Source: Promethearchaeota archaeon (GTDB lineage: Archaea > Asgardarchaeota > Hermodarchaeia > Hermodarchaeales > Hermodarchaeaceae). Taken from it: a stretch of DNA of 64,000 nt. The notes beneath the pieces were generated by a model. It searched no databases. It saw only the letters and a list, made by a program, of their open reading frames with translations, and was not told the DNA's origin. The translations under genes were made by a program, and so were the position numbers. The DNA lies in NCBI GenBank assembly GCA_048938385.1, contig JBHLMG010000002.1, positions 32,001 to 96,000 of the forward strand, read 5' to 3'. Position 1 is the stretch's first letter. Every line of letters begins with the position of its first letter. Shown one piece after another: positions 1 to 64,000 of this stretch.

Positions 1-2
1 TC

Positions 3-818
3 AGCGACCAAGCCGTCTGCTACCGAGAGATTCTCGAACTCCAAAAGCCCTTCGAACCTGCCGACCGCTGTTGGATTATCATGGACGATCGGTACAGTCC
101 AGGTGGCTACACATGGATCTTTCCTCGTGGCGAGAGAATCGTGAATGTGGGTCTCGGCACACAGGGAGGTTGTGGGCACAAGCCCAAAGGACTTTACCAA
201 CAATTCAAAACGAATAATCCAATCTTTAAGGGAGCCAAGGTACTTCATGGTGGAGGTGGTGCTGCACCCATCCGGCGACCCCTTTGGAGCTATGTAGCCA
301 ATGGTGTAGTTTTCATCGGGGACACCGCCTGTCATGTTAATCCCATTCATGGCGGCGGAATAGGTTCCTCCATCGAAGCAGGGCATGTCCTTGCTCCCAT
401 TATTAAAACCGCTATTGAAGCCGATGATGTTTCCCTTGAAGGGCTATGGCAGTTTAATATTGAATACAATCGGGAACATTACGGACAAAAAATTGCCTCT
501 CTTGATATAATGCGTCGACTACTCCAGGAAGTAGGAAATGAAGAATTCGAATATGTTATCAACAATCGTATCATTACAACCGATGATTTACTCCGTGCTA
601 ATGCTGGAGAGGGTATTCAACTGTCTGCAATGGATAAAGCCAGTCGGTTCCTTCGGGGGCTGAGCCGGTTAAGGTTACTTCGGCGAATCCAGAAGGCATC
701 AAAAGCGATGGGTGAGATGCTTCATCTTTACCAGAACTTCCCTGAAACACCAGAGACTTTTCTCAACTGGAAACAGCAAATCAAGCAAATCTACTTGGAT
801 ATGGGTTACCAACCCTGA
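3..818 (+). CDS. Geranylgeranyl reductase family FAD oxidoreductase (digeranylgeranylglycerophospholipid reductase-like), 5'-truncated by the window edge
   Basis: The frame is open from base 3 (SDQAVCYREIL...). Motifs PGGYTWIFP, VNVGLG and IGDTACHVNPIHGGGIG are typical of GGR. Confidence 0.88.
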   Translation, partial: SDQAVCYREILELQKPFEPADRCWIIMDDRYSPGGYTWIFPRGERIVNVGLGTQGGCGHKPKGLYQQFKTNNPIFKGAKVLHGGGGAAPIRRPLWSYVANGVVFIGDTACHVNPIHGGGIGSSIEAGHVLAPIIKTAIEADDVSLEGLWQFNIEYNREHYGQKIASLDIMRRLLQEVGNEEFEYVINNRIITTDDLLRANAGEGIQLSAMDKASRFLRGLSRLRLLRRIQKASKAMGEMLHLYQNFPETPETFLNWKQQIKQIYLDMGYQP

Positions 819-907
819 TAAGTGGTTTCAAAACTAGCTAAGCTTTTCCCCAAGTGTCCCCATTTATACATCACACTCCTCCCTTTTGAACTGTTACGCT
901 CACATTG

Positions 908-1813
908 ATGGTGGTTCCCTTGGATTCTGATGTAATCCTGAACGCACACACTCGGCATGTTACGGCTCTTCTTTTCACTCCTGATAAAACAGTATTGCTT
1001 TCAGCTGGTATGGATAACCTCATTCAAATGTGGACGATTCCTGATTGGATCCAATCCAAGTCATTCTTCGGGCATACAAATAGCGTGAATGCCCTTGCGC
1101 TGACAGCCAAGTCTGACTTCATGATTACTGGTTCAACAGATAATACCGTCAGGGTTTGGCACTTTCCCTCTGGTGAAATTAAACACATACTAAGTGGCCA
1201 TACAAAGACAGTATCTGCTGTCGCCGCGTCTCCAGTAGCGAACTACATCGCGACTGGTTCTTACGATGGGACGGTGAAGGTATGGGATGTAGTGTCTGGC
1301 GTGGAAGTCTTTTCCTTATCAGAGATTGGGCGAAATGTGAGTTCAGTAACATTTTCCCCTGATGGACGAACCTTGGCTGCAGGCGGTTTAGGTTCGAATT
1401 TCTATCTTTGGGCTCTTCCTTCCGGTGAGCTTTGGAAGCAAATTGATGCTCATGAAACGGCGGTAAATTCGCTTGCTTTTTCACCAAATGGTGGTTTGTT
1501 TGCTTCGATTGGGTATGAACAACGCCTTAAGATATGGTCCACAGAGACCTGGCAAGAAGTTCATTCTATTGCCTTAGAATCTCGGGGAAATGATATGGCA
1601 TTTACTTCGAATAGTAAAAAATTGGCTGTGGCCATTGATTACGGGGTGCGTATTTGGAATGTCCGGACAGGTGAAGTTGATGTGCGATATGAGCTACCAG
1701 TGAAGGGAGTTTATGCTGTAGCAGTCTCGCCAAAACGGCGTTGGTTAGCTGTTGGCTCTGCTGATGGGAAGGTTTGGATCTGGGAGATTCGAAAAGGTAA
1801 GAAAACGAAATAG
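908..1813 (+). CDS. WD40-repeat beta-propeller protein (about 7 blades)
   Basis: Repeated GH...V..(L/V)..SP....(A/T)GS.D..V.VW units, for example GHTKTVSAVAASPVANYIATGSYDGTVKVWD. Confidence 0.93.
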   Translation: MVVPLDSDVILNAHTRHVTALLFTPDKTVLLSAGMDNLIQMWTIPDWIQSKSFFGHTNSVNALALTAKSDFMITGSTDNTVRVWHFPSGEIKHILSGHTKTVSAVAASPVANYIATGSYDGTVKVWDVVSGVEVFSLSEIGRNVSSVTFSPDGRTLAAGGLGSNFYLWALPSGELWKQIDAHETAVNSLAFSPNGGLFASIGYEQRLKIWSTETWQEVHSIALESRGNDMAFTSNSKKLAVAIDYGVRIWNVRTGEVDVRYELPVKGVYAVAVSPKRRWLAVGSADGKVWIWEIRKGKKTK

Positions 1814-1831
1814 GTTGTAAAATGGTAGTTG

Positions 1832-1975
1832 AAAAATGGTCGAGGTCCTCGCCATCCTAGCCTAGGGGATAGGTCATCGGTTCCCCGGATGCTTTCCCAG
1901 GCATCTGCTGCTGTTACCGGGTCGGAAAAAGGAGCGAGGGCGTCGTGATTGCCTCGGCGCCCTCCACCAAGAGGC
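1832..1975 (-). ncRNA. Candidate structured ncRNA with a k-turn (identity unresolved; 5S-like size)
   Basis: GC-rich intergenic island. The ends pair (UGGU-G-GAGG/CCUC-G-ACCA). The minus strand has a canonical k-turn, CC-GAU-GA...GA-GG (1880-1874/1850-1847), and ends in a U5 tract. Confidence 0.5.
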
Positions 1976-2041
1976 ATAATCGAGAAGGATTGCCTGATCT
2001 CTTATTACCAGTAACAGGTACCCTTAGGCGAAGCCTGCTTT

Positions 2042-3340
2042 TTATAGTGCTTGTGTATCGAAAGGCACATCTTGTGCATTTAGGTTTCTCGTAATTTCTG
2101 CTTCATTAACGCTAAAAGTCTTTGAAGGGTACAACCATCTCTGGAATCCTGATCGGAGGTTGCTCCAACTCATGGCTACTAATAACTGGAAGCCTACGAT
2201 GGATGGGGCAAACCATCGCCAGATGGCATAATCCATCCAGTATAGGGAGAAAATATCAATGTGTGTGGTTGCGGCAAAGATTACCGGGACTATCCAAAGA
2301 ACGAGGGCAAACGCACTAAGAGGTATTGGAGGAGTTCGCTTTTGTTTAATATGGCCAATAAGCCACCAACTCAAAGTTCCCCAGATGAGGATGATTTGAA
2401 GGATGAGTAGCCCATAGAAGAGAGGGATTGGAATAAAAGGAAGTACAGGGTTGGTGGGATAATAATTTGGAAAAGTTGCTGGCGCCAGTACATTGTAGGC
2501 TAGAACACCGAATCCAAACCAAAGGAACCCCGCTAAGTTCAGGATGAAAATGGGGGCGCTGGCATTCAGCATCATCTGTGGATCTGGAATGGGTTGAGCG
2601 ATTAATGTATGAAGGAGATAGAAACTCACCGCTCCTCCAAATATACTCAACAGAATCCAAATTTCACGCCATTGATGTCGCAAAAAAAACAAGACGATGA
2701 AGGCAGGAAGGGCAAACGCGTAGGTTTCTTTTATGAGAAAGGCGAAAGCGAGACCAATTCCCGCAAGCCAAGGCTTTCCTTGGTAAGCATAATGAGTTCC
2801 AAGGATGAGGAAGGGCATAGCAAACAACGATATCTGAAATAGTGGAATGATGTTGAAGAAAAAAGAGGATTGTACAAAGGTTGCAGCTAATGCTGCCCAA
2901 CCCGAGGTAGTGATTGATCGCACCGACCAAAAGGTCAGGATCAAATTCATTGCGGCTACTGATACACAAACCATAGATAGCGGAAAGACAAAGTTTGAAC
3001 CAGCCCAACCTGTCAGGAAGACCATGGGGTAGAAGATGAAGGGTGTCCGGTAAATCCGAAGGTCCCCAAGATCACCGGTCGTCAGAGCTGCATGTCGCCA
3101 CGCTGAATAGAAATCTTCACCATTCAACATATAGTAAATTACGGTCTTGTGCATAGTATCATCGTCAACACCAATGTGTGGCACAAACTGGGTGCCCCAA
3201 GAGTAGGAAAGGAACACTCCCCAAATTATGCTACATACTGCAAGCAATACGATGAACCCGAATACTCCTTCCTTCCTTAGAATAGCCCAATTTGATGGCA
3301 CAGGAGTTCTCTCTCCAAACCTGGGATGTTCTTTTTTCAT
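2042..3340 (-). CDS. Multi-pass membrane protein, probable GT-C fold glycosyltransferase
   Basis: About 10 TM segments. An acidic DDD lies in the first external loop after TM1; also YRTP and LIKET motifs. Confidence 0.6.
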   Translation of the reverse strand: MKKEHPRFGERTPVPSNWAILRKEGVFGFIVLLAVCSIIWGVFLSYSWGTQFVPHIGVDDDTMHKTVIYYMLNGEDFYSAWRHAALTTGDLGDLRIYRTPFIFYPMVFLTGWAGSNFVFPLSMVCVSVAAMNLILTFWSVRSITTSGWAALAATFVQSSFFFNIIPLFQISLFAMPFLILGTHYAYQGKPWLAGIGLAFAFLIKETYAFALPAFIVLFFLRHQWREIWILLSIFGGAVSFYLLHTLIAQPIPDPQMMLNASAPIFILNLAGFLWFGFGVLAYNVLAPATFPNYYPTNPVLPFIPIPLFYGLLILQIILIWGTLSWWLIGHIKQKRTPPIPLSAFALVLWIVPVIFAATTHIDIFSLYWMDYAIWRWFAPSIVGFQLLVAMSWSNLRSGFQRWLYPSKTFSVNEAEITRNLNAQDVPFDTQAL

Positions 3341-3387
3341 AAAAGTGTCAAGTACCTACTCAAAAGGCTTCGGTATGAAAACTGGTG

Positions 3388-3735
3388 TTAGGTCATTTTG
3401 CAATAGGTACAATCAGATAGAGATTGCGCTCCACACACAGCACAGGTTGAGCGTACTTTTTGGCAAATCTCACAAACTTCTTTAGAAATTAAATTAGGCG
3501 TTATTTCCCTGTTACTGATTTTATGAGCGAGGAGGGCGATTTCATCAAGGATGAATTGCCCGAGGAGGGCTTGACCGCGTTCTCCTTTCATGTAGTGTGA
3601 TATTGTAGCTTCCGTTGTACCCAACAACTTAGACACTTGCACTTGCGTCATTCCATTGTCCACAAGGTTCTTGGCTAAAGCTGACTTGATAGCCGGTAAG
3701 TGCTCGCGAACTACTTTCTCACAAGGAAACGCCAT
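3388..3735 (-). CDS. HTH transcriptional regulator (archaeal COG2522-like) with a C-terminal Cys cluster
   Basis: PCE...LPAIKSALAKNL..GMTQVQVSKLLGTTEATISHY..GERG. The C-terminus carries three CxxC pairs. ATG start at 3735. Confidence 0.8.
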   Translation of the reverse strand: MAFPCEKVVREHLPAIKSALAKNLVDNGMTQVQVSKLLGTTEATISHYMKGERGQALLGQFILDEIALLAHKISNREITPNLISKEVCEICQKVRSTCAVCGAQSLSDCTYCKMT

Positions 3736-3770
3736 ATCCAAGACTTCCAATACGGATTAGCACTAATTCA

Positions 3771-3858
3771 TTAACAATGTTAAGTTTTTTCAATACTTTG
3801 GATTTAAGTGTTCGGAACTCACTAATCTCATTCCTCCAAACCAATATTGTTAAGTTTT
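3771..3858. promoter_or_regulatory. Putative operator(s) in the divergent regulator/sufS intergenic region
   Basis: Perfect palindrome TTAACA-A-TGTTAA (3771-3783). TGTTAAGTTTT occurs twice, at 3778 and 3848. Confidence 0.45.
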
Positions 3859-3925
3859 AACTAGCATGAAGGTTTTCAAGGGAAAGCAACTTTAGGTTCT
3901 ATACTATACTTGTGGGTGAACTGGA

Positions 3926-5200
3926 ATGCAACCTGAAGATATGCGTCGAGATTTACCTATCACGCAACAATTCATCTACTTCGATAACGCTGCAACAACA
4001 CCTGTTCCAAGCCCAATCATCGACACGATCATTGAATATTTCGAAGAATATTGTGCTAACATCGAACGGGGAGCCTACTCGATTGCAGCGAAAGCATCAG
4101 ATGTTTGTGATGTAGCCCGCAACGATATTGCTACAAAATTACTGCATTGTGATGTGGAAGAATTCATTTTCACGCGGAATCAAACCCAAGCGGCTAACTT
4201 CGTTGCATATGCTTTAGAACATCCCTTTTTGAATCGTTGGAGTACAGGCTTTCAGTTTGCCCCGCCCCTTGTCAAATGGAGTCCTGAAAGCAAAATCGTT
4301 ACAACGCTACTTGAGCACCATTCTAATTTCATGCCATGGTTACGGCTGGCAAAACATGTCGGGGCTCAATTTCGTACAATTACTCCAACTCTGGATGGAC
4401 TACTACTCCCCGAAATGTTTGCGGAGGCCGTTGATGAAAACACCGCCTTTGTTGCCTTTCAACACGCTTCTAACGCAATGGGTACCAAACATGATGTACA
4501 AACGATTGTTCGTACTATTAAGGCGGTAAATCCTCAGTGCTTGGTTTTCATTGATGGTGCCCAAGCAGTAGGGCATATGCCTGTGGATGTTACGACCTTG
4601 GGGTGTGATTTTTACTCGTTTTCTGGCCACAAAGGGCCTCTGGGACCCCCTGGAACTGGAGGATTATACGTTCGCGAAGAACTTCTCCAACGCATGGCTC
4701 CGGCTGAAGTGGGAGGGGGAACTATCGCTGCCGTCACTGATAGTGATTACATGCTACGAAGAGACCACCGTGCGCGACGATGGGATGCAGGAACGCCCAA
4801 TATCATTGGACTCATTGGACTTGGCGCTGCTGTGAAATACCTGAATCGCATCGGTATTCAGAAAGTTGCTCAACAGGAGCATGTGTTAACTCGATACCTA
4901 CTCGATGGAATACGCGAGATTTCCAACCTTGTTGTGTATGGCCCTTATGAGGACATGACCTCGAAGATTGGCGCAGTATGCTTCAATATAGATGGATGGT
5001 TCTCACACGATGTGAGCCTTGCTTTAGATGCTCAATGGAAAATCCTTACCCGGGCTGGACATCATTGTTGCATGCCAATGATGAACCTACTTGGAGTATT
5101 AGAAAAATACCAAGGGAATGTCCGGGCGAGCTTCCACTACTTTAACCTCATTGAAGAAGTGGATGTCTTGGTGGGCGCCCTAAAAACCTTAGCCGGATAA
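3926..5200 (+). CDS. sufS: Cysteine desulfurase, SufS family (class V PLP)
   Basis: YFDNAATT, EHHSN, DGAQAVGH, the SGHK PLP lysine, GTPNI and the RAGHHC catalytic Cys motif. Confidence 0.92.
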   Translation: MQPEDMRRDLPITQQFIYFDNAATTPVPSPIIDTIIEYFEEYCANIERGAYSIAAKASDVCDVARNDIATKLLHCDVEEFIFTRNQTQAANFVAYALEHPFLNRWSTGFQFAPPLVKWSPESKIVTTLLEHHSNFMPWLRLAKHVGAQFRTITPTLDGLLLPEMFAEAVDENTAFVAFQHASNAMGTKHDVQTIVRTIKAVNPQCLVFIDGAQAVGHMPVDVTTLGCDFYSFSGHKGPLGPPGTGGLYVREELLQRMAPAEVGGGTIAAVTDSDYMLRRDHRARRWDAGTPNIIGLIGLGAAVKYLNRIGIQKVAQQEHVLTRYLLDGIREISNLVVYGPYEDMTSKIGAVCFNIDGWFSHDVSLALDAQWKILTRAGHHCCMPMMNLLGVLEKYQGNVRASFHYFNLIEEVDVLVGALKTLAG

Positions 5201-5204
5201 TCCG

Positions 5205-5957
5205 CTACACTGATCGACGAATGCTACTACATACCGGACAATCCGCATAATATGCGATTGGAATCTGATCAAACCGGAGATCGTTCAAATCTATAAAAAG
5301 CAGGTGTCCTGCAAGTCGTGGTTTTTTTCCAAGTAAAATTCTTACCGCTTCATGAACCTGAATATTAGCTACTACGCCCAATAGTGTGGGGTAGATACCA
5401 ATAGTATCGCAGGTGGGCTGTCGTGCGTCATCTACACCACCATAAATGCATTCCAAGCAGGGCGTTTTTCCAGGGAGGATAGTAGTGAGGTTTCCTACAG
5501 CGCCTAAAGCTCCTGCAAAGGCGTAAGGGATACCTTGGCGAACGCAAGCTCTGTTGATGATGTAACGAGGTCCAAACCGGTCTAAGCCGTCAACGATGAT
5601 GTCCATTCCTCGAATAAGCTCATCAACAGTTTCTTCTGCGAGCTGTTCTTGTCGGGGCTCAATAGTGACCTCTGGGTTTAAGGGCTGTAAGCGGCGCGTA
5701 GCCAGAGCGGTTTTAGGTTTCCCGATGTCCTTCTCCCGGTATAGGAATTGGCGTTGAAGATTGGATGCATCGACTACATCAGGGTCAATGATTCGGAGAT
5801 GATCCACACCCAGGGTAGTAAACTTAGTAGCTGATATACTCCCCAACCCCCCAATACCAACAACCGCAACTTTAGCCGCTCGAATGCGTTTCAATCCGTC
5901 TTTTCCGACATCACGGAGTACTATAAACCGCTGATAACGCGCATCCTTTGAAGGCAT
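5205..5957 (-). CDS. ThiF/MoeB/UbaA family E1-like adenylyltransferase
   Basis: RYQR, GIGGLG, DPDVVDASNLQRQ, PCLEC...CPVC zinc site and a TC catalytic Cys. The probable start is ATG 5957. Confidence 0.92.
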   Translation of the reverse strand: MPSKDARYQRFIVLRDVGKDGLKRIRAAKVAVVGIGGLGSISATKFTTLGVDHLRIIDPDVVDASNLQRQFLYREKDIGKPKTALATRRLQPLNPEVTIEPRQEQLAEETVDELIRGMDIIVDGLDRFGPRYIINRACVRQGIPYAFAGALGAVGNLTTILPGKTPCLECIYGGVDDARQPTCDTIGIYPTLLGVVANIQVHEAVRILLGKKPRLAGHLLFIDLNDLRFDQIPIAYYADCPVCSSIRRSV

Positions 5958-5976
5958 GAGGCGATCTCCAAAGCGA

Positions 5977-7494
5977 TTACAAGGCGGCCCGTTGCTTTGC
6001 TTCTTCAAAAAGCTGTCGACCCTTATCTGAAACTTCAATATCTGCAGAGGGGAGACCACGACCCACGGTCCGATGAATCGAAACAACCTCCTCTTCTTGC
6101 AAGTCTAAGAAGAATTTGTCCAACCAGGCGGCCAGTGAAACACCAAGCGTTGGGCTAAAGCCAAGCTCTTTAGCTGAGACACGGTACTTACCCTCAACGA
6201 TTTTGGTAGCAAATGTCGTGAGCACTATGTAGTGTTGGTCTTTCTGCAAGAGGATATCTTGGATGCGTGATCGGGCTTCCATAGCTGCAAGCCGATCCCG
6301 GATTTCGGTAAATCGGCTGTACTCTTCTTTCATTTGTTCAATTTCCGCTAAGGCCTTCTCTAACTGCTTTTCCAATTTTTCACGTTCTTTACCGATGGCA
6401 TCACGATCCTTGGTAACCTCTTTGAGGGCTTCTTGCTCCTCTTCTAACTGCGAGATTTTTAGTTCGTGAGATTCTTTCAAACTCTCTAGTTTTGAAATTT
6501 GGCCTTCTAGGTCGGCTATGCGTTTCGATGCTTGGGCTAGTTCCTGTTTAGAAGTAGTGAGCTCCTCCTTGGTTGCAGTTAAAGTTTCTTTAGTTGTTTC
6601 TAGCGATTGAATATCCGTCTGCAATTGCTCACGGGCTGTATCTCGTTCTGCTTCCAATCGCTGATGTTCAATCTTCAACTCTTGGAGTTCCGTGGTTACG
6701 GCATTCATCTCTTTCTTGACAGCAGCCTCAGATTGTTGGGCTTGCTGGAGTTGTTCTGATAGAGCTTTAATTTTAGCCTCTAAATCGTGCTTGGTCGCCG
6801 TAGCTGCGGATTGAGCGGTCGCCGCTGCCTCTGAAGCCGCAGAGTATTTAGCCTTCAGCTCTTCGATTTGCTGCAGAGCCTTATCTTGTTCACTGATCGC
6901 CTTTTCGCTCTGTTCTTTGAGTTGCAATAGATCCGCTTCGGTTTTCTTCAATGATTCAGATAGCTGCTTATTTGTGGCCTGCAATTTGTCAATTCGTCGT
7001 GCATCACGGGTTGACTGCGACTGCATCCGTTTCTCCAAATCGGCAATCCGCACTCGTGCTTCAGCCAATTCGGCTTCGAGTTCTTGCCGTGTTTTTTCAG
7101 AAGCAGAAATTTCATCCTGTAACCGTTTTCGTAGTTCTTCTCGCTCCGAAGCCGTCATGGCAGCTAAAGCACTCAGCTCATCCGCTGCTCCTGATAAACC
7201 AGCCTTTGCCCGAGTAATTTCTTGAATTTTCGCTCGGGCTTGTTCATTGAAACGCTTAGCTTCTGCTTTCACACCTTCTTGAATATCGTTCACAACAGGA
7301 CCACTCAATCGCCCAAATCCGATGGCTTCCATGCGTTTTTCAACGCGATCGGCAAGCATCAAAAGGCTGCGTTGAAGATCACGCGTTAACACATCAATTG
7401 CGTCTACGATGTCATTGGTAAGTGCTTCAATTTGGCGTTTTAAGACTTCAGTGCGTATAGCTTTATCTTCGGCTTCTTGCGCCATTAAACCCAC
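5977..7494 (-). CDS. Long coiled-coil protein with a probable C-terminal winged-helix domain
   Basis: About 300 aa of E/K/Q/A/L heptads. The C-terminus SAKELG...LQEEEVVSI...IEVSDKGRQLF follows a wHTH pattern. Confidence 0.7.
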   Translation of the reverse strand: MGLMAQEAEDKAIRTEVLKRQIEALTNDIVDAIDVLTRDLQRSLLMLADRVEKRMEAIGFGRLSGPVVNDIQEGVKAEAKRFNEQARAKIQEITRAKAGLSGAADELSALAAMTASEREELRKRLQDEISASEKTRQELEAELAEARVRIADLEKRMQSQSTRDARRIDKLQATNKQLSESLKKTEADLLQLKEQSEKAISEQDKALQQIEELKAKYSAASEAAATAQSAATATKHDLEAKIKALSEQLQQAQQSEAAVKKEMNAVTTELQELKIEHQRLEAERDTAREQLQTDIQSLETTKETLTATKEELTTSKQELAQASKRIADLEGQISKLESLKESHELKISQLEEEQEALKEVTKDRDAIGKEREKLEKQLEKALAEIEQMKEEYSRFTEIRDRLAAMEARSRIQDILLQKDQHYIVLTTFATKIVEGKYRVSAKELGFSPTLGVSLAAWLDKFFLDLQEEEVVSIHRTVGRGLPSADIEVSDKGRQLFEEAKQRAAL

Positions 7495-7909
7495 CTTGTA
7501 TTAAGGGATCCAAACTCACCCTAGTTTGAGCGTGTGAACCTAGATAAGGTTTCCTCCTCCAAGACAATGGCAATTATTTCTAATAAAACCTATTCCTCTT
7601 CTTCCTCGATAATCTGAAAAGTTCCTGCTAAGAATAGGAACTATACACGATGCCAATTAAATTTCATCCACTATTCAAACATTCTCCTTGCAATTCTCCT
7701 CATCCTGGTAGTAAATTGAGGGGGTTCAATGCATCCGGGATTATTGGCTCCTAGCTATCGTTTTCATGGTTGTATTTACCGTCCGTTTGTTTGCAGGCAA
7801 AATCAAACAGTTCCGTCAACCCTACAAGAAGTACATGATACTTTGAGACCAGAGAGTTTATAGGGTGTTACTCGCCCGATGGACCAGACTTTAACTGAGA
7901 TTGATTACT

Positions 7910-8269
7910 ATGGACACCGAAACTATTCTCAGCGTATTGCGTCGGGTTCTCGATCCCGAACATCCAATAAGCGTTGTTGAAATGGGTCTTGTGAAGGCAG
8001 AAGATGTAATCATAGACAAGGACGCTATCCGAGTGCAATTTACTCCCACTGTACCTGGGTGTCCTATGGGGGCAGTTATTGGTATAATCATTCGAAAGGC
8101 CCTTGAAGACGCATTTCCAACTCAAAAGGTTCAGGTGCGAGTGAAACCTGGAACCCACTTGCGAGAGGATACCTGTAACACCTTGATTAACGATGATACC
8201 CAATACCAATCCGCCATCGAAAAATTAACTGCTTCCGGAGCTTTAGATCGCTTAATTGTAAAAGAATAG
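7910..8269 (+). CDS. Fe-S cluster assembly factor, MIP18/CIA2 (DUF59) family
   Basis: DPEHP...FTPTVPGCPMGAVIG...PGTH..E...N....D. Confidence 0.88.
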   Translation: MDTETILSVLRRVLDPEHPISVVEMGLVKAEDVIIDKDAIRVQFTPTVPGCPMGAVIGIIIRKALEDAFPTQKVQVRVKPGTHLREDTCNTLINDDTQYQSAIEKLTASGALDRLIVKE

Positions 8270-8414
8270 GTTCACAGCTTTTAGTAGGGCTGCTCACTTG
8301 TAATGTCGTAGCTGGTTTTTTACTGCGATCTATCAAGAGAATCAAGGGTTTGGATAATCTTATTGGGAAGATACGGAAAAACAGTGCAAGATTGGCATCT
8401 TTGGTGAGCTTTAC

Positions 8415-9878
8415 ATGGGCAAATCTGGGGACCAACTAATCGCCGTTATCGATCTTGGAACTACGGGAAATCGCTCGGTGCTCTTCGATCTCCAAGGAAA
8501 TGAGATCCTGAAAGCATATCGTGAGTTTCCAACAATCACAGAGGAACCTCAGCAAGCAGAACAGGAAGCGTCGGATTGGTGGCGGACTACCACTGAAACT
8601 ATGCGAGAGGTTGCTACGCATCAAACTGTAACATCAAAAGAAATCGTTGCCGTTTCAGTTGTAACCCAACGGGCAACCCTCGTTCCACTGGATTCTCAAG
8701 GAAATCCTTTAGCCCGAGCTATGACTTGGATGGATGGACGATTCTCAACCACTGAAGAAGAGCGGGAAGAGTTAGTCAAATCTCGTTTAAGCGTTCGTCG
8801 AGCCTTATGGTTCAAGGATATGCTCCCCGAGGTGTTTAAAAAAACTCACAAATTAGCCACCCCTGATGCTTTCTTATATCATCGCTTAACTGGAAAACTG
8901 GTCTCTGACCAAACAAACCATTCTTTTGGACTTCTTGACCGTGAAAAACTAACTCTTTCTGACACACTAGGTGATGATTTAGCGCTTCCAGTATCACTGT
9001 GGTCAGATCTTGTGATGTCGGGAACGATAATAGGGGAAATTACAAAAGAAGCTGCGCAAGCTACTTGTCTCCCTCAGGGTACGCCTGTCGTTGTTGGTGG
9101 AGGTGACCAACAATGCTCGGTCGTTGGGTTGGGGGTTATTGAAAAGGGTGCTGCAAAAATGACCACGGGAACTGGCACCTTTATTGTTACACCAGTTGAT
9201 GGAGAAAAACGAGATCCATTCGGCGTCTTATTCAGCCATCCTCATGTCTTACCCAATCAATGGGTTTTAGAGGGCGCGGCTCCTGGGACTGGCACGATTC
9301 TTCGCTGGTTCCGAGACGAATTCGGACATGTTGAATGTGCCGTTGCTGAACGGCTGGGTCGGGACCCTTACGATTATATTACCGCTGAGGCCGCACAAGC
9401 TCCACCCGGCTGCGATGGTCTAATTCTCTTTCCGTTCTTTATCTATGGATTGGGTATTATTGAAGGATTAGGATTTCAACATAAGCGGGCACATTTCACC
9501 CGCTCAATAATGGAAGCCATCGCTTTCATCTCACGGTTTCTCTTAGACACCATGGGTACGGTGAATGTCACTGTGGATGAACTCCGGTTAGATGGTGGTG
9601 GTGCACGGTCTGCACTTTGGCGACAAATCCATAGCGATATCACACAGAAACGGTGTATCCTCACGGGCGTAGATGAAGGAAGTGCCCTAGGAGCTGCTAT
9701 CATCGCGACAGTAGGGCTCGATCTCTATCCCTCTATTGAAAAAGCCGTGAAAGCAATGGTGCATCATCGTCAAACTCATACACCAAATCCTGAGAACTTC
9801 GATATTTACAATCAGGGATATTCGAAGTTTCAGCAAATCCTCATGAGTAAGCTATCTGAACTTGTCAAACACATCTAA
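8415..9878 (+). CDS. FGGY family carbohydrate kinase (xylulokinase/glycerol kinase-like)
   Basis: IDLGTT, TQR, TWMDGR, GGGDQQC, GTGTF, DGGGARS..W.Q and ALGAA. Confidence 0.93.
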   Translation: MGKSGDQLIAVIDLGTTGNRSVLFDLQGNEILKAYREFPTITEEPQQAEQEASDWWRTTTETMREVATHQTVTSKEIVAVSVVTQRATLVPLDSQGNPLARAMTWMDGRFSTTEEEREELVKSRLSVRRALWFKDMLPEVFKKTHKLATPDAFLYHRLTGKLVSDQTNHSFGLLDREKLTLSDTLGDDLALPVSLWSDLVMSGTIIGEITKEAAQATCLPQGTPVVVGGGDQQCSVVGLGVIEKGAAKMTTGTGTFIVTPVDGEKRDPFGVLFSHPHVLPNQWVLEGAAPGTGTILRWFRDEFGHVECAVAERLGRDPYDYITAEAAQAPPGCDGLILFPFFIYGLGIIEGLGFQHKRAHFTRSIMEAIAFISRFLLDTMGTVNVTVDELRLDGGGARSALWRQIHSDITQKRCILTGVDEGSALGAAIIATVGLDLYPSIEKAVKAMVHHRQTHTPNPENFDIYNQGYSKFQQILMSKLSELVKHI

Positions 9879-9886
9879 CCTGTAAG

Positions 9887-10420
9887 GTGAAAGAAATGGA
9901 AGCAATTGAAGCAATTTCCACTCGCCGCTCAATCCGTAACTTCACTGATCTGGAATTAACGGATGAACAAATTCATGACTTGTTGAAAATCATGGTTGCA
10001 GCTCCCAGTGCAGGGAATAAACAACCTTGGCGGATCTATGTTGTTCGTGATACCAAGGTTAAACGGAAACTAGCTATTGGTGCTGGTGATCAGGAGTTTA
10101 TCAACGAAGCTCCTGTGGTCTTTGTCGTTTGCCGGGTACCTGAAGAATCTGGGATTCGTTACGGGAATCGAGGTCGTAATTTTTATTCCATTCAGGATAC
10201 AGCTGCGATGACTCAGAATTTGTTGATTGCTGCGCACGCTATGGGCTTAGGGGCGTGTTGGGTCGGAGCATTCAACGATAGTGCTGTTGTTGCAGCTATC
10301 GAGTGCCCCCAGGGTATTTTACCTGTGGCTATTATTCCTGTTGGCTATCCGAAGGTTCTTGGTTCACTTCGTGGTCGACGTCCGCTGGACTCTGTTGTTA
10401 CCTTTATTCCATCCAAATAA
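9887..10420 (+). CDS. Nitroreductase family protein
   Basis: RRSIRNF, APSAGNKQPW, QNLLIAAHAMGLGACW and IPVGYP. Confidence 0.93.
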   Translation: MKEMEAIEAISTRRSIRNFTDLELTDEQIHDLLKIMVAAPSAGNKQPWRIYVVRDTKVKRKLAIGAGDQEFINEAPVVFVVCRVPEESGIRYGNRGRNFYSIQDTAAMTQNLLIAAHAMGLGACWVGAFNDSAVVAAIECPQGILPVAIIPVGYPKVLGSLRGRRPLDSVVTFIPSK

Positions 10421-10426
10421 GTGGTG

Positions 10427-11140
10427 CTAGATCAGGTCTTTCCCAAGGATAAGTCGAATGCACAAAGGAAAAACCCAGATGAACGCAGTTATAGCAGAGA
10501 TGATCTCGGGAATTGCAACTCCTGTAAAGGGTAAGACTGGTATTGTGTAGTAAATCACCCATACGCTAGCACTAATTAATGAAAGAAGGAAGGCAATGAT
10601 GCCCCAAAGCCGGCGCTGAGGTTCCAGCATCAATCGAACGCCATATAGCATTCCGGCAAGGAGCACACTAACGAAAAATCCTACTGAGACTGCGAAGTGA
10701 ATGCCAGTTATACCCTCATGAAAAATCCCAATTGCGATGAGGAAGAGGACAGCGATGGTAAGTATGACCGAAGCAATGACACCCAGTATGGAACGCTCGA
10801 AATAATGGTGCCATATTAGCCATAGGGTTACTGCAAGGGTAATCAATCCTCCAAGGCTTAACCCCCCGTTAAACACTGGAGCAGCCACATTGGTTCCTGG
10901 AACTCCATTGGATCCTCCAAGCATCCAAGGGTGTCCTAGATCACTCAACGCGTTCGTATACCAATTGAACCATGGCGATAGTAGAATTGCTACGCCAATA
11001 CTTATGAAGGCAATCAATGGTCCAATGATTCCGCACCAACCCGCAAATCGAGCTGATAGAAGAAACTCACGGATTGGATTAACCTTTTTTGGTTCCTCTT
11101 TCTCTTGCATAATATTCACCCATTGTTCAAGAGCCAACAA
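10427..11140 (-). CDS. DUF998-like membrane protein
   Basis: SPWFNWYTNALSDLG motif, FNGGL and about 6 TM segments. Confidence 0.75.
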   Translation of the reverse strand: MLALEQWVNIMQEKEEPKKVNPIREFLLSARFAGWCGIIGPLIAFISIGVAILLSPWFNWYTNALSDLGHPWMLGGSNGVPGTNVAAPVFNGGLSLGGLITLAVTLWLIWHHYFERSILGVIASVILTIAVLFLIAIGIFHEGITGIHFAVSVGFFVSVLLAGMLYGVRLMLEPQRRLWGIIAFLLSLISASVWVIYYTIPVLPFTGVAIPEIISAITAFIWVFPLCIRLILGKDLI

Positions 11141-11194
11141 TTAATTTGGGTTCTAATACCGATGGTCCTTCGGATAAGACTTGTGCCTGAACCC

Positions 11195-11842
11195 TCAAGT
11201 ATGCTTGGTCCTGGAGGGTGCTAGGTTTTGGAGCTCTGGGGGAAGTGGTTCACCAATAGTTTGGTATTCTGCAGCCAATTGTGTCATAAAATCAACTAAG
11301 AGTTGGTGCCGAGGTGCAGCAAGCTGCTTGGCAGTTTTCGTGTGAAGTAACGCGTTGAGTTTCAATAATTTGCGGTGAATGTGTTCGATAGTTCCTTTGA
11401 GTCCCCGTTGTTGAACCAAGCTTTCAGCAATCGTTCGTGCTAACCCTAGCGCTCCCATTGCATCGAGCTTGTCAGCATCGCTGAGAATTTGCCCTTCGAG
11501 GCTCTCTGGTGAGAGCTGTTCGCTGAACCGATGAGTCCGAATGGCGCTTGCGACCAAGGATAACTTCTCCTTTGAAAATGTTGTAGTAGCAAGGAACGCA
11601 ACTGCCATGTTTGCTCCAATCTCTGCATGGGAAACTCCAGATACCTCTTCTTCGGATCGACCGATATCATGAAGCAATGCGGCTGCCTCTAGGATTTCAA
11701 GATCGGCTCCTTCTGCGGCCCCAATAAACCGACACAGTTCACGCACACGCAGAGTATGCTCATAAGAATGGGCTCCTCGTTTTCCAATATGAATAGCATC
11801 AAAAGCGAATTTCTCAATACTCTGAATGAGTGTTGCATCCAT
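11195..11842 (-). CDS. HD-domain phosphohydrolase
   Basis: HSYEHTLRV, ALLHDIGR, H..IGA and DADKLDAMGALG. Confidence 0.92.
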   Translation of the reverse strand: MDATLIQSIEKFAFDAIHIGKRGAHSYEHTLRVRELCRFIGAAEGADLEILEAAALLHDIGRSEEEVSGVSHAEIGANMAVAFLATTTFSKEKLSLVASAIRTHRFSEQLSPESLEGQILSDADKLDAMGALGLARTIAESLVQQRGLKGTIEHIHRKLLKLNALLHTKTAKQLAAPRHQLLVDFMTQLAAEYQTIGEPLPPELQNLAPSRTKHT

Positions 11843-11851
11843 AAGGCCTCT

Positions 11852-13153
11852 CTACCCCCCCTCGTTTTGGTATTGCGAAATTGGTTGGTCCACCACAGCT
11901 TTTCCAACTCGTCGCATACGATAGACTCCGTAGGCAATCGGCAGAATCAGAAAGGTTATCACCGCAAGTAATGCCGAAAGCGCTGCTCCTATCATACCAA
12001 AATACTCAACACCAAAGTGGATGTTGTGTTCAGACAACAGAACCCAAGAGAGTACAAAAATCACAGTACCAATCATCATTGCATACAACCCGAACGGATT
12101 TGGTGAAATGTTTCGTTGCAACTTCGCAGCTCCCAATAGAACCAGTGCAAAAGTTAGGAGGAGGAGACCCATTTCAAAGAGCCCAAAATTACGAAAGGGA
12201 GGAATCACTGATACGACGCTCAACCAAGACCAATTAATGAAATACTGATTCACGCGAAACCGATAGTAAAAGACCAGGGCTGGGTACACCATGCCAAACA
12301 CGGCTACAGCAATTGACGCACTAGGAAGGCGTTTCCATAACACTATAGCCATCACAGCAATCACTATTGGACAAACTAACCAAAGATAGTGGACATATTC
12401 ATACGGAGCCAAACTCAGCAACCAAAGAACAGGGAGACCGAGAGAGAAATCTGGAGGTGTAGGTCCAGGTTGCTGACCGTTGATCATTACTATGAAGATG
12501 AGGGGGTACCACGCCCAGATAAGGATGGGAATTAGAATGCTAGCGAATAGGAGAAATGCCCAATATCGCGCCGATGTGATGTTCTGTGATGGGATTCCAA
12601 GGTATTCGACTAGCCATCGGACAGCTTTTACCAAGGTATAACCCAGCAAAATCACTTGGAAAAAAACTAGCAGGATCCAAGAACCTCGAAAGATTAGGTT
12701 ATAGAATCCATTGGGTCCAAAGAGCAATCCACTCAGTGCGGAGTTAAGGTAGAATGGTGGAATCACGAAGGTAAAGAATAGCGCGCAACCTATAACAACG
12801 AGTGGTGAAACAAAATGTCGGAAGCGGGATTTGAACAAGAGCTTCTGACCGAACCCGAACAGGGCGATGAACCCAAGTAAGAGAAATCCGGAGAAAGCGC
12901 CACATCCGGCAAAGAAAGCCACTCGTAGGGTGTTTGCCACAATGGGTTGTATTCCTTCTATGGGATCGAAGAAAAATAATCGTAGGGGGCTTTGGATGAG
13001 GGAAGCCGCAATGAAGAATCCTAAAGTGCTAATGAATACAACGCTGTGGACGATATTCTCGCGGTTGAAGAATAAACGCAATCCTGCAAAATAATCTTTC
13101 AAAGCTTGCCATGCAGTGGCAGGTAACTGCCTCAGTGAATTTTGAAGTCCCAT
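11852..13153 (-). CDS. Hypothetical multi-pass membrane protein
   Basis: 433-aa ORF with about 11 hydrophobic segments. No motif recognised. Confidence 0.7.
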   Translation of the reverse strand: MGLQNSLRQLPATAWQALKDYFAGLRLFFNRENIVHSVVFISTLGFFIAASLIQSPLRLFFFDPIEGIQPIVANTLRVAFFAGCGAFSGFLLLGFIALFGFGQKLLFKSRFRHFVSPLVVIGCALFFTFVIPPFYLNSALSGLLFGPNGFYNLIFRGSWILLVFFQVILLGYTLVKAVRWLVEYLGIPSQNITSARYWAFLLFASILIPILIWAWYPLIFIVMINGQQPGPTPPDFSLGLPVLWLLSLAPYEYVHYLWLVCPIVIAVMAIVLWKRLPSASIAVAVFGMVYPALVFYYRFRVNQYFINWSWLSVVSVIPPFRNFGLFEMGLLLLTFALVLLGAAKLQRNISPNPFGLYAMMIGTVIFVLSWVLLSEHNIHFGVEYFGMIGAALSALLAVITFLILPIAYGVYRMRRVGKAVVDQPISQYQNEGG

Positions 13154-13336
13154 AGAGTTTCACCGATGCCTGCAATTTTTTGGCTTAGACCTTTTAGCTA
13201 TCGAATAAAAACCTAGTCCTCGACTCCCTACTACGAATAACCCAGCAGAATTATGTATTATTTGCTGAACTTCGGAAATTATAAGGGCGTAGTTTTTGGG
13301 TGATTATACTGCTGTAATCGATGTAGTTGATGTATT

Positions 13337-13810
13337 ATGGCCTTGATGGGATTTCTTATGCTGGTCCTTGGTGGGGCTTTACTCCTCGCATCTGGGCAAT
13401 CTCTTGTCTTAGACCCCATTGCAATTTCACAATTGTCAACCCTCCTCAACACCGTTTTAGGATCCGGAATTGGTGATATCCTTATTACTATCATGGTGAT
13501 AGCGACGAGCCTTGGTGGGGTTTGTGCCATTATCGGTGGGATTATCTGGTATGCAGCAGGAACGGGAATCGGTGCCCTCGTTGGACGAATCATCGTGGGA
13601 GTTGCCTCCTTTGCCGCCACGTATTTTCTTGTTATGCAAATCCTATCCGCAGTTAATCTCGGTCTCTTCGCTCAACCTCTCCATGTAATCCTCGGGCATT
13701 TCTTTGGAATGGGCGTGAGTTTTACCAGCGTTCTACTTATTGTCCTCGGTGACTTGGTCGGTGCCGGACGCCAAAAAGAATACCAACCTTCACCTGCTGC
13801 TCATCTTTAA
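13337..13810 (+). CDS. Hypothetical membrane protein
   Basis: Gly-rich hydrophobic helices (about 4 TM). Confidence 0.7.
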   Translation: MALMGFLMLVLGGALLLASGQSLVLDPIAISQLSTLLNTVLGSGIGDILITIMVIATSLGGVCAIIGGIIWYAAGTGIGALVGRIIVGVASFAATYFLVMQILSAVNLGLFAQPLHVILGHFFGMGVSFTSVLLIVLGDLVGAGRQKEYQPSPAAHL

Positions 13811-15054
13811 CGCGTTTTACTAGCCTGGAGCGTTTCAGGTACAAGGAGCAACACAGCCAAAAACGCCAGAATATTCAAACTGGTAGCAAAAATCATGTTG
13901 CCCCGCAGGGTCGAAAGCACAAACTGGACGAGTGTTCCACCAATAATAGGACCAATTCCTGAACCTAGCAAATTCGCAGTCGCAATTATAGCCATCGCTC
14001 GTCCTCGTTTAGAAACCACGCTTAAATCCGCAGCCGCAGCATAGCTAGCTGTATACACCAAAGGATACAATGGGATAATCCAAAGTACCATGGCAATCCA
14101 AGGGTCGATAACAAACAAATACACGATCATAAACACCGCATATCCCGCAAAGCCAAGCAAGATTATCGGCTTACGGCCAAACCGGTCACTACCAAATCCT
14201 GCAAGTAAAGTGAATCCTAATCCGACTAATGCTGCAAAACCGTTAGAGATTCCAAGCATCAATGTGGTTCCTGCAATTTCTTCGACGAAATAGATTCCGA
14301 AGAAAAATGAAAAGGCGTTCACTCCGATACTCCCGATCGCCACGGTTACGGCGAGAATTATAAGACTTCGACTTAAAATCAGTGTAGGTCCAGTAGTTGA
14401 ATCTGGGTTCTTAAATGCTTCTTCATTGCTCTCTGAATTAGTGTTTCGTGGAACCTCTCGGACTATTAGGAGGATAATAGTGACACCGGTCAAGTACGCT
14501 ATACACCCAACGAAGAACAGCCCAGACATCTGAATTAAGCTTATTAAGAATCCACCCCCAAACGCCCCCACAGACCATCCTAGGCTACTCGTGGACAATA
14601 GCAATCCTACGCTTCCACCCTTGTAGATGCGTGCTTCTGTCAGATACGCGTTTGCCATGGGAACCGCAGCCACTGAAAACAAGTACGCAGCACAAGTGAC
14701 TAACAGGAAGGATAAGCTATCTTGAATGAAAATATAGAGGAAAAAAGCGACGCCCTGTGCGATGAACCCCACGGCGATGAAAGGGATCCGGCGCTGCCAG
14801 CGATCAGAGAGGACTCCCCAGAAGTAAACACCTGCCAGTCCAACAAGCACAGGTAATCCCCCCACCAATCCGATAAGGAGAAAAGCGGTTTCCCCGATTC
14901 CTGTAAAAAGGTACAGTGAACCGAACTGCCAGAAAATGGACTGCGAGATATGGAACAGTGAAAATCCGACAAGAATGCCCCAAATGTGGTGACGAGGAAC
15001 TCGAGAAGAAAGGATGGTCTTGCTCTCATTCTCTGACATGGTAAGCAGTGCCAC
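13807..15054 (-). CDS. MFS transporter
   Basis: About 12 TM. Motif A appears twice (GVLSDRWQRR; GFGSDRFGRK), plus GPIIGG. Confidence 0.92.
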   Translation of the reverse strand: MALLTMSENESKTILSSRVPRHHIWGILVGFSLFHISQSIFWQFGSLYLFTGIGETAFLLIGLVGGLPVLVGLAGVYFWGVLSDRWQRRIPFIAVGFIAQGVAFFLYIFIQDSLSFLLVTCAAYLFSVAAVPMANAYLTEARIYKGGSVGLLLSTSSLGWSVGAFGGGFLISLIQMSGLFFVGCIAYLTGVTIILLIVREVPRNTNSESNEEAFKNPDSTTGPTLILSRSLIILAVTVAIGSIGVNAFSFFFGIYFVEEIAGTTLMLGISNGFAALVGLGFTLLAGFGSDRFGRKPIILLGFAGYAVFMIVYLFVIDPWIAMVLWIIPLYPLVYTASYAAAADLSVVSKRGRAMAIIATANLLGSGIGPIIGGTLVQFVLSTLRGNMIFATSLNILAFLAVLLLVPETLQASKTR

Positions 15055-15155
15055 CTAGACACCCTGTTGATAAAGCTTTGTGTTCTGACACTTTCAGCAT
15101 TCTGTGTTCTCTGATTTCCAGTGAGTTTAAATGACACCAAGCCTCCCCTTTTCCT

Positions 15156-15845
15156 GTGACACCTAGCACATCTGATTCTGAAATACAAATCTCCCGTGCA
15201 ACTGATACTCGGGTTCAACACTTTCAGTCAAAACTACTTCGCTGGTTTCGTAAATATGGGCGTGATCTACCTTGGCGTCGCACTCGAAACCCCTACCACA
15301 TTCTAGTTTCCGAGATGATGTTGCACCAAACCCAGGTTGACCGAGTAATTCCGAAGTACCACGAATTTCTTGACGCCTATCCGACGTTTGAAGCCCTCGC
15401 TGCAGCACCGGTTGAAGAGGTGGAGCAGCTCTGGCGACCCCTAGGCTATAACTTTCGTCCAAAACGCCTTCACGCGATTGCTCAATGCGTCATCCAGCAC
15501 CATAACGGGCAACTTCCCGATACCCTCAAGACTCTTCAATCTCTATGTGGTATCGGTCGATACACTGCAGGGGCTATTCTCAATTTCGCCTTCCATAAAG
15601 ATGCACCCATACTGGACACTAATGTACGACGCGTGCTACGACGGTTCTTCGCAATCCCTGGCAATCCACACCGCGCACCCGCCGTAAAGCAGCTATGGCA
15701 CCTCGCTGAGCGCATAATCCCCTCTGGGCAAGGGTATATCTTTAATCAAGCCCTCCTTGATTTCGGAGCCTTACTCTGTACGGCACGGAACCCCTCATGC
15801 CTTAAATGTCCCTTCAACGATGACTGTCCTTTTCCCTCTTTGTAA
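15156..15845 (+). CDS. mutY: MutY/MIG-like HhH-GPD DNA glycosylase with [4Fe-4S] cluster (no C-terminal NUDIX-like domain)
   Basis: RDLPWR, VSEMMLHQT, LGYNFR, GIGRYTA, DTNVRR and C-x6-C-x2-C-x5-C. Confidence 0.85.
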   Translation: MTPSTSDSEIQISRATDTRVQHFQSKLLRWFRKYGRDLPWRRTRNPYHILVSEMMLHQTQVDRVIPKYHEFLDAYPTFEALAAAPVEEVEQLWRPLGYNFRPKRLHAIAQCVIQHHNGQLPDTLKTLQSLCGIGRYTAGAILNFAFHKDAPILDTNVRRVLRRFFAIPGNPHRAPAVKQLWHLAERIIPSGQGYIFNQALLDFGALLCTARNPSCLKCPFNDDCPFPSL

Positions 15846-15851
15846 GAAGGG

Positions 15852-18800
15852 TTATGCTATTTTTTTCCAAGAACTCGATTTCCGCTGTAAATGGATTATC
15901 AGTACAACTAAGACCACTATGAAAGCACTGGTGAAGACGAGTCCTGTTATGAGCATGAGTAGTTCCCAGGGCAGTGGTGGGCCCCCTATTCTCAGTAATA
16001 TCGTGAAGACGCTAGAGGATGTGCGTGAAACCGTATACATTCCATCCGAAGCGTTTACTCGCACCAAACACATGTCAGTAGGCGTTATTCCCAAAATCCC
16101 GTCTTGCCCTTCATAGAGAAGGCTAGTTTGCGTAGTGTTTGGTTCAATGACCTTCCACGAGAACCCTGCGTCATTACTCAGTTCCACAGAAAAGTGCAAA
16201 CTTTCGTCCCCGTAGTCCACATTCTCATCTGTTACCGTCCAGTTGATGCGGAAAGGTTCCGGGCCAAGAATTTCACCTCCATCCGGTTCCAAAACGGTAA
16301 ATACGGGGGGAAAGAAGTTCTTGATAGTGACATTGCGGATATGTCGATCGTTGGTAAAGCCAATAGTTTGTCCAAAATCCAGTGAAGTACCGGTAAGGAA
16401 GGTGGTGCGGACATCACAGACTTGATTGAGGTCAATCGATGCGGTATCAAAGGTAGTGGTCTGTCCTTCACTAATATGGTCGAATGGTCTCCATGCATAG
16501 ATCTCAGAGTACCATCCCATCGGCACAACTCCTGAGTAGTAGTCGATTCCAATCGTGTAGTTACCTGTAACGGGTGCTACGAAACTTCCAACTTCAGGGT
16601 TGCCATGGGACCAATGGCTGACCAAACTATTAGCCCAGGTCTGATCTACTCCCGGTTGCCAAACGAAGATGTCACAATCATCCCAGACGCCATGGATTAG
16701 AGTGCTCCCTTCTCCATCAGACCAAGTGCCAAATTCAACGCTAAGTTGGACGACATCTCCTTCTTGGAGAAACGCATAGTCGTAAGCTTCACGGGGATTA
16801 TGATCTGGATGCCACCCAGCAAGTACTGGTTCCTGAATGGTGCCATAATGGGTTTGACGATAGATACGCAGGATTTCTAGTTCGGTTTGGCGGATGTAAA
16901 TGGTGGGAAACTCTGGTAGGAGCAGAGAATCCCAAGTTGCCGAGAGAGTGACATGCGGGTGTTCCCATACGCTATCGTCGAAAAGCGATGCATTGGCAGC
17001 ACTGCTTACATTTAGCTGTGCGGTTGGAAGGGTCCATTGGATAGGATACAAGGGGTGGTTCTCCACACCGTAAGCCACGGTAATCCAGAACTCTTCAGGA
17101 CCACCACTCGTCCCTCCAGTTCGGGAGGTGTGGACGGCGATACCGATGAGCCCCCGATTGAGGTAGGAGCCCCAGGTAATTCCCCGGATATCGTGGCTAG
17201 CATCGAAGAGCAGGACATTCTGACATTCCCAGGTGGATTCGCTGGCGTATCCATACTCGTCCCACCGCGAATCCGATTCCATGAGGTGATACCCATAGGA
17301 ACTGTAGTACAGTAAGACATCAAGACAGGTGTTTGGATCGCGCCAGGTCACATTGACAAATACATAACTGACATCGGTCACTGTGGGGTAGGCGTCAACG
17401 AAGTAGAAGCGCCAATCACCTGAGCGTTTTGATCCTATATATGGTACATTACTGAAAGCAGCTCCATTATCATAGGGTGTGCCTTGGCTACCACCCCAAG
17501 TATGGTAGATGCCAGGAGCGGTCATGTTCAAATCCACGCGAATGCTCAGAGGAAGGTGAGTTCTTCCTGTGCCATTCACGGCTTCTATGAAGCCCTCATG
17601 CATTCCTGGAGTAGCGTCGGAGGGGGCTGTGATGGTAACATTCCACAGAAATGGAAAGTCAGGAGATTCCAAGCTGGTGTATTGATGTAGTGACACCCAT
17701 GACCATGACACTCGGTCATAGAGGCGAATGGTCACATTGACTATCAAAGGGTATCCTAGGTGTGTGACAGATCCAATATCATAGTAGTAGAGGGCTGGAG
17801 TGTGAGTGAAATGTTGAGCTGGGAATCCTAGGTTGAGTTGATGGCAATTACTCCAAACTATATCCGCAACCACACAGCTTCCTTCGAGGGGATTAGCTGG
17901 ATCAATTTGGTTGTTACCGTTTTGGTCTTGCCAATCGAAGAGAAACACACTATTGCCTTCACCTGCTGCTTCAAGTAACACATTGTGTTCTATAGACGAA
18001 TAAGAGCAGTGAACAACGGCATAATCAACAGAAAGGAACTGCGCGATGAAGGTCGGGCTAAATTCCGAAGTCAGATTTAGGGTAGTAAAGGGTTCAAAGG
18101 TAGAAAAGCTTGTGCTGGCTTGACTACTAAATTGATAGGTATAGGCGTTTAGAGCTTCGACACTCGTTGCATGAGAACCTCCAGTTTTCGCGGTGAGATT
18201 AAACCATACCGAATCCCCTTGATAGATGGGGTGGGGGAAGGCTTTCCCATCGCTCATCCTACTACTTCCGCTCGGATTGTATATCGTATAATCCATGGGA
18301 TTAACACCATAGTCGTAGCCGTAGTACAGGTTCGTGTACCAGGCCCGCCAAGGGGTCTGGCGGTCACCGAAGTAGAGTTGATCCCAAGTTATGGTCGTTG
18401 ACACCTGGATGAGGGAGTCTAAACCATCGGTAGTGTTGCCAAAAGCCAGGTGAACACTGCGATACGCGTTAACGCGACCTGCACCCTGTCGATAGATGTC
18501 GTAACCGAGGTCATCTGCTCCGTTCATAATCAGGGTCTTGAGGGTATCAGCTTTCAGACTTGCATTGACCTGTTTTACGAGGGCACAAATTCCTGCTACG
18601 ACACTGGTGCCTGATTCTATAGGATACCAATTTGGCGTGTCGTCAAAGTGATGAACTGGCACCTCAAGGCCTACCGGGGCTGGAGCAACGATGTCAGGTC
18701 CGATGTCTCCCATTGGCGTCGGACCACTACTTCCCAGGCTTAATATTCCCATGATTCCGTGAATTGTTGTCCCAGTGGCATGTGGTATCATAAATTGTCC

Positions 18801-20525
18801 GTTACTGAGTCCAACAGTAAGTGCATTAGTTGCATAAGGTGCAGCTCCGGTTCCGTATCCTGGCCCTGCAAATCCGGCTTTGTTGACAAAAAGGGTGTCC
18901 GAGTCAACGGAAAGGTAGTCCGTGAGCATGCTGTACCAATCGTACCCCCATGCCATATCAAAAGGAGCAAAACTCCAAGTGTTCCAATTCCAGTCGTTGG
19001 TAAGAATATCACAGGCAGGTCCTGAATCGTTTTGCCAGTAACTAAACCGGTCATAGGGTCGATCAACTCCCCAGAGTGGTCGGTACCCACAACCCCAGAA
19101 CCATGTGTTTATAAAATCAGAGATCGTGAAACGCTTCAACGCCATGATTTTCGCACAGGAAGCGATACCAGGGCAGGTGAAGAGGCTACCATTGTTGTAG
19201 ACATCTCGGGGTTCTAATCCCTGACTTGCAATGCCATAGGCTACGGTTGTACCATGCCCATAGTTGTCAAACATGAAGGCAAAACCACGACCTTGGGGAT
19301 CGATACCGGAAATGAGGTCACCGGTAATTTGATTCTTAAGATCAAAGGTGTTGCTCAAACTTCCCATGCTGTAGTCGTTAAATCCATCACCATCTAGATC
19401 CTCTGCTAAAACTGGATTAGAGTCAAAACGGTGGGGAAGATTGTTTGTAAAGTCCCAATCGGTTGTAATGGATGTGGTGAGGTTATTGTACTGGGCCGTG
19501 ATGGCCCAGGAGGTTTCAAAATCGATATACACAGTATCGTAGATAGAGGCCGTGTTCTCATCTACGAGCGTGTACAGGAAAAAGGCTCGTCCCTTGGGGA
19601 GCCAGTACGCAGTTTGCACTGACATGCCTATACGATAGAAACCACTGAGACTCTGTAATCCTCCAAATCCACCGACATAGCAATTTTCAGTATAGATTCC
19701 ATAAGTGCTGTTCGAATACTGGATCTGTCCGTAATCAGTGTACATGTAAAAGTCCAACCCCTCAGTAAGTAAATACCCGCCCACCGAGGGGAGCATAAAA
19801 CTTGTAAGGGCGATTCCTGATCCTCCTGGGTCATAGCTTAAAGGGCGTCCCATCTCATCAACAGCAACTGCATCCACGAGATCTGTGCAACCAAAATCTA
19901 CACCACTATCTACAACGCCAACTATAACGCCTGAGCCGTTAATGTTTGGGAATTCCGTCCATATTCGTTCAACTCCAGCAAGTGTTAACGGAGAGGGGAA
20001 CGAGGAACTTGGCACTGGGGTCAACAATGAGCTAGTTGTGTCCGCTTCGAAGGTTATGTGTTCATCACCAAGAACAAGAATTACATCGGGGTTCATGACA
20101 AGAGTTGCCAGGGCTTTGGGATCGGTGAGGCTACCATATACAATGTAACCTAGCATGAGGGGCTGTACATGAAGGATTTTCAGATTACTTTCTAAAGCTG
20201 CCCAGTTCGGCTCGTTGCGAATATTCACGATGACTGCAATCTCTCCTTTGATATAACGAAGAGCGTTGGAGGCTTCTCCCGTCATCGCCCACTCTTTGAG
20301 ACTTGGGCTACACTTCTCCCATGGGTCAAATGATGGCGGAGACGGTGAATCTGTCCCAGAAGTAAGTGGCGTATCGAGTGTTGTCTTCAAAGGCGTAGTT
20401 TTTCCAAAGAGCCCACTGTTTTTGGGTGACAATTCTACAGAGATGGCGGGGCTGAGCAAAAACAGTGACAAAAGAATGGTAAGGGCTAAGCCTGCTCTTA
20501 ACAGATGGCGGGCTTGATATTGCAT
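15852..20525 (-). CDS. Large membrane-anchored S8 (subtilisin-like) protein, probably catalytically inactive
   Basis: Signal peptide, DSGVD, GHGT, degenerate oxyanion (KAGF) and Ser regions, and a C-terminal TM helix with basic tail. Full-length paralog of 56916-61559. Confidence 0.85.
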   Translation of the reverse strand: MQYQARHLLRAGLALTILLSLFLLSPAISVELSPKNSGLFGKTTPLKTTLDTPLTSGTDSPSPPSFDPWEKCSPSLKEWAMTGEASNALRYIKGEIAVIVNIRNEPNWAALESNLKILHVQPLMLGYIVYGSLTDPKALATLVMNPDVILVLGDEHITFEADTTSSLLTPVPSSSFPSPLTLAGVERIWTEFPNINGSGVIVGVVDSGVDFGCTDLVDAVAVDEMGRPLSYDPGGSGIALTSFMLPSVGGYLLTEGLDFYMYTDYGQIQYSNSTYGIYTENCYVGGFGGLQSLSGFYRIGMSVQTAYWLPKGRAFFLYTLVDENTASIYDTVYIDFETSWAITAQYNNLTTSITTDWDFTNNLPHRFDSNPVLAEDLDGDGFNDYSMGSLSNTFDLKNQITGDLISGIDPQGRGFAFMFDNYGHGTTVAYGIASQGLEPRDVYNNGSLFTCPGIASCAKIMALKRFTISDFINTWFWGCGYRPLWGVDRPYDRFSYWQNDSGPACDILTNDWNWNTWSFAPFDMAWGYDWYSMLTDYLSVDSDTLFVNKAGFAGPGYGTGAAPYATNALTVGLSNGQFMIPHATGTTIHGIMGILSLGSSGPTPMGDIGPDIVAPAPVGLEVPVHHFDDTPNWYPIESGTSVVAGICALVKQVNASLKADTLKTLIMNGADDLGYDIYRQGAGRVNAYRSVHLAFGNTTDGLDSLIQVSTTITWDQLYFGDRQTPWRAWYTNLYYGYDYGVNPMDYTIYNPSGSSRMSDGKAFPHPIYQGDSVWFNLTAKTGGSHATSVEALNAYTYQFSSQASTSFSTFEPFTTLNLTSEFSPTFIAQFLSVDYAVVHCSYSSIEHNVLLEAAGEGNSVFLFDWQDQNGNNQIDPANPLEGSCVVADIVWSNCHQLNLGFPAQHFTHTPALYYYDIGSVTHLGYPLIVNVTIRLYDRVSWSWVSLHQYTSLESPDFPFLWNVTITAPSDATPGMHEGFIEAVNGTGRTHLPLSIRVDLNMTAPGIYHTWGGSQGTPYDNGAAFSNVPYIGSKRSGDWRFYFVDAYPTVTDVSYVFVNVTWRDPNTCLDVLLYYSSYGYHLMESDSRWDEYGYASESTWECQNVLLFDASHDIRGITWGSYLNRGLIGIAVHTSRTGGTSGGPEEFWITVAYGVENHPLYPIQWTLPTAQLNVSSAANASLFDDSVWEHPHVTLSATWDSLLLPEFPTIYIRQTELEILRIYRQTHYGTIQEPVLAGWHPDHNPREAYDYAFLQEGDVVQLSVEFGTWSDGEGSTLIHGVWDDCDIFVWQPGVDQTWANSLVSHWSHGNPEVGSFVAPVTGNYTIGIDYYSGVVPMGWYSEIYAWRPFDHISEGQTTTFDTASIDLNQVCDVRTTFLTGTSLDFGQTIGFTNDRHIRNVTIKNFFPPVFTVLEPDGGEILGPEPFRINWTVTDENVDYGDESLHFSVELSNDAGFSWKVIEPNTTQTSLLYEGQDGILGITPTDMCLVRVNASDGMYTVSRTSSSVFTILLRIGGPPLPWELLMLITGLVFTSAFIVVLVVLIIHLQRKSSSWKKIA

Positions 20526-20690
20526 AATGTTCCCTCTGTTACCAGTCCTTAATGGAGGCTTGTATTCACTCCTTTTTTACGCAATAGAGCCCTTCATCTT
20601 TATATGCTCTGAAGGGACCAATTACACTTCGACTTTAAATAGTAACTATAAAACTAACAAGCTGAGGGCGGGTAAGCCGCTACTAACAAG

Positions 20691-21605
20691 CTAGATCGTG
20701 CTTTTTCGAGGGAAATTGATCACCAGGATTCCAGTCACGACTAGCGCTAATCCGATTACGAAGGTGGGGTAAAGAGGTTCACTGAGCAGGAGAATAGAGA
20801 AGAGGGTTCCAAAAACCGGAACCAAACTGATGAAAATAGCGGCATGACTTGCACCAAGGTTCTTCAACCCGAGGAAATAGAAGAGAAAACCCAACACCGT
20901 GACAAAGATACCCATGTAAAGCACATTGACCCAAAAGCTAGGATCCACCATTGCGGGGAGAGTCCAGAACTGCTCGACCATAGCGCCAAGGAAAAAGAGG
21001 AAGGTGCCGATGAAGATTCCTCCAGCCGTGGTTTCGAGGGATGAGCGGTTTTGCATTATGATCTTCCCAAGAATAGAATAAGTTCCCCAGGTGAGCATAG
21101 CACAGAGGAGGATGAAATTACCAATGAGGTATTCTAGGCGAAATTCGAATAGGGTTTGTACGCCCACAACAAATACGATGCCTAAGAAGCTGAACAGATA
21201 ACCAACATATTGCCATCTTGAAGTAAGGCGTTCTTTAAGGAAGACGAAAGCAAGGAGGCTCACGAGGGTAGGGTTAATCCCTGCAATAATAGACCCCTGG
21301 GTTGATGTAGTGAACTGCATACCAATTAGAAAAAGGATGCCATAACCAAACACGCCAATGCTTCCAAGAAGACACCAGTTACCAATATCCCTTCGTGACA
21401 GGGTTTTCAACCTGTTCCATTGCATTGTTACTAACAGTGGGAGAAAGAACACACTGGCCGTTAAAAACCTGAAGAACCCAACGGTGGCGGGTGGGGCAAG
21501 AGCCACAACGATCTTGGCGGACACCCAGCTTCCTCCCCAAAAAATCATCCCTAACACCAGCAAGATGAAGTATTTTAGGGATCCACGATTCATACCAGCT
21601 GCCAC
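20691..21605 (-). CDS. DMT/EamA family transporter
   Basis: FWGGSW..K, FFRF, FLKERL, LLSEPL; two EamA halves. Confidence 0.92.
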   Translation of the reverse strand: MAAGMNRGSLKYFILLVLGMIFWGGSWVSAKIVVALAPPATVGFFRFLTASVFFLPLLVTMQWNRLKTLSRRDIGNWCLLGSIGVFGYGILFLIGMQFTTSTQGSIIAGINPTLVSLLAFVFLKERLTSRWQYVGYLFSFLGIVFVVGVQTLFEFRLEYLIGNFILLCAMLTWGTYSILGKIIMQNRSSLETTAGGIFIGTFLFFLGAMVEQFWTLPAMVDPSFWVNVLYMGIFVTVLGFLFYFLGLKNLGASHAAIFISLVPVFGTLFSILLLSEPLYPTFVIGLALVVTGILVINFPRKSTI

Positions 21606-21669
21606 CGTTAAAACGCTGTTGATGACGATAGGGAGTAAAAATGCATGGATTCAGCCAAATATCCCTTTC

Positions 21670-22428
21670 CTATACTGGATAGGATTCTTCATCAAAGAGA
21701 GTAGTTTGTTTAGCGTCGCGGATGCGATGCGTGTGGGTAGTAACCGTACTTCGCTGTTGCTTGGGTCGGCTGGGGTGTTTTTCAAGAGTAAAGGTTTCCA
21801 CGGTATCGAGGCGTGTATGCCGGATGAGCACATGGAAGCGGTGGTAGGCGGTTTGCCCGATGCGTAACGGGGGCTGCGAGGCGCGTTTTGGCGTATCGGC
21901 GCTAGCTACCACAGCCACTTGCTGAATGAATGCCAGCTGCTTCAGGTAAGTGGCCAACTGAGCGCGACGGTAGACACGGGAATCTGGAGGTGTACCCGCT
22001 GCTGACGGTGGTCCGCCTTCCTCTTCTTGGAGTAGGTGCATAAAACCGTGGACAAACAGGATGGGGGCGTTGAGAGAGTGGATGGTGTCTAGTGCGTCAT
22101 CGAGGAGCGAGAGGAGTTGATCTGTGGTGAAGGCTCGTGCAACATGGAGTTGGTGCAGATACGCCGCGGGTGGAGCAGAGAGGGGGGTTGCGCGGAGATG
22201 GTTAAGGATGACATCAGGTCGAATGCCATTGTTGGCATCAATTACGGCTACGCCATGGGTCTGAGCCACCAGTCGAAGGGCGCAGGCAATGGATTGTTGG
22301 AGCAGTCGGGTGCACACGGGACTCCCATAAAGTAGGTAGCTAAGTCCAAGTTCGAAGCCTCCCCCCAGAAGTTCGTCTAGGAGATGAATGCCGGTGGGTA
22401 GCTTCATTTGCTGGTGTTGTTGGGCCAT
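21670..22428 (-). CDS. RecA/Rad51-like paralog with degenerate Walker A/B (ATPase-dead)
   Basis: PTGIHLLDELLGGG and VARAFT resemble Rad51/RadA. Walker A reads GSPVCTR (no GKT) and Walker B reads LFVHG. Confidence 0.75.
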   Translation of the reverse strand: MAQQHQQMKLPTGIHLLDELLGGGFELGLSYLLYGSPVCTRLLQQSIACALRLVAQTHGVAVIDANNGIRPDVILNHLRATPLSAPPAAYLHQLHVARAFTTDQLLSLLDDALDTIHSLNAPILFVHGFMHLLQEEEGGPPSAAGTPPDSRVYRRAQLATYLKQLAFIQQVAVVASADTPKRASQPPLRIGQTAYHRFHVLIRHTRLDTVETFTLEKHPSRPKQQRSTVTTHTHRIRDAKQTTLFDEESYPV

Positions 22429-22521
22429 TGAAAACGCGGTCTGGAACATTCTACGCGTCACCCAGTACACTGCTTTCGTGAACAAAAACCCTCAAATAGT
22501 CCACAATCAACAGTCTTGTAG

Positions 22522-23289
22522 GTGTGGTTGGTTCGGTTGGCGTATCATGGGAGTGCACAGTTCTATGATCTCTTTGCGCACGGTAAGGAGGAGGAACAGG
22601 CTTTTTATCGGCTACTCGCTAAAGAAGCAGGATCCCCCGCATTAGAGCTAGGTGTTGGCACAGGAATCTTCGCATTTGCCCTTGCAGAAGATGGTATCAC
22701 GGTTGTGGGGCTTGAGCAGTCTCGAGAGATGCTGCAAGAGGCTCGGAAAAAGCTTCAAAGAGCGCCTCCTGAAATTGCTCGACGACTTCTCTTCATCGCT
22801 GGCGACATGAGTGCGTTTCAGCTAGATCAGCAATTCCGTATCGTCTATATTCCTTCTGGCAGTTTTCAGTACCTGACTACACGCGAGCAACAACTAGGTT
22901 GTTTACGGAGCGTGAAGGCCCATCTCCATAAGGATGGGTCCTTTGTCTTTGATGTTTATGTGGGTGAATCTGATCATACTGGAATTTGGCGTCGACTTGA
23001 GACGATTTCGTTGCCTGAGGGTGGGGCTGTGACGCGTTCCATTTCGACACGACTTGAAGAGACGGACAACCTCATCGATACAGTCATTCGGTTTGATGTT
23101 CACGATGAAGCTGGACGAATCACTGAAACCTTCTATGATTGGTCGCAACTAGCGGTATTAACTGTGGAAGAGGTGAAGTTCCTGCTAGCAGAGATGCACT
23201 TCCAAGTCGAGACTATCTATTCAACTTTTACTCGGAAACCTTGGGCGCCTGGATCAAAATACGCCATTTTTGTTACAGAACCGATTTAA
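22522..23289 (+). CDS. Class I SAM-dependent methyltransferase
   Basis: FYD, LELGVGTG, GDMSAF and HLHKDGSFVFD. Confidence 0.92.
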   Translation: MWLVRLAYHGSAQFYDLFAHGKEEEQAFYRLLAKEAGSPALELGVGTGIFAFALAEDGITVVGLEQSREMLQEARKKLQRAPPEIARRLLFIAGDMSAFQLDQQFRIVYIPSGSFQYLTTREQQLGCLRSVKAHLHKDGSFVFDVYVGESDHTGIWRRLETISLPEGGAVTRSISTRLEETDNLIDTVIRFDVHDEAGRITETFYDWSQLAVLTVEEVKFLLAEMHFQVETIYSTFTRKPWAPGSKYAIFVTEPI

Positions 23290-23424
23290 CTACTGAATTC
23301 AATCTTTTTTGTCATTATTACATCGGATAGTTGGTTGGTACTGTTTGCTTTTATGACTAGAGGCGATATAGTGAGGTTTGGTGAGCTACTTCCGCCTCTG
23401 TCCTAGTATTGGTAGGTGTAGCAA

Positions 23425-24888
23425 ATGTCTCGCTCGTCAATTGCGTTCAATGTGAATCGGATAAAACGGCAACTTGAAGTTTGGTTAGGAGAAGAGAATG
23501 TCTCTACGGCAGAAGTGGATAAAATCTGCTACTCACGAGATGCTTGGCCTCTTCGATTGATACGGCTTGGACGGTTAGTAATCGAGTCAGAGCCTGATTT
23601 GATTGTTTGGCCTCAAACCGTTGACCAGATACAACGAATAATCCAGTTAGCCAATCAAGAACGCATCCCCCTAATCCCTGTCTCTGGAGCTGGCGGCGTT
23701 ACTGGTGGGACTCTCCCCGTATCAGGAGGAATTGTCGTTGATTTAAAGAAAATGAATCGCGTGCTAGGGCTCGATGAAGATTCCCTAATGGTTACCGTAG
23801 AGCCCGGTATCTTAGGACAGGAACTTGAGGAATACTTGGAGGCTCGAGGTTACACCACAGGGCATTTTCCATCATCAATTTTCAGTTCTGCCTTGGGTGG
23901 ATTTGCTGCTGCTCGCTCAGCGGGGGTTCTTTCTTCTAAGTATGGTAAAATTGAGGACATGATTACTGGTCTTGAGGTTGTGCTACCAAATGGAGAAATA
24001 CTCCGAACCAAGGCCGTGCCTCGTTCATCTATGGGACCTGACCTGAAACAACTATTCATTGGCTCAGAAGGTGTTTACGGTATAATCACCGAAATCACGC
24101 TTCGTGTTGCCCCGATCCCACAGGCAAGACGCTTTGCCTCCTATCTTTTTCCTGATTTAACTTCCGGAATGAATGCAGTGAAACAAATCTTCCGTCATGA
24201 TTTACAACCAGCTCTCATTCGGTTGTACGATGAAAATGAAACTCGGTTTGTATTAAGCCGCTTCAAATCGCCACCTCAGAGTGCTTGCGTCCTTAACCTC
24301 ATGTACAGTGCTACAAAAGATCTGGTTCGGTTAGAACACCGGACTGTTAAGCGAATCTGTGTTGAAGCAGAAAGCGAAGATCTTGGTCCAGGCCCCTCTA
24401 AACACTGGTGGGACAACCGGTTCGATCTCTACTACCCCTCTAACCTCAACATGGGCGCTGGTATGCTCTATGATGTACTTGATGTCGCTGCTAGCTATGC
24501 CAACCTCGAAAAGATGTATTGGGCGATGCGTGAATCCATCGAGGCAACCGGTGTGAGCACCATGAGCCACTTCTCTCATTTCTACCCTGACGGTGGAAAC
24601 ATCTATGTCATCTTCATCGGCCAGGCTGGAACTCCAGAAGAAGTTGAAGCTAAATACAATGAAGTTTGGCAAGTCGGATTAGATGCTGCTCATCAGGCAG
24701 GAGGCACCCTGAGCCACCAACATGGCGTTGGGCTCTTGAAAGCTCCTTGGATGCCTACTGAACATGGAACCACTGGCTTAGCCCTTCTCCAAGCCATTAA
24801 AAATTATCTCGACCCCAACGATATTATGAATCCTGGCAAATTGGGGCTTGGATGTGAATCAAAGAATCGGGACAAGGAGGCACAGTAA
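23425..24888 (+). CDS. FAD-linked oxidoreductase, alkylglycerone-phosphate synthase/GlcD-like
   Basis: GHFPSS..S.LGG...RSAG..S.KYGKIEDM, GPDL..LFIGSEG, HFSH.Y, SHQHGVG and DPNDIMNPGKL. Confidence 0.88.
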   Translation: MSRSSIAFNVNRIKRQLEVWLGEENVSTAEVDKICYSRDAWPLRLIRLGRLVIESEPDLIVWPQTVDQIQRIIQLANQERIPLIPVSGAGGVTGGTLPVSGGIVVDLKKMNRVLGLDEDSLMVTVEPGILGQELEEYLEARGYTTGHFPSSIFSSALGGFAAARSAGVLSSKYGKIEDMITGLEVVLPNGEILRTKAVPRSSMGPDLKQLFIGSEGVYGIITEITLRVAPIPQARRFASYLFPDLTSGMNAVKQIFRHDLQPALIRLYDENETRFVLSRFKSPPQSACVLNLMYSATKDLVRLEHRTVKRICVEAESEDLGPGPSKHWWDNRFDLYYPSNLNMGAGMLYDVLDVAASYANLEKMYWAMRESIEATGVSTMSHFSHFYPDGGNIYVIFIGQAGTPEEVEAKYNEVWQVGLDAAHQAGGTLSHQHGVGLLKAPWMPTEHGTTGLALLQAIKNYLDPNDIMNPGKLGLGCESKNRDKEAQ

Positions 24889-24890
24889 CA

Positions 24891-26087
24891 TTGCCCTCAT
24901 CGGGATCTCCCTCCCTATCATCATCGCTCAATGATTATGCTAAAATTAGCCGGCTCTGCAGCCTATGTAATCGCATGTGCCGCCATTCTTGCCCCACACA
25001 TCTAATAACTCGTTCAGATGCCTGTAGCCCAATAGGTCGAGCACTAATCATTGAGTTGTACCGTGGGAAAAAAAGCGCACTCACTGAAACTGCTGTGGAC
25101 CGGTTATACCAATGCAACCTCTGCGGTGCGTGCAAAGCCTGGTGTAAACCCCGACATGAACTTCCACACATCATCGAGCTAGCCCGAGAACGAGTAGTAA
25201 TGGAAAATCGAGTACCCACAGGAATTCTTACCTTTGACACTGAGGTGATTAGAGACAAGAATGTGTACGGTGATCCGTCCAATGAGCGCTTCTCTAAACT
25301 AAAATCCCTGCTAATACAGCCATCAGCTACTCGAGAAGTAGTCTACTTTATTGGTTGTACTACTGCGTATCGTCACCCGGAAATTGCCCTCGCAACAAAT
25401 GAAATCCTTGCCAAACTGAACATCCGCCCTAAGCTTCTCACAGGAGAACTGGGTGAGGTGTGTTGTGGATCACCACTCCTCAGGGCAGGATTTAGGGATA
25501 CAGCCAAAACCCTTGCTCAACAGAATATTGCTGCAATTGCACAAACAGGGATACGAACGGTCCTCACCACCTGTCCAGGTTGTGCTAGGGCTCTCCGCGT
25601 GGATTATCCACGTTTGGGCGTACCCTTACCAAAGAAGGTCAAAGTGTACCACATCACTGAGTTTCTAACGAAATTCCAGACACGACTAGGTCAGTTATTT
25701 CATAATCCATGGGCTAAAAAGAAGGGAAATCTATCACCTAAGATGAGTTATCATGATCCTTGCCATCTCGGGCGCGAATTAGGAGTCTACACACCTCCTC
25801 GTCGGCTCCTAAGTTTAATTCCTGGGAATGTTTTAACGGAATTTCCGCACAATCGGGATCTTGCTGACTGTTGTGGGGGTGGTGGAGTGCTACCTAAAAC
25901 CTTTCAGGCGCTTTCTAAAGCAATTACTCTAAGCCGGTTAAAGGTTGCTTCTGAGTTACAACTCGATTTGCTCGTGTCAGCGTGTCCGAACTGTAAGCTG
26001 CATTTCTCCGAAGTCTCGTCGCAAGATCCGGATTCAAAGTTACAGGTCTTAGATATCGTCGAAGTGCTGGCAAGTGCGTTACGGTAG
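24891..26087 (+). CDS. Fe-S oxidoreductase (GlcF/HdrD-like; ferredoxin plus two CCG domains)
   Basis: CSLCNRMCRHSCP, CNLCGACKAWC, GC...CCG...CPGC and HDPCHLGR...CCGGGG...CPNC. Confidence 0.9.
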   Translation: MPSSGSPSLSSSLNDYAKISRLCSLCNRMCRHSCPTHLITRSDACSPIGRALIIELYRGKKSALTETAVDRLYQCNLCGACKAWCKPRHELPHIIELARERVVMENRVPTGILTFDTEVIRDKNVYGDPSNERFSKLKSLLIQPSATREVVYFIGCTTAYRHPEIALATNEILAKLNIRPKLLTGELGEVCCGSPLLRAGFRDTAKTLAQQNIAAIAQTGIRTVLTTCPGCARALRVDYPRLGVPLPKKVKVYHITEFLTKFQTRLGQLFHNPWAKKKGNLSPKMSYHDPCHLGRELGVYTPPRRLLSLIPGNVLTEFPHNRDLADCCGGGGVLPKTFQALSKAITLSRLKVASELQLDLLVSACPNCKLHFSEVSSQDPDSKLQVLDIVEVLASALR

Positions 26088-26618
26088 GAACATGACCATA
26101 ACGAACCATAGAATTATCGCTGAAACTATGAGCCCAATGCCATTGCCGATTAACCAGGCTCTCTCGTATGCCTTGGGAACTTTTGTTATGTTACCTGGAG
26201 GGGCTATTTGGCTCTTTTCAATATATTCGAATGCTTCAAGTGGATTTTTCAGAAATCGGTTTAGAACTGATCGGCTACTGGGATTAAGGTCCAGGAACAA
26301 GTGTCCCGCACAGCTCAATAAGAAAATTGTAATGAAGTAACGATCAACTGTAACCCACCAACCTAAGAAATATGTGGGGAGGAAGAAGAATCCTACAATT
26401 GTCAGAGGTGCAAGAACGCTATGGGTGACTATGGAGCGGTGTCCAAGAAGGGGCTTCCAATGGAAGTCAAAATCAGGAAAGATGCCACCAACCCAGGCAA
26501 CCAGGAAAAACCAGAAGCTAAAGGCCGCAGGTAATATTGAAGGAAAAATGTAAGTCAATATTGCCCAGCCGATCACAAAGGCGATAGTGGTGAGGAAGAT
26601 GTGGTCCCAACCATTCAT
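26079..26618 (-). CDS. Membrane metal-dependent hydrolase (YdjM-like)
   Basis: H...PDFD...HRSIVTHS...HLFLD. Confidence 0.8.
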   Translation of the reverse strand: MNGWDHIFLTTIAFVIGWAILTYIFPSILPAAFSFWFFLVAWVGGIFPDFDFHWKPLLGHRSIVTHSVLAPLTIVGFFFLPTYFLGWWVTVDRYFITIFLLSCAGHLFLDLNPSSRSVLNRFLKNPLEAFEYIEKSQIAPPGNITKVPKAYERAWLIGNGIGLIVSAIILWFVMVMFLP

Positions 26619-26697
26619 ATGTTTTCACCGTCCTTTTCTGGGCTTTGACCTTCCCTAAAAGGCTTAGCTTTTTTCCTTGCTCCCTTTAGCGCTAGGC

Positions 26698-27516
26698 TTA
26701 GATTTCCTGAAGTTGAGGTAGTATGTCGAGGACACCATATCCAATTTTGTGAAAGGCTTCGGCATAGGGAATTTTTTTGTGTCTCCCAATTTGTTGAGCT
26801 GTACGGGTCACCCATAAGCGTACAAAAGCTTTCCATTCTAATTGATTAAGGGTGGGAATGTTAAACCCTGACTGATCCAGGCGGTTCATGGATTCCTGTA
26901 GCATCATTTGCATCTGACTTTCGTATTGTTCTACTGCTCTTATCTTCTTCTCCAGCGTTGTGCTAATATCAATGAAAGTGTTTGGGGTTGAACTCGTCCA
27001 CCCATAATACCAGTTCACTAAATGAGGTTTTAATCCCCGAGTTTGTTGGTTGGGATAATACAAAGGAAAGTGACTCGTATAACAGGCTTCGTAAAGGGTG
27101 CGTCCAACAGCCTGATGATCAGGATGCGGATCATAAGGAATGGCAGGATCAAAGCTTAAGACAATTTCAGGCTGCACTCGTCTCACGATCTCAGTATAAT
27201 GTTCCCGGAGTACTACACCGGCAGCGAGCTCGCCGTCAGGAACATCCAAATAAATGACTTCTTTAGTACCCAACACATCAGCAGCATTTTGGGATTCACG
27301 TTTCTCAGTTTCAATCATCTCCTCCAAGGTTTTTGAAGAATCAAGTGTCCCCTTTTCCCCATAGGTTGAACATAAATTCACAATCGTATGTCCATCCTCA
27401 GCTAATAACGCAATAGTACCCCCTGCAAAAAGAGCTGCATCATCAGGGTGTGCTTCCACCACAAGAATGGTTTTCGGTTCCTTTAAATCAAAAATACCTC
27501 TTTTCAACAAGTACAC
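26698..27516 (-). CDS. PIG-L/LmbE family deacetylase
   Basis: AHPDD, GEKG, HPDH, YESQ and AEAF. Confidence 0.92.
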   Translation of the reverse strand: MYLLKRGIFDLKEPKTILVVEAHPDDAALFAGGTIALLAEDGHTIVNLCSTYGEKGTLDSSKTLEEMIETEKRESQNAADVLGTKEVIYLDVPDGELAAGVVLREHYTEIVRRVQPEIVLSFDPAIPYDPHPDHQAVGRTLYEACYTSHFPLYYPNQQTRGLKPHLVNWYYGWTSSTPNTFIDISTTLEKKIRAVEQYESQMQMMLQESMNRLDQSGFNIPTLNQLEWKAFVRLWVTRTAQQIGRHKKIPYAEAFHKIGYGVLDILPQLQEI

Positions 27517-27610
27517 CCTGATTGAATCTGTTTACACCTTTCAAAGTAGAACTTAAAATCCTGATGCCATACCATCTAGTCAACGCGATATATTCAAGGA
27601 GACAACCTAA

Positions 27611-28546
27611 ATGACCAAATCCTCCACTCCCACTAAACCTGTTGTTGTTCAAATTGGTGAGGTTACCCTTGGTGGGAATCGTGGAGAGTATCCCACAACG
27701 CTTATTCTTTCTACATTCCATAGTCGGGACCGTATCGTATCCAATCATAAGCTGGGACACTTCGATAAACGTCGAGCGACACGATACCTCAATCGAGCCA
27801 TGAATTTGAGTCAAACTACAGGGAACCCACTTATCTTGGATGTTCTGGCTGAGACTCCTAAAGCAATGGTGACATACCTAACCTATTTATCGGAAGTGGC
27901 TGAATCTGTTCCATTCCTTATTGATAGTAGTTCGTCTGCAGCTCGTCAAGCAGGAATCCAATACATTCAGGAAATCGGACGAGCTGACCTAGCGATTTAT
28001 GATGCAATCACCCATCATACGAGTGACGAAGAACTGCAAGCACTTCAAGCTGCGAAAATCCAATCTGCTATTATCCTCGCGCATAATCCCTTAGATATTC
28101 GTCCCCGAGGGCGCTTAGAAGTTCTCCTAGGTACTCCTGAAGAACCTGGTTTAATTGCAAAAGCTGAAAAAGCTCAAATTACAAAACTGCTTATTGATAC
28201 CGTCGCTTTAGACCTCGCAGGATTAAGCCTTGCAGCTACTGCCATGCGTTTGGTAAAACAAGAGCTAGGGTTTCCAGTTGGTGCCGGTTCTGCCAACAGC
28301 GTTGCACTTTGGAACCGTTCCTCACGCATTTCTCCTGCAGCGAAACGATACCTAGCACCAGCTCTTTGTACCTACCTTCAATGCCATGGGGCTAACTTCA
28401 TTTTGGCAGGGCCTTTGCGCCGAGCTCCACGATTCTTCAGCACAGTCGCAGTGACTGATGCTTTGCTTTCGTACTCAGCCCCAGACGGATCCTATCCTGC
28501 ACCTACACCAAAATCTAAACAGCATCCTCGCTATACGATAATGTAA
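27611..28546 (+). CDS. mtrH: MtrH/MtgA-like pterin-binding methyltransferase (stand-alone)
   Basis: IGEVTLGGNRGEYPTTL, TGNP, PFLIDS, LLIDT, GFPVG and GANF..GP. Confidence 0.8.
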   Translation: MTKSSTPTKPVVVQIGEVTLGGNRGEYPTTLILSTFHSRDRIVSNHKLGHFDKRRATRYLNRAMNLSQTTGNPLILDVLAETPKAMVTYLTYLSEVAESVPFLIDSSSSAARQAGIQYIQEIGRADLAIYDAITHHTSDEELQALQAAKIQSAIILAHNPLDIRPRGRLEVLLGTPEEPGLIAKAEKAQITKLLIDTVALDLAGLSLAATAMRLVKQELGFPVGAGSANSVALWNRSSRISPAAKRYLAPALCTYLQCHGANFILAGPLRRAPRFFSTVAVTDALLSYSAPDGSYPAPTPKSKQHPRYTIM

Positions 28547-28560
28547 TGCCCACAGCTTTT

Positions 28561-28815
28561 TTATTTTGACTTTGAATACTCTGCCAGACTTTTTTGCTTC
28601 GTCAAAACGGGTGTTTTTGACTCATCCTGCAATTGCTTTTCTTCCTTTTCGTACTCGTCAATGAGAATTGCCCGTTCTCGCACTAGACGCGGTCGGTTAC
28701 AGCATATAGTAATACCTGAAGGAAGGACGAGTTTTGATGTTAACTTACCGTGAACGCGAATTCGCTCCCCACAATGCTTGCACCGGTAAATGGTATAGTA
28801 TTTGAACCGTGTCAC
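28561..28815 (-). CDS. Small zinc-finger protein with a PIP-like C-terminus
   Basis: YRCKHCG...CCNRP. The tail is KQKSLAEY. Confidence 0.6.
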   Translation of the reverse strand: MTRFKYYTIYRCKHCGERIRVHGKLTSKLVLPSGITICCNRPRLVRERAILIDEYEKEEKQLQDESKTPVLTKQKSLAEYSKSK

Positions 28816-28983
28816 AGTAATCCAAGCCTGCTTAAACTAATAACTCTCAGTGAGAAGGTGTTGGTTATCTTAAAATGTTAGGATTCCTCTGAGGTTCTTC
28901 ACTCAGTAAATCTAATCACTTCTGCAAATACAATTTTGAGGAAGAAAGGTTTTGAACTCTAGTTCCCACGAAGGTAAATCGCA

Positions 28984-30231
28984 ATGCAACGAGATTTAGG
29001 TAACGATTTCATCATGCGACCTGCAACAAAGGCAGATCAAAAGGCCATCGAAACTACTGTAAAGACGGTCTTTGGAAAAACAGTTAGTCCGATGATTGAC
29101 CGACTCTTTACATACCATCCAGATTTCCCCTACTCTGACCACTTCCTCATTCTTGACACGAAGAGAAAACAAGTAGCTGCATACTTCTGCTTGTCCCGCT
29201 CAACCTGTGTACTTAACGATACTGAATTCCCTGTGGGGCACATGGAACTGGTTGCAACCTTACCCGATTATCGTCACCAAGGATTCATTCGTCGCCTTAA
29301 TGAGCTCTTCGAACAACGAGCGGAGCAATATCAACTTCCCCTCCTCGTAATCATCGGAATACCTTACTTTTACCGAAACCTTGGCTATGAATACGCAATC
29401 ACATTCGGTGGAACCCTTACCTTCCCAATAGAGCTAATACCTCTACTCAAAAAGACAGAAGACGAACCCGTTACTATTGAAGAAATTACAGAAAACACCT
29501 TCAATAGATATCTCAAGGCTCGTGACTACCGGAACTCCTACCTGGATTTCTATCGTAAAATCACACTCGCTGATTACGCGTACCTCACTCACGGAAACCT
29601 TGGAGATGACTCAGTCTATCGTTTCTATGTAATGAAACGAGGACACAATCTGCTAGGATGTTTTATGCTCTCAATTGGGTGGGGCTTTGTCGAAGTAAAT
29701 GAGCTTTGGGTGGATAATCTCTCTCATGTCACCTCAATGCTACGGTTCGTGAAAGCCATAGCCAAACGACGACGATTGCCGATACGAATCTATCTACCTT
29801 CTCGACCCGCACTTAAACCTGTTCTCGAAGAACTTAGCCGATCCAAATTCACCAAGCCTTACGCTTGGTATGTTCGTATCCCATCAGTTAAGCGATTCTT
29901 GGAAACCATCAAACCAGTTCTAGAGCAGCGACTCGCTCATTCGGATTTTTCTCACCTATCTGATTCAATTCGTATTGGCTGGTATCGTGCAGGTATAGAG
30001 ATTGTTTTCAAAGATGGAACGATCCAGGAAATCAGAGAAATCAAACGTGAGGAACCCAAAGATGTTCACGCTGCCATCCCGTTTCCTGCAATTTATCAGC
30101 TGTTAATGGGATACAAAACATTTGATGAGCTCTATCAGCTTTACCCCGACGCTGGTGGGCAGGCAATGAAACTGGCTCTCATTCAGGAACTTTTTCCGAA
30201 AATTCGTGCTCAACTTACACCTGATTTCTAA
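28984..30231 (+). CDS. GNAT acetyltransferase (Eis-like)
   Basis: VATLPDYRHQG and GIPYFYRNLGYE. Confidence 0.85.
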   Translation: MQRDLGNDFIMRPATKADQKAIETTVKTVFGKTVSPMIDRLFTYHPDFPYSDHFLILDTKRKQVAAYFCLSRSTCVLNDTEFPVGHMELVATLPDYRHQGFIRRLNELFEQRAEQYQLPLLVIIGIPYFYRNLGYEYAITFGGTLTFPIELIPLLKKTEDEPVTIEEITENTFNRYLKARDYRNSYLDFYRKITLADYAYLTHGNLGDDSVYRFYVMKRGHNLLGCFMLSIGWGFVEVNELWVDNLSHVTSMLRFVKAIAKRRRLPIRIYLPSRPALKPVLEELSRSKFTKPYAWYVRIPSVKRFLETIKPVLEQRLAHSDFSHLSDSIRIGWYRAGIEIVFKDGTIQEIREIKREEPKDVHAAIPFPAIYQLLMGYKTFDELYQLYPDAGGQAMKLALIQELFPKIRAQLTPDF

Positions 30232-30248
30232 CAACCTTCTAGCGGAGC

Positions 30249-32897
30249 CTATACAAGTGGTTCTTCGGTAACTTCGGGTTTCACAGTGGTTAAAACTTGC
30301 ACACCTTGTAGAATCATACTTGCTGCTTCTAAGGCTCCATCCTTAAACAATGGTGTGTTGTTGTTACCACAGCGATACGAGAAAGTACACGCTGGACATC
30401 CTTCCATTGCTTCACAAGCACAATCTTGAATTATGATAGCGACACGGCGCCAAGCTTCCTCCAACCGGTCAAAGAGCAGTTTGGACAACCCACTACCACC
30501 TGGGCTACCATCGTAGATGAAAATCAACCCAGTTGCACCCATAGAAACACCACCCATCCCTTGACTCCCTCCGCCTGTAAGCATGTCACTACTTTCAATT
30601 AAGACATGTTCAAGGGCATGAAACCCTCCTACTGTTAGTTCCTCTTCTGTGATGGCTGTTTCTCCATTGGGCCTCGGTTGGGATGAAGGCTTTTCGAGCA
30701 GTTGCATCCAGGCTTTTACGGTCTTGATTGGCTGGGGTGCTGTAAAAAAGAAGCCCTTTGTCTGATAGGTAAATTCTAACGCTTTATCAAGGTCTTTTGT
30801 CCTCAAAACCTTGTCAGTGTAAATATCCTTGATCACATATCCCGTCACGACTTCGGTCATGCGTAAATCGGCATAATGAACAGTGAGGCCATACACTTGA
30901 CGAGAATTCAATACTCGTATAATCTCTGGGTTCACATGGCGTAAGGGCTGTGTCATTTCTCGGTGACCGGTTGGCAACCGTTTAACCACGGCTCGACCAA
31001 CATTGTGTCGATATTCGAACTCCAACGATTCATAGGTGTGTCCCGCATGGAGGTACAAGGCTCCAGGGTGGAGTTCTCCCATGGCAATTGGCATTTGGCG
31101 TTCACCAATGATTTTGCCTTCATGGATAATTTGTACACTGTCACCAATACCTCGAATCGAGTAATGCGCAAGAGAGCGTCGTGCGGTGATGATATCTGGT
31201 TTCAAAAAGCCATTAGATTTCCTGAGTAGCTTCTCCTCAAGTAAAAGTTGGAGAACTGTTTGAAACTCTTGAAATTCCTTCGATTTAATTGGAGAATCAA
31301 GTGCAGCAGCTAAAAGTTGATGATGAGCCACAACCTCGTTCTGCGGTTCAACATATGCTGCATCGATATCGGTGAAATAGTCATCAGGGTGTTCACGGTA
31401 ATAGGTGCTAATCGCTTCGTTAGCCCGAAGCGCCAACACAGCCACACTTTCTTGTCCCTTTCGTCCAGCCCGACCAATTCGTTGAGTTAGTCGGGTGATG
31501 CCCACTAACATGGACAAAACACCATCCAGATCTCCAATATCAATCCCCAACTCCAGAGTGGGCGTAGAAACCAATAAATCCAATTCACCATTCCGGAACG
31601 CATCTTCTACTTTCTGTCGATAGCTCATGGGGAGCCCCGCTCGATGAACAGCACTGGAAAGCCGAGTTCGGCGAGCAATGAGATTGATGACTTCAGCGTT
31701 CTTATGAGTATTAGCAAAGATGAGGGTTTTGAGGTTATGACGGACTAGCTCTTGGGCGACGCTAGCAATCATGGAACTCTGACTCACCCGTTCTGGATAA
31801 AGCATCAGAAAATGTATGATACCTCTCTTCGCAGTATCACATTGAATTGGAGTGACCGATCGACCAAAGAGCAGTTCAGTGAATTCCTGCGCATTCGCAA
31901 CTGTTGCTGAAGCTCCAATGAGCTGCAACGGTGGACAAAGGCGTTGGAGGCGACGCAATAGAAAATGAACATTGGATCCAAAGGCACCCACATAAACATG
32001 CAACTCGTCTAACACAATGTGTCGGGCTGTTCGTACCAATCGACGAATAGGGTCTCTTGGTCGAATCAGATGAATGTGAAGCATATCTGGATTAGTGATG
32101 AGAATATCAGGTGGTTGTCGGAAAATCATCGCTCGCTCTGATTTAGGAGTATCGCCATCCAACACTGCTACATCTAAACCAACAGTTCCAGCGAGTTTAA
32201 CAAGTTTTCCTGCTTGGTCTCGGGCTAGGGCTTTGGTGGGATAGATGAAAATGGCTTGGACATCTCGATGTTCCGCCGCTCGAAGAGGACCCCACCCAAC
32301 ACGCCGCGTTAGAATTTGTTCAATGATGGGCAACGCAAAAGCTTCAGTTTTTCCTGTAGCGGTGGGTGCAGAAATGACGACATCCTTACCTGCCAAGATG
32401 TGATGAAAGGCTTCTTCCTGAAATTTAAACAAGGTTGTGATGCCCTGACTGCTAAGGGCTTTTTTTAATTGCTCATTTAAAGAACTGGCAGTTATCGCAT
32501 TTCCAGGTTCTGGAACCGTTTCTGGAAACTGCCGATACCGCACTAATCTGAAGCTTGGATCCGCCAAAATGCGTTGCAGGACTTCAGGCAATCGTCTTAT
32601 GTCGCTCACTCCTGCGGTTTTCAGCTGCTTCTTCCACTCAGCTCTCGATCGTGGAGGACTCGACTTAGCTTGTTCATCAGATAATTGCCTGCGTTGATAT
32701 TCTACCTGAGTCTGCTGCGCGGATTCACCTGCTTCCATAACATCCATAAATCGGAAATAGGCAGCAACAGGATCTTTTACTTCTCCGGGTTTGGTACTGT
32801 AGCTAGCATTGCACTGCGTACAACGAATCTGATAATGTTTACCCAACTCTTGAACTTCAACGAAGCCTGAGCAGTGTGGACAGATCCGGTATGTCAT
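30249..32897 (-). CDS. SF2 helicase, Hrq1/MrfA/SftH (DUF1998) family, with an N-terminal Elf1-like zinc ribbon
   Basis: TATGKT, YPTKALARDQ, TNPDMLH, DELH, SAT, LELGIDIG, QRIGRAGR, HPGALY, YDGSPGGSG and C-x-C...GCPAC...C. The N-terminus has CPHC...CTQC. Confidence 0.93.
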   Translation of the reverse strand: MTYRICPHCSGFVEVQELGKHYQIRCTQCNASYSTKPGEVKDPVAAYFRFMDVMEAGESAQQTQVEYQRRQLSDEQAKSSPPRSRAEWKKQLKTAGVSDIRRLPEVLQRILADPSFRLVRYRQFPETVPEPGNAITASSLNEQLKKALSSQGITTLFKFQEEAFHHILAGKDVVISAPTATGKTEAFALPIIEQILTRRVGWGPLRAAEHRDVQAIFIYPTKALARDQAGKLVKLAGTVGLDVAVLDGDTPKSERAMIFRQPPDILITNPDMLHIHLIRPRDPIRRLVRTARHIVLDELHVYVGAFGSNVHFLLRRLQRLCPPLQLIGASATVANAQEFTELLFGRSVTPIQCDTAKRGIIHFLMLYPERVSQSSMIASVAQELVRHNLKTLIFANTHKNAEVINLIARRTRLSSAVHRAGLPMSYRQKVEDAFRNGELDLLVSTPTLELGIDIGDLDGVLSMLVGITRLTQRIGRAGRKGQESVAVLALRANEAISTYYREHPDDYFTDIDAAYVEPQNEVVAHHQLLAAALDSPIKSKEFQEFQTVLQLLLEEKLLRKSNGFLKPDIITARRSLAHYSIRGIGDSVQIIHEGKIIGERQMPIAMGELHPGALYLHAGHTYESLEFEYRHNVGRAVVKRLPTGHREMTQPLRHVNPEIIRVLNSRQVYGLTVHYADLRMTEVVTGYVIKDIYTDKVLRTKDLDKALEFTYQTKGFFFTAPQPIKTVKAWMQLLEKPSSQPRPNGETAITEEELTVGGFHALEHVLIESSDMLTGGGSQGMGGVSMGATGLIFIYDGSPGGSGLSKLLFDRLEEAWRRVAIIIQDCACEAMEGCPACTFSYRCGNNNTPLFKDGALEAASMILQGVQVLTTVKPEVTEEPLV

Positions 32898-33019
32898 TGT
32901 TCGCTCTCGCCATTGCATAGTCTTTTAACGAATTTAAAGCCTTTAGGAGGGGCATTACGATAAGTTTGCAGATAATTTGGTTTATGGAAGTCAATGAAGG
33001 TTTGGTTCTATCTAGAGGC

Positions 33020-33493
33020 CTATTGAGCTTCTAAGATGCACAAGAGTTCTTCTTCCAAAGTCGGTTTTTGAGAAGGATTTTCGATAATTCGCCCAACTTC
33101 CTGTCCCTCTCGAGTGTAGAGCAAAATGGTGGGAATGGCTTTGATGTTGAGAGTGGACACCTCAGGTGGGCTTGGTGGGACAGCCCATTGACGATTAGGG
33201 TTCAAAGGATCTGTCTTAACCCCACCTAAGATGAAGACAGGGAGTCCCGTGACTTCGTGAACCAAATCCAAAACCGGAATGTTTGCTACACAGTCCTTAC
33301 ACCAATCGGCACTAATAGCAACCACGATATTCCTACCAGCAAAGGGTTTGAGTGCTTCGAGGATTTCTGGTTTCGGGGTATATTCTTCACGTCGCGCATC
33401 ATATTTTGGTCGGCAATCATTTGAACACTCGTGCATGTAGATCTCTATGGGTGTGGCTCGTCGCAGCATATCGTGAAATTCAGCCTGCTCCAT
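33020..33493 (-). CDS. Thioredoxin-fold protein
   Basis: WCKDC, IPT (cis-Pro) and GRIIENP. Confidence 0.85.
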   Translation of the reverse strand: MEQAEFHDMLRRATPIEIYMHECSNDCRPKYDARREEYTPKPEILEALKPFAGRNIVVAISADWCKDCVANIPVLDLVHEVTGLPVFILGGVKTDPLNPNRQWAVPPSPPEVSTLNIKAIPTILLYTREGQEVGRIIENPSQKPTLEEELLCILEAQ

Positions 33494-33517
33494 GATACTT
33501 AACCTGCTTGACTCTGA

Positions 33518-34273
33518 TTAGAGAGTAATAATTTGTGTGTCTCGGGGAACGATGATTTTACCAGAGAATGAGGATCGGATACTACGGAGGGCATCTCCTA
33601 GTTCTTCGAGAAGCTCAGGATACAAGTGCGTGATAACGAGACTTTTAACTTCAGCTTCTGCGGCAATTTGTCCAACTTCGGCAGGAATAGAGTGGTTAGG
33701 GGCAAGTTCCTTCAGTCGGTCAGGTAGCGAGCATTCATGAATCAATAAATCCGCTCCTTTAGCGTACTTAACAAGTTCCGAACTCGGTGCAGTATCCCCA
33801 GAATAGATAATTCGCTTGCCTTCTGCCTCGATCAAGAATCCGTAGGCCTCAAAGTCGCCATGATTCACAGGAAAGGTGGTAATCCTCCAATTATCTGATT
33901 GAGCCTGATATCCCGGTTCGAGAATATTGGCTTTCACTTCGATTTTTCCAAGTAGATATGGAAATATCTCACCGATCGCTTTACTCATTACAGCTAGGTG
34001 TTTGGGACCATGTACATTCAAGACCTTATCGTATCCCATCAACCACAGGCTTTGTATCAGGGCGACGACATCTGAACAATGGTCAATATGCAGATGGCTT
34101 AAAAACAAATGCTCGATCCGTGTGAGTTCAGGGAGGCTACAAGAAAGACGGTGGAGAACTCCTGCTCCCATATCAAAGATTAAAGGATCGCCACCAATTT
34201 CTATCATTAAGCCAGCCAGAACACGGTCAGGAGAGAGTATTGAAGCACCGCTACCCAGAATAGTGACTTCCAC
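33518..34273 (-). CDS. MBL-fold hydrolase, RNase Z/BN-like
   Basis: ILGSG, SHLHIDH, YSGDT, LIHE and THLYP. Confidence 0.9.
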   Translation of the reverse strand: MEVTILGSGASILSPDRVLAGLMIEIGGDPLIFDMGAGVLHRLSCSLPELTRIEHLFLSHLHIDHCSDVVALIQSLWLMGYDKVLNVHGPKHLAVMSKAIGEIFPYLLGKIEVKANILEPGYQAQSDNWRITTFPVNHGDFEAYGFLIEAEGKRIIYSGDTAPSSELVKYAKGADLLIHECSLPDRLKELAPNHSIPAEVGQIAAEAEVKSLVITHLYPELLEELGDALRSIRSSFSGKIIVPRDTQIITL

Positions 34274-34426
34274 TGAAATGACCCCACACTGCTTTTGGTG
34301 CTTACCTTATCAAGTTTACTAAATAATAAAATTCTCCCCCTCTGCCATTTTCGGTGAGAAAGGTTGAAATAGCCTTAATCAAGATAAAATGGGAGTGCAA
34401 GCTGACGTTGTCCCCAGGGGATCCGG

Positions 34427-35278
34427 ATGATACACCATATCTACATCATCGATGCACGTGATGAAATTGTAGTGGATAAAAAATTTTGGATCATCACGGT
34501 AAATGTCAAAGAAATGCAGGACTTCGCCAGTCGTGTTAAAGACGCTCAAGATGCCCTTATCGAAGAAATAGGTCCCATAAAGTACATTGGAAAACCCCTC
34601 GGGCGTGGTGTTGTTGTGTTATGTGCAGAAAGCGTCGATGATGACGATACCCTTAAGGAGAAATTAGATCGGGTGACCTACGAGTTTCGCCGTGTTATCA
34701 GCTACGAAGTTGAATACGAAGCCTTCATGGAGAATGTCGAAGACTATGTCACAACTACCTTGAAGGTCAGCATCATCGGCTATGGTGGCGTAGGCAAAAC
34801 CACCCTGGTCACCCTGCTTAATGGTGGCGTTCCCCCTACTAGTTATGTACCGACTATAGCGATTGATATCCAAAAAATCGAAGGAGCTAGGATTGGCACC
34901 TACGAAATTAGCACTTGGGACTTCGCTGGGCAGGACCGCTTTCGGAAGCTTTGGGAACTTTATTTCCGTGGAAGCCGCATCATTCTACTAGTTACCGATT
35001 CGACACTAGAGAATGTTCTTAATAGTAAAGATATCATCGACTTGATTCGACGCAAAGATATCGCTGCTCAACTCTTAGCCATTGCTAATAAACAAGACCT
35101 ACCCGGCGCCTTATCGCCTCAACTTGTTCAACGTATTCTTGGCATCAAAGCCTATGGAATGGTCGCAATTGATCCCAACAACCGGGAGAAAGCATTAGAT
35201 ATAATCAAAGAAGCGTTGAAACTCGCGGCACCAAGATTAGAGCCCGTCACACCTAAACCTGAAATGGTTTTTGACTAG
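34427..35278 (+). CDS. Longin-like domain fused to an Arf-family small GTPase
   Basis: The N-terminal MIHHIYIID... is longin-like. G1 GYGGVGKT, G2 PTI, G3 WDFAGQDRFRKLWELYF and G4 NKQD. Confidence 0.88.
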   Translation: MIHHIYIIDARDEIVVDKKFWIITVNVKEMQDFASRVKDAQDALIEEIGPIKYIGKPLGRGVVVLCAESVDDDDTLKEKLDRVTYEFRRVISYEVEYEAFMENVEDYVTTTLKVSIIGYGGVGKTTLVTLLNGGVPPTSYVPTIAIDIQKIEGARIGTYEISTWDFAGQDRFRKLWELYFRGSRIILLVTDSTLENVLNSKDIIDLIRRKDIAAQLLAIANKQDLPGALSPQLVQRILGIKAYGMVAIDPNNREKALDIIKEALKLAAPRLEPVTPKPEMVFD

Positions 35279-35284
35279 TCCCTA

Positions 35285-36235
35285 TTACCTGTAACTAAAA
35301 AACTGAGTTAGGCGTGGTCTTGACGCCTGGTAATTTTTTTCAATACGCCCACTAGCAATAAAGGCTTTCAATTGGAGAGCTTGTTCAATCCGAAAATCTA
35401 ACCCGTTTTCTGTATCTGATTTGGATTCACACACAATACTCACTTTTTCCAGGAACTGTTGCTCATACAAAACCGATAGAAACAGCCGCCATGGCACCTT
35501 ACTTCCTCCATTTAGAGGTGCATGCTGCACTTCTCCTCTCCGGTTTGCCACAATTCCCGATAAGTGTACTGGCAATCGCCACCTTTTAAGATCAATGTGC
35601 TTTTCGATTAACTCAAGCCTGTGTAAAATTCCTTCCTCTGTTGCAACATTACCACCCCGCGCGAAATCATGAGCAAAATCCCAGCAAAATAAACACCCTG
35701 CTTCACCTGCCATAAGGCAAGAGTCTTCGAAGCTGCCAAATCCCGCAACTTTCCCTGCCACTTCAGGAGCGGGTACAGCAGTTATTCCCTCTTCTTCAAT
35801 TTTCACCATTGTATCCTTCAATCTTTGGGTTACTCTTTTTTTAACGGCAACTTTACCACCTTGACGGGATCCGGGATGAAAGGTTACATGAGTCGCACCC
35901 ACCAGATCTGCCGTATGAAGGCACCGTGTCATATGCGCACGGCTAGTGCGAAGTTTACCCTTTTCAGTTGTGGTCAACGATATGGTGTATGGGCCATGAA
36001 TGCTTACATGAAAATCACGCAGCTGGTTTCCGATCATTTTGCCTCGCTCATTTGATGGATAACCTGGTAAGCCGCCTCTGGGTGTGCCTAGCACATTGGA
36101 GAGACAGAGAAGTTCAGCTGCTTCTAACTGTTCTGCGCGTAAACGGGTCGTCACTCCATTAACGGTGGTATCAGAGGTGTAGGTGTTCAAGGGGAAGGCT
36201 GCCAAGCCAACAATTGCATGAGGGGGTTTTGGCAC
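35285..36235 (-). CDS. nfo: Endonuclease IV-like TIM-barrel AP endonuclease
   Basis: SIHGPY, FHPG, PEVAGK, DFAH, HLSG, QH and CES metal ligands. Confidence 0.8.
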   Translation of the reverse strand: MPKPPHAIVGLAAFPLNTYTSDTTVNGVTTRLRAEQLEAAELLCLSNVLGTPRGGLPGYPSNERGKMIGNQLRDFHVSIHGPYTISLTTTEKGKLRTSRAHMTRCLHTADLVGATHVTFHPGSRQGGKVAVKKRVTQRLKDTMVKIEEEGITAVPAPEVAGKVAGFGSFEDSCLMAGEAGCLFCWDFAHDFARGGNVATEEGILHRLELIEKHIDLKRWRLPVHLSGIVANRRGEVQHAPLNGGSKVPWRLFLSVLYEQQFLEKVSIVCESKSDTENGLDFRIEQALQLKAFIASGRIEKNYQASRPRLTQFFSYR

Positions 36236-36336
36236 GGTTGAATCGCCTATTCCTGTCTGTCCAGAATCGCCCTTTAAGTCTGTGCAATGAGCCTTTGCTA
36301 TTTCCCTTTGTGTTATCCATAAGTTCTAATTAAGTT

Positions 36337-36350
36337 CGAAAGGTTTATAT
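36337..36350 (+). promoter_or_regulatory. BRE + TATA box for the ArsR operon
   Basis: CGAAAGG-TTTATAT matches the archaeal promoter consensus. Confidence 0.6.
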
Positions 36351-36427
36351 TTGTGAACGAATCTTTTCTATATCAGGAAGAAAAATATCTATCGTTTAGC
36401 AAACGGTTACAATCGTTAAAAAACCGA

Positions 36428-36520
36428 ATGGAGTCGATGGTTATGAAACCAGAAACTAATCAATGTTGTGTTAAAGAAAAGGTTCTAGCAGAAATCTACC
36501 GTTATCGCCGACTATGTTAG
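36428..36520 (+). CDS. Candidate small Cys-containing leader ORF (25-30 aa)
   Basis: MESMVMKPETNQCCVKEKVLAEIYRYRRLC*. It lies between the promoter and the ArsR gene, and its stop overlaps the GGAG RBS. Confidence 0.45.
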   Translation: MESMVMKPETNQCCVKEKVLAEIYRYRRLC

Positions 36521-36534
36521 GAGCTGAATCAAAG

Positions 36535-37257
36535 ATGTTTGGTCGAAAGAAAGACAAGGAAGATGAACGCCGGGAAGACAAGAGTCTCCGAGAAGAGATG
36601 CGCCGTCTCGAGGAACAGATGCGTGATCTTCGTCGCCGCCTTAAAGACGAAGGAAAAACAAGTAGGCCCGATGATTCTTGGGACGAGGATTCGAAAAGAC
36701 CCGAAGCTCCTAAAGTGCCAAAAGAACAACACTACAGAAAAGAGTTCAGAGGGGATCTTGGCGATTTTGAAGCGGACATGGCCGAATTTGGAAAACAAAT
36801 GGGTCAGTACGGCAAAGAACTTGGGGATTACATCAAAATGGTTGTTGCTGACGCAATGAAAGGTGCCAATAAGGCGATGCAACGGATTTTCATTGGACCT
36901 GATGGCGCCCGGATAAAGATTAACGATCGTGAAGTTGATCTTGGTAAAGCTGCTGAAGAACGAATTCAGCCTGTCCCTGCAGAGGAAGCTGAGCGGTTGC
37001 TAACTCCTCTAGCTAGTGGAGAACGGATTCGACTACTATATTTGCTTGCCGAGGAACCCCGGTACCACCAGGATTTAATGGACCTTTCTGGACTCAAACC
37101 CGGAACCCTTCCACATCACTTGAAGCAGCTTGAAGAGGCAGGATATGTAACGCAGGAACGAGTGCGAGGACGATACCTCATCACGATTCCCGGTCGAATG
37201 GCTCTGAAATTAGCTGAATACTTGCACTATCAGATGGAGTCAGGTATTGGAGATTAG
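36535..37257 (+). CDS. ArsR-family wHTH regulator with a charged coiled-coil N-terminus
   Basis: LASGERIRLL..L....R...DL...GL..GTLPHHLKQLEEAGYV...RGRY.IT..G. ATG 36535 follows GGAG. Confidence 0.85.
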   Translation: MFGRKKDKEDERREDKSLREEMRRLEEQMRDLRRRLKDEGKTSRPDDSWDEDSKRPEAPKVPKEQHYRKEFRGDLGDFEADMAEFGKQMGQYGKELGDYIKMVVADAMKGANKAMQRIFIGPDGARIKINDREVDLGKAAEERIQPVPAEEAERLLTPLASGERIRLLYLLAEEPRYHQDLMDLSGLKPGTLPHHLKQLEEAGYVTQERVRGRYLITIPGRMALKLAEYLHYQMESGIGD

Positions 37258-37287
37258 TCACCGACAATTGGGAGTGTGTGAAAGGTT

Positions 37288-37926
37288 ATGAGTTCAAGTT
37301 CAACTTGGCGAAACCGTAGTCGAAATTTAGTGCTTGGCGCGTTAGCTGGTCGTGTTGCAAATCCAACTGATGTCACACGATCTGATAAAGCGCTCATCAG
37401 TGTGAACGAGGGTACCTTGTATTTTCCGATTTTCTACCAAAACCATGAGGTAGGAGGAATATTCATTGGATACGGACAGGTCATTGTCGATGCTATTGTA
37501 GAAACCACTCGTGGTGCTTTGGGGAAAAGTTATGAGTTTTTCTGGAATGGGAGCCTTTTTCTGATCAGTGAAGATGGTGAATGGTCTCCACCAAGCACGG
37601 AACCTGTGCGTGAACGGGACATCCATGAATTCCTACTTAGTTCCGTTGATGAAGCACAGGAAAGAGCCCAAAACATCTTTGATAGATTTTTAGATCAAAA
37701 TCGCAATTGGTTCACTGATACCTTCTTTCAGCGTAATCGGGGTTGGATAGCCACGATATTAGATACGCAACGTGGAAAGTGTGGTATTATTGCAAGTGAA
37801 GATCGACTTATTTTGAACATAGGTCAACTCAAACTAATTCTTACTGGGAATAAGCTGGTACACAAAGAAGGTCGGAAGAAAGTGTTGGTCGCAGGAAGAG
37901 GAGGACCAATTATCCGCTTCGGTTAA
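37288..37926 (+). CDS. Hypothetical protein (same operon as ArsR)
   Basis: 212-aa beta-rich ORF. No motif recognised. Confidence 0.7.
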   Translation: MSSSSTWRNRSRNLVLGALAGRVANPTDVTRSDKALISVNEGTLYFPIFYQNHEVGGIFIGYGQVIVDAIVETTRGALGKSYEFFWNGSLFLISEDGEWSPPSTEPVRERDIHEFLLSSVDEAQERAQNIFDRFLDQNRNWFTDTFFQRNRGWIATILDTQRGKCGIIASEDRLILNIGQLKLILTGNKLVHKEGRKKVLVAGRGGPIIRFG

Positions 37927-38094
37927 GTAGCGTAGGCCCGAGGCGGCTCCTCTTCCCCCCTTCTTTTTTGGCATCTTTTTAATTACATTACCATCTGTGG
38001 TTTTAGTGGAAGAGCTTTTGAGGATAAAGGTAGAGAAGGGACCCCAGTTCGTCTCTGTGATATAAGGTGCACAATTGACGAATAACCTCATTGG

Positions 38095-41000
38095 GTGTTT
38101 GATAGCATGGCACTGCTTGATTATGGAGGTTTGGTGCAAACCTACCAAAACGCATTTGAAACAGCTCAGACTGAGCTGGTAGAGATTGCGAAGCACCTGA
38201 CCAAAGCGAAGGGTCAAGGTATTATCGACATTCTCGGACAAATTACTGAATTATTACAACGAATTCAATTAGCATCTGCAACACCAAAGCTTGAGTTAGA
38301 AGTTGCACGGGCCATCGCTAGAGATTATGATACCATTGCTCAACGATGGCGAGAACTAGAACGCTATTTTATTGAAGAAATAAAATACGATGATTATGTG
38401 TATCGCTCAGACGAGGACCGAGCTGAAGCTGCAGCAGAAGCGTTGACACTTATTCGAAACCAAACTCTCCATTCATTAGAAGTTGCTGGGACGATGTTCG
38501 GTCTGTCTCATGAATGGCGTCGCGCTGCAAAGTGCTTCAGTACAGTTGTACAAGCACGGAAAGCCGAAGAGAATCCTCTTGCAGCACTTCCCGCTATCAT
38601 TCGTGAATATCGGTGTTATGAGGAATTAGCTGACATCCCTCAGGTACTTAGCATCGGTCGCGCTATTTTTCGGCTCCTAAGTAATATCACTGTCTCCCTC
38701 TCCGAAGAAGACCAACATATGCTTTCTGAGGCAACAGAGTTTTTCCGAAAAACCGCCATGACGGCAGTAACCAATCGACAAAAGGATCCAGATGTGAATG
38801 TCTCGCTTGCAGCTGTATATCTTTGGAACGAAGCTATTGCTCTAGCTCTACTCGCTGATCCTGAGGATGATAAGGCGTTAATTCGCTTTCGCGCATTAGC
38901 GGAATTTTTTGAACAGGTTGGTAAGGAAGAACTCGCTCAACCCTCTCCATCCCTTAAACGATTTATCGGTAGTTACATGGAAGGGGCTTTTGCTTATCTT
39001 CGAATCACACGAGATATCTCTGGGTTCACTGTTGGTGAAGCCAGGCATCAGAGTGTTCAACTAACTCAATACGCTGCAGATTTCATTCTCACGCTTATTG
39101 AAAGACTTGGATATCAACAGGTTCGGATTGTGGATGACGCAACCAAGGCAATGAAGGGACTTATTGCAGTGTTTGAGCTAATTCAACGGGGATATGAGGG
39201 GGCAAGGGCTTTCCAAGAATTGGCAAAACAAGCAGGCGTCATCTTAGTGCATGCACAGCATCAACAGGATCAACCTCTCATCGATCTTGCAATGGTATAT
39301 CGATGGTTATGTGAGGGGGCAAGCAGCGCGCTTCATGTAATTTCTTCAAAACTCGTCTCAGATATCTATCGGATTGGTATTGTTAGCGATGTTTTAGATA
39401 TTGGCTCAAAGGAGGAACTTAGGCATCGAATTATGGATCTCCTTGGGCTTGAAGAGGAAGATGACATCTTTGGTCTTCTCCTTGATGCTGAAGTAGAATT
39501 TGATGATGTTGTTGACTTATTCAAGAGTCTGGATCTCTTTTGGGTCGCAGCGATTTGCAAACTCAATTTAGGTCAATTACGCCAGAACCTTAGTTTTCTC
39601 GAACTAAAAATGGAGCCACCTGAGTCAGCAGAACAAGCCTTAGATAGCGCTGAGGCGGAGACAGAGGGTGAGGATATGCCATTTTGGGGTGCAGCACCGT
39701 CTATTGATTTTATTACCGCTGCTGATCTCTATTCATATTCGTTTCGATTAAAGCGTGGGGTAGACGAAACTCTTCCCATAGAATTAGCAGGAGAACAAGA
39801 ATCTTGGATTCCCCATCGTGATCCAGATGATCTCCGTCGTCGTGCAGCTCATAGTCATTGGCTTGCAGGACTTGCGAACCTCGAAGAAGGGAAAATCGAG
39901 GAAGGTGGACGCGAGCTTTTTCTAGCGAAAAATGCTTACGAGTTACTGGATCGTCACCGAGAAGCTATTGCTTGTTTGGAGGTGTGGATGCGCCAATTAG
40001 TTATTACAATTACAGGGGATGAACTTGGTGGCGCTCGGCCTACACAAGCCCGATTAAGAGAAGTACTAACTGTTACTGATGAATTAGTTGGTTTGTATAC
40101 TTTGCGGCGAACAAGTGCGGGAACCATCGATGACATTCTCGGAGTTGTGCAATTCCTACAAAACCAGGTGGGTATGGAAAACTGGACCCTTATTGTATAC
40201 CTCAGGACAATTGAGTATGTACGTGAAGCCTTACGAGTAGCTATGCACTTTGGGACTCCCGAACGAGTTCTAGAAATTCTTCGCTTCCTTCGGGAAGAAC
40301 TTCGCGACTTCCTCGATAGCGATTTTGCTATCGGTATCTATCCCAACTTCGAAACAGAGACCACTGTATATTTCGAAGCAGAAACGCCTATCAAACTTGC
40401 TATCCTCAATGTCTCTGACAAGGAAGCTGCTAACCTCTCCATTCGACCTTTGGGTGTGCTCCCGCATATTTCCCCTAGTTCATCCCAACCTTGGAAAGCT
40501 TCTCGTGATCCCAGCCAGGTCACATTGAAGCACTTCTACATTGGTTGTGATGATGCCGCTTTTGATATCGATGAAGAGACCTACTATCAGAAGCCTGCAG
40601 ATGCTTTTGGTCCTCCACACCCGATACCAGTCACCTTAACCAGTTCTTCGGCACCCGAACAGGAACCAGGTTCACCATCACAGCAAATTATTAGTCAACA
40701 ACCTTGGCTTGGTGTCATGTGGACTGGGGATTACAACGGAACATCTATTGGCAATCTGGCGGCATTTACAGAGGAACCCACTACTGCAGAGATGCCTCTC
40801 CGTTCTCTTGATGCTCTCACCCAATCAGCGTTCTTCACGGTTTTTACAAAGTCCGCTCGTGAAGGCAATATTCTTCCAGGGCAAATATTCCCTGTCACCT
40901 TCGGCATTTACCATCCAGGATCTGCTCAACCTATTGCCATCCAAACCGTCTTCTTCAAAATCGCTAGCCGCCCTAAAATCCTAAAGGCCAACACCAATTG

Positions 41001-42972
41001 GGTCACGACCTTGGATAATAACTGGGAAGAATCCTTTGGAATTACCTTCGAAAAAGGTGCCCAACTACCAAAGTATGTTCCACGCTTTGCTCCCGAATAC
41101 GAGTTGAAAACCTATGTGAATCCCTCTACCCTTGTACCCACCATCACAATGGGCTCTGATGCTGTCACAATCACCAAATACCTCAAGAATGTTCCTTTCC
41201 TCTTCAACCTACGCTATAAAGGCAAACGGGAGCTTTACTCTGGGAATAATTTCCTTGTTGAGAGTGATATCAGTCTTGAAATGCCGATTCAAGGTCGCGT
41301 CGAGGGTGAGTATGAATTCTTACGCATTCGCACTCCTCCTCAAATGATAACAGCTGAGGAGTTGGCACAACCACGGCTACGGAATGGTGTCAATTTCCAA
41401 GAGCTGTTTTATGGCACGGTGTTCATCGGAGATTCGAAATACGATGGTGAATACTACATCTATCGCTTATGGATATGTTTCCAACCCGGTGAACGGACAC
41501 CTGCTCCTGGAGCAAATTACCGACAAGGATGGACAAACCATCGTCTCGACATATTCTTGGACCCGAAAACCTGGGAACCTCGACTCTTAATCACCGATTA
41601 TTTCATTGAATTCGAAGATGGTCGAGGAGAATGGGTAGAAGCTCTATTCACTTTCAAGGCTGCCAGTTCTACTTGGTTTGGTATTCGTCGCCTTACTGCT
41701 GATTTACAACGGGAAGATGATCTCACCCGGTATCCTGCAGCTTTTGAAAACGAAATTCGCCATGCCCTCAGAGATCTGGGCGTCGATGAACAGACTCCTT
41801 TGAAACTGACAGGGTTCGCTCTAGGTCAGCGTCTTGGCTTCATCGAACTGATTCGTGCTAGCTGGTCCCGGAATAAACAGGATGGTCCTGTCATCTTCAA
41901 ACCGCCACGAGCTCACCTCTTCCGGGACTATTGGAGCCAACGTTATGAACACGGTCTTTATCGTGAAGACTGGCAAGGAGGCCCGGATATCAACCTCTAT
42001 GAAATGAAATTCAATGATCGAAGTGGTGGGCACTCCAAGTACATCCGAGCCTCTCGCAAACGGGATTTCCCCCATGAAGTTGGTATCATGACGCGTGAAG
42101 GAGATCGCTGCGATCTTGTCATCACACCTCCTGGAGAAGCCAGTATTCCGATAACCTTACGAAATCTCATTAATCCCCGAAAAATCGAGCTTTGGACCCG
42201 CCCACATGTTAGCTTCAGCCGCCGCTTCAACTTCATCGCCAAATACTTCGGTCGACCACCGAAAATCCACACCACTAGTCTCTACTTCTATAGTACACGC
42301 CGTGAACTTAACCCCTACTATAAAGGCCAAGTTCGCGGGAAAGACCAATGGGTACACTATCCCGCAGCAAAATACTGGACTGGCAAAAAATGGGCTCCTA
42401 TTCCACAAGACTTCCATCCTGCCCAACACCCGGAAAACATCGCTTATGGTATCAATACCTGGCTGGAAGCTGACGCTTACTGGGTCTACCGCTATGTCTG
42501 GTACTGGCCCCTTGAAATCACATTTCCTCTCCCTCACTCTGACTGGGAGCGCGCTGACATTTGGATCAACGCTCGAACAGGCAACATCGAATGGATTACC
42601 AGCGACTATCACTGGCGCGAGCTATGGTATGAGAACTCTGTAAAGGTCCGTGAAGTTAATCCAATCATCGACTTTCTCTTCAACTGGAACACTCCTGAAC
42701 CCCTGACGGTAAAAGATGGAGCCCAAGTTCACCAACCTCTTGCTCCCTACTTTGGTGAGGGTAAGACTATCGGTGAGTTCGCAGATCAACTCCCGTGGCT
42801 TTTCGCACGATACAAGCACAGCTGTGAACACCTACACAAGCTCCACTCTTCCTTCTGGGGTAAGCATAAAGTCAAAATCGTCTACGGGTTCCTTGCTCTC
42901 ATCATTCTGACCATTGTGTTGTTCACGGTTCCGCCCATTCGCGACTTCATCCTAGGACTTCTTCCACCTTGA
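38095..42972 (+). CDS. Giant multidomain protein: SNAP/TPR-like alpha-solenoid, Ig-like region, duplicated aromatic-rich beta domain and C-terminal TM anchor
   Basis: 1625-aa ORF. AGTMFGLSHEWRRAAKCF resembles an alpha-SNAP repeat. There are two YR...(W/H)R.DI...(T/S)DY units and a C-terminal IVYGFLALIILTIVLFTV. No signal peptide. Confidence 0.8.
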   Translation: MFDSMALLDYGGLVQTYQNAFETAQTELVEIAKHLTKAKGQGIIDILGQITELLQRIQLASATPKLELEVARAIARDYDTIAQRWRELERYFIEEIKYDDYVYRSDEDRAEAAAEALTLIRNQTLHSLEVAGTMFGLSHEWRRAAKCFSTVVQARKAEENPLAALPAIIREYRCYEELADIPQVLSIGRAIFRLLSNITVSLSEEDQHMLSEATEFFRKTAMTAVTNRQKDPDVNVSLAAVYLWNEAIALALLADPEDDKALIRFRALAEFFEQVGKEELAQPSPSLKRFIGSYMEGAFAYLRITRDISGFTVGEARHQSVQLTQYAADFILTLIERLGYQQVRIVDDATKAMKGLIAVFELIQRGYEGARAFQELAKQAGVILVHAQHQQDQPLIDLAMVYRWLCEGASSALHVISSKLVSDIYRIGIVSDVLDIGSKEELRHRIMDLLGLEEEDDIFGLLLDAEVEFDDVVDLFKSLDLFWVAAICKLNLGQLRQNLSFLELKMEPPESAEQALDSAEAETEGEDMPFWGAAPSIDFITAADLYSYSFRLKRGVDETLPIELAGEQESWIPHRDPDDLRRRAAHSHWLAGLANLEEGKIEEGGRELFLAKNAYELLDRHREAIACLEVWMRQLVITITGDELGGARPTQARLREVLTVTDELVGLYTLRRTSAGTIDDILGVVQFLQNQVGMENWTLIVYLRTIEYVREALRVAMHFGTPERVLEILRFLREELRDFLDSDFAIGIYPNFETETTVYFEAETPIKLAILNVSDKEAANLSIRPLGVLPHISPSSSQPWKASRDPSQVTLKHFYIGCDDAAFDIDEETYYQKPADAFGPPHPIPVTLTSSSAPEQEPGSPSQQIISQQPWLGVMWTGDYNGTSIGNLAAFTEEPTTAEMPLRSLDALTQSAFFTVFTKSAREGNILPGQIFPVTFGIYHPGSAQPIAIQTVFFKIASRPKILKANTNWVTTLDNNWEESFGITFEKGAQLPKYVPRFAPEYELKTYVNPSTLVPTITMGSDAVTITKYLKNVPFLFNLRYKGKRELYSGNNFLVESDISLEMPIQGRVEGEYEFLRIRTPPQMITAEELAQPRLRNGVNFQELFYGTVFIGDSKYDGEYYIYRLWICFQPGERTPAPGANYRQGWTNHRLDIFLDPKTWEPRLLITDYFIEFEDGRGEWVEALFTFKAASSTWFGIRRLTADLQREDDLTRYPAAFENEIRHALRDLGVDEQTPLKLTGFALGQRLGFIELIRASWSRNKQDGPVIFKPPRAHLFRDYWSQRYEHGLYREDWQGGPDINLYEMKFNDRSGGHSKYIRASRKRDFPHEVGIMTREGDRCDLVITPPGEASIPITLRNLINPRKIELWTRPHVSFSRRFNFIAKYFGRPPKIHTTSLYFYSTRRELNPYYKGQVRGKDQWVHYPAAKYWTGKKWAPIPQDFHPAQHPENIAYGINTWLEADAYWVYRYVWYWPLEITFPLPHSDWERADIWINARTGNIEWITSDYHWRELWYENSVKVREVNPIIDFLFNWNTPEPLTVKDGAQVHQPLAPYFGEGKTIGEFADQLPWLFARYKHSCEHLHKLHSSFWGKHKVKIVYGFLALIILTIVLFTVPPIRDFILGLLPP

Positions 42973-43053
42973 AATCCAGTGAAACGCAACATTAAGCTTT
43001 AAGTGGTCCAGTATCCTACAGTCTCCCAGTGAAGGCAATCAACTCTCCACTAG

Positions 43054-44259
43054 GTGAACGCTATGAAAGTAGAAGATGTAAAGAATGTCACTGTCCTAGG
43101 TGCTGGCCTTATGGGTCATGGCATCACCCAGTCTTTTGCTCAAGCTGACTTTAATGTGATCATGGTCGATATTAAAGACGAATTCGTCAATACTGGTCTA
43201 GGTAATATTAAGTGGAGCCTTGGCAAATTTCTCGAAAAGGGTAAAATCTCCTCAGCAGACCACGATGCTATCCTCAATCGGATTACCACATCCATAGACC
43301 GAGATGCAGCAGTAAAACACGCTGATCTTATTGTCGAAGCCATCCCTGAAATTCTTCCTCTCAAACAGGAAGTCTTCGCAGATGTCGAAACCAAAGCACC
43401 TAAACACGCCATCCTTGCCACCAACACCAGCTCTCTACCAATCACTGATATCGCTTCAGTGACCCAACACCCCGAAAAAGTCATTGGAATGCATTTTTTT
43501 TCACCAGTTGTGAGGATGAATATTGTTGAAATAATTAAAGGAGAAAAAACTACAGATGATGTCGCTAAAGTCATCTATGCGTTGACTGAAAAGATGGGCA
43601 AAGAACCGGTCATGTGTAATAAGGATGTTCCCGGATTCATCGCAAATGGCATACAAATGTTTCCCTTGAATTTTGTGGGGCAGCTCGTGGATTCAGGGAG
43701 GTTTTCTCCTGAAGAGATTGATTCTGCAACGACGATGAAACTCGGTCTTCCGATGGGAACCTTTGGTTTGTTAGATTTTGTTGGCATTGATGTTGTCTAT
43801 AATGTTCTTAAGTTTATGACGACCCGAATTCCTGGTATGAGAATGGCGAAATGTCTTGAAGCGAAGATACAAAAGGGCGAATTAGGCGCAAAAACGGGGA
43901 AGGGGTTCTATGAGCACCCTGGAAATCGTTGGCAACGACCTACAGTATGGTCCCAAGCGTTAGCTGATAAGTTTGACCCGCAACTTGTGGTTGTAGTGGG
44001 GATTAACCGTGCAGCTGAGCTGGTTGCCGACGGCGTCGCATCACCTGCAGATATTGACAAGACCATGAAGCTGGGTTTCAATCAACCTGTAGGCACCCTA
44101 GAATTAGCTGACTCCTTGGGCATCGATGCTGTCGTAGATAAACTCGAGTTCATTGCCAAAGAGTACGATAACTTCTACTCGCCACATCCATTTCTGAAAC
44201 AAATGGTCAAAGCGAAGAAACTAGGCATGAAAACAGGTGAGGGCTTCTTTAAGTACTAA
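43054..44259 (+). CDS. 3-hydroxyacyl-CoA dehydrogenase (duplicated C-terminal domain)
   Basis: GAGLMGHGI, EAIPE...K, ATNTSSL, GMHFF.P, PGFIAN, and LG.KTG.GF twice. Confidence 0.95.
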   Translation: MNAMKVEDVKNVTVLGAGLMGHGITQSFAQADFNVIMVDIKDEFVNTGLGNIKWSLGKFLEKGKISSADHDAILNRITTSIDRDAAVKHADLIVEAIPEILPLKQEVFADVETKAPKHAILATNTSSLPITDIASVTQHPEKVIGMHFFSPVVRMNIVEIIKGEKTTDDVAKVIYALTEKMGKEPVMCNKDVPGFIANGIQMFPLNFVGQLVDSGRFSPEEIDSATTMKLGLPMGTFGLLDFVGIDVVYNVLKFMTTRIPGMRMAKCLEAKIQKGELGAKTGKGFYEHPGNRWQRPTVWSQALADKFDPQLVVVVGINRAAELVADGVASPADIDKTMKLGFNQPVGTLELADSLGIDAVVDKLEFIAKEYDNFYSPHPFLKQMVKAKKLGMKTGEGFFKY

Positions 44260-44545
44260 GAGGTTCTCTCCAGCATCGGACCTAACTCTGCGAGGGCTCT
44301 TTTCGACACACTATTTAGCTTTCGAAAATAGAACCGATAACAACAACGCCGACAATTGCCAGTCTAAGAGTTAAGGTTCCGACCGCTGGTGGTTCTTGGG
44401 GATAGGGGTTTGTATTTGAACTTGAATTGATTGGATTGCACTCCAAGGACTTGATACTACTGTATTCAGGGAAGGCTTTGTGTTGGTGCATTAGACTAAT
44501 AACTACTCAAACCAAGAGGAGGTAAGCATCTTTAGAGGCCAAGTA

Positions 44546-45199
44546 TTGAACGCGTTTATTCTTTTCCTCATTTCTGTGGTGCTGATTTCATTGAGCGGCG
44601 CACTTGCACCTGGCCCACTGCTATTTACTAATTTATCCAATGCCTCCCGGTGGGGATGGAAGGGCGGTGTCTGGCTTTCTATTGGTCACACAGTAGTCGA
44701 ATTCCCAGTGATTCTCCTTATTACCTATGGACTTAGCTATTTGATCTACATTCCGTTCCTTCAGTTCATCATTAGTCTTCTTGGGGGTTTTGTACTACTC
44801 GTTGTTGGTATCTTCCAACTACACGAGGCACTAAAGTCCTTCAATGAAATCGAAGATGGCGACTTAGCAAAACTTCGACCCACCCGGCATCCTTTCATGA
44901 TCGGTTTAGCATTTTCTGCTCTAAATCCCTTTTTCCTTGTTTGGTGGTTCACCGTCGGAGCTTCACTTGTACTCATTGCCTGGCTTTTTGCATCAGTCCT
45001 TGGAGTATTAGTAATGTTCGCAAGCCATGTTTGGATTGATTATGTCTGGCTTGCTGGAACGGCTTGGCTCACGGAGAAAGGGATGACCCTTGTTAGCACG
45101 AAAGGATACAGGATACTTCTAGGTGGATTTGGACTGTTGCTAGCCTTTTTTGGTATTCAGTTCTGTTTCAACGCTTTGCTCCTTTTAAATATCTTTTAG
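44546..45199 (+). CDS. LysE family transporter
   Basis: LSGALAPGPL, GH..VE and LNPFFLVWW. Confidence 0.88.
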   Translation: MNAFILFLISVVLISLSGALAPGPLLFTNLSNASRWGWKGGVWLSIGHTVVEFPVILLITYGLSYLIYIPFLQFIISLLGGFVLLVVGIFQLHEALKSFNEIEDGDLAKLRPTRHPFMIGLAFSALNPFFLVWWFTVGASLVLIAWLFASVLGVLVMFASHVWIDYVWLAGTAWLTEKGMTLVSTKGYRILLGGFGLLLAFFGIQFCFNALLLLNIF

Positions 45200-46785
45200 G
45201 ATTTTGCCCGTTCTCGTTTTCCATATCCCCCGCCACCTGGGGTCTGAATGCTAATGATGTCACCTTTGGTTGCAGTAAAGGTCACTTTTCCTGGAAGCGT
45301 ATTCCATTTTCCATTTCGCCAATACGAATTCCTTCCCCTTTTACCCGGTCTTCCACCTTGTAATCCCCAGGGTGCAAATTTGCGTCGTTCACTCTGAATT
45401 GATACAACCGCATAGTTTGCAAGGATCTCAATGTCTCGGCGGATACCCATACCTCCATGGTATTTACCAACTCCACCGCTTCTCGGCATGAGGCGATAGC
45501 GGAGAACTCGTAATGGATATGTGGTTTCAAGGGCTTCAATTGGTGTATTGGCAGTATTCGTCATATGGCTGTGAATACCATTCAAGCCGTCAGCATTGGG
45601 ACGGGCTCCTAAACCGCCACCGATGGTTTCATAAAATGTAAAGAGGTCTTCAGTCTTAGGGATAGGTCCACCTATCGTGAGGTTGTTCATCGTTCCTTGG
45701 CTAGCGGCTGGGATACGATCAGGTAAGGCTGGATGAAGGGCCCCGAATAAGAGATCAACGATTCGTTGGGCGGTTTCCACATTACCAGCAGATACTGCGG
45801 CTGGAGGATGAGGATTAAGAATTGAGCCATGGGGAGCGATTACAACGAGAGGTGAGTAACAGCCGGCATTCACAGGAATTGTGGGATCAGTAATGCAGCG
45901 GAGCACATAATAAGAACACGAGAGCGTTACCGCAAAAGGGGCGTTTACATTACCTTGAGTTTGATGGGAACTACCAGAGAAATCAAAAATTATCTGATTT
46001 GATTTAATGGTGATTTTGACAGCTAAAGGCACTGGGTTTGTCGTTATCCCATCATCATCCAAGTAATCAGTAAAAGTAAATTCGCCCTTTGGAATTTTAC
46101 TTATTTCTTTGAGCATCCGTTGGCGCGAATATTCTTGGATATCTGAAATAAAGGTCAATACGACAGGCTGAGAATATTTTTTGATAATGGTAGTGAACCG
46201 AATGACACCTGTGGTATTAGCTGCTAGTTGGGCGTAGAGATCACCTTGGCGTTCAGTCGGCGTTCTTACATTCGATCGGATTAATTCCCAAAGTCCGTCA
46301 TTTCTTTGGCTGTGTTCGAAGAGTTTGGTCGGTGGTATTCGGAGACCTTCTTGGAAGATTTCCGTGGATGCTCCTGGCATTGATCCGGGCGTGGTCCCTC
46401 CAATGTCTGCGTGGTGGGCGCGGTTCGCTACGAAACCAACAACCTGGTTTTCGAAAACGACTGGAGAAAGTAATGTAATGTCTGGAAGATGAGTTCCTCC
46501 TTCGAATGGGTCATTGAGAATCACTACATCTCCTTCATCCCATTGATTGGGAGGGAACCTTTTGAGGGCAGCACTAACTGAGGCTGGCATTGCTCCTAGG
46601 TGAACGGGAATGTGTTCAGCCTGACTCACCATTTGTCCTTTGGCATCAAAGACAGCCGCAGAGCAATCTCGTCGTTCCTTGATATTTGGTGAATAGGCGG
46701 TTCGAACCAGAGCTGCGCCCATTTCTTCGGCCACGGAGATGAAGGCGTTTCGAAGAACTTCAAAGGAAATAGGATCAGTTTTCAT
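45196..46785 (-). CDS. Hydantoinase B / 5-oxoprolinase subunit
   Basis: AEEMG...RTAYSPNIKERRDCS, HIPVHLG, NDPF.GGTHLPD, HHADIGG..PGS and TPGGGGYG. Confidence 0.95.
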   Translation of the reverse strand: MKTDPISFEVLRNAFISVAEEMGAALVRTAYSPNIKERRDCSAAVFDAKGQMVSQAEHIPVHLGAMPASVSAALKRFPPNQWDEGDVVILNDPFEGGTHLPDITLLSPVVFENQVVGFVANRAHHADIGGTTPGSMPGASTEIFQEGLRIPPTKLFEHSQRNDGLWELIRSNVRTPTERQGDLYAQLAANTTGVIRFTTIIKKYSQPVVLTFISDIQEYSRQRMLKEISKIPKGEFTFTDYLDDDGITTNPVPLAVKITIKSNQIIFDFSGSSHQTQGNVNAPFAVTLSCSYYVLRCITDPTIPVNAGCYSPLVVIAPHGSILNPHPPAAVSAGNVETAQRIVDLLFGALHPALPDRIPAASQGTMNNLTIGGPIPKTEDLFTFYETIGGGLGARPNADGLNGIHSHMTNTANTPIEALETTYPLRVLRYRLMPRSGGVGKYHGGMGIRRDIEILANYAVVSIQSERRKFAPWGLQGGRPGKRGRNSYWRNGKWNTLPGKVTFTATKGDIISIQTPGGGGYGKRERAKS

Positions 46786-48851
46786 GAGGTCTCCTCCATT
46801 ATCAGATTTCCTCCAGAATGGACAACGGCTTTTGTTTGAGGATGAATCACAGTAGTGGTATCCACTTGTTCAATAATTGCTGGACCAAAAATCGTGGCTC
46901 CACCTCCAAGGTTCAAGCGGTCATAAACGGGCGTCTCAACGAATCCGTTGTATTCTTCGAAGAATACGGGTCTTACCTGTTTCGGACTTGGATTCTGTTC
47001 TCCTTGTGGGGGAACTTTAGTAGGCTTTAGAGAGGGCATTGCATGAGTTGCACTCACACGAAGGTTAACAATCGTAACCGGTGATGATGTCGAAGCAAAC
47101 CCATATCTCTGTTTATGCTGTGCGTGAAATGATTGTTCAAGCTTCTTCACCCATGATTTGGTTTTATCAATGCGGGGCACAGGAAGAGTAATCTCATAGG
47201 CCTGTCTTTGGTATCGAAGGTCCGCAAAATATGTAATTTGAATCTCCTGCTTCTTGACGCCTTGGTCCCTCATCAGACCAGCGAGCTGACTTTTCAGTTC
47301 ATGGTATGTCTTGTGAAGATGAGAAACATTTAGATTTTCAGTCGATTCGAGAACTGTCTGACTTTGATCGAAACGCAATTCAGTTGCAAGTAACCCGAGG
47401 GCCGAATGCAACCCAGGTGTAAAAGGAATATCAACTTGAGGAATACCAAGGTTCACAGCCAATGCCCAAGCATGCATCGGTCCAGCTCCACCAAAGGCTG
47501 CTAGTGAAAAGTCGCGAGGGTCATAACCTCGTTGAATCGAAACTACTCTTATAGCCCGTTCCATGTTTGCATTAACGACTCGTATTATTCCATAGGCACA
47601 TTCAATTGGGCTTAACGCGATGCGGTCGGCAAGCTTTGTAATCGCTGCATGGGCTAATTTAAAATCTAGCTTGATCTCTCCTCCCAGAAAATAGTCAGGG
47701 TTAAGCCGACCAAGTATCAAATTAGCATCTGTAACTGTGGCTTGTTCTCCTCCTCCAGCATAAGCAGCTGGACCAGGGATTGCGCCTGCACTCTTTGGTC
47801 CCACTCGTAGGATCTGCCCTTCATCTATCCAAGCAATACTGCCACCACCAGCTCCCACTGTATTCACATCAACCATGGGTACTCGACATGGCCAACCATC
47901 AATTTGTCCTTCACTTGTTTCCTGTACGGTGCCCTGCGTAATCAGAGCTACATCGGTGCTTGTGCCACCCATATCAAAGGTAATTAGGTGGTCTTGGTCT
48001 AACACTTGACTTGTGTATCGTCCTCCGAGGGTGCCCCCTGCTAGTCCACTAAACATTAACCGTACAGCATGGTTACGGGCAAGCTTGGATTGTAAGACGC
48101 CACCATGACTCTGCATGACTAGTAATGGGGCTCGGATACCGATGGCGTTCAAAGCTGTTTCGAGTCGTCTCAAGTATCGCGTAAGAACGGGAGTGATATA
48201 TGCGTTCAAGACAGTGGTAGAAAGCCGCTCATATTCACGATATTCGGGAATTATCTGCGAGGAAAGGGAAATGGGAAGCTCAGGAATGAGTTTGTGTAGG
48301 TGCGCCTGTAAAACCTGTTCGTGAAGAGGATTACGGTAAGCAAATAGTAAGCACACGGCTACGGCTTCAGTGTGGTATCCCGCCTTCTGGATTACTCTTT
48401 GAGCTTCTGAGTTTGTAAGAGGTTGGTGAACTTCCCCATTTGCGAGTATCCGCTCGTCAACGCCTTCTACCTTAGAGCGTTGGACCAGAGGTTCCACTCG
48501 TTCAAGAAATAGATCATAAAGTGCCCTTCGCTGCTGACGACCAATTTCGAGGAGGTCTTCGAATCCCTTGGTAACAATAAGGCTTATGGTTGCACCTTGC
48601 CGTTGAAGTACTGTATTCGTAGCAACAGTTGTTCCATGAAGCAGGTAATCAACTTCATTCGGAGTAACATTTGCGTGTTCTAAAATCCTCTTTACCCCTT
48701 CAATGACGCCTTGCGATGCATCTTCTGGTGTTGACCGAACCTTTTCATGCCACCGGTGCCCTGTTGCGTCAATTAAAATAACATCTGTGAATGTGCCACC
48801 GATGTCAATACCGATTCGAATCGGTTCTTCACCTAGGATGGGGGGGGACAT
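46782..48851 (-). CDS. Hydantoinase A / 5-oxoprolinase ATP-binding subunit
   Basis: DIGGTFTD, HGTTVATN, DMGGTSTD, GAGGGS and FGGAG. Confidence 0.95.
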   Translation of the reverse strand: MSPPILGEEPIRIGIDIGGTFTDVILIDATGHRWHEKVRSTPEDASQGVIEGVKRILEHANVTPNEVDYLLHGTTVATNTVLQRQGATISLIVTKGFEDLLEIGRQQRRALYDLFLERVEPLVQRSKVEGVDERILANGEVHQPLTNSEAQRVIQKAGYHTEAVAVCLLFAYRNPLHEQVLQAHLHKLIPELPISLSSQIIPEYREYERLSTTVLNAYITPVLTRYLRRLETALNAIGIRAPLLVMQSHGGVLQSKLARNHAVRLMFSGLAGGTLGGRYTSQVLDQDHLITFDMGGTSTDVALITQGTVQETSEGQIDGWPCRVPMVDVNTVGAGGGSIAWIDEGQILRVGPKSAGAIPGPAAYAGGGEQATVTDANLILGRLNPDYFLGGEIKLDFKLAHAAITKLADRIALSPIECAYGIIRVVNANMERAIRVVSIQRGYDPRDFSLAAFGGAGPMHAWALAVNLGIPQVDIPFTPGLHSALGLLATELRFDQSQTVLESTENLNVSHLHKTYHELKSQLAGLMRDQGVKKQEIQITYFADLRYQRQAYEITLPVPRIDKTKSWVKKLEQSFHAQHKQRYGFASTSSPVTIVNLRVSATHAMPSLKPTKVPPQGEQNPSPKQVRPVFFEEYNGFVETPVYDRLNLGGGATIFGPAIIEQVDTTTVIHPQTKAVVHSGGNLIMEETS

Positions 48852-48988
48852 AATATTCTTTCACACAAGGGGTAATCTTGCGATAAAGTATTCCGTTAGG
48901 CTTTAAACTCCCAAGTTGTTCTAGGTATCTAATGGTAATCCGCTTCAGCGACTCGTGCTTTTTCTACAAGCGTTGAGGAGGCGCAACA

Positions 48989-49231
48989 ATGTCCATGCTA
49001 CAACCAAAAAAACGTCGCCTTGGTCCTTTGAAAGTGATTGACTATCGAGCCTTTCTCGTTCCGGTTCTTATAATGCTTATCGGTGGAATTATCTGGGGCT
49101 TGACTGTGGTATACTGGCCAACCAATCTACCCCTGCTCGTCCTCGGGCAGGTGATCTTCATGATTGGAATGTTTGTGGCGATTATCCTTGGGTTCTGGGT
49201 GATGACGATTATTCGTTTACCAACGAAATAA
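48989..49231 (+). CDS. Small 2-TM membrane protein
   Basis: GAGGAGG RBS upstream; two hydrophobic helices. Confidence 0.65.
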   Translation: MSMLQPKKRRLGPLKVIDYRAFLVPVLIMLIGGIIWGLTVVYWPTNLPLLVLGQVIFMIGMFVAIILGFWVMTIIRLPTK

Positions 49232-49245
49232 TCCCTCAATGGTGT

Positions 49246-49749
49246 TTATTCTTCGGCGTTCTTCACTTGGTTAGGGAGCGGAACTTTAAGTTCATGTTTG
49301 GGTGTTTCAGGTTCATACCATGCAGGGCCAAACCAGCGACCAATCACAGTCCCCGCCATAAGACCTAGGAGCTGGAGCATCACAACACGCACAATTAACA
49401 TAATGCCTGCGATTACAAGGACATCATAAAGCTCCCAGGTGGCAAAGATCATCACGGGAATTGTAATCACAGCCCAAAAGATGACAAAGCCCAGGAAGAT
49501 GCTCATTAGACCACCCAAAACTGCGTAATGGATTTCAGTGCTGTATAAACCAACCAGAATACCGATCAACAACATAGCGATGACGAAGCTGTCCGCCCGA
49601 AGAATCCCTGTTAATACTGTGAAGTTAGCGAATGTAATCATAATTGCTCCAGAAAAAACGGTGATAACGAATCGGATGACGGTCTGCACTTTTTCCTTTT
49701 GTTTTGCGCTCATGTTCATGGTAATTAGACCTCCTCTGCTCCTACCCAT
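49246..49749 (-). CDS. Hypothetical membrane protein
   Basis: About 4 TM segments. The true start is probably slightly downstream. Confidence 0.65.
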   Translation of the reverse strand: MGRSRGGLITMNMSAKQKEKVQTVIRFVITVFSGAIMITFANFTVLTGILRADSFVIAMLLIGILVGLYSTEIHYAVLGGLMSIFLGFVIFWAVITIPVMIFATWELYDVLVIAGIMLIVRVVMLQLLGLMAGTVIGRWFGPAWYEPETPKHELKVPLPNQVKNAEE

Positions 49750-50276
49750 GGTGTTCCAAGATACGACATTCTAACATTGAGCCATCCACCAAACCATACC
49801 CGCATTGGGTGAAGAATAAACCAAGTTAAATTGCCTGCATCTTCAGCATCAATGATGTGCTGAGCATATCCGCCTTCAATGAGAAACATGAGCCTCAGGG
49901 TCGTTTCCTGTCCTGGCAACAAGAAGACATCGTCATGGTATTCCCGAATTGCAACTTGGTGGTAGTTTTGGGGATCATTCTCGTCTTGGATATAGATGAG
50001 AACATCATAGCGGTAGATATGGACTAAGCGTGAGCCATCATTACTTATATACAAATCGATGGTTAGTAACCGAGAATCTTCACTAGGGGAGGCTTTCTGC
50101 ATTCGTGTTACATGAGGAACAAATTGATTAGCTGTATCATACACGGCGAGATACTCAATGGAAAGGAGGATGCTTCCAACGCCACAAAAAATGACAGTTA
50201 GTAGGAAAATACCGCTAACAACAGTACGGTACTTCGGCTTGGAAATCGCACTTCGAAAGCGTAACATAATGGGCAC
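49725..50276 (-). CDS. Single-TM protein with a beta-sandwich (LEA_2-like) domain
   Basis: An N-terminal TM is followed by the L.I.N.G...L.PG.E pattern. Confidence 0.55.
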   Translation of the reverse strand: MPIMLRFRSAISKPKYRTVVSGIFLLTVIFCGVGSILLSIEYLAVYDTANQFVPHVTRMQKASPSEDSRLLTIDLYISNDGSRLVHIYRYDVLIYIQDENDPQNYHQVAIREYHDDVFLLPGQETTLRLMFLIEGGYAQHIIDAEDAGNLTWFILHPMRVWFGGWLNVRMSYLGTPWVGAEEV

Positions 50277-50374
50277 CTAATAGTGGGCGATAAATCCAAG
50301 CTCTTCAAAAGCTTTCCCCTAGAGGTAATCGATGATAACGCGAGTTTGAAGCCAAGAGTAACTTGCATGATAAG

Positions 50375-50388
50375 CAAAGCTTATAAAA
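50375..50388 (+). promoter_or_regulatory. BRE/TATA of the opp operon
   Basis: CAAAGC-TTATAAAA about 50 bp upstream of the oppB GTG. GGAGG RBS present. Confidence 0.55.
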
Positions 50389-50438
50389 GCCAATACCTCA
50401 TTTGCAACGATGCTTTAAAAAAGCTGGAGGCATAGCTT

Positions 50439-51419
50439 GTGGGCCTACGCGAGTTTGTCGTAAGACGTATCATAAACAGTTTCATCCTTATCATTGGAGC
50501 TATCACCTTCAACTTCTTTGTGTTTCGCCTCATGCCTGGAAATCCTGTTGCGATTCTAATCAGTGGGAACCTGGCGGCGAATCAAGCAGAGCTTGCTGCT
50601 GCTCTCCGAGCGATGTGGGGGCTGGATCAGCCGTTACCGGTCCAATTCGCTCAGTACCTAGTCAACATGTTCACATTCAACTTTGGCTATTCGTTTACGG
50701 AGGGCTTTCGGCCAGTGATTGAATCTATTGCGGCTCGACTTCCCAATACTCTCCTCTTGATGGGGACAGCTGCTATTATTACGATTGTTCTCGGTGTCGT
50801 CACCGGTATAGCGGCTGCCGCAAAACGAGGGGGGAGTTTCGATATGGGAATGGTGGTAACCGCCCTGACCTTCTACTCAATCCCAACATTCTGGCTGGGC
50901 ATGATGTTCATCATGCTCCTCGGGTTCTACATCCCTCTCTTCCCTATGGGTGGAACCGTTTCTGTCCCTATTCCTGAGGATCCTCTTGCTTATGCAGTAT
51001 CAGTTGGGCACCACCTCGTATTACCAGCTATGACGCTCGCCCTCGTATCCTACGGAGGGTACATGTTGGTTATGCGTAACACCCTCATCGATGTTCTCAC
51101 TGAAGACTACATTGTAACAGCTCGAGCCAAAGGCGTTGACGAACGTACAGTGCTCTACAAACATGCTCTGCGAAATGCAATCCTACCCCTCGTAACGATG
51201 ATCGCGCTCACCTTCGGGTTCTTGATTACTGGCGCAACATTGACTGAAACCGTGTTTAACTGGTATGGGCTGGGCCGGCTCATATTCGACTCAGTCATGC
51301 TACAGAACTACCCAGTGCTACAAGCCATCTTCTATATCATGGCGTTAACAGTAATCATTGCTAACTTCATTGCAGATATCCTGTATGGATTCCTTGACCC
51401 GCGAGTCCGTTACGACTGA
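50439..51419 (+). CDS. oppB: Oligopeptide ABC permease (OppB/DppB)
   Basis: MPGNP, GLDQP..QF..YL, EDYIVTARAKG...HALRNA and ETVFNW.GLG. Confidence 0.93.
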   Translation: MGLREFVVRRIINSFILIIGAITFNFFVFRLMPGNPVAILISGNLAANQAELAAALRAMWGLDQPLPVQFAQYLVNMFTFNFGYSFTEGFRPVIESIAARLPNTLLLMGTAAIITIVLGVVTGIAAAAKRGGSFDMGMVVTALTFYSIPTFWLGMMFIMLLGFYIPLFPMGGTVSVPIPEDPLAYAVSVGHHLVLPAMTLALVSYGGYMLVMRNTLIDVLTEDYIVTARAKGVDERTVLYKHALRNAILPLVTMIALTFGFLITGATLTETVFNWYGLGRLIFDSVMLQNYPVLQAIFYIMALTVIIANFIADILYGFLDPRVRYD

Positions 51420-51437
51420 TCTACAAGGTGAAAGCAA

Positions 51438-53522
51438 ATGGTAAAATGGCGAGAAACATTAGAACGCGTGCTAGGGTTTTGGCGGCAATACCGTCGAAGT
51501 AAAATGGGTATTGCTGGGCTAGTAATCATTCTCTTCTTTGTGGGCATGTCCTTGACAGCACCCCTCATTCGCCCTTGGCCATGGCCAGTATGGGTTAACC
51601 TTGCTCCACGACTCTCCGCACCATTATGGTTACTACCCCTAAATCCGTTGGGATTCAGTGCAGAATATCCTGTTACGAATCCCTTCTTTACTACCAGCGC
51701 TGATGGCTGGGACTATAATGAATCTCTTTCAGGAGAATCATACATCGTTGTAAATAATACACGATTTGATACGAATGCTGATGGTTGGACCTACTACGAC
51801 CAAGGGGCAGGCGCGGCCATTACAAATGGCTTCTATAATCCGAATAGAGGATCTAATGCCGCAGGTGGCAGTGGACCTGGAAGTTACGAAATTCAGTATA
51901 ACGATTCTACCGGGGCAGGATACGGTATCACGGATGCGTATCTATATTACGAGTTCAACTTCGATGCCGACAAGTATCCACCAGGATTTGCCAATGCCCA
52001 TCCTTCACGAGTTATTATTGATTACTCCATTCAGTTTATCATCGACAACACTCCATCGGAACTCGGTCAAGCCGACTGCGTCTTCAGTATCGAAGTCACC
52101 AATTCAACTGGTCCAGCTAATGTGGTCTATCGGCGAACCTACTTCACGACAGGAGTAATTCCATGGATTCAACGCACTCGAAATATGCCACTTGAAAATT
52201 GCAGCCTTACCTTTACTGCTACCGATGTTATGGCAGTCCAATTTCATCTGGCATTTCGTAATCCTATAGGTGCAGATACCCCTCAAATGGTCATTCGACT
52301 AGATGATGTCCAGTTATCTGTTTTTGCATCCTACAATGATACAACGAGTAACCATCTCATAGAAGGGCAATACAGTTCCACAGTAGGAAGCGATGATAGT
52401 GGTCCAGGGAGTTATCTCTTCACCTACGCTGATCTAGATAACCTAACATCCTATCAGAACGCGTATGCTTGGATTCAATCCAGCTTTACATGGGACTTTT
52501 ATGAACGACCGAACGAAGCATTCTTACGCTATAACTATGTAATCCAATCACTTGGGGATTGGGGTGACGCATACATCAACATCATCCAAGAATGTTATGT
52601 CGAAGTAAATGGTCATACAGAAGTCATCCTACGTTCCGATAACATCTACGATGACAGATCTTGGACTGCCTCACCTGAGAAGGTGTGGGACACCTTCATG
52701 GTCACCAATACATTTGGAGAACGAGGAACGCTATGGGTGCGAATAAAAATTCAAGTGTCAGACCCCACTCCACAAGATACTCCCTCATTTAACATCTACT
52801 TCGATGATATTGACCTCGAAGTCTTAGGCAACTACTACGGTGAACTCGGAGCAGGCCAATATGGTGAAGACTTGTTTTCCCAACTACTTTGGGGTTCACG
52901 CATCGCACTTCTCGTAGGCTTGACTGCGGCCTTTATTTCAACCTTCGTTGGCCTTATTGTTGGACTAATCGCAGGCTATTTCGGTGGTCTTGTGGACGAA
53001 ATTCTCATGCGGGTCACAGACTTCTTCCTCATCATCCCTGGGCTCCCCCTGATGATTGTCTTAGCAGCTATCCTTGAACCAAGATGGTGGAATATCGTCC
53101 TGGTAATAGCGCTAATCGGGTGGACGGGGACAGCCCGGTTAGTGAGAGCACAAGTCCTCGCCGAACGCCAACGTGCCTATGTGGAAGCCGCGCGTGCTAT
53201 CGGAGCAAGTGATCTCTACATCATTTTCCGCCATATTCTCCCCAATGTGACGCCTTTGCTCTTTGCTCAGATTACCCTTGGGGTTGCAGGTGCAATCCTT
53301 TCTGAAGCGGGATTGAGCTTCCTTGGACTCACACACCCCTACGATGTGAGCTGGGGCCGTATGCTCTTTCAAGCCTCAGGAGCGGGTGCCTATTCTGAAG
53401 GCGCTTGGTGGTATGTCTTCTTTCCCGGTGTATGCATCGTCTTACTAGCGCTATCGTTCACTCTAGTCGGCTATGCAGTCGATGAGATTCTCAACCCACG
53501 CTTACGAATCCGGAGGCAATAA
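51438..53522 (+). CDS. oppC: Oligopeptide ABC permease (OppC/DppC) with an extracellular insertion of about 390 aa
   Basis: G.DLFSQLLWGSRI, AYVEAARAIGA...RHILPN, SFLGL and SWGRML. A large duplicated beta insert follows TM1. Confidence 0.9.
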   Translation: MVKWRETLERVLGFWRQYRRSKMGIAGLVIILFFVGMSLTAPLIRPWPWPVWVNLAPRLSAPLWLLPLNPLGFSAEYPVTNPFFTTSADGWDYNESLSGESYIVVNNTRFDTNADGWTYYDQGAGAAITNGFYNPNRGSNAAGGSGPGSYEIQYNDSTGAGYGITDAYLYYEFNFDADKYPPGFANAHPSRVIIDYSIQFIIDNTPSELGQADCVFSIEVTNSTGPANVVYRRTYFTTGVIPWIQRTRNMPLENCSLTFTATDVMAVQFHLAFRNPIGADTPQMVIRLDDVQLSVFASYNDTTSNHLIEGQYSSTVGSDDSGPGSYLFTYADLDNLTSYQNAYAWIQSSFTWDFYERPNEAFLRYNYVIQSLGDWGDAYINIIQECYVEVNGHTEVILRSDNIYDDRSWTASPEKVWDTFMVTNTFGERGTLWVRIKIQVSDPTPQDTPSFNIYFDDIDLEVLGNYYGELGAGQYGEDLFSQLLWGSRIALLVGLTAAFISTFVGLIVGLIAGYFGGLVDEILMRVTDFFLIIPGLPLMIVLAAILEPRWWNIVLVIALIGWTGTARLVRAQVLAERQRAYVEAARAIGASDLYIIFRHILPNVTPLLFAQITLGVAGAILSEAGLSFLGLTHPYDVSWGRMLFQASGAGAYSEGAWWYVFFPGVCIVLLALSFTLVGYAVDEILNPRLRIRRQ

Positions 53523-53541
53523 AAAACAGGAGTAACCTACC

Positions 53542-54522
53542 ATGTCAACCGTACTTCATGTTAAAAACTTGAAGGCATACTTCTTCGTCGAAATGGGTGC
53601 AGTCAAAGCTGTCGATGATGTCAGCTTCGACCTTTTACGAGGTGAAACACTCGGACTTGCAGGTGAATCTGGGTGTGGTAAATCCACCACAGCTTACGCC
53701 CTGCTCAATCTCCTTCCTTATCCCGGCCGCATCGTCGAAGGCGAAGTCATTCTCGATGGCGAAGACCTTACACAGAAAAGCAAAGACGAAATGCGCCGGA
53801 TTCGGTGGGACGAAATATCCATGGTTTTCCAAGGCGCCATGAATGCTCTCAATCCCGTCTTACGAATAGGTGATCAGATCGTGGAAGCTCTCATGCTTCA
53901 CGAAGATATCAGCACTGACGCAGCGTGGAAGAAAATGGAAGACATCCTCGAAGTGGTTGGCGTCGATCCTACACGAGCAACCAACTATCCCCACGAATTT
54001 AGCGGTGGAATGAAACAGCGCGTCATGATCGCCATGGCCTTGGTGACAGAACCCAAAGTCCTCATCGCTGATGAACCAACAACAGCCCTCGATGTAACCG
54101 TTGAAGCTCAAGTCCTGAAACTCCTCAAAGGTCTACAAGAAAAATTCCAGCTCAGCGTTATCCTCATCACCCATGACCTCGCCACTATCGCTGAAGCCTG
54201 CGACCGGGTCGCCATCATGTACGCTGGGAAAATCGTTGAATTCGCCGATGTGGTCACAATCTTCAAAGAACGACTTCATCCCTACACTGAAGGGCTCATC
54301 CGATCTGTTCCTAGCCTCTTGGGCACTGAACATCTAGTTCATATTCCTGGCTCTCCACCCGGTCTAATCGAACCACCATCTGGGTGCCGATTCCACCCCC
54401 GGTGCCCAATCGCCACAGAGATCTGCGCTCAACAAGAACCCGAATTCCGTGAACTCAAGGAACGTCACTATACTGCTTGCCACTATGCCCAAAACCTTTG
54501 GGGCAAGAATGTCTGGAAGTGA
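53542..54522 (+). CDS. oppD: Oligopeptide ABC ATPase (OppD)
   Basis: GESGCGKST, SGGMKQR, DEPTTALD, HPYT and GCRFHPRC. Confidence 0.95.
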   Translation: MSTVLHVKNLKAYFFVEMGAVKAVDDVSFDLLRGETLGLAGESGCGKSTTAYALLNLLPYPGRIVEGEVILDGEDLTQKSKDEMRRIRWDEISMVFQGAMNALNPVLRIGDQIVEALMLHEDISTDAAWKKMEDILEVVGVDPTRATNYPHEFSGGMKQRVMIAMALVTEPKVLIADEPTTALDVTVEAQVLKLLKGLQEKFQLSVILITHDLATIAEACDRVAIMYAGKIVEFADVVTIFKERLHPYTEGLIRSVPSLLGTEHLVHIPGSPPGLIEPPSGCRFHPRCPIATEICAQQEPEFRELKERHYTACHYAQNLWGKNVWK

Positions 54523-54528
54523 TTAACC

Positions 54529-55563
54529 ATGGCCTCATCTGAAGTCTTAATTCAAGTCCGCAACCTGAAGAAATACTTCCCCGTACGTCGGGGGCTCATC
54601 GCTCAACTCTTCAGTCGTGAAAAAATCTGGGTCAAAGCTGTCGATGATGTCAGTTTCGACATTTACAAGAATGAAGTCTTTGTCATCGCTGGTGAATCAG
54701 GCTGTGGTAAAACGACCACTGGTCGCACTATCCTCAACCTCACACCACCGACCGAAGGCAGCATCACCTACTCCGGCCTTGATCTAGCGAACATCACTAA
54801 ACAAGAAATGAAGGGTCTGCGACCCAAGATGCAAATCATCTTCCAAGACCCTTATGAATCACTAAATCCTCGGCTCAGCATCTTCGATAGCATCGCTGAA
54901 GGGCTCCAAGTCAACCGACTCTCTGCAAACAAAGCGGAACTCATTGAACGCGTCAAAATGGCCATGGAAGATGTGCGCCTAATTCCTCCAGAGGAGTTCA
55001 TGTACAGATTCCCACACATGCTCAGTGGTGGTCAACGCCAACGCGTTGTCATCAGCCGTGCTATCGTCACCCAACCAGAATTCATCGTGGCAGATGAACC
55101 CGTCTCGATGCTTGATGCCTCCATTCGGGCTGAAATCCTCCAACTCCTCAAAGACCTAATCAAGAAATACGACCTAACCTATGTCTACATCACCCACGAT
55201 TTAGCCAGCGCTCGTTATGTCGGTGATCGAATCGCCATCATGTACTTAGGCAAGATAGTGGAGTATGGCCCAGTAGGACGCGTCATTGACAACCCCAAAC
55301 ACCAATACACAGCGATTCTAGTTTCCGCAGTTCCCATTCCAGATCCGACGCTTGTCCATACACGGCGTGCCCCTATTGGAGAGGTTCCCTCCCCAATAAA
55401 TCCACCCAGCGGCTGCCGATTTCACACACGCTGTCCTAAGGCTGATGAGAAATGTCGACTAGAAGAGCCTCCCTTCAAGGAGGTCGAAAAGGGACACTTT
55501 GCAGCCTGTTGGCACTGGTTTGATCCTAGGCAATGGGAAACCGAAGAGTCGACTTTATCATAA
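54529..55563 (+). CDS. oppF: Oligopeptide ABC ATPase (OppF)
   Basis: GESGCGKTT, FQDPY.SLNPR, SGGQRQR, DEPVSMLD and GCRFHTRC. Confidence 0.95.
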   Translation: MASSEVLIQVRNLKKYFPVRRGLIAQLFSREKIWVKAVDDVSFDIYKNEVFVIAGESGCGKTTTGRTILNLTPPTEGSITYSGLDLANITKQEMKGLRPKMQIIFQDPYESLNPRLSIFDSIAEGLQVNRLSANKAELIERVKMAMEDVRLIPPEEFMYRFPHMLSGGQRQRVVISRAIVTQPEFIVADEPVSMLDASIRAEILQLLKDLIKKYDLTYVYITHDLASARYVGDRIAIMYLGKIVEYGPVGRVIDNPKHQYTAILVSAVPIPDPTLVHTRRAPIGEVPSPINPPSGCRFHTRCPKADEKCRLEEPPFKEVEKGHFAACWHWFDPRQWETEESTLS

Positions 55564-55564
55564 A

Positions 55565-55604
55565 ATAGGTTACCAAACTTGGTAACCTATGTTCTTCCTT
55601 TTTT
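55565..55604 (+). terminator. Hairpin + T-tract after oppF
   Basis: Perfect inverted repeat ATAGGTTACCAA-AC-TTGGTAACCTAT followed by TTCTTCCTTTTTT. Confidence 0.6.
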
Positions 55605-55673
55605 GTATCCTATCAAAGCTGGAGCCTACAAAAAGATCATTCGCTCTCAAGAAATTGGCAAAGTCTGCACACT

Positions 55674-56420
55674 CTAAATTCTGGGATAAAGGCGTTGGAT
55701 GATTTTTGGATCTTGAGGTTTAACGCGCTTAAGGTAGCGGGGCTTACTGAACATATCGAAGAAGGTGGCAATTTCTTTGAGTTTACCTTCGACATCAATG
55801 ACGGCCTGTTTTTGAATGTCTTCTTGAGAGATAGACATTTCGATGTTACGAAAGGTTGTATCACTGAAGAGTTGTTTAGCCTCAGGTGAGGATGGGGCCT
55901 GATTCGTCGCTAGGCTGATGAAGGTATCAGAAAGGTCGGAATAAATTTCAACGAGGGAGGATTGCTTTCCAGTGTAGCGTTTACCTTGGAGAAGTTGGTG
56001 TGTGGTTAATTGTTGGAGCGCTTCAATGACTGGATAATCTTCGGGTGAATAATCAATTGTAATTTCAGGGGGTAGGTTGATGGGGTCAATGAGTCGGTGG
56101 GCAAACAAATCGGCTTCCCTTTGCTCTATGCCATCCAAGATGAGGGCGTTCCGCATTTCTTGTCGGGCAAATCGCCAAATGACTTTTGTATTGATACTTT
56201 GTGAATCAGGAATGATGATGAAGTGGAGGCTGATGCCGAGACCGTATTTGCTTTTTGGGCCACTAAGGAGGATCGGGCTACCCGAATCTAAGGGGATATC
56301 ATCGCGAACTTGTTCTGGATCTTTGGGGTCCTTACGGTGGGTGGTTTCAAACAGTTTCAGTATAGGAACGAATATTGTGGATTTCGGGGGTTTCGGTTTG
56401 CGTCGATAAAAAAATGGCAT
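55674..56420 (-). CDS. Hypothetical protein
   Basis: 248-aa ORF preceded by a GGTGA RBS. No motif recognised. Confidence 0.7.
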   Translation of the reverse strand: MPFFYRRKPKPPKSTIFVPILKLFETTHRKDPKDPEQVRDDIPLDSGSPILLSGPKSKYGLGISLHFIIIPDSQSINTKVIWRFARQEMRNALILDGIEQREADLFAHRLIDPINLPPEITIDYSPEDYPVIEALQQLTTHQLLQGKRYTGKQSSLVEIYSDLSDTFISLATNQAPSSPEAKQLFSDTTFRNIEMSISQEDIQKQAVIDVEGKLKEIATFFDMFSKPRYLKRVKPQDPKIIQRLYPRI

Positions 56421-56479
56421 CTACTATCACCTAATCACGAAGAAATGGGATGGGCTATCACGGGGGTATTCTCGTGGGT

Positions 56480-56731
56480 CTATCGGTTCATGCGGCGTTC
56501 AATGTGGAGCATAAAGAGGGTCTGGCGTAAATCGGTTAAATTGGGAACTCGAGCCACAACGCCTTCTGCGACCAACCGCTTCAGGGCGTAACGCACAGTT
56601 CGGGGGGCGAGTTGGGTGTTTTGCACAATTTCCTTACTGGTCAAAGGTCCTTGGTTTTTAATCACGCGAATAATCTTAGAAGCACTTGGTGGTTCCCGGT
56701 GACTTCTAGACCACTTCATGTTGCCACCCAT
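56480..56731 (-). CDS. Small archaeal wHTH regulator (MarR/TrmB-like)
   Basis: PPSA...GPLT.KEI...T.LAPRTVRYALKRL...G......DLRQ. Confidence 0.85.
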   Translation of the reverse strand: MGGNMKWSRSHREPPSASKIIRVIKNQGPLTSKEIVQNTQLAPRTVRYALKRLVAEGVVARVPNLTDLRQTLFMLHIERRMNR

Positions 56732-56915
56732 GGCACTCTTAGCGTTTCGTTTTTAAAAGCGTTTCGAATCCTGCAACGACATTTGCCGGACAAAACCGCA
56801 AAAATTCGTAGGTCCTTTTTAAGGGTCATTTCCTTTGAGAGACAAAGACACATTAAAGTATAAAAAGCCCATGCCACCTTCTATTCCGCTAACCTACTGC
56901 AAAGTAGGACAACGG

Positions 56916-59900
56916 ATGGAAAATAACATGAAAAAGGCATTGCCTTTTCGAAAGCGACAACTAGCGTCTCTAATGGCACTAAGCATTCTAGTATTCTCAA
57001 TGTTCCTTGGTATCTCAGCGATACCCTTCAGCGCTGCCCGGGCACCAACCACTGGCGCTCCCATGCCAGATGTGTTGGACCAATATTTCCCGCGAACTGA
57101 ATCTGCGAAACCCGAAAGTGATCTTGATGAAACTATTCATCCCAATCTGGAGGCCTACTTGAAGACCGGCGTTGTACCTGATGAACTCCGGTCAATCGAT
57201 TCAGGTGTTGAAATGCTCATTACCGCAAGTTTTGAGGTAGACTTCAACTCGCTGAGTGAACACATCCGTATCATCAATGTGTACGAACTCAGCGTTGGTT
57301 ACCTGATTCAGGGCGTAGCCTTCAATCCGAAGGCTATCTACGCGCTCAGCGCTCTACCCGGTGTTGGTCGCGTTCTTGGGAATGAATACAACAGAGTTCT
57401 TCATGACAAACCTACCGACATGGTTACCGATCAGTTCTATGCTCGGGAAATCATGGGTATCGTTGATGTTGAAACTGAATTTCCTGGTTACGATGGTACC
57501 GGTGTCACTATCGGTATTGTTGACACAGGTGTCGACTTTGGTGTGAATGACCTCGTGGATGCAATCGACCTCGATGGATTTGGTCAACCAACCAGCTACG
57601 ATCCTGGTGGATCCGGCATCGCAATTACCAGCCATGCCCTTCCCTCAGTGGGTGGTTACCTCCTCACCGAAGGCTTAGACTTTCGGATGTTCCGCAACGA
57701 TGGATCCCTCTGGTGGTCTAACTCCACCTATGGCATCTACGCCGAAAACATGTATGTAGGTGGCTATGGTGGTATCGTCAGCCAAAGCGGTATCTACAAG
57801 GTTGGTATGTCCGTCCAAATTGGTGACGCACTACCCCGGTTGTTCTTCGTCTTCCTCTTGGTTGACTCAACAACCCCCTTCGTATACGATACCGTCTATG
57901 TCGACTTTGATACCTCCTTTGCAATCACTGCAGACTACAACGGTGTAAGCGGTGGTGCTGCGGATTGGGACTTCACCAACGACGCTCCTCACATGTTCGA
58001 CAACAACCCCATCTTGACTGCTGATCTTGATGGCGATGGCATCAACGACTACAGCATGGGTAGTCTCTCCAACACCTTCGACCTCACAGAACAAATCTCT
58101 GGCGACCTCATCTCCGGGATTGATCCTATTGGTCGTGGGTTCGCCTTCATGTTCGACAACGATGGTCACGGTACTGGGTGTGCAGTTGCATCAGCTGGTC
58201 GAGGCGTCACTCCCTTCGAAGTGTACGCCAACGGCACTGAGTACTACCTACCCGGTGCAGCTCCTGGTGCTACCATCATGGCGCTGAAGACCTTCACCAT
58301 CTTAGACGACATGTCCACCTGGCTTTGGGGTTGTGGATATCGTCCAATTTATCCTGATGACTATCCATATGACGCCTTCAGCTACTGGCAAAACAGTTCT
58401 GGTCCTGCTGCTGACATTCTCAGCAACAGCTGGGGCTCCTCCACCTGGAGCGTAGACGCCCGAGACCATCCTTGGAGCTATGACTGGTTAAGCACGACTA
58501 TGGACTTTCTGACCTATGATGCAGATGTCCTCTTCTGCGTCTCAACAGGTAACACCGGTCCTGGTTACGGTACAGGTGGTCGTCCATCATCCACGATGGC
58601 CTTGATGGTCGGCGCGAGCACTAGCTCCCATATCTGGCAGGGCTTCTACAGCAACTACACTCAGGGCTACGACACGGTTGCTGACTTTAGCAGCAACGGT
58701 CCTACTCCCCAGGGCTTCAGCTCACCTGATGTTCTCGCTGTGGGCGCATACGCCTTCGGTGTCGGACCAGTCCAAGATGGTGATGGGTCTGACAACTGGG
58801 GTACCTGGGGTGGAACCAGCCTAGCTTCACCTCTCGCAGCTGCTGTTGCGGCTATTGCCAAACAGGGTAATATGGGCTTGTCGGCCTCGCAACTACGTGC
58901 AATCGTCATGAATGGTGCTGACGACTTAGGTTACGATATCTATCGGCAAGGTGCTGGTCGCGTGAACGCCTACCGGAGCCTCCACATGGCGTTCGGTAAC
59001 GCCACCGACGGCACAGACAACTTAATCCAGATGGATACTGAGTACACCTTCCAAACCCAATACGAACCCATTCGCCAGACTGGTTGGCGTGCATGGTACC
59101 TTCACATGTACTGGGGCTGGGATGATGGACTCAACTTCTGGGATTACACATCGTATTATCACCCTGCAGCCTCAGGTGTTTACGATGGCGCTGTCTTCCC
59201 ACAACCAATGTATCCCGGCGATACGCAATCCTTCAACATCTCAGCCTACGATCCTACGGGCACTGATGTCACCTCTGTCGATGCTTACACCTATGCATTG
59301 ACCGGCGAAGCAAGTGCAACGCTCACCTCCAGCTCTACCTATACGACCTTCAACATGACCGCTGAATTCTCAGCCAGCTTCATGACCGACTTCTATGCAG
59401 CGGACTATGCCGTAATTCACCTCACCTACCCACACTCCAACCTCGAATCCGTCTACGGTTTGTCCAGTCAAGCCAACTATGTGTTCCTGCATGACTGGAT
59501 TGAGGACACCAACGGAAATGGTGTCGTCGACTTCGAAGGCGGTGGCACGGCAGGTGAAGTCCGACGCATTTCGTCCGATACTGCCTACGGTAACAGCCAC
59601 ACCATCAACCTCGGCTTCCCAGGAACACACTTCTGGGGCGATCCCACCATCTACTACCACGATGTGGGCGTCGAGCTCTTCCTGTGGCGCACCCTAGATG
59701 TGAATGTCACCGTTCGCCTCTTTGACCGCGTTCCATGGGCCTGGGTTTCCACCTCTAAATACGGCGCTGATCCCACCACCTGGGATGTCACCGTCAATGT
59801 GCCTGGTGGAACTGATCCCGGCTTCTATGAAGGCTACCTAGAGGCAACCTACGGCACTGGCGCAACCCAAATGCCCATGAGCCTAAGTGTTAACTACAAC

Positions 59901-61559
59901 ATGACTGCTCCTGGCGCAGCAGGTACCTACACTTGGGGTGGCAGCACAGATACGCCCTACGACAACGGTGCAACCTACGGAAACATCCAATGGGGTTACC
60001 GACAACAGGTTGGCGACTGGCGCTTCTACTTCGTCGACTGTTATCCGACTGCAGAATATGTCAGCTATATCATGGTGAATGTCACCTGGAGCGATCCTGA
60101 CACCCGTCTGGATGTCATGTGCTGGCTCACCGGCTATGGGTACAACTGGATGGAGTCAGATAACATCTGGGAAGGTGGACGCTTCGTCGGCGACGAAACC
60201 TGGCCGCGACAGAACGTGTTACTCGTTGACGTCACACAATCATCGATCGGCTCCTGGATTACCCGGGGCGTCCTCGGCATTGCAATCCGCACTTCTGAGT
60301 TTGGTGGCTCCACCGGTGGTCCAGAAGACTTCTGGGTTACCGTCAGCTATGGTGTTGAGAACGGTCCATTTAGCTCAGTGATGTGGGATCTTCCTTACGT
60401 TCACCTGAACGCCACAGATCGAACCCGCACTTGGGCTGAAATCACTGAAAACAGCACCTGGTTTGGTCCACACGTAGAATTCAAGGCGAACTGGTCTCCA
60501 CTCGTTCTAGCAGAATTCCCGACCATTGAAATCCGTCAAACAACCATTGAGCTCTTGGCTGTGACTACAGATCATGACTATGGCACAATCGTTGGACCGG
60601 TGATTGGTGGTTGGAACCCCGACTTGAACCCGCGAGAAGACTACGCCTACTTCGATGTCCTCGGAGGCATGAGCGTCGAAATAACGACGGAGTTTGGCAC
60701 ATGGTCTGCTGGTGAAGACAGCACACTGATTCATGGTCCTGCCGATGACTGTGACATCTTCGTCTGGGCTCCAGGCGTGGCGCACACTTACGCCAACAGC
60801 CTGACTGGAGGACAGACCGCCACAGGCGCGAACCCAGAATTTGGTATCTTCACAGCTCCCATTTCTGGTGAGTACACGGTTGGTATCGACTACTATTCTG
60901 GTGTCGTCCCCATGGGTTGGACTAATGACATCTACGCCTTCTCAGCTGTTCCCTACACGGAGGACGGCGATATGTGCATCATGGACACTACCATGACAGG
61001 CACCAACGCTGCCTACGATGTGAGGGCTAGCTTTACTACAGGCACTTCGCTCGACTACGGTAGCACAGCCGGCTTTTCAGCCAGTCGGACCGTTCCGAAT
61101 GTCACATTCACGAACTTCTTCGCTCCCGAGATCACATCACTTGAACCCAACGGTGGTGAAGTTCTTGGTTACAACCCATTCCAGATCAACTGGACTGCGT
61201 TTGACGAGAACGCCGCCATTGGCGATGAAATCATCGGGTTCTCAGTGGAAGTCAGCAACGACTCTGGACTAACCTGGAAGATCATCACCTTCGGTACCAC
61301 CTTGAACAGCATCGTGTGGGATCCGTACAGCTCCTACTATGGACTGACCCCCACAAACCAAATGCTTGTCCGGGTGAATGCCACAGATGGTCGGTATGTA
61401 ACGAGCCGAACAAGTGCTGCAGTCTTCACGGTTGAAGCGAAGATCATACTGCCAACGCCTCCGTACGAACTCTATGTCGTTATTGGCGTCGCTGTGATAG
61501 TCATCGTGATCTTACTGATCACATGTCTTCTCAAGCGGCGTCAAACCTCAGCCAAGTAA
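56916..61559 (+). CDS. Large membrane-anchored S8 serine protease (active triad)
   Basis: Signal peptide; DTGVD, GHGT, SNSWG, STGN (oxyanion Asn) and GGTSLASP; C-terminal TM followed by KRR. TATAAAAA at 56859. Confidence 0.93.
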   Translation: MENNMKKALPFRKRQLASLMALSILVFSMFLGISAIPFSAARAPTTGAPMPDVLDQYFPRTESAKPESDLDETIHPNLEAYLKTGVVPDELRSIDSGVEMLITASFEVDFNSLSEHIRIINVYELSVGYLIQGVAFNPKAIYALSALPGVGRVLGNEYNRVLHDKPTDMVTDQFYAREIMGIVDVETEFPGYDGTGVTIGIVDTGVDFGVNDLVDAIDLDGFGQPTSYDPGGSGIAITSHALPSVGGYLLTEGLDFRMFRNDGSLWWSNSTYGIYAENMYVGGYGGIVSQSGIYKVGMSVQIGDALPRLFFVFLLVDSTTPFVYDTVYVDFDTSFAITADYNGVSGGAADWDFTNDAPHMFDNNPILTADLDGDGINDYSMGSLSNTFDLTEQISGDLISGIDPIGRGFAFMFDNDGHGTGCAVASAGRGVTPFEVYANGTEYYLPGAAPGATIMALKTFTILDDMSTWLWGCGYRPIYPDDYPYDAFSYWQNSSGPAADILSNSWGSSTWSVDARDHPWSYDWLSTTMDFLTYDADVLFCVSTGNTGPGYGTGGRPSSTMALMVGASTSSHIWQGFYSNYTQGYDTVADFSSNGPTPQGFSSPDVLAVGAYAFGVGPVQDGDGSDNWGTWGGTSLASPLAAAVAAIAKQGNMGLSASQLRAIVMNGADDLGYDIYRQGAGRVNAYRSLHMAFGNATDGTDNLIQMDTEYTFQTQYEPIRQTGWRAWYLHMYWGWDDGLNFWDYTSYYHPAASGVYDGAVFPQPMYPGDTQSFNISAYDPTGTDVTSVDAYTYALTGEASATLTSSSTYTTFNMTAEFSASFMTDFYAADYAVIHLTYPHSNLESVYGLSSQANYVFLHDWIEDTNGNGVVDFEGGGTAGEVRRISSDTAYGNSHTINLGFPGTHFWGDPTIYYHDVGVELFLWRTLDVNVTVRLFDRVPWAWVSTSKYGADPTTWDVTVNVPGGTDPGFYEGYLEATYGTGATQMPMSLSVNYNMTAPGAAGTYTWGGSTDTPYDNGATYGNIQWGYRQQVGDWRFYFVDCYPTAEYVSYIMVNVTWSDPDTRLDVMCWLTGYGYNWMESDNIWEGGRFVGDETWPRQNVLLVDVTQSSIGSWITRGVLGIAIRTSEFGGSTGGPEDFWVTVSYGVENGPFSSVMWDLPYVHLNATDRTRTWAEITENSTWFGPHVEFKANWSPLVLAEFPTIEIRQTTIELLAVTTDHDYGTIVGPVIGGWNPDLNPREDYAYFDVLGGMSVEITTEFGTWSAGEDSTLIHGPADDCDIFVWAPGVAHTYANSLTGGQTATGANPEFGIFTAPISGEYTVGIDYYSGVVPMGWTNDIYAFSAVPYTEDGDMCIMDTTMTGTNAAYDVRASFTTGTSLDYGSTAGFSASRTVPNVTFTNFFAPEITSLEPNGGEVLGYNPFQINWTAFDENAAIGDEIIGFSVEVSNDSGLTWKIITFGTTLNSIVWDPYSSYYGLTPTNQMLVRVNATDGRYVTSRTSAAVFTVEAKIILPTPPYELYVVIGVAVIVIVILLITCLLKRRQTSAK

Positions 61560-61564
61560 ACCAT

Positions 61565-61598
61565 AAAGGGGGTTACACCCCCTTTCCTCTCTTTTTTT
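61565..61598 (+). terminator. Hairpin + T-tract after the S8 protease
   Basis: AAAGGGGGT-TAC-ACCCCCTTT followed by CTTTTTTT. Confidence 0.65.
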
Positions 61599-61691
61599 CC
61601 GCTATCCAAAGTTCATACTTCGAGATTTTTACTTGTTATTCCCGGGTCGGAAGGCATAAAAACAGGTTGGAAAACTTCACCTTGAAGCGAA

Positions 61692-62237
61692 GTGGTGCTT
61701 GTGGCTGAACGAATACGACGCATTCTGCAAGGGCTCGCTACTCATGTCGTAACTGGGCTTCTGACCTTTTTAGCGATGTATGGAGTCGCTAACATCGGGC
61801 TGGTGTTCCCTGTTGGGATCTTCGAGTGGCTGCTGTTGTATTCATGGGTTCTTACACTTCTCGTCCTTCCGATACAAGCCGGCGTTCAGATTTGGAGTCT
61901 CCTCCAGCGGCAATCCACCCCTCTCCTACTCACCTACTATTTTCAGTATGATGCCACGCACAACCTTCCACACCGTTTCCTGGATCCCGTGCAGAGCCGG
62001 ATCGGTTTAGCGACGGTGCTAATTTTGTTAATCGGTGGACTTATCGCGTGGCCTATTTACGCCGTTTATGGGGCCTTTCTCCTTATTGCCCAGTATGGCC
62101 CCCTCTTGTTATCCCTCGAATTCATCATCCTGTTCATTCAGGGACTAGCAGTCGGAACCGCAGCTATTTTTGTCGCTTATTTCCTTCTTGCTTCCTTCGC
62201 CATTCTGATTTTACAATGGCGCCGTAGAGCACGATAA
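61692..62237 (+). CDS. Hypothetical membrane protein
   Basis: About 4 TM segments and a basic C-terminal tail. Confidence 0.65.
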   Translation: MVLVAERIRRILQGLATHVVTGLLTFLAMYGVANIGLVFPVGIFEWLLLYSWVLTLLVLPIQAGVQIWSLLQRQSTPLLLTYYFQYDATHNLPHRFLDPVQSRIGLATVLILLIGGLIAWPIYAVYGAFLLIAQYGPLLLSLEFIILFIQGLAVGTAAIFVAYFLLASFAILILQWRRRAR

Positions 62238-62274
62238 CGAAAAATTCATGATAGCTCAGGTTTCATTCCTGGGT

Positions 62275-63561
62275 TTACCCGATCTCCTTCTGCAGTAATT
62301 CCCCAAGTTTGCGAATCCCTGCGTCAAGGACCTCAGGCGTTGAGTAGGAGTAACTAATGCGCATAGTATTCAATGCGCGTTCAACCGGAATCAATTCGTT
62401 GTTTTCCGGAGTATAACTCATTCCCATCAGAGGATAAAAAGCGATGCCAGGCACATAGATGATATCGTTAGGTAGAGCAACCTGCTCTAAGAATTTCTTC
62501 GCATCAAACTTTTTGTTTTCGCTTTCCCACCAGATAAAGAAGCCACCGGTCGGATCAGTTCGACTGCCTGCGGGGAAGGTCTCGTCAATGGCCTTGCACA
62601 TAACATCTGCTCGTTCTTTATAGATCTCTAAAGCTTGAGGAAGTACTTCGTCAATGAATTGTGTATAGTAAATGTTCAACAAACGTTGGACGATAGTGGG
62701 ACTACATAGGTCAAGAAATCCTTTATCTTTATTGACCTCTTCAGCCACTTTGTTAGGAAAGACGCTGTATCCAATGCGAAGAACAGCTGCTTCTTTACTA
62801 CTGGTTCGTAAGTATGCTACGTATTTATTCTCAGTGTCGAGGGCTTTAATGGGCTTTTCTCGGGGTTGGCGAAACTGAATCTCGCGGTATGCCCCATCCT
62901 CTACGATGAGAATGTGATGTTTCTGGGCTAGTTCAAAGAGGGCTTCTCGGCGTTTTGCAGGAATTGTCGTGCCTTTGGGGTTATCAGAATCTGGGACAAC
63001 ATACAGCATCTCGGGTTTTTTCCCTAACTCCTTTTTACAGAGTCGAATGGCGGCATCAAAATACTCCGGAATTGCTCCTTGGAGATCTGTCGGTACAGTG
63101 ATGATTCGGGCTCCTAATTTTACAGCAGGCACCAAAAATCCGAGATATGCAGGGCTCGTCGTTAGGATGATATCACCTTGATCAATGCAAGTATCGATCA
63201 CTGCATACAAGGCTTGCTGTGAACCCGTGGTAATTATGATGTCATCTTCTGGTGTGTCTGGGTTCAGGGTAACACCGTCTTTCTCAATTAAACGCTTTGC
63301 GAGAGTTTTTCGAAGAAAAGCTTTACCACTGGTTGGTCCGTAATTAAAATCATCAATGACTCGCTCCTCATTCCCTGCCTGTATCTCTTCTAGTTGTTCG
63401 TTCCCTAAATCGATGAGCGACTGCGCTAATGTCCTAATGGGGAGAGCTCCAGGCTTACCTCCACCAAAATAAAACTTCACATTGTATTTGAGTAGTCGAC
63501 GAATTTCTGATTCTGGGATAAACTGTGTCCACGCAGCTAAATCATAGGGTTCCTTACTCAT
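62275..63561 (-). CDS. PLP-dependent aminotransferase class I/II (ARO8/LysN-like)
   Basis: YGPTSG, TTGSQQAL, NPKG, EDGAY, TSSK...LRIGY and GGFFIW. Confidence 0.92.
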   Translation of the reverse strand: MSKEPYDLAAWTQFIPESEIRRLLKYNVKFYFGGGKPGALPIRTLAQSLIDLGNEQLEEIQAGNEERVIDDFNYGPTSGKAFLRKTLAKRLIEKDGVTLNPDTPEDDIIITTGSQQALYAVIDTCIDQGDIILTTSPAYLGFLVPAVKLGARIITVPTDLQGAIPEYFDAAIRLCKKELGKKPEMLYVVPDSDNPKGTTIPAKRREALFELAQKHHILIVEDGAYREIQFRQPREKPIKALDTENKYVAYLRTSSKEAAVLRIGYSVFPNKVAEEVNKDKGFLDLCSPTIVQRLLNIYYTQFIDEVLPQALEIYKERADVMCKAIDETFPAGSRTDPTGGFFIWWESENKKFDAKKFLEQVALPNDIIYVPGIAFYPLMGMSYTPENNELIPVERALNTMRISYSYSTPEVLDAGIRKLGELLQKEIG

Positions 63562-63646
63562 TACATTTCAACCTCTGGGTTGCTTGTACAGGATTTAACA
63601 TAGACTAGTTTTTTAGCTATTTCAAGAAATGGGTTGAAAAGCCAGC

Positions 63647-64000
63647 TTATTGTTCAAGCTTTTCAATGATTCCCATAGTGAGTGTGCGGAAGGCATCTTC
63701 AACCCCATCACCATTCAATGCACTGGTCTCTAAATAGTCACAGCCATACCGGTCAATCCAAGGTTGAATATCCGCTTCCTTGAGCGCTCGTTTTTTCTTC
63801 AGGTCGGCTTTGTTACCAATGAGGATAACTGTGACATCACCCGCGTGTTCTCGTATCTCTCGCATCCAATCCTCTACTGCTTCAAGTGTATCCGGGCGAG
63901 TCAAATCGAAAACCAACATTGCGCCGTCAGTTTGTTTGTAAAAGCTAGACCGGTAAGGTGCAAAGCGTTCTTGACTGGCTATATCCCAAATGATAAGTCG
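63647..64000 (-). CDS. Rab-like small GTPase, 5'-truncated by the window edge
   Basis: The frame is open from 64000: RLIIWDIASQERF..Y...FY...GAMLVFDLT; G4 GNKAD; G5 ETSA. Confidence 0.88.
   Translation of the reverse strand, partial: RLIIWDIASQERFAPYRSSFYKQTDGAMLVFDLTRPDTLEAVEDWMREIREHAGDVTVILIGNKADLKKKRALKEADIQPWIDRYGCDYLETSALNGDGVEDAFRTLTMGIIEKLEQ

Follow-up and report, generated by a model that had tools for sequence, protein, structure and literature searches.

The 64,000-nucleotide window analysed here comes from an Asgard archaeon that shares its GTDB genus with Ca. Hermodarchaeum yapensis. An open reading frame on the forward strand (7901/7910-8269) encodes a DUF59 protein of 119 amino acids, which we assigned to the CIA2/MIP18 type from its PF01883 match, PDB relatives, predicted model and tree. 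The start is the ATG at 7910 (7910-8269), as homologues are likewise 119 residues long, and a TTTATA box lies ~50 bp upstream of this ATG. The match to PF01883 (9.3e-13; 48.7 bits against a Pfam cut-off of 23.5 bits) was the sole one found in the genome. The product carries DPEHP, FTPTVPGCPM, IG and PGTH..E...N...ND, and both the reading frame and all the motifs quoted in the original prediction were thus confirmed. The SufT-type motifs TxxGCP and DPPW were looked for in the product and were absent. The contrast between CIA2 and SufT motifs drawn in the prediction holds within the Asgard phylum, where other families have DUF59 proteins of ~100 residues with TLTxPGCP and DPPW.

The neighbours named in the prediction, a Cys-cluster helix-turn-helix (HTH) protein, a SufS, a ThiF/MoeB protein and a stand-alone WD40 protein, were all present as claimed. 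The HTH gene (3388-3750, reverse strand; HTH_3 at 7e-5) encodes a candidate Fe-S or metal-sensing regulator that has a Cys towards the N-terminus and three CxxC pairs towards the C-terminus; in another archaeon, L042, a homologue (E 1e-11) lies immediately upstream of IscS-IscU. The HTH gene is divergent from the gene for a 424-residue cysteine desulfurase of the SufS/CsdA type (group II; 3926-5200, forward strand), which matched the class-V aminotransferase family PF00266 at 2.8e-99 and contains SGHK, with the PLP lysine, and GHHC, with the catalytic Cys; its score against the sufS model TIGR01979 was 348 bits, under the 475-bit cut-off. The intergenic region between the two genes contains the palindrome TTAACAATGTTAA (3771-3783), read directly from the DNA, and TGTTAAGTTTT recurs 70 bp downstream of it (3849-3859); the palindrome is a candidate operator. 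An E1-like adenylyltransferase of the ThiF/MoeB/UbaA type (~250 amino acids; 5205-5957, reverse strand) matched PF00899 at 5.9e-70, with the MoeB, ThiF and SAMP-E1 models all under their cut-offs. Its orthologues have 247 residues, and the TTG at 6086 upstream of the gene is probably not its start.

Divergent from the DUF59 gene is a gene for a 505-residue coiled-coil protein (5977-7494, reverse strand), for which Pfam and NCBIfam gave coiled-coil-type matches only, all under cut-offs. It is conserved in the host's own family only (orthologues in L002-L007), and similarity to the equivalent large divergent gene in Ranarchaeia was undetectable (E 0.2); we therefore rejected it as a conserved partner, and it is probably not a functional one. 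The genome yielded no PF00400 protein other than the 302-residue stand-alone WD40 propeller further upstream (905-1813, forward strand; WD40 at 1.6e-51), which is included as context.

We surveyed the neighbours of DUF59 genes in other lineages. The original prediction had tied the gene to sufS, ThiF and the HTH gene by proximity. The order HTH-sufS-ThiF-DUF59 was kept only within the host's own family, where it is weak evidence for functional coupling because the whole region is syntenic. The link to a desulfurase reached further: in this genome the desulfurase lies 2.7 kb from the DUF59 gene, in family f17 an IscS-type desulfurase is directly downstream of it, and in an unclassified hot-spring archaeon IscS and IscU stand beside it. 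ThiF occurred within 5 kb of DUF59 in three lineages, once together with ThiI. Most other lineages had unrelated housekeeping neighbours (GATase, eIF2-gamma, archaemetzincin, LarC, OTCase); such neighbours in the annotated Mnemosynella, Bathyarchaeia, Methanocellales and f7 loci ruled out a universal operon partner. The gene order of family f18 is that of f7.

The likeness of the DUF59 protein to CIA2 at the sequence level is far beyond chance. A phmmer search of the PDB returned Drosophila galla-2/CIA2B at 2e-16 over residues 5-110 and FAM96A at 2e-12; bacterial DUF59 proteins followed at 8e-7 or worse and aligned only with the core (residues 11-81), so that the C-terminal extension was covered, to residue 110, by the CIA2 alignments only. 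Among representative sequences, the matches began with a few short archaeal proteins and continued with proteins of 150-300 amino acids that aligned at their C-terminus, the named ones being eukaryotic CIA2/AE7. The AlphaFold model (pLDDT 94.4) superposed on CIAO2B chains (6TBN/6TC0) with TM 0.91-0.92 and an rmsd of 1.7 A (122 columns at TM 0.92) and reached TM 0.56-0.60 against bacterial DUF59 structures. Its C-terminal helices span residues 86-94, 96-109 and 111-115.

In a maximum-likelihood tree, bacterial and SufT-like DUF59 proteins were split from eukaryotic CIA2 and the archaeal CIA2-type proteins with 100/100 support, and eukaryotic CIA2 was monophyletic (100/100). At least 85% identity in both the archaeal CIA2-type rows (T1) and the eukaryotes was seen at D15, P16, E17, P19, F44, P46, T47, C51, M53, I57, G58, L65, G81, H83, E86 and N90; of these, G81-H83-E86-N90 was missing from the SufT-like and bacterial rows. 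The loop Cys was conserved in 100% of 41 archaeal and 51 eukaryotic rows. Sequence, predicted fold and tree all place the protein in the CIA2/MIP18 branch and not in SufT/PaaD. The phylogeny proposed as a check thus came out on the side of the prediction, and the claim of a CIA2-type protein is borne out by the phmmer matches, the fold at TM 0.92 and the 100/100 split.

The further claim, that the protein is specifically eukaryote-like, did not hold. Members of its family occur in Hermod-, Thor-, Sif- and Ranarchaeia and, outside Asgard, in Bathyarchaeia, Methanocellales, Mnemosynella and Thermococci MAGs, where they are annotated merely as "iron-sulfur cluster assembly protein"; nor is its clade a supported sister of the eukaryotes. 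The sister position of Asgard to eukaryotes received 19/72 in the tree, that is, it was unsupported, and an "Asgard + Eukarya" clade was rejected when all Asgard CIA2-type rows were held with the eukaryotes (AU test, p 0.028). There is no clean clade of this kind on CIA2-type DUF59 because the Asgard rows are interleaved with those of other archaea. The DUF59 gene is an ordinary member of its archaeal family: in a 19-sequence alignment, D15, P16, E17, P19, F44, P46, T47, P49, C51, P52, M53, G54, I57, G58, G81, H83, E86 and N90 were invariant. A second, C-terminal Cys, which 75% of the eukaryotic members and 54% of the archaeal ones have, is replaced by Leu in the 7910-8269 product. The evolutionary kinship of CIA2 with Asgard is already known and not new here; the association of CIA1 and CIA2B with Asgard is in print (Tobiasson et al., Nature 2026; PMC12872458 / PMC12338589).

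What the protein does has to be weighed among several readings. It could be functionally just a SufT, a general auxiliary Fe-S factor at high demand whose CIA2 likeness reflects ancestry only, with no CIA-like specialisation. The two share a superfamily with an invariant DPE and Cys, the protein is a single domain of SufT size, and a SufS-type desulfurase lies nearby, as is often the case for sufT, which usually sits beside sufBC (S. aureus SufT, PMC4982691). However, the SufT motifs are missing, and the SufT models TIGR02945 and TIGR03406 scored far under their cut-offs (39.5 bits for a cut-off of 143.4 bits, and 41.6 bits for one of 202.6 bits). Nor did a SufB/C/D partner system emerge in the host's family: the search for SufB/D gave nothing in this genome and succeeded in just 1 of the family's 18 genomes. 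Some Asgard genomes also combine a SufT-like DUF59 with a divergent T2 type, itself carrying the C-terminal extension, a combination suggesting that the DUF59 types differ in role. We therefore consider a plain SufT function unlikely. An anticorrelation of CIA2-type DUF59 with SUF across Asgard families was seen in the host's own family only; f3, f7 and f18 carry both.

The original prediction favoured a proto-CIA targeting complex, a direct functional precursor in which the DUF59 and nearby WD40 proteins would bind one another like CIA2 and CIA1 and jointly recruit Fe-S clients. The genome's lone PF00400 and lone PF01883 proteins are encoded 6 kb apart, the WD40 gene is kept in the same neighbourhood in relatives, and the published Asgard association covers CIA1 as well as CIA2B. 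Yet five genes on mixed strands separate the two, and their co-location is uninformative where the whole region is syntenic. The WD40 protein, described as having the fold of CIA1, showed no specific likeness to CIA1 in a search of the PDB: its best matches were the Nostoc WD40 protein 2YMU and WDR5, CIAO1 was not among the best 60, and by sequence it looks like a generic, WDR5-like propeller. Co-folding of the WD40 and DUF59 proteins gave a score of 0.02, where the mark is 0.32; this counts neither for nor against binding. In CIA2B, an Arg (DmCia2b R134) serves as the anchor for the client's carboxylate where CIA1 meets CIA2 (10.64898/2026.04.06.716496); the DUF59 protein has Gln at this position, which is variable across archaea. 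Client-type C-termini ([LIM][DES][WF]) were not enriched, ending 4 of 2205 open reading frames against 4.6 expected. Nar1 (PF02906, Nar1/Fe-hydrogenase) was not found in the ~90% complete genome, and a search for MMS19 (PF12460, MMS19_C) gave no match, a weak result as its control rang in no genome. With a WD40 protein that looks generic, no Nar1 found, Gln for the anchoring Arg and no enrichment of client tails, the idea of an archaeal precursor of the targeting complex found no support, and we judge it quite improbable.

A role as an accessory in sulfur relay, with the SufS-type desulfurase and the ThiF/MoeB E1 feeding thiocarboxylated carriers for tRNA thiolation, molybdopterin or thiamine, appears more remote still. 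ThiF-family genes do recur near DUF59 in the three separate lineages noted above, and E. coli CsdA, which works with the E1-like CsdL, sets a precedent. Against this, ThiF is not nearby in most lineages, the four ThiS/MoaD-like genes of the genome all lie outside the DUF59 neighbourhood, and we know of no DUF59 protein in a thiocarboxylate sulfur relay.

The reading that best accounts for these observations, to which we give a probability of about 70%, is that of a stand-alone archaeal DUF59 protein of the MIP18/CIA2 branch that probably functions at a late stage of Fe-S maturation, by analogy with CIA2 and SufT in their hosts. The function is carried over from these two because no archaeal member has been characterised by experiment. 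The architecture, shared in full with CIA2, comprises a DUF59 alpha-beta core with an invariant Cys in the P-T-x-P-x-C loop, together with G-T-H-x-x-E-x-x-x-N and three helices, both without a SufT-like counterpart. Cys51, probably assisted by two invariant residues close by, His83 and Glu86, would take a cluster or a persulfide-derived intermediate from the assembly machinery, and the protein would then help load apo-proteins. The genome encodes an IscS-IscU pair, one Mrp/ApbC-type ATPase and the neighbouring SufS-type desulfurase, and these may be what feeds it; SufE was not found in the genome. The missing SufB/D, SufE and Nar1 are provisional because the genome is ~90% complete. Delivery would most likely use neither the eukaryotic CIA1-MMS19 scaffold nor a client code in the form of a C-terminal tripeptide. 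The HTH-Cys gene most likely controls the desulfurase beside it, and the SufS-E1 pair may supply a separate sulfur-carrier (thiocarboxylate) route.

A more ambitious version, which we put forward tentatively and regard as rather doubtful, is that in the Hermodarchaeia, which appear to have lost SufBC, the CIA2-type DUF59 protein might be dedicated to late-acting delivery in a minimal cytosolic Fe-S pathway, running from IscS-IscU and/or the SufS-type desulfurase through Mrp/ApbC to the CIA2-like protein. If true, the pathway would serve as a living, functional model of the core that existed before eukaryotes, on which the CIA targeting complex was built when CIA1, MMS19 and a tripeptide code for clients were added later. 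CIA2 is essential in eukaryotes. A 119-residue archaeal protein with the full CIA2 fold and no recognised eukaryotic scaffold, in a lineage seemingly without SufBC, offers a simple system for asking what the Cys/His/Glu site binds and which donor supplies its clusters. To the published link between CIA2B and Asgard it adds that the family is wider than Asgard and that a protein this short gives no supported donor lineage.

Compared with other archaeal CIA2-type DUF59 proteins, this one is alike in length and motifs at 40-82% identity, with nothing essential different, although the C-terminal Cys, retained in about half of the family, has been lost from the Hermod clade. With SufT and PaaD it has in common the DUF59 core, the DPE motif, a single conserved Cys and a presumed part in maturing Fe-S proteins, whereas SufT stops ~20 residues earlier and carries T-x-x-G-C-P and D-P-P-W. 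With eukaryotic CIA2 (CIAO2B/FAM96B, CIA2A/FAM96A, yeast Cia2 and plant AE7), at about 30-38% identity, it shares the whole fold including the C-terminal helices, DPEHP, the F-x-P-T-x-P-x-C-x-M...IG loop with its reactive Cys, and G-T-H-x-x-E-x-x-x-N. The eukaryotic proteins differ in having an N-terminal extension, in H-C-S (H 92%, S 94%) where the archaeal protein has G-C-P around the Cys, and in K-E-R (R 92%, the client-anchoring Arg) where it has D-T-Q. The residues for client recognition look as if they were added in eukaryotes.

The DUF59 gene at 7910–8269 (+ strand) was the sole PF01883 gene found in the 2.48-Mb host genome, of which the window covers C2:32001–96000. The genome is about 90% complete and its closest relatives are named Hermodarchaeota (the same genus includes Ca. 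Hermodarchaeum yapensis). All of the eukaryotic CIA2 motifs on which the original prediction relied were found in the encoded protein, and the motifs of SufT, the SUF-linked DUF59 protein (PMC4982691), were missing. The top matches across all PDB sequences, Drosophila galla-2/CIA2B (2e-16) and human FAM96A (2e-12), covered residues 5 to about 110, whereas bacterial DUF59 proteins (TTHB138, TM0487 and that of B. anthracis) scored 8e-7 or worse and aligned over residues 11–81 only. An exhaustive profile-free search of 1.8 billion representatives returned a handful of short archaeal proteins and then approximately 140 proteins of 150–300 amino acids matching at their C-terminus; the named ones among these longer matches were eukaryotic CIA2/AE7 proteins (Pygsuia, Hartaetosiga, Anaeramoeba CIA2B, Ricinus and Lupinus AE7, and Ancyromonas). 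The AlphaFold model (pLDDT 94.4) superposed on CIAO2B from crystals of the CIA targeting complex with TM scores of 0.91–0.92 and an rmsd of 1.7 Å over all 122 columns, compared with a TM score of 0.82 for monomeric FAM96A and only 0.56–0.60 for bacterial DUF59 proteins. The gene is a true archaeal DUF59 of the CIA2 type.

Matches were found in 102 out of 301 Asgard genomes. The DUF59 proteins of Asgard genomes are of three kinds. T1 is the CIA2 type, with P-T-x-P-x-C-P-M followed by P-G-T-H-x-x-E-x-x-x-N. T2 is a divergent full-length DUF59 lacking G-T-H and found in two families (f16 and f19; loci L098–L103 and L105), with the motif W-x-P-T-x-P-F-C-P-L and a C-terminal extension containing W-N-x-x-L-x-N; it forms its own clade at 100/100 and, in f19, is found together with a SufT-like DUF59. 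T3 is the classic SufT-like form of about 100 amino acids, with T-L-T-x-P-G-C-P and D-P-P-W. The CIA2 type occurred in 12 out of 18 genomes of the window's own family and in 39 out of 76 of the Thor-like family f6, as well as in f3, f7, f18 and the Sif-like family f10, and was not found in several large Asgard families (f9, 0/68; f21, 0/21; f13, 0/11). Full-length relatives with 40–50% identity over residues 2–119 were also present in non-Asgard MAGs, and the window protein is an ordinary member of this archaeal family rather than a eukaryote-like outlier. One Nanoarchaeota-labelled MAG encodes a fusion of HAD-hydrolase and CIA2-type DUF59 (P0053, 320 aa; L017:8001–8963) next to genes for ferredoxin and class II ribonucleotide reductase.

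In a maximum-likelihood tree of 97 rows and 120 alignment columns (LG+C20+F+G4), bacterial and T3 sequences were split from T1, T2 and eukaryotes at 100/100; therefore, the window protein does not group with bacterial SufT/PaaD, a placement that would have contradicted the original prediction. Eukaryotes were monophyletic (100/100), and their sister comprised 17 Asgard T1 rows, the window's clade among them, with a support of just 19/72. Asgard T1 rows were interleaved with sequences from Bathyarchaeia, Methanocellales, Mnemosynella and Thermococci, and constraining all Asgard T1 rows and eukaryotes to one clade was marginally rejected (p-AU 0.028). The donor lineage cannot be named from 120 alignment columns.

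Upstream of the DUF59 gene are genes for a stand-alone WD40 protein (905–1813, +), a GT87-like membrane protein (2042–3340, −), a Cys-cluster HTH protein (3388–3750, −), a SufS/CsdA-type cysteine desulfurase with SGHK and GHHC motifs (3926–5200, +), a ThiF/MoeB-type E1 (5205–5957, −) and a 505-aa coiled-coil protein (5977–7494, −); the region also holds an FGGY kinase and a nitroreductase. The order from WD40 through HTH, desulfurase, ThiF, coiled coil and DUF59 to FGGY was kept in Hermod relatives, at times with insertions, but the whole region is collinear in these genomes, so kept gene order says little. Among the other lineages examined, a strong cysteine desulfurase adjoins DUF59 in two: family f17 has both genes on one strand, with the desulfurase 37 bp downstream, and HTH-Cys, IscS and IscU genes converge on DUF59 in an unclassified archaeon from a hot spring. 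Weaker class-V aminotransferases lie near DUF59 in f3 and Ranarchaeia, and ThiF lies within 5 kb of it in three lineages; in the remaining lineages, its neighbours are unrelated housekeeping genes. Thus, the link to sulfur mobilisation is recurrent but not universal.

The HTH protein has a Cys at its N-terminus and CxxC pairs at its C-terminus. In an unrelated archaeon from a hot spring, a homologue (E 1e-11; L042:10041–10349) is encoded immediately upstream of IscS-IscU. The region between the HTH and desulfurase genes (within 3388–3925) contains the palindrome TTAACAATGTTAA, and TGTTAAGTTTT is repeated 70 bp downstream. The HTH-Cys protein is a candidate for regulating cysteine desulfurase genes in archaea.

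The genome has seven class-V aminotransferase matches and an IscS-IscU pair on contig C34. SufB/D (PF01458) and SufE were not found in this about 90% complete genome. SufB/D was found in just 1 out of 18 genomes of the family, whereas most other Asgard families have it, so the "sufS" of the window does not belong to a SUF system. The Hermod-like lineage may depend solely on IscS-IscU, which would be unusual for archaea. At C34:64699–66721, a 123-aa gene directly upstream of the IscS-IscU pair by eye resembles a DsrE/TusD-type sulfur-relay protein; if so, it would be a sulfur-relay module outside the window.

The original prediction further suggested that the DUF59 protein could belong to a proto-CIA complex with the WD40 protein, which, curiously, was the sole PF00400 protein found in the genome. 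Its closest solved relatives were a Nostoc WD40 protein, designed WRAP proteins and WDR5, and CIAO1 was not among its best 60 PDB matches. Relatives carry close WD40 orthologues (60–66% identity), and proteins of about 290 amino acids with 35–42% identity form a family that is common in metagenomes. No Nar1-type domains were found in the genome, and its single Mrp/ApbC-type ATPase carries a CPHC motif but lacks an NBP35-type N-terminal Cys cluster. A search for MMS19_C gave no match in the genome, and its control matched in no genome either. Such a complex is unsupported. The observation behind the original prediction is confirmed and its interpretation holds in part; the DUF59 protein most likely acts as a stand-alone late Fe-S maturation factor using Cys51.

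Tobiasson et al. (Nature 2026, PMC12872458; preprint PMC12338589) reported a "clear association with Asgard" for CIA1 and CIA2B and did not detect MMS19. Our literature search found no paper describing this family of archaeal CIA2-type proteins, how widely it is distributed among archaea or which genes surround it. Across 41 archaeal and 51 eukaryotic rows, D15, P16, E17, P19, F44, P46, T47, C51, M53, I57, G58, L65, G81, H83, E86 and N90 were near-invariant in both sets, with G81, H83, E86 and N90 confined to T1 and eukaryotic rows. In the first C-terminal helix, eukaryotic CIA2 has a eukaryote-specific K-E-R, whereas the window protein has D-T-Q. The Arg of this triplet corresponds, with numbering mapped via the PDB-search alignment, to DmCia2b R134, which anchors the client's C-terminal carboxylate through a salt bridge where Cia1 and Cia2 meet (10.64898/2026.04.06.716496). 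Consistent with the replacement of this anchor, [LIM][DES][WF] C-termini were not enriched in the genome (4 observed versus 4.6 expected among 2205 ORFs). Also specific to eukaryotes are a His before and a Ser after the Cys, whereas the window protein has G-C-P.
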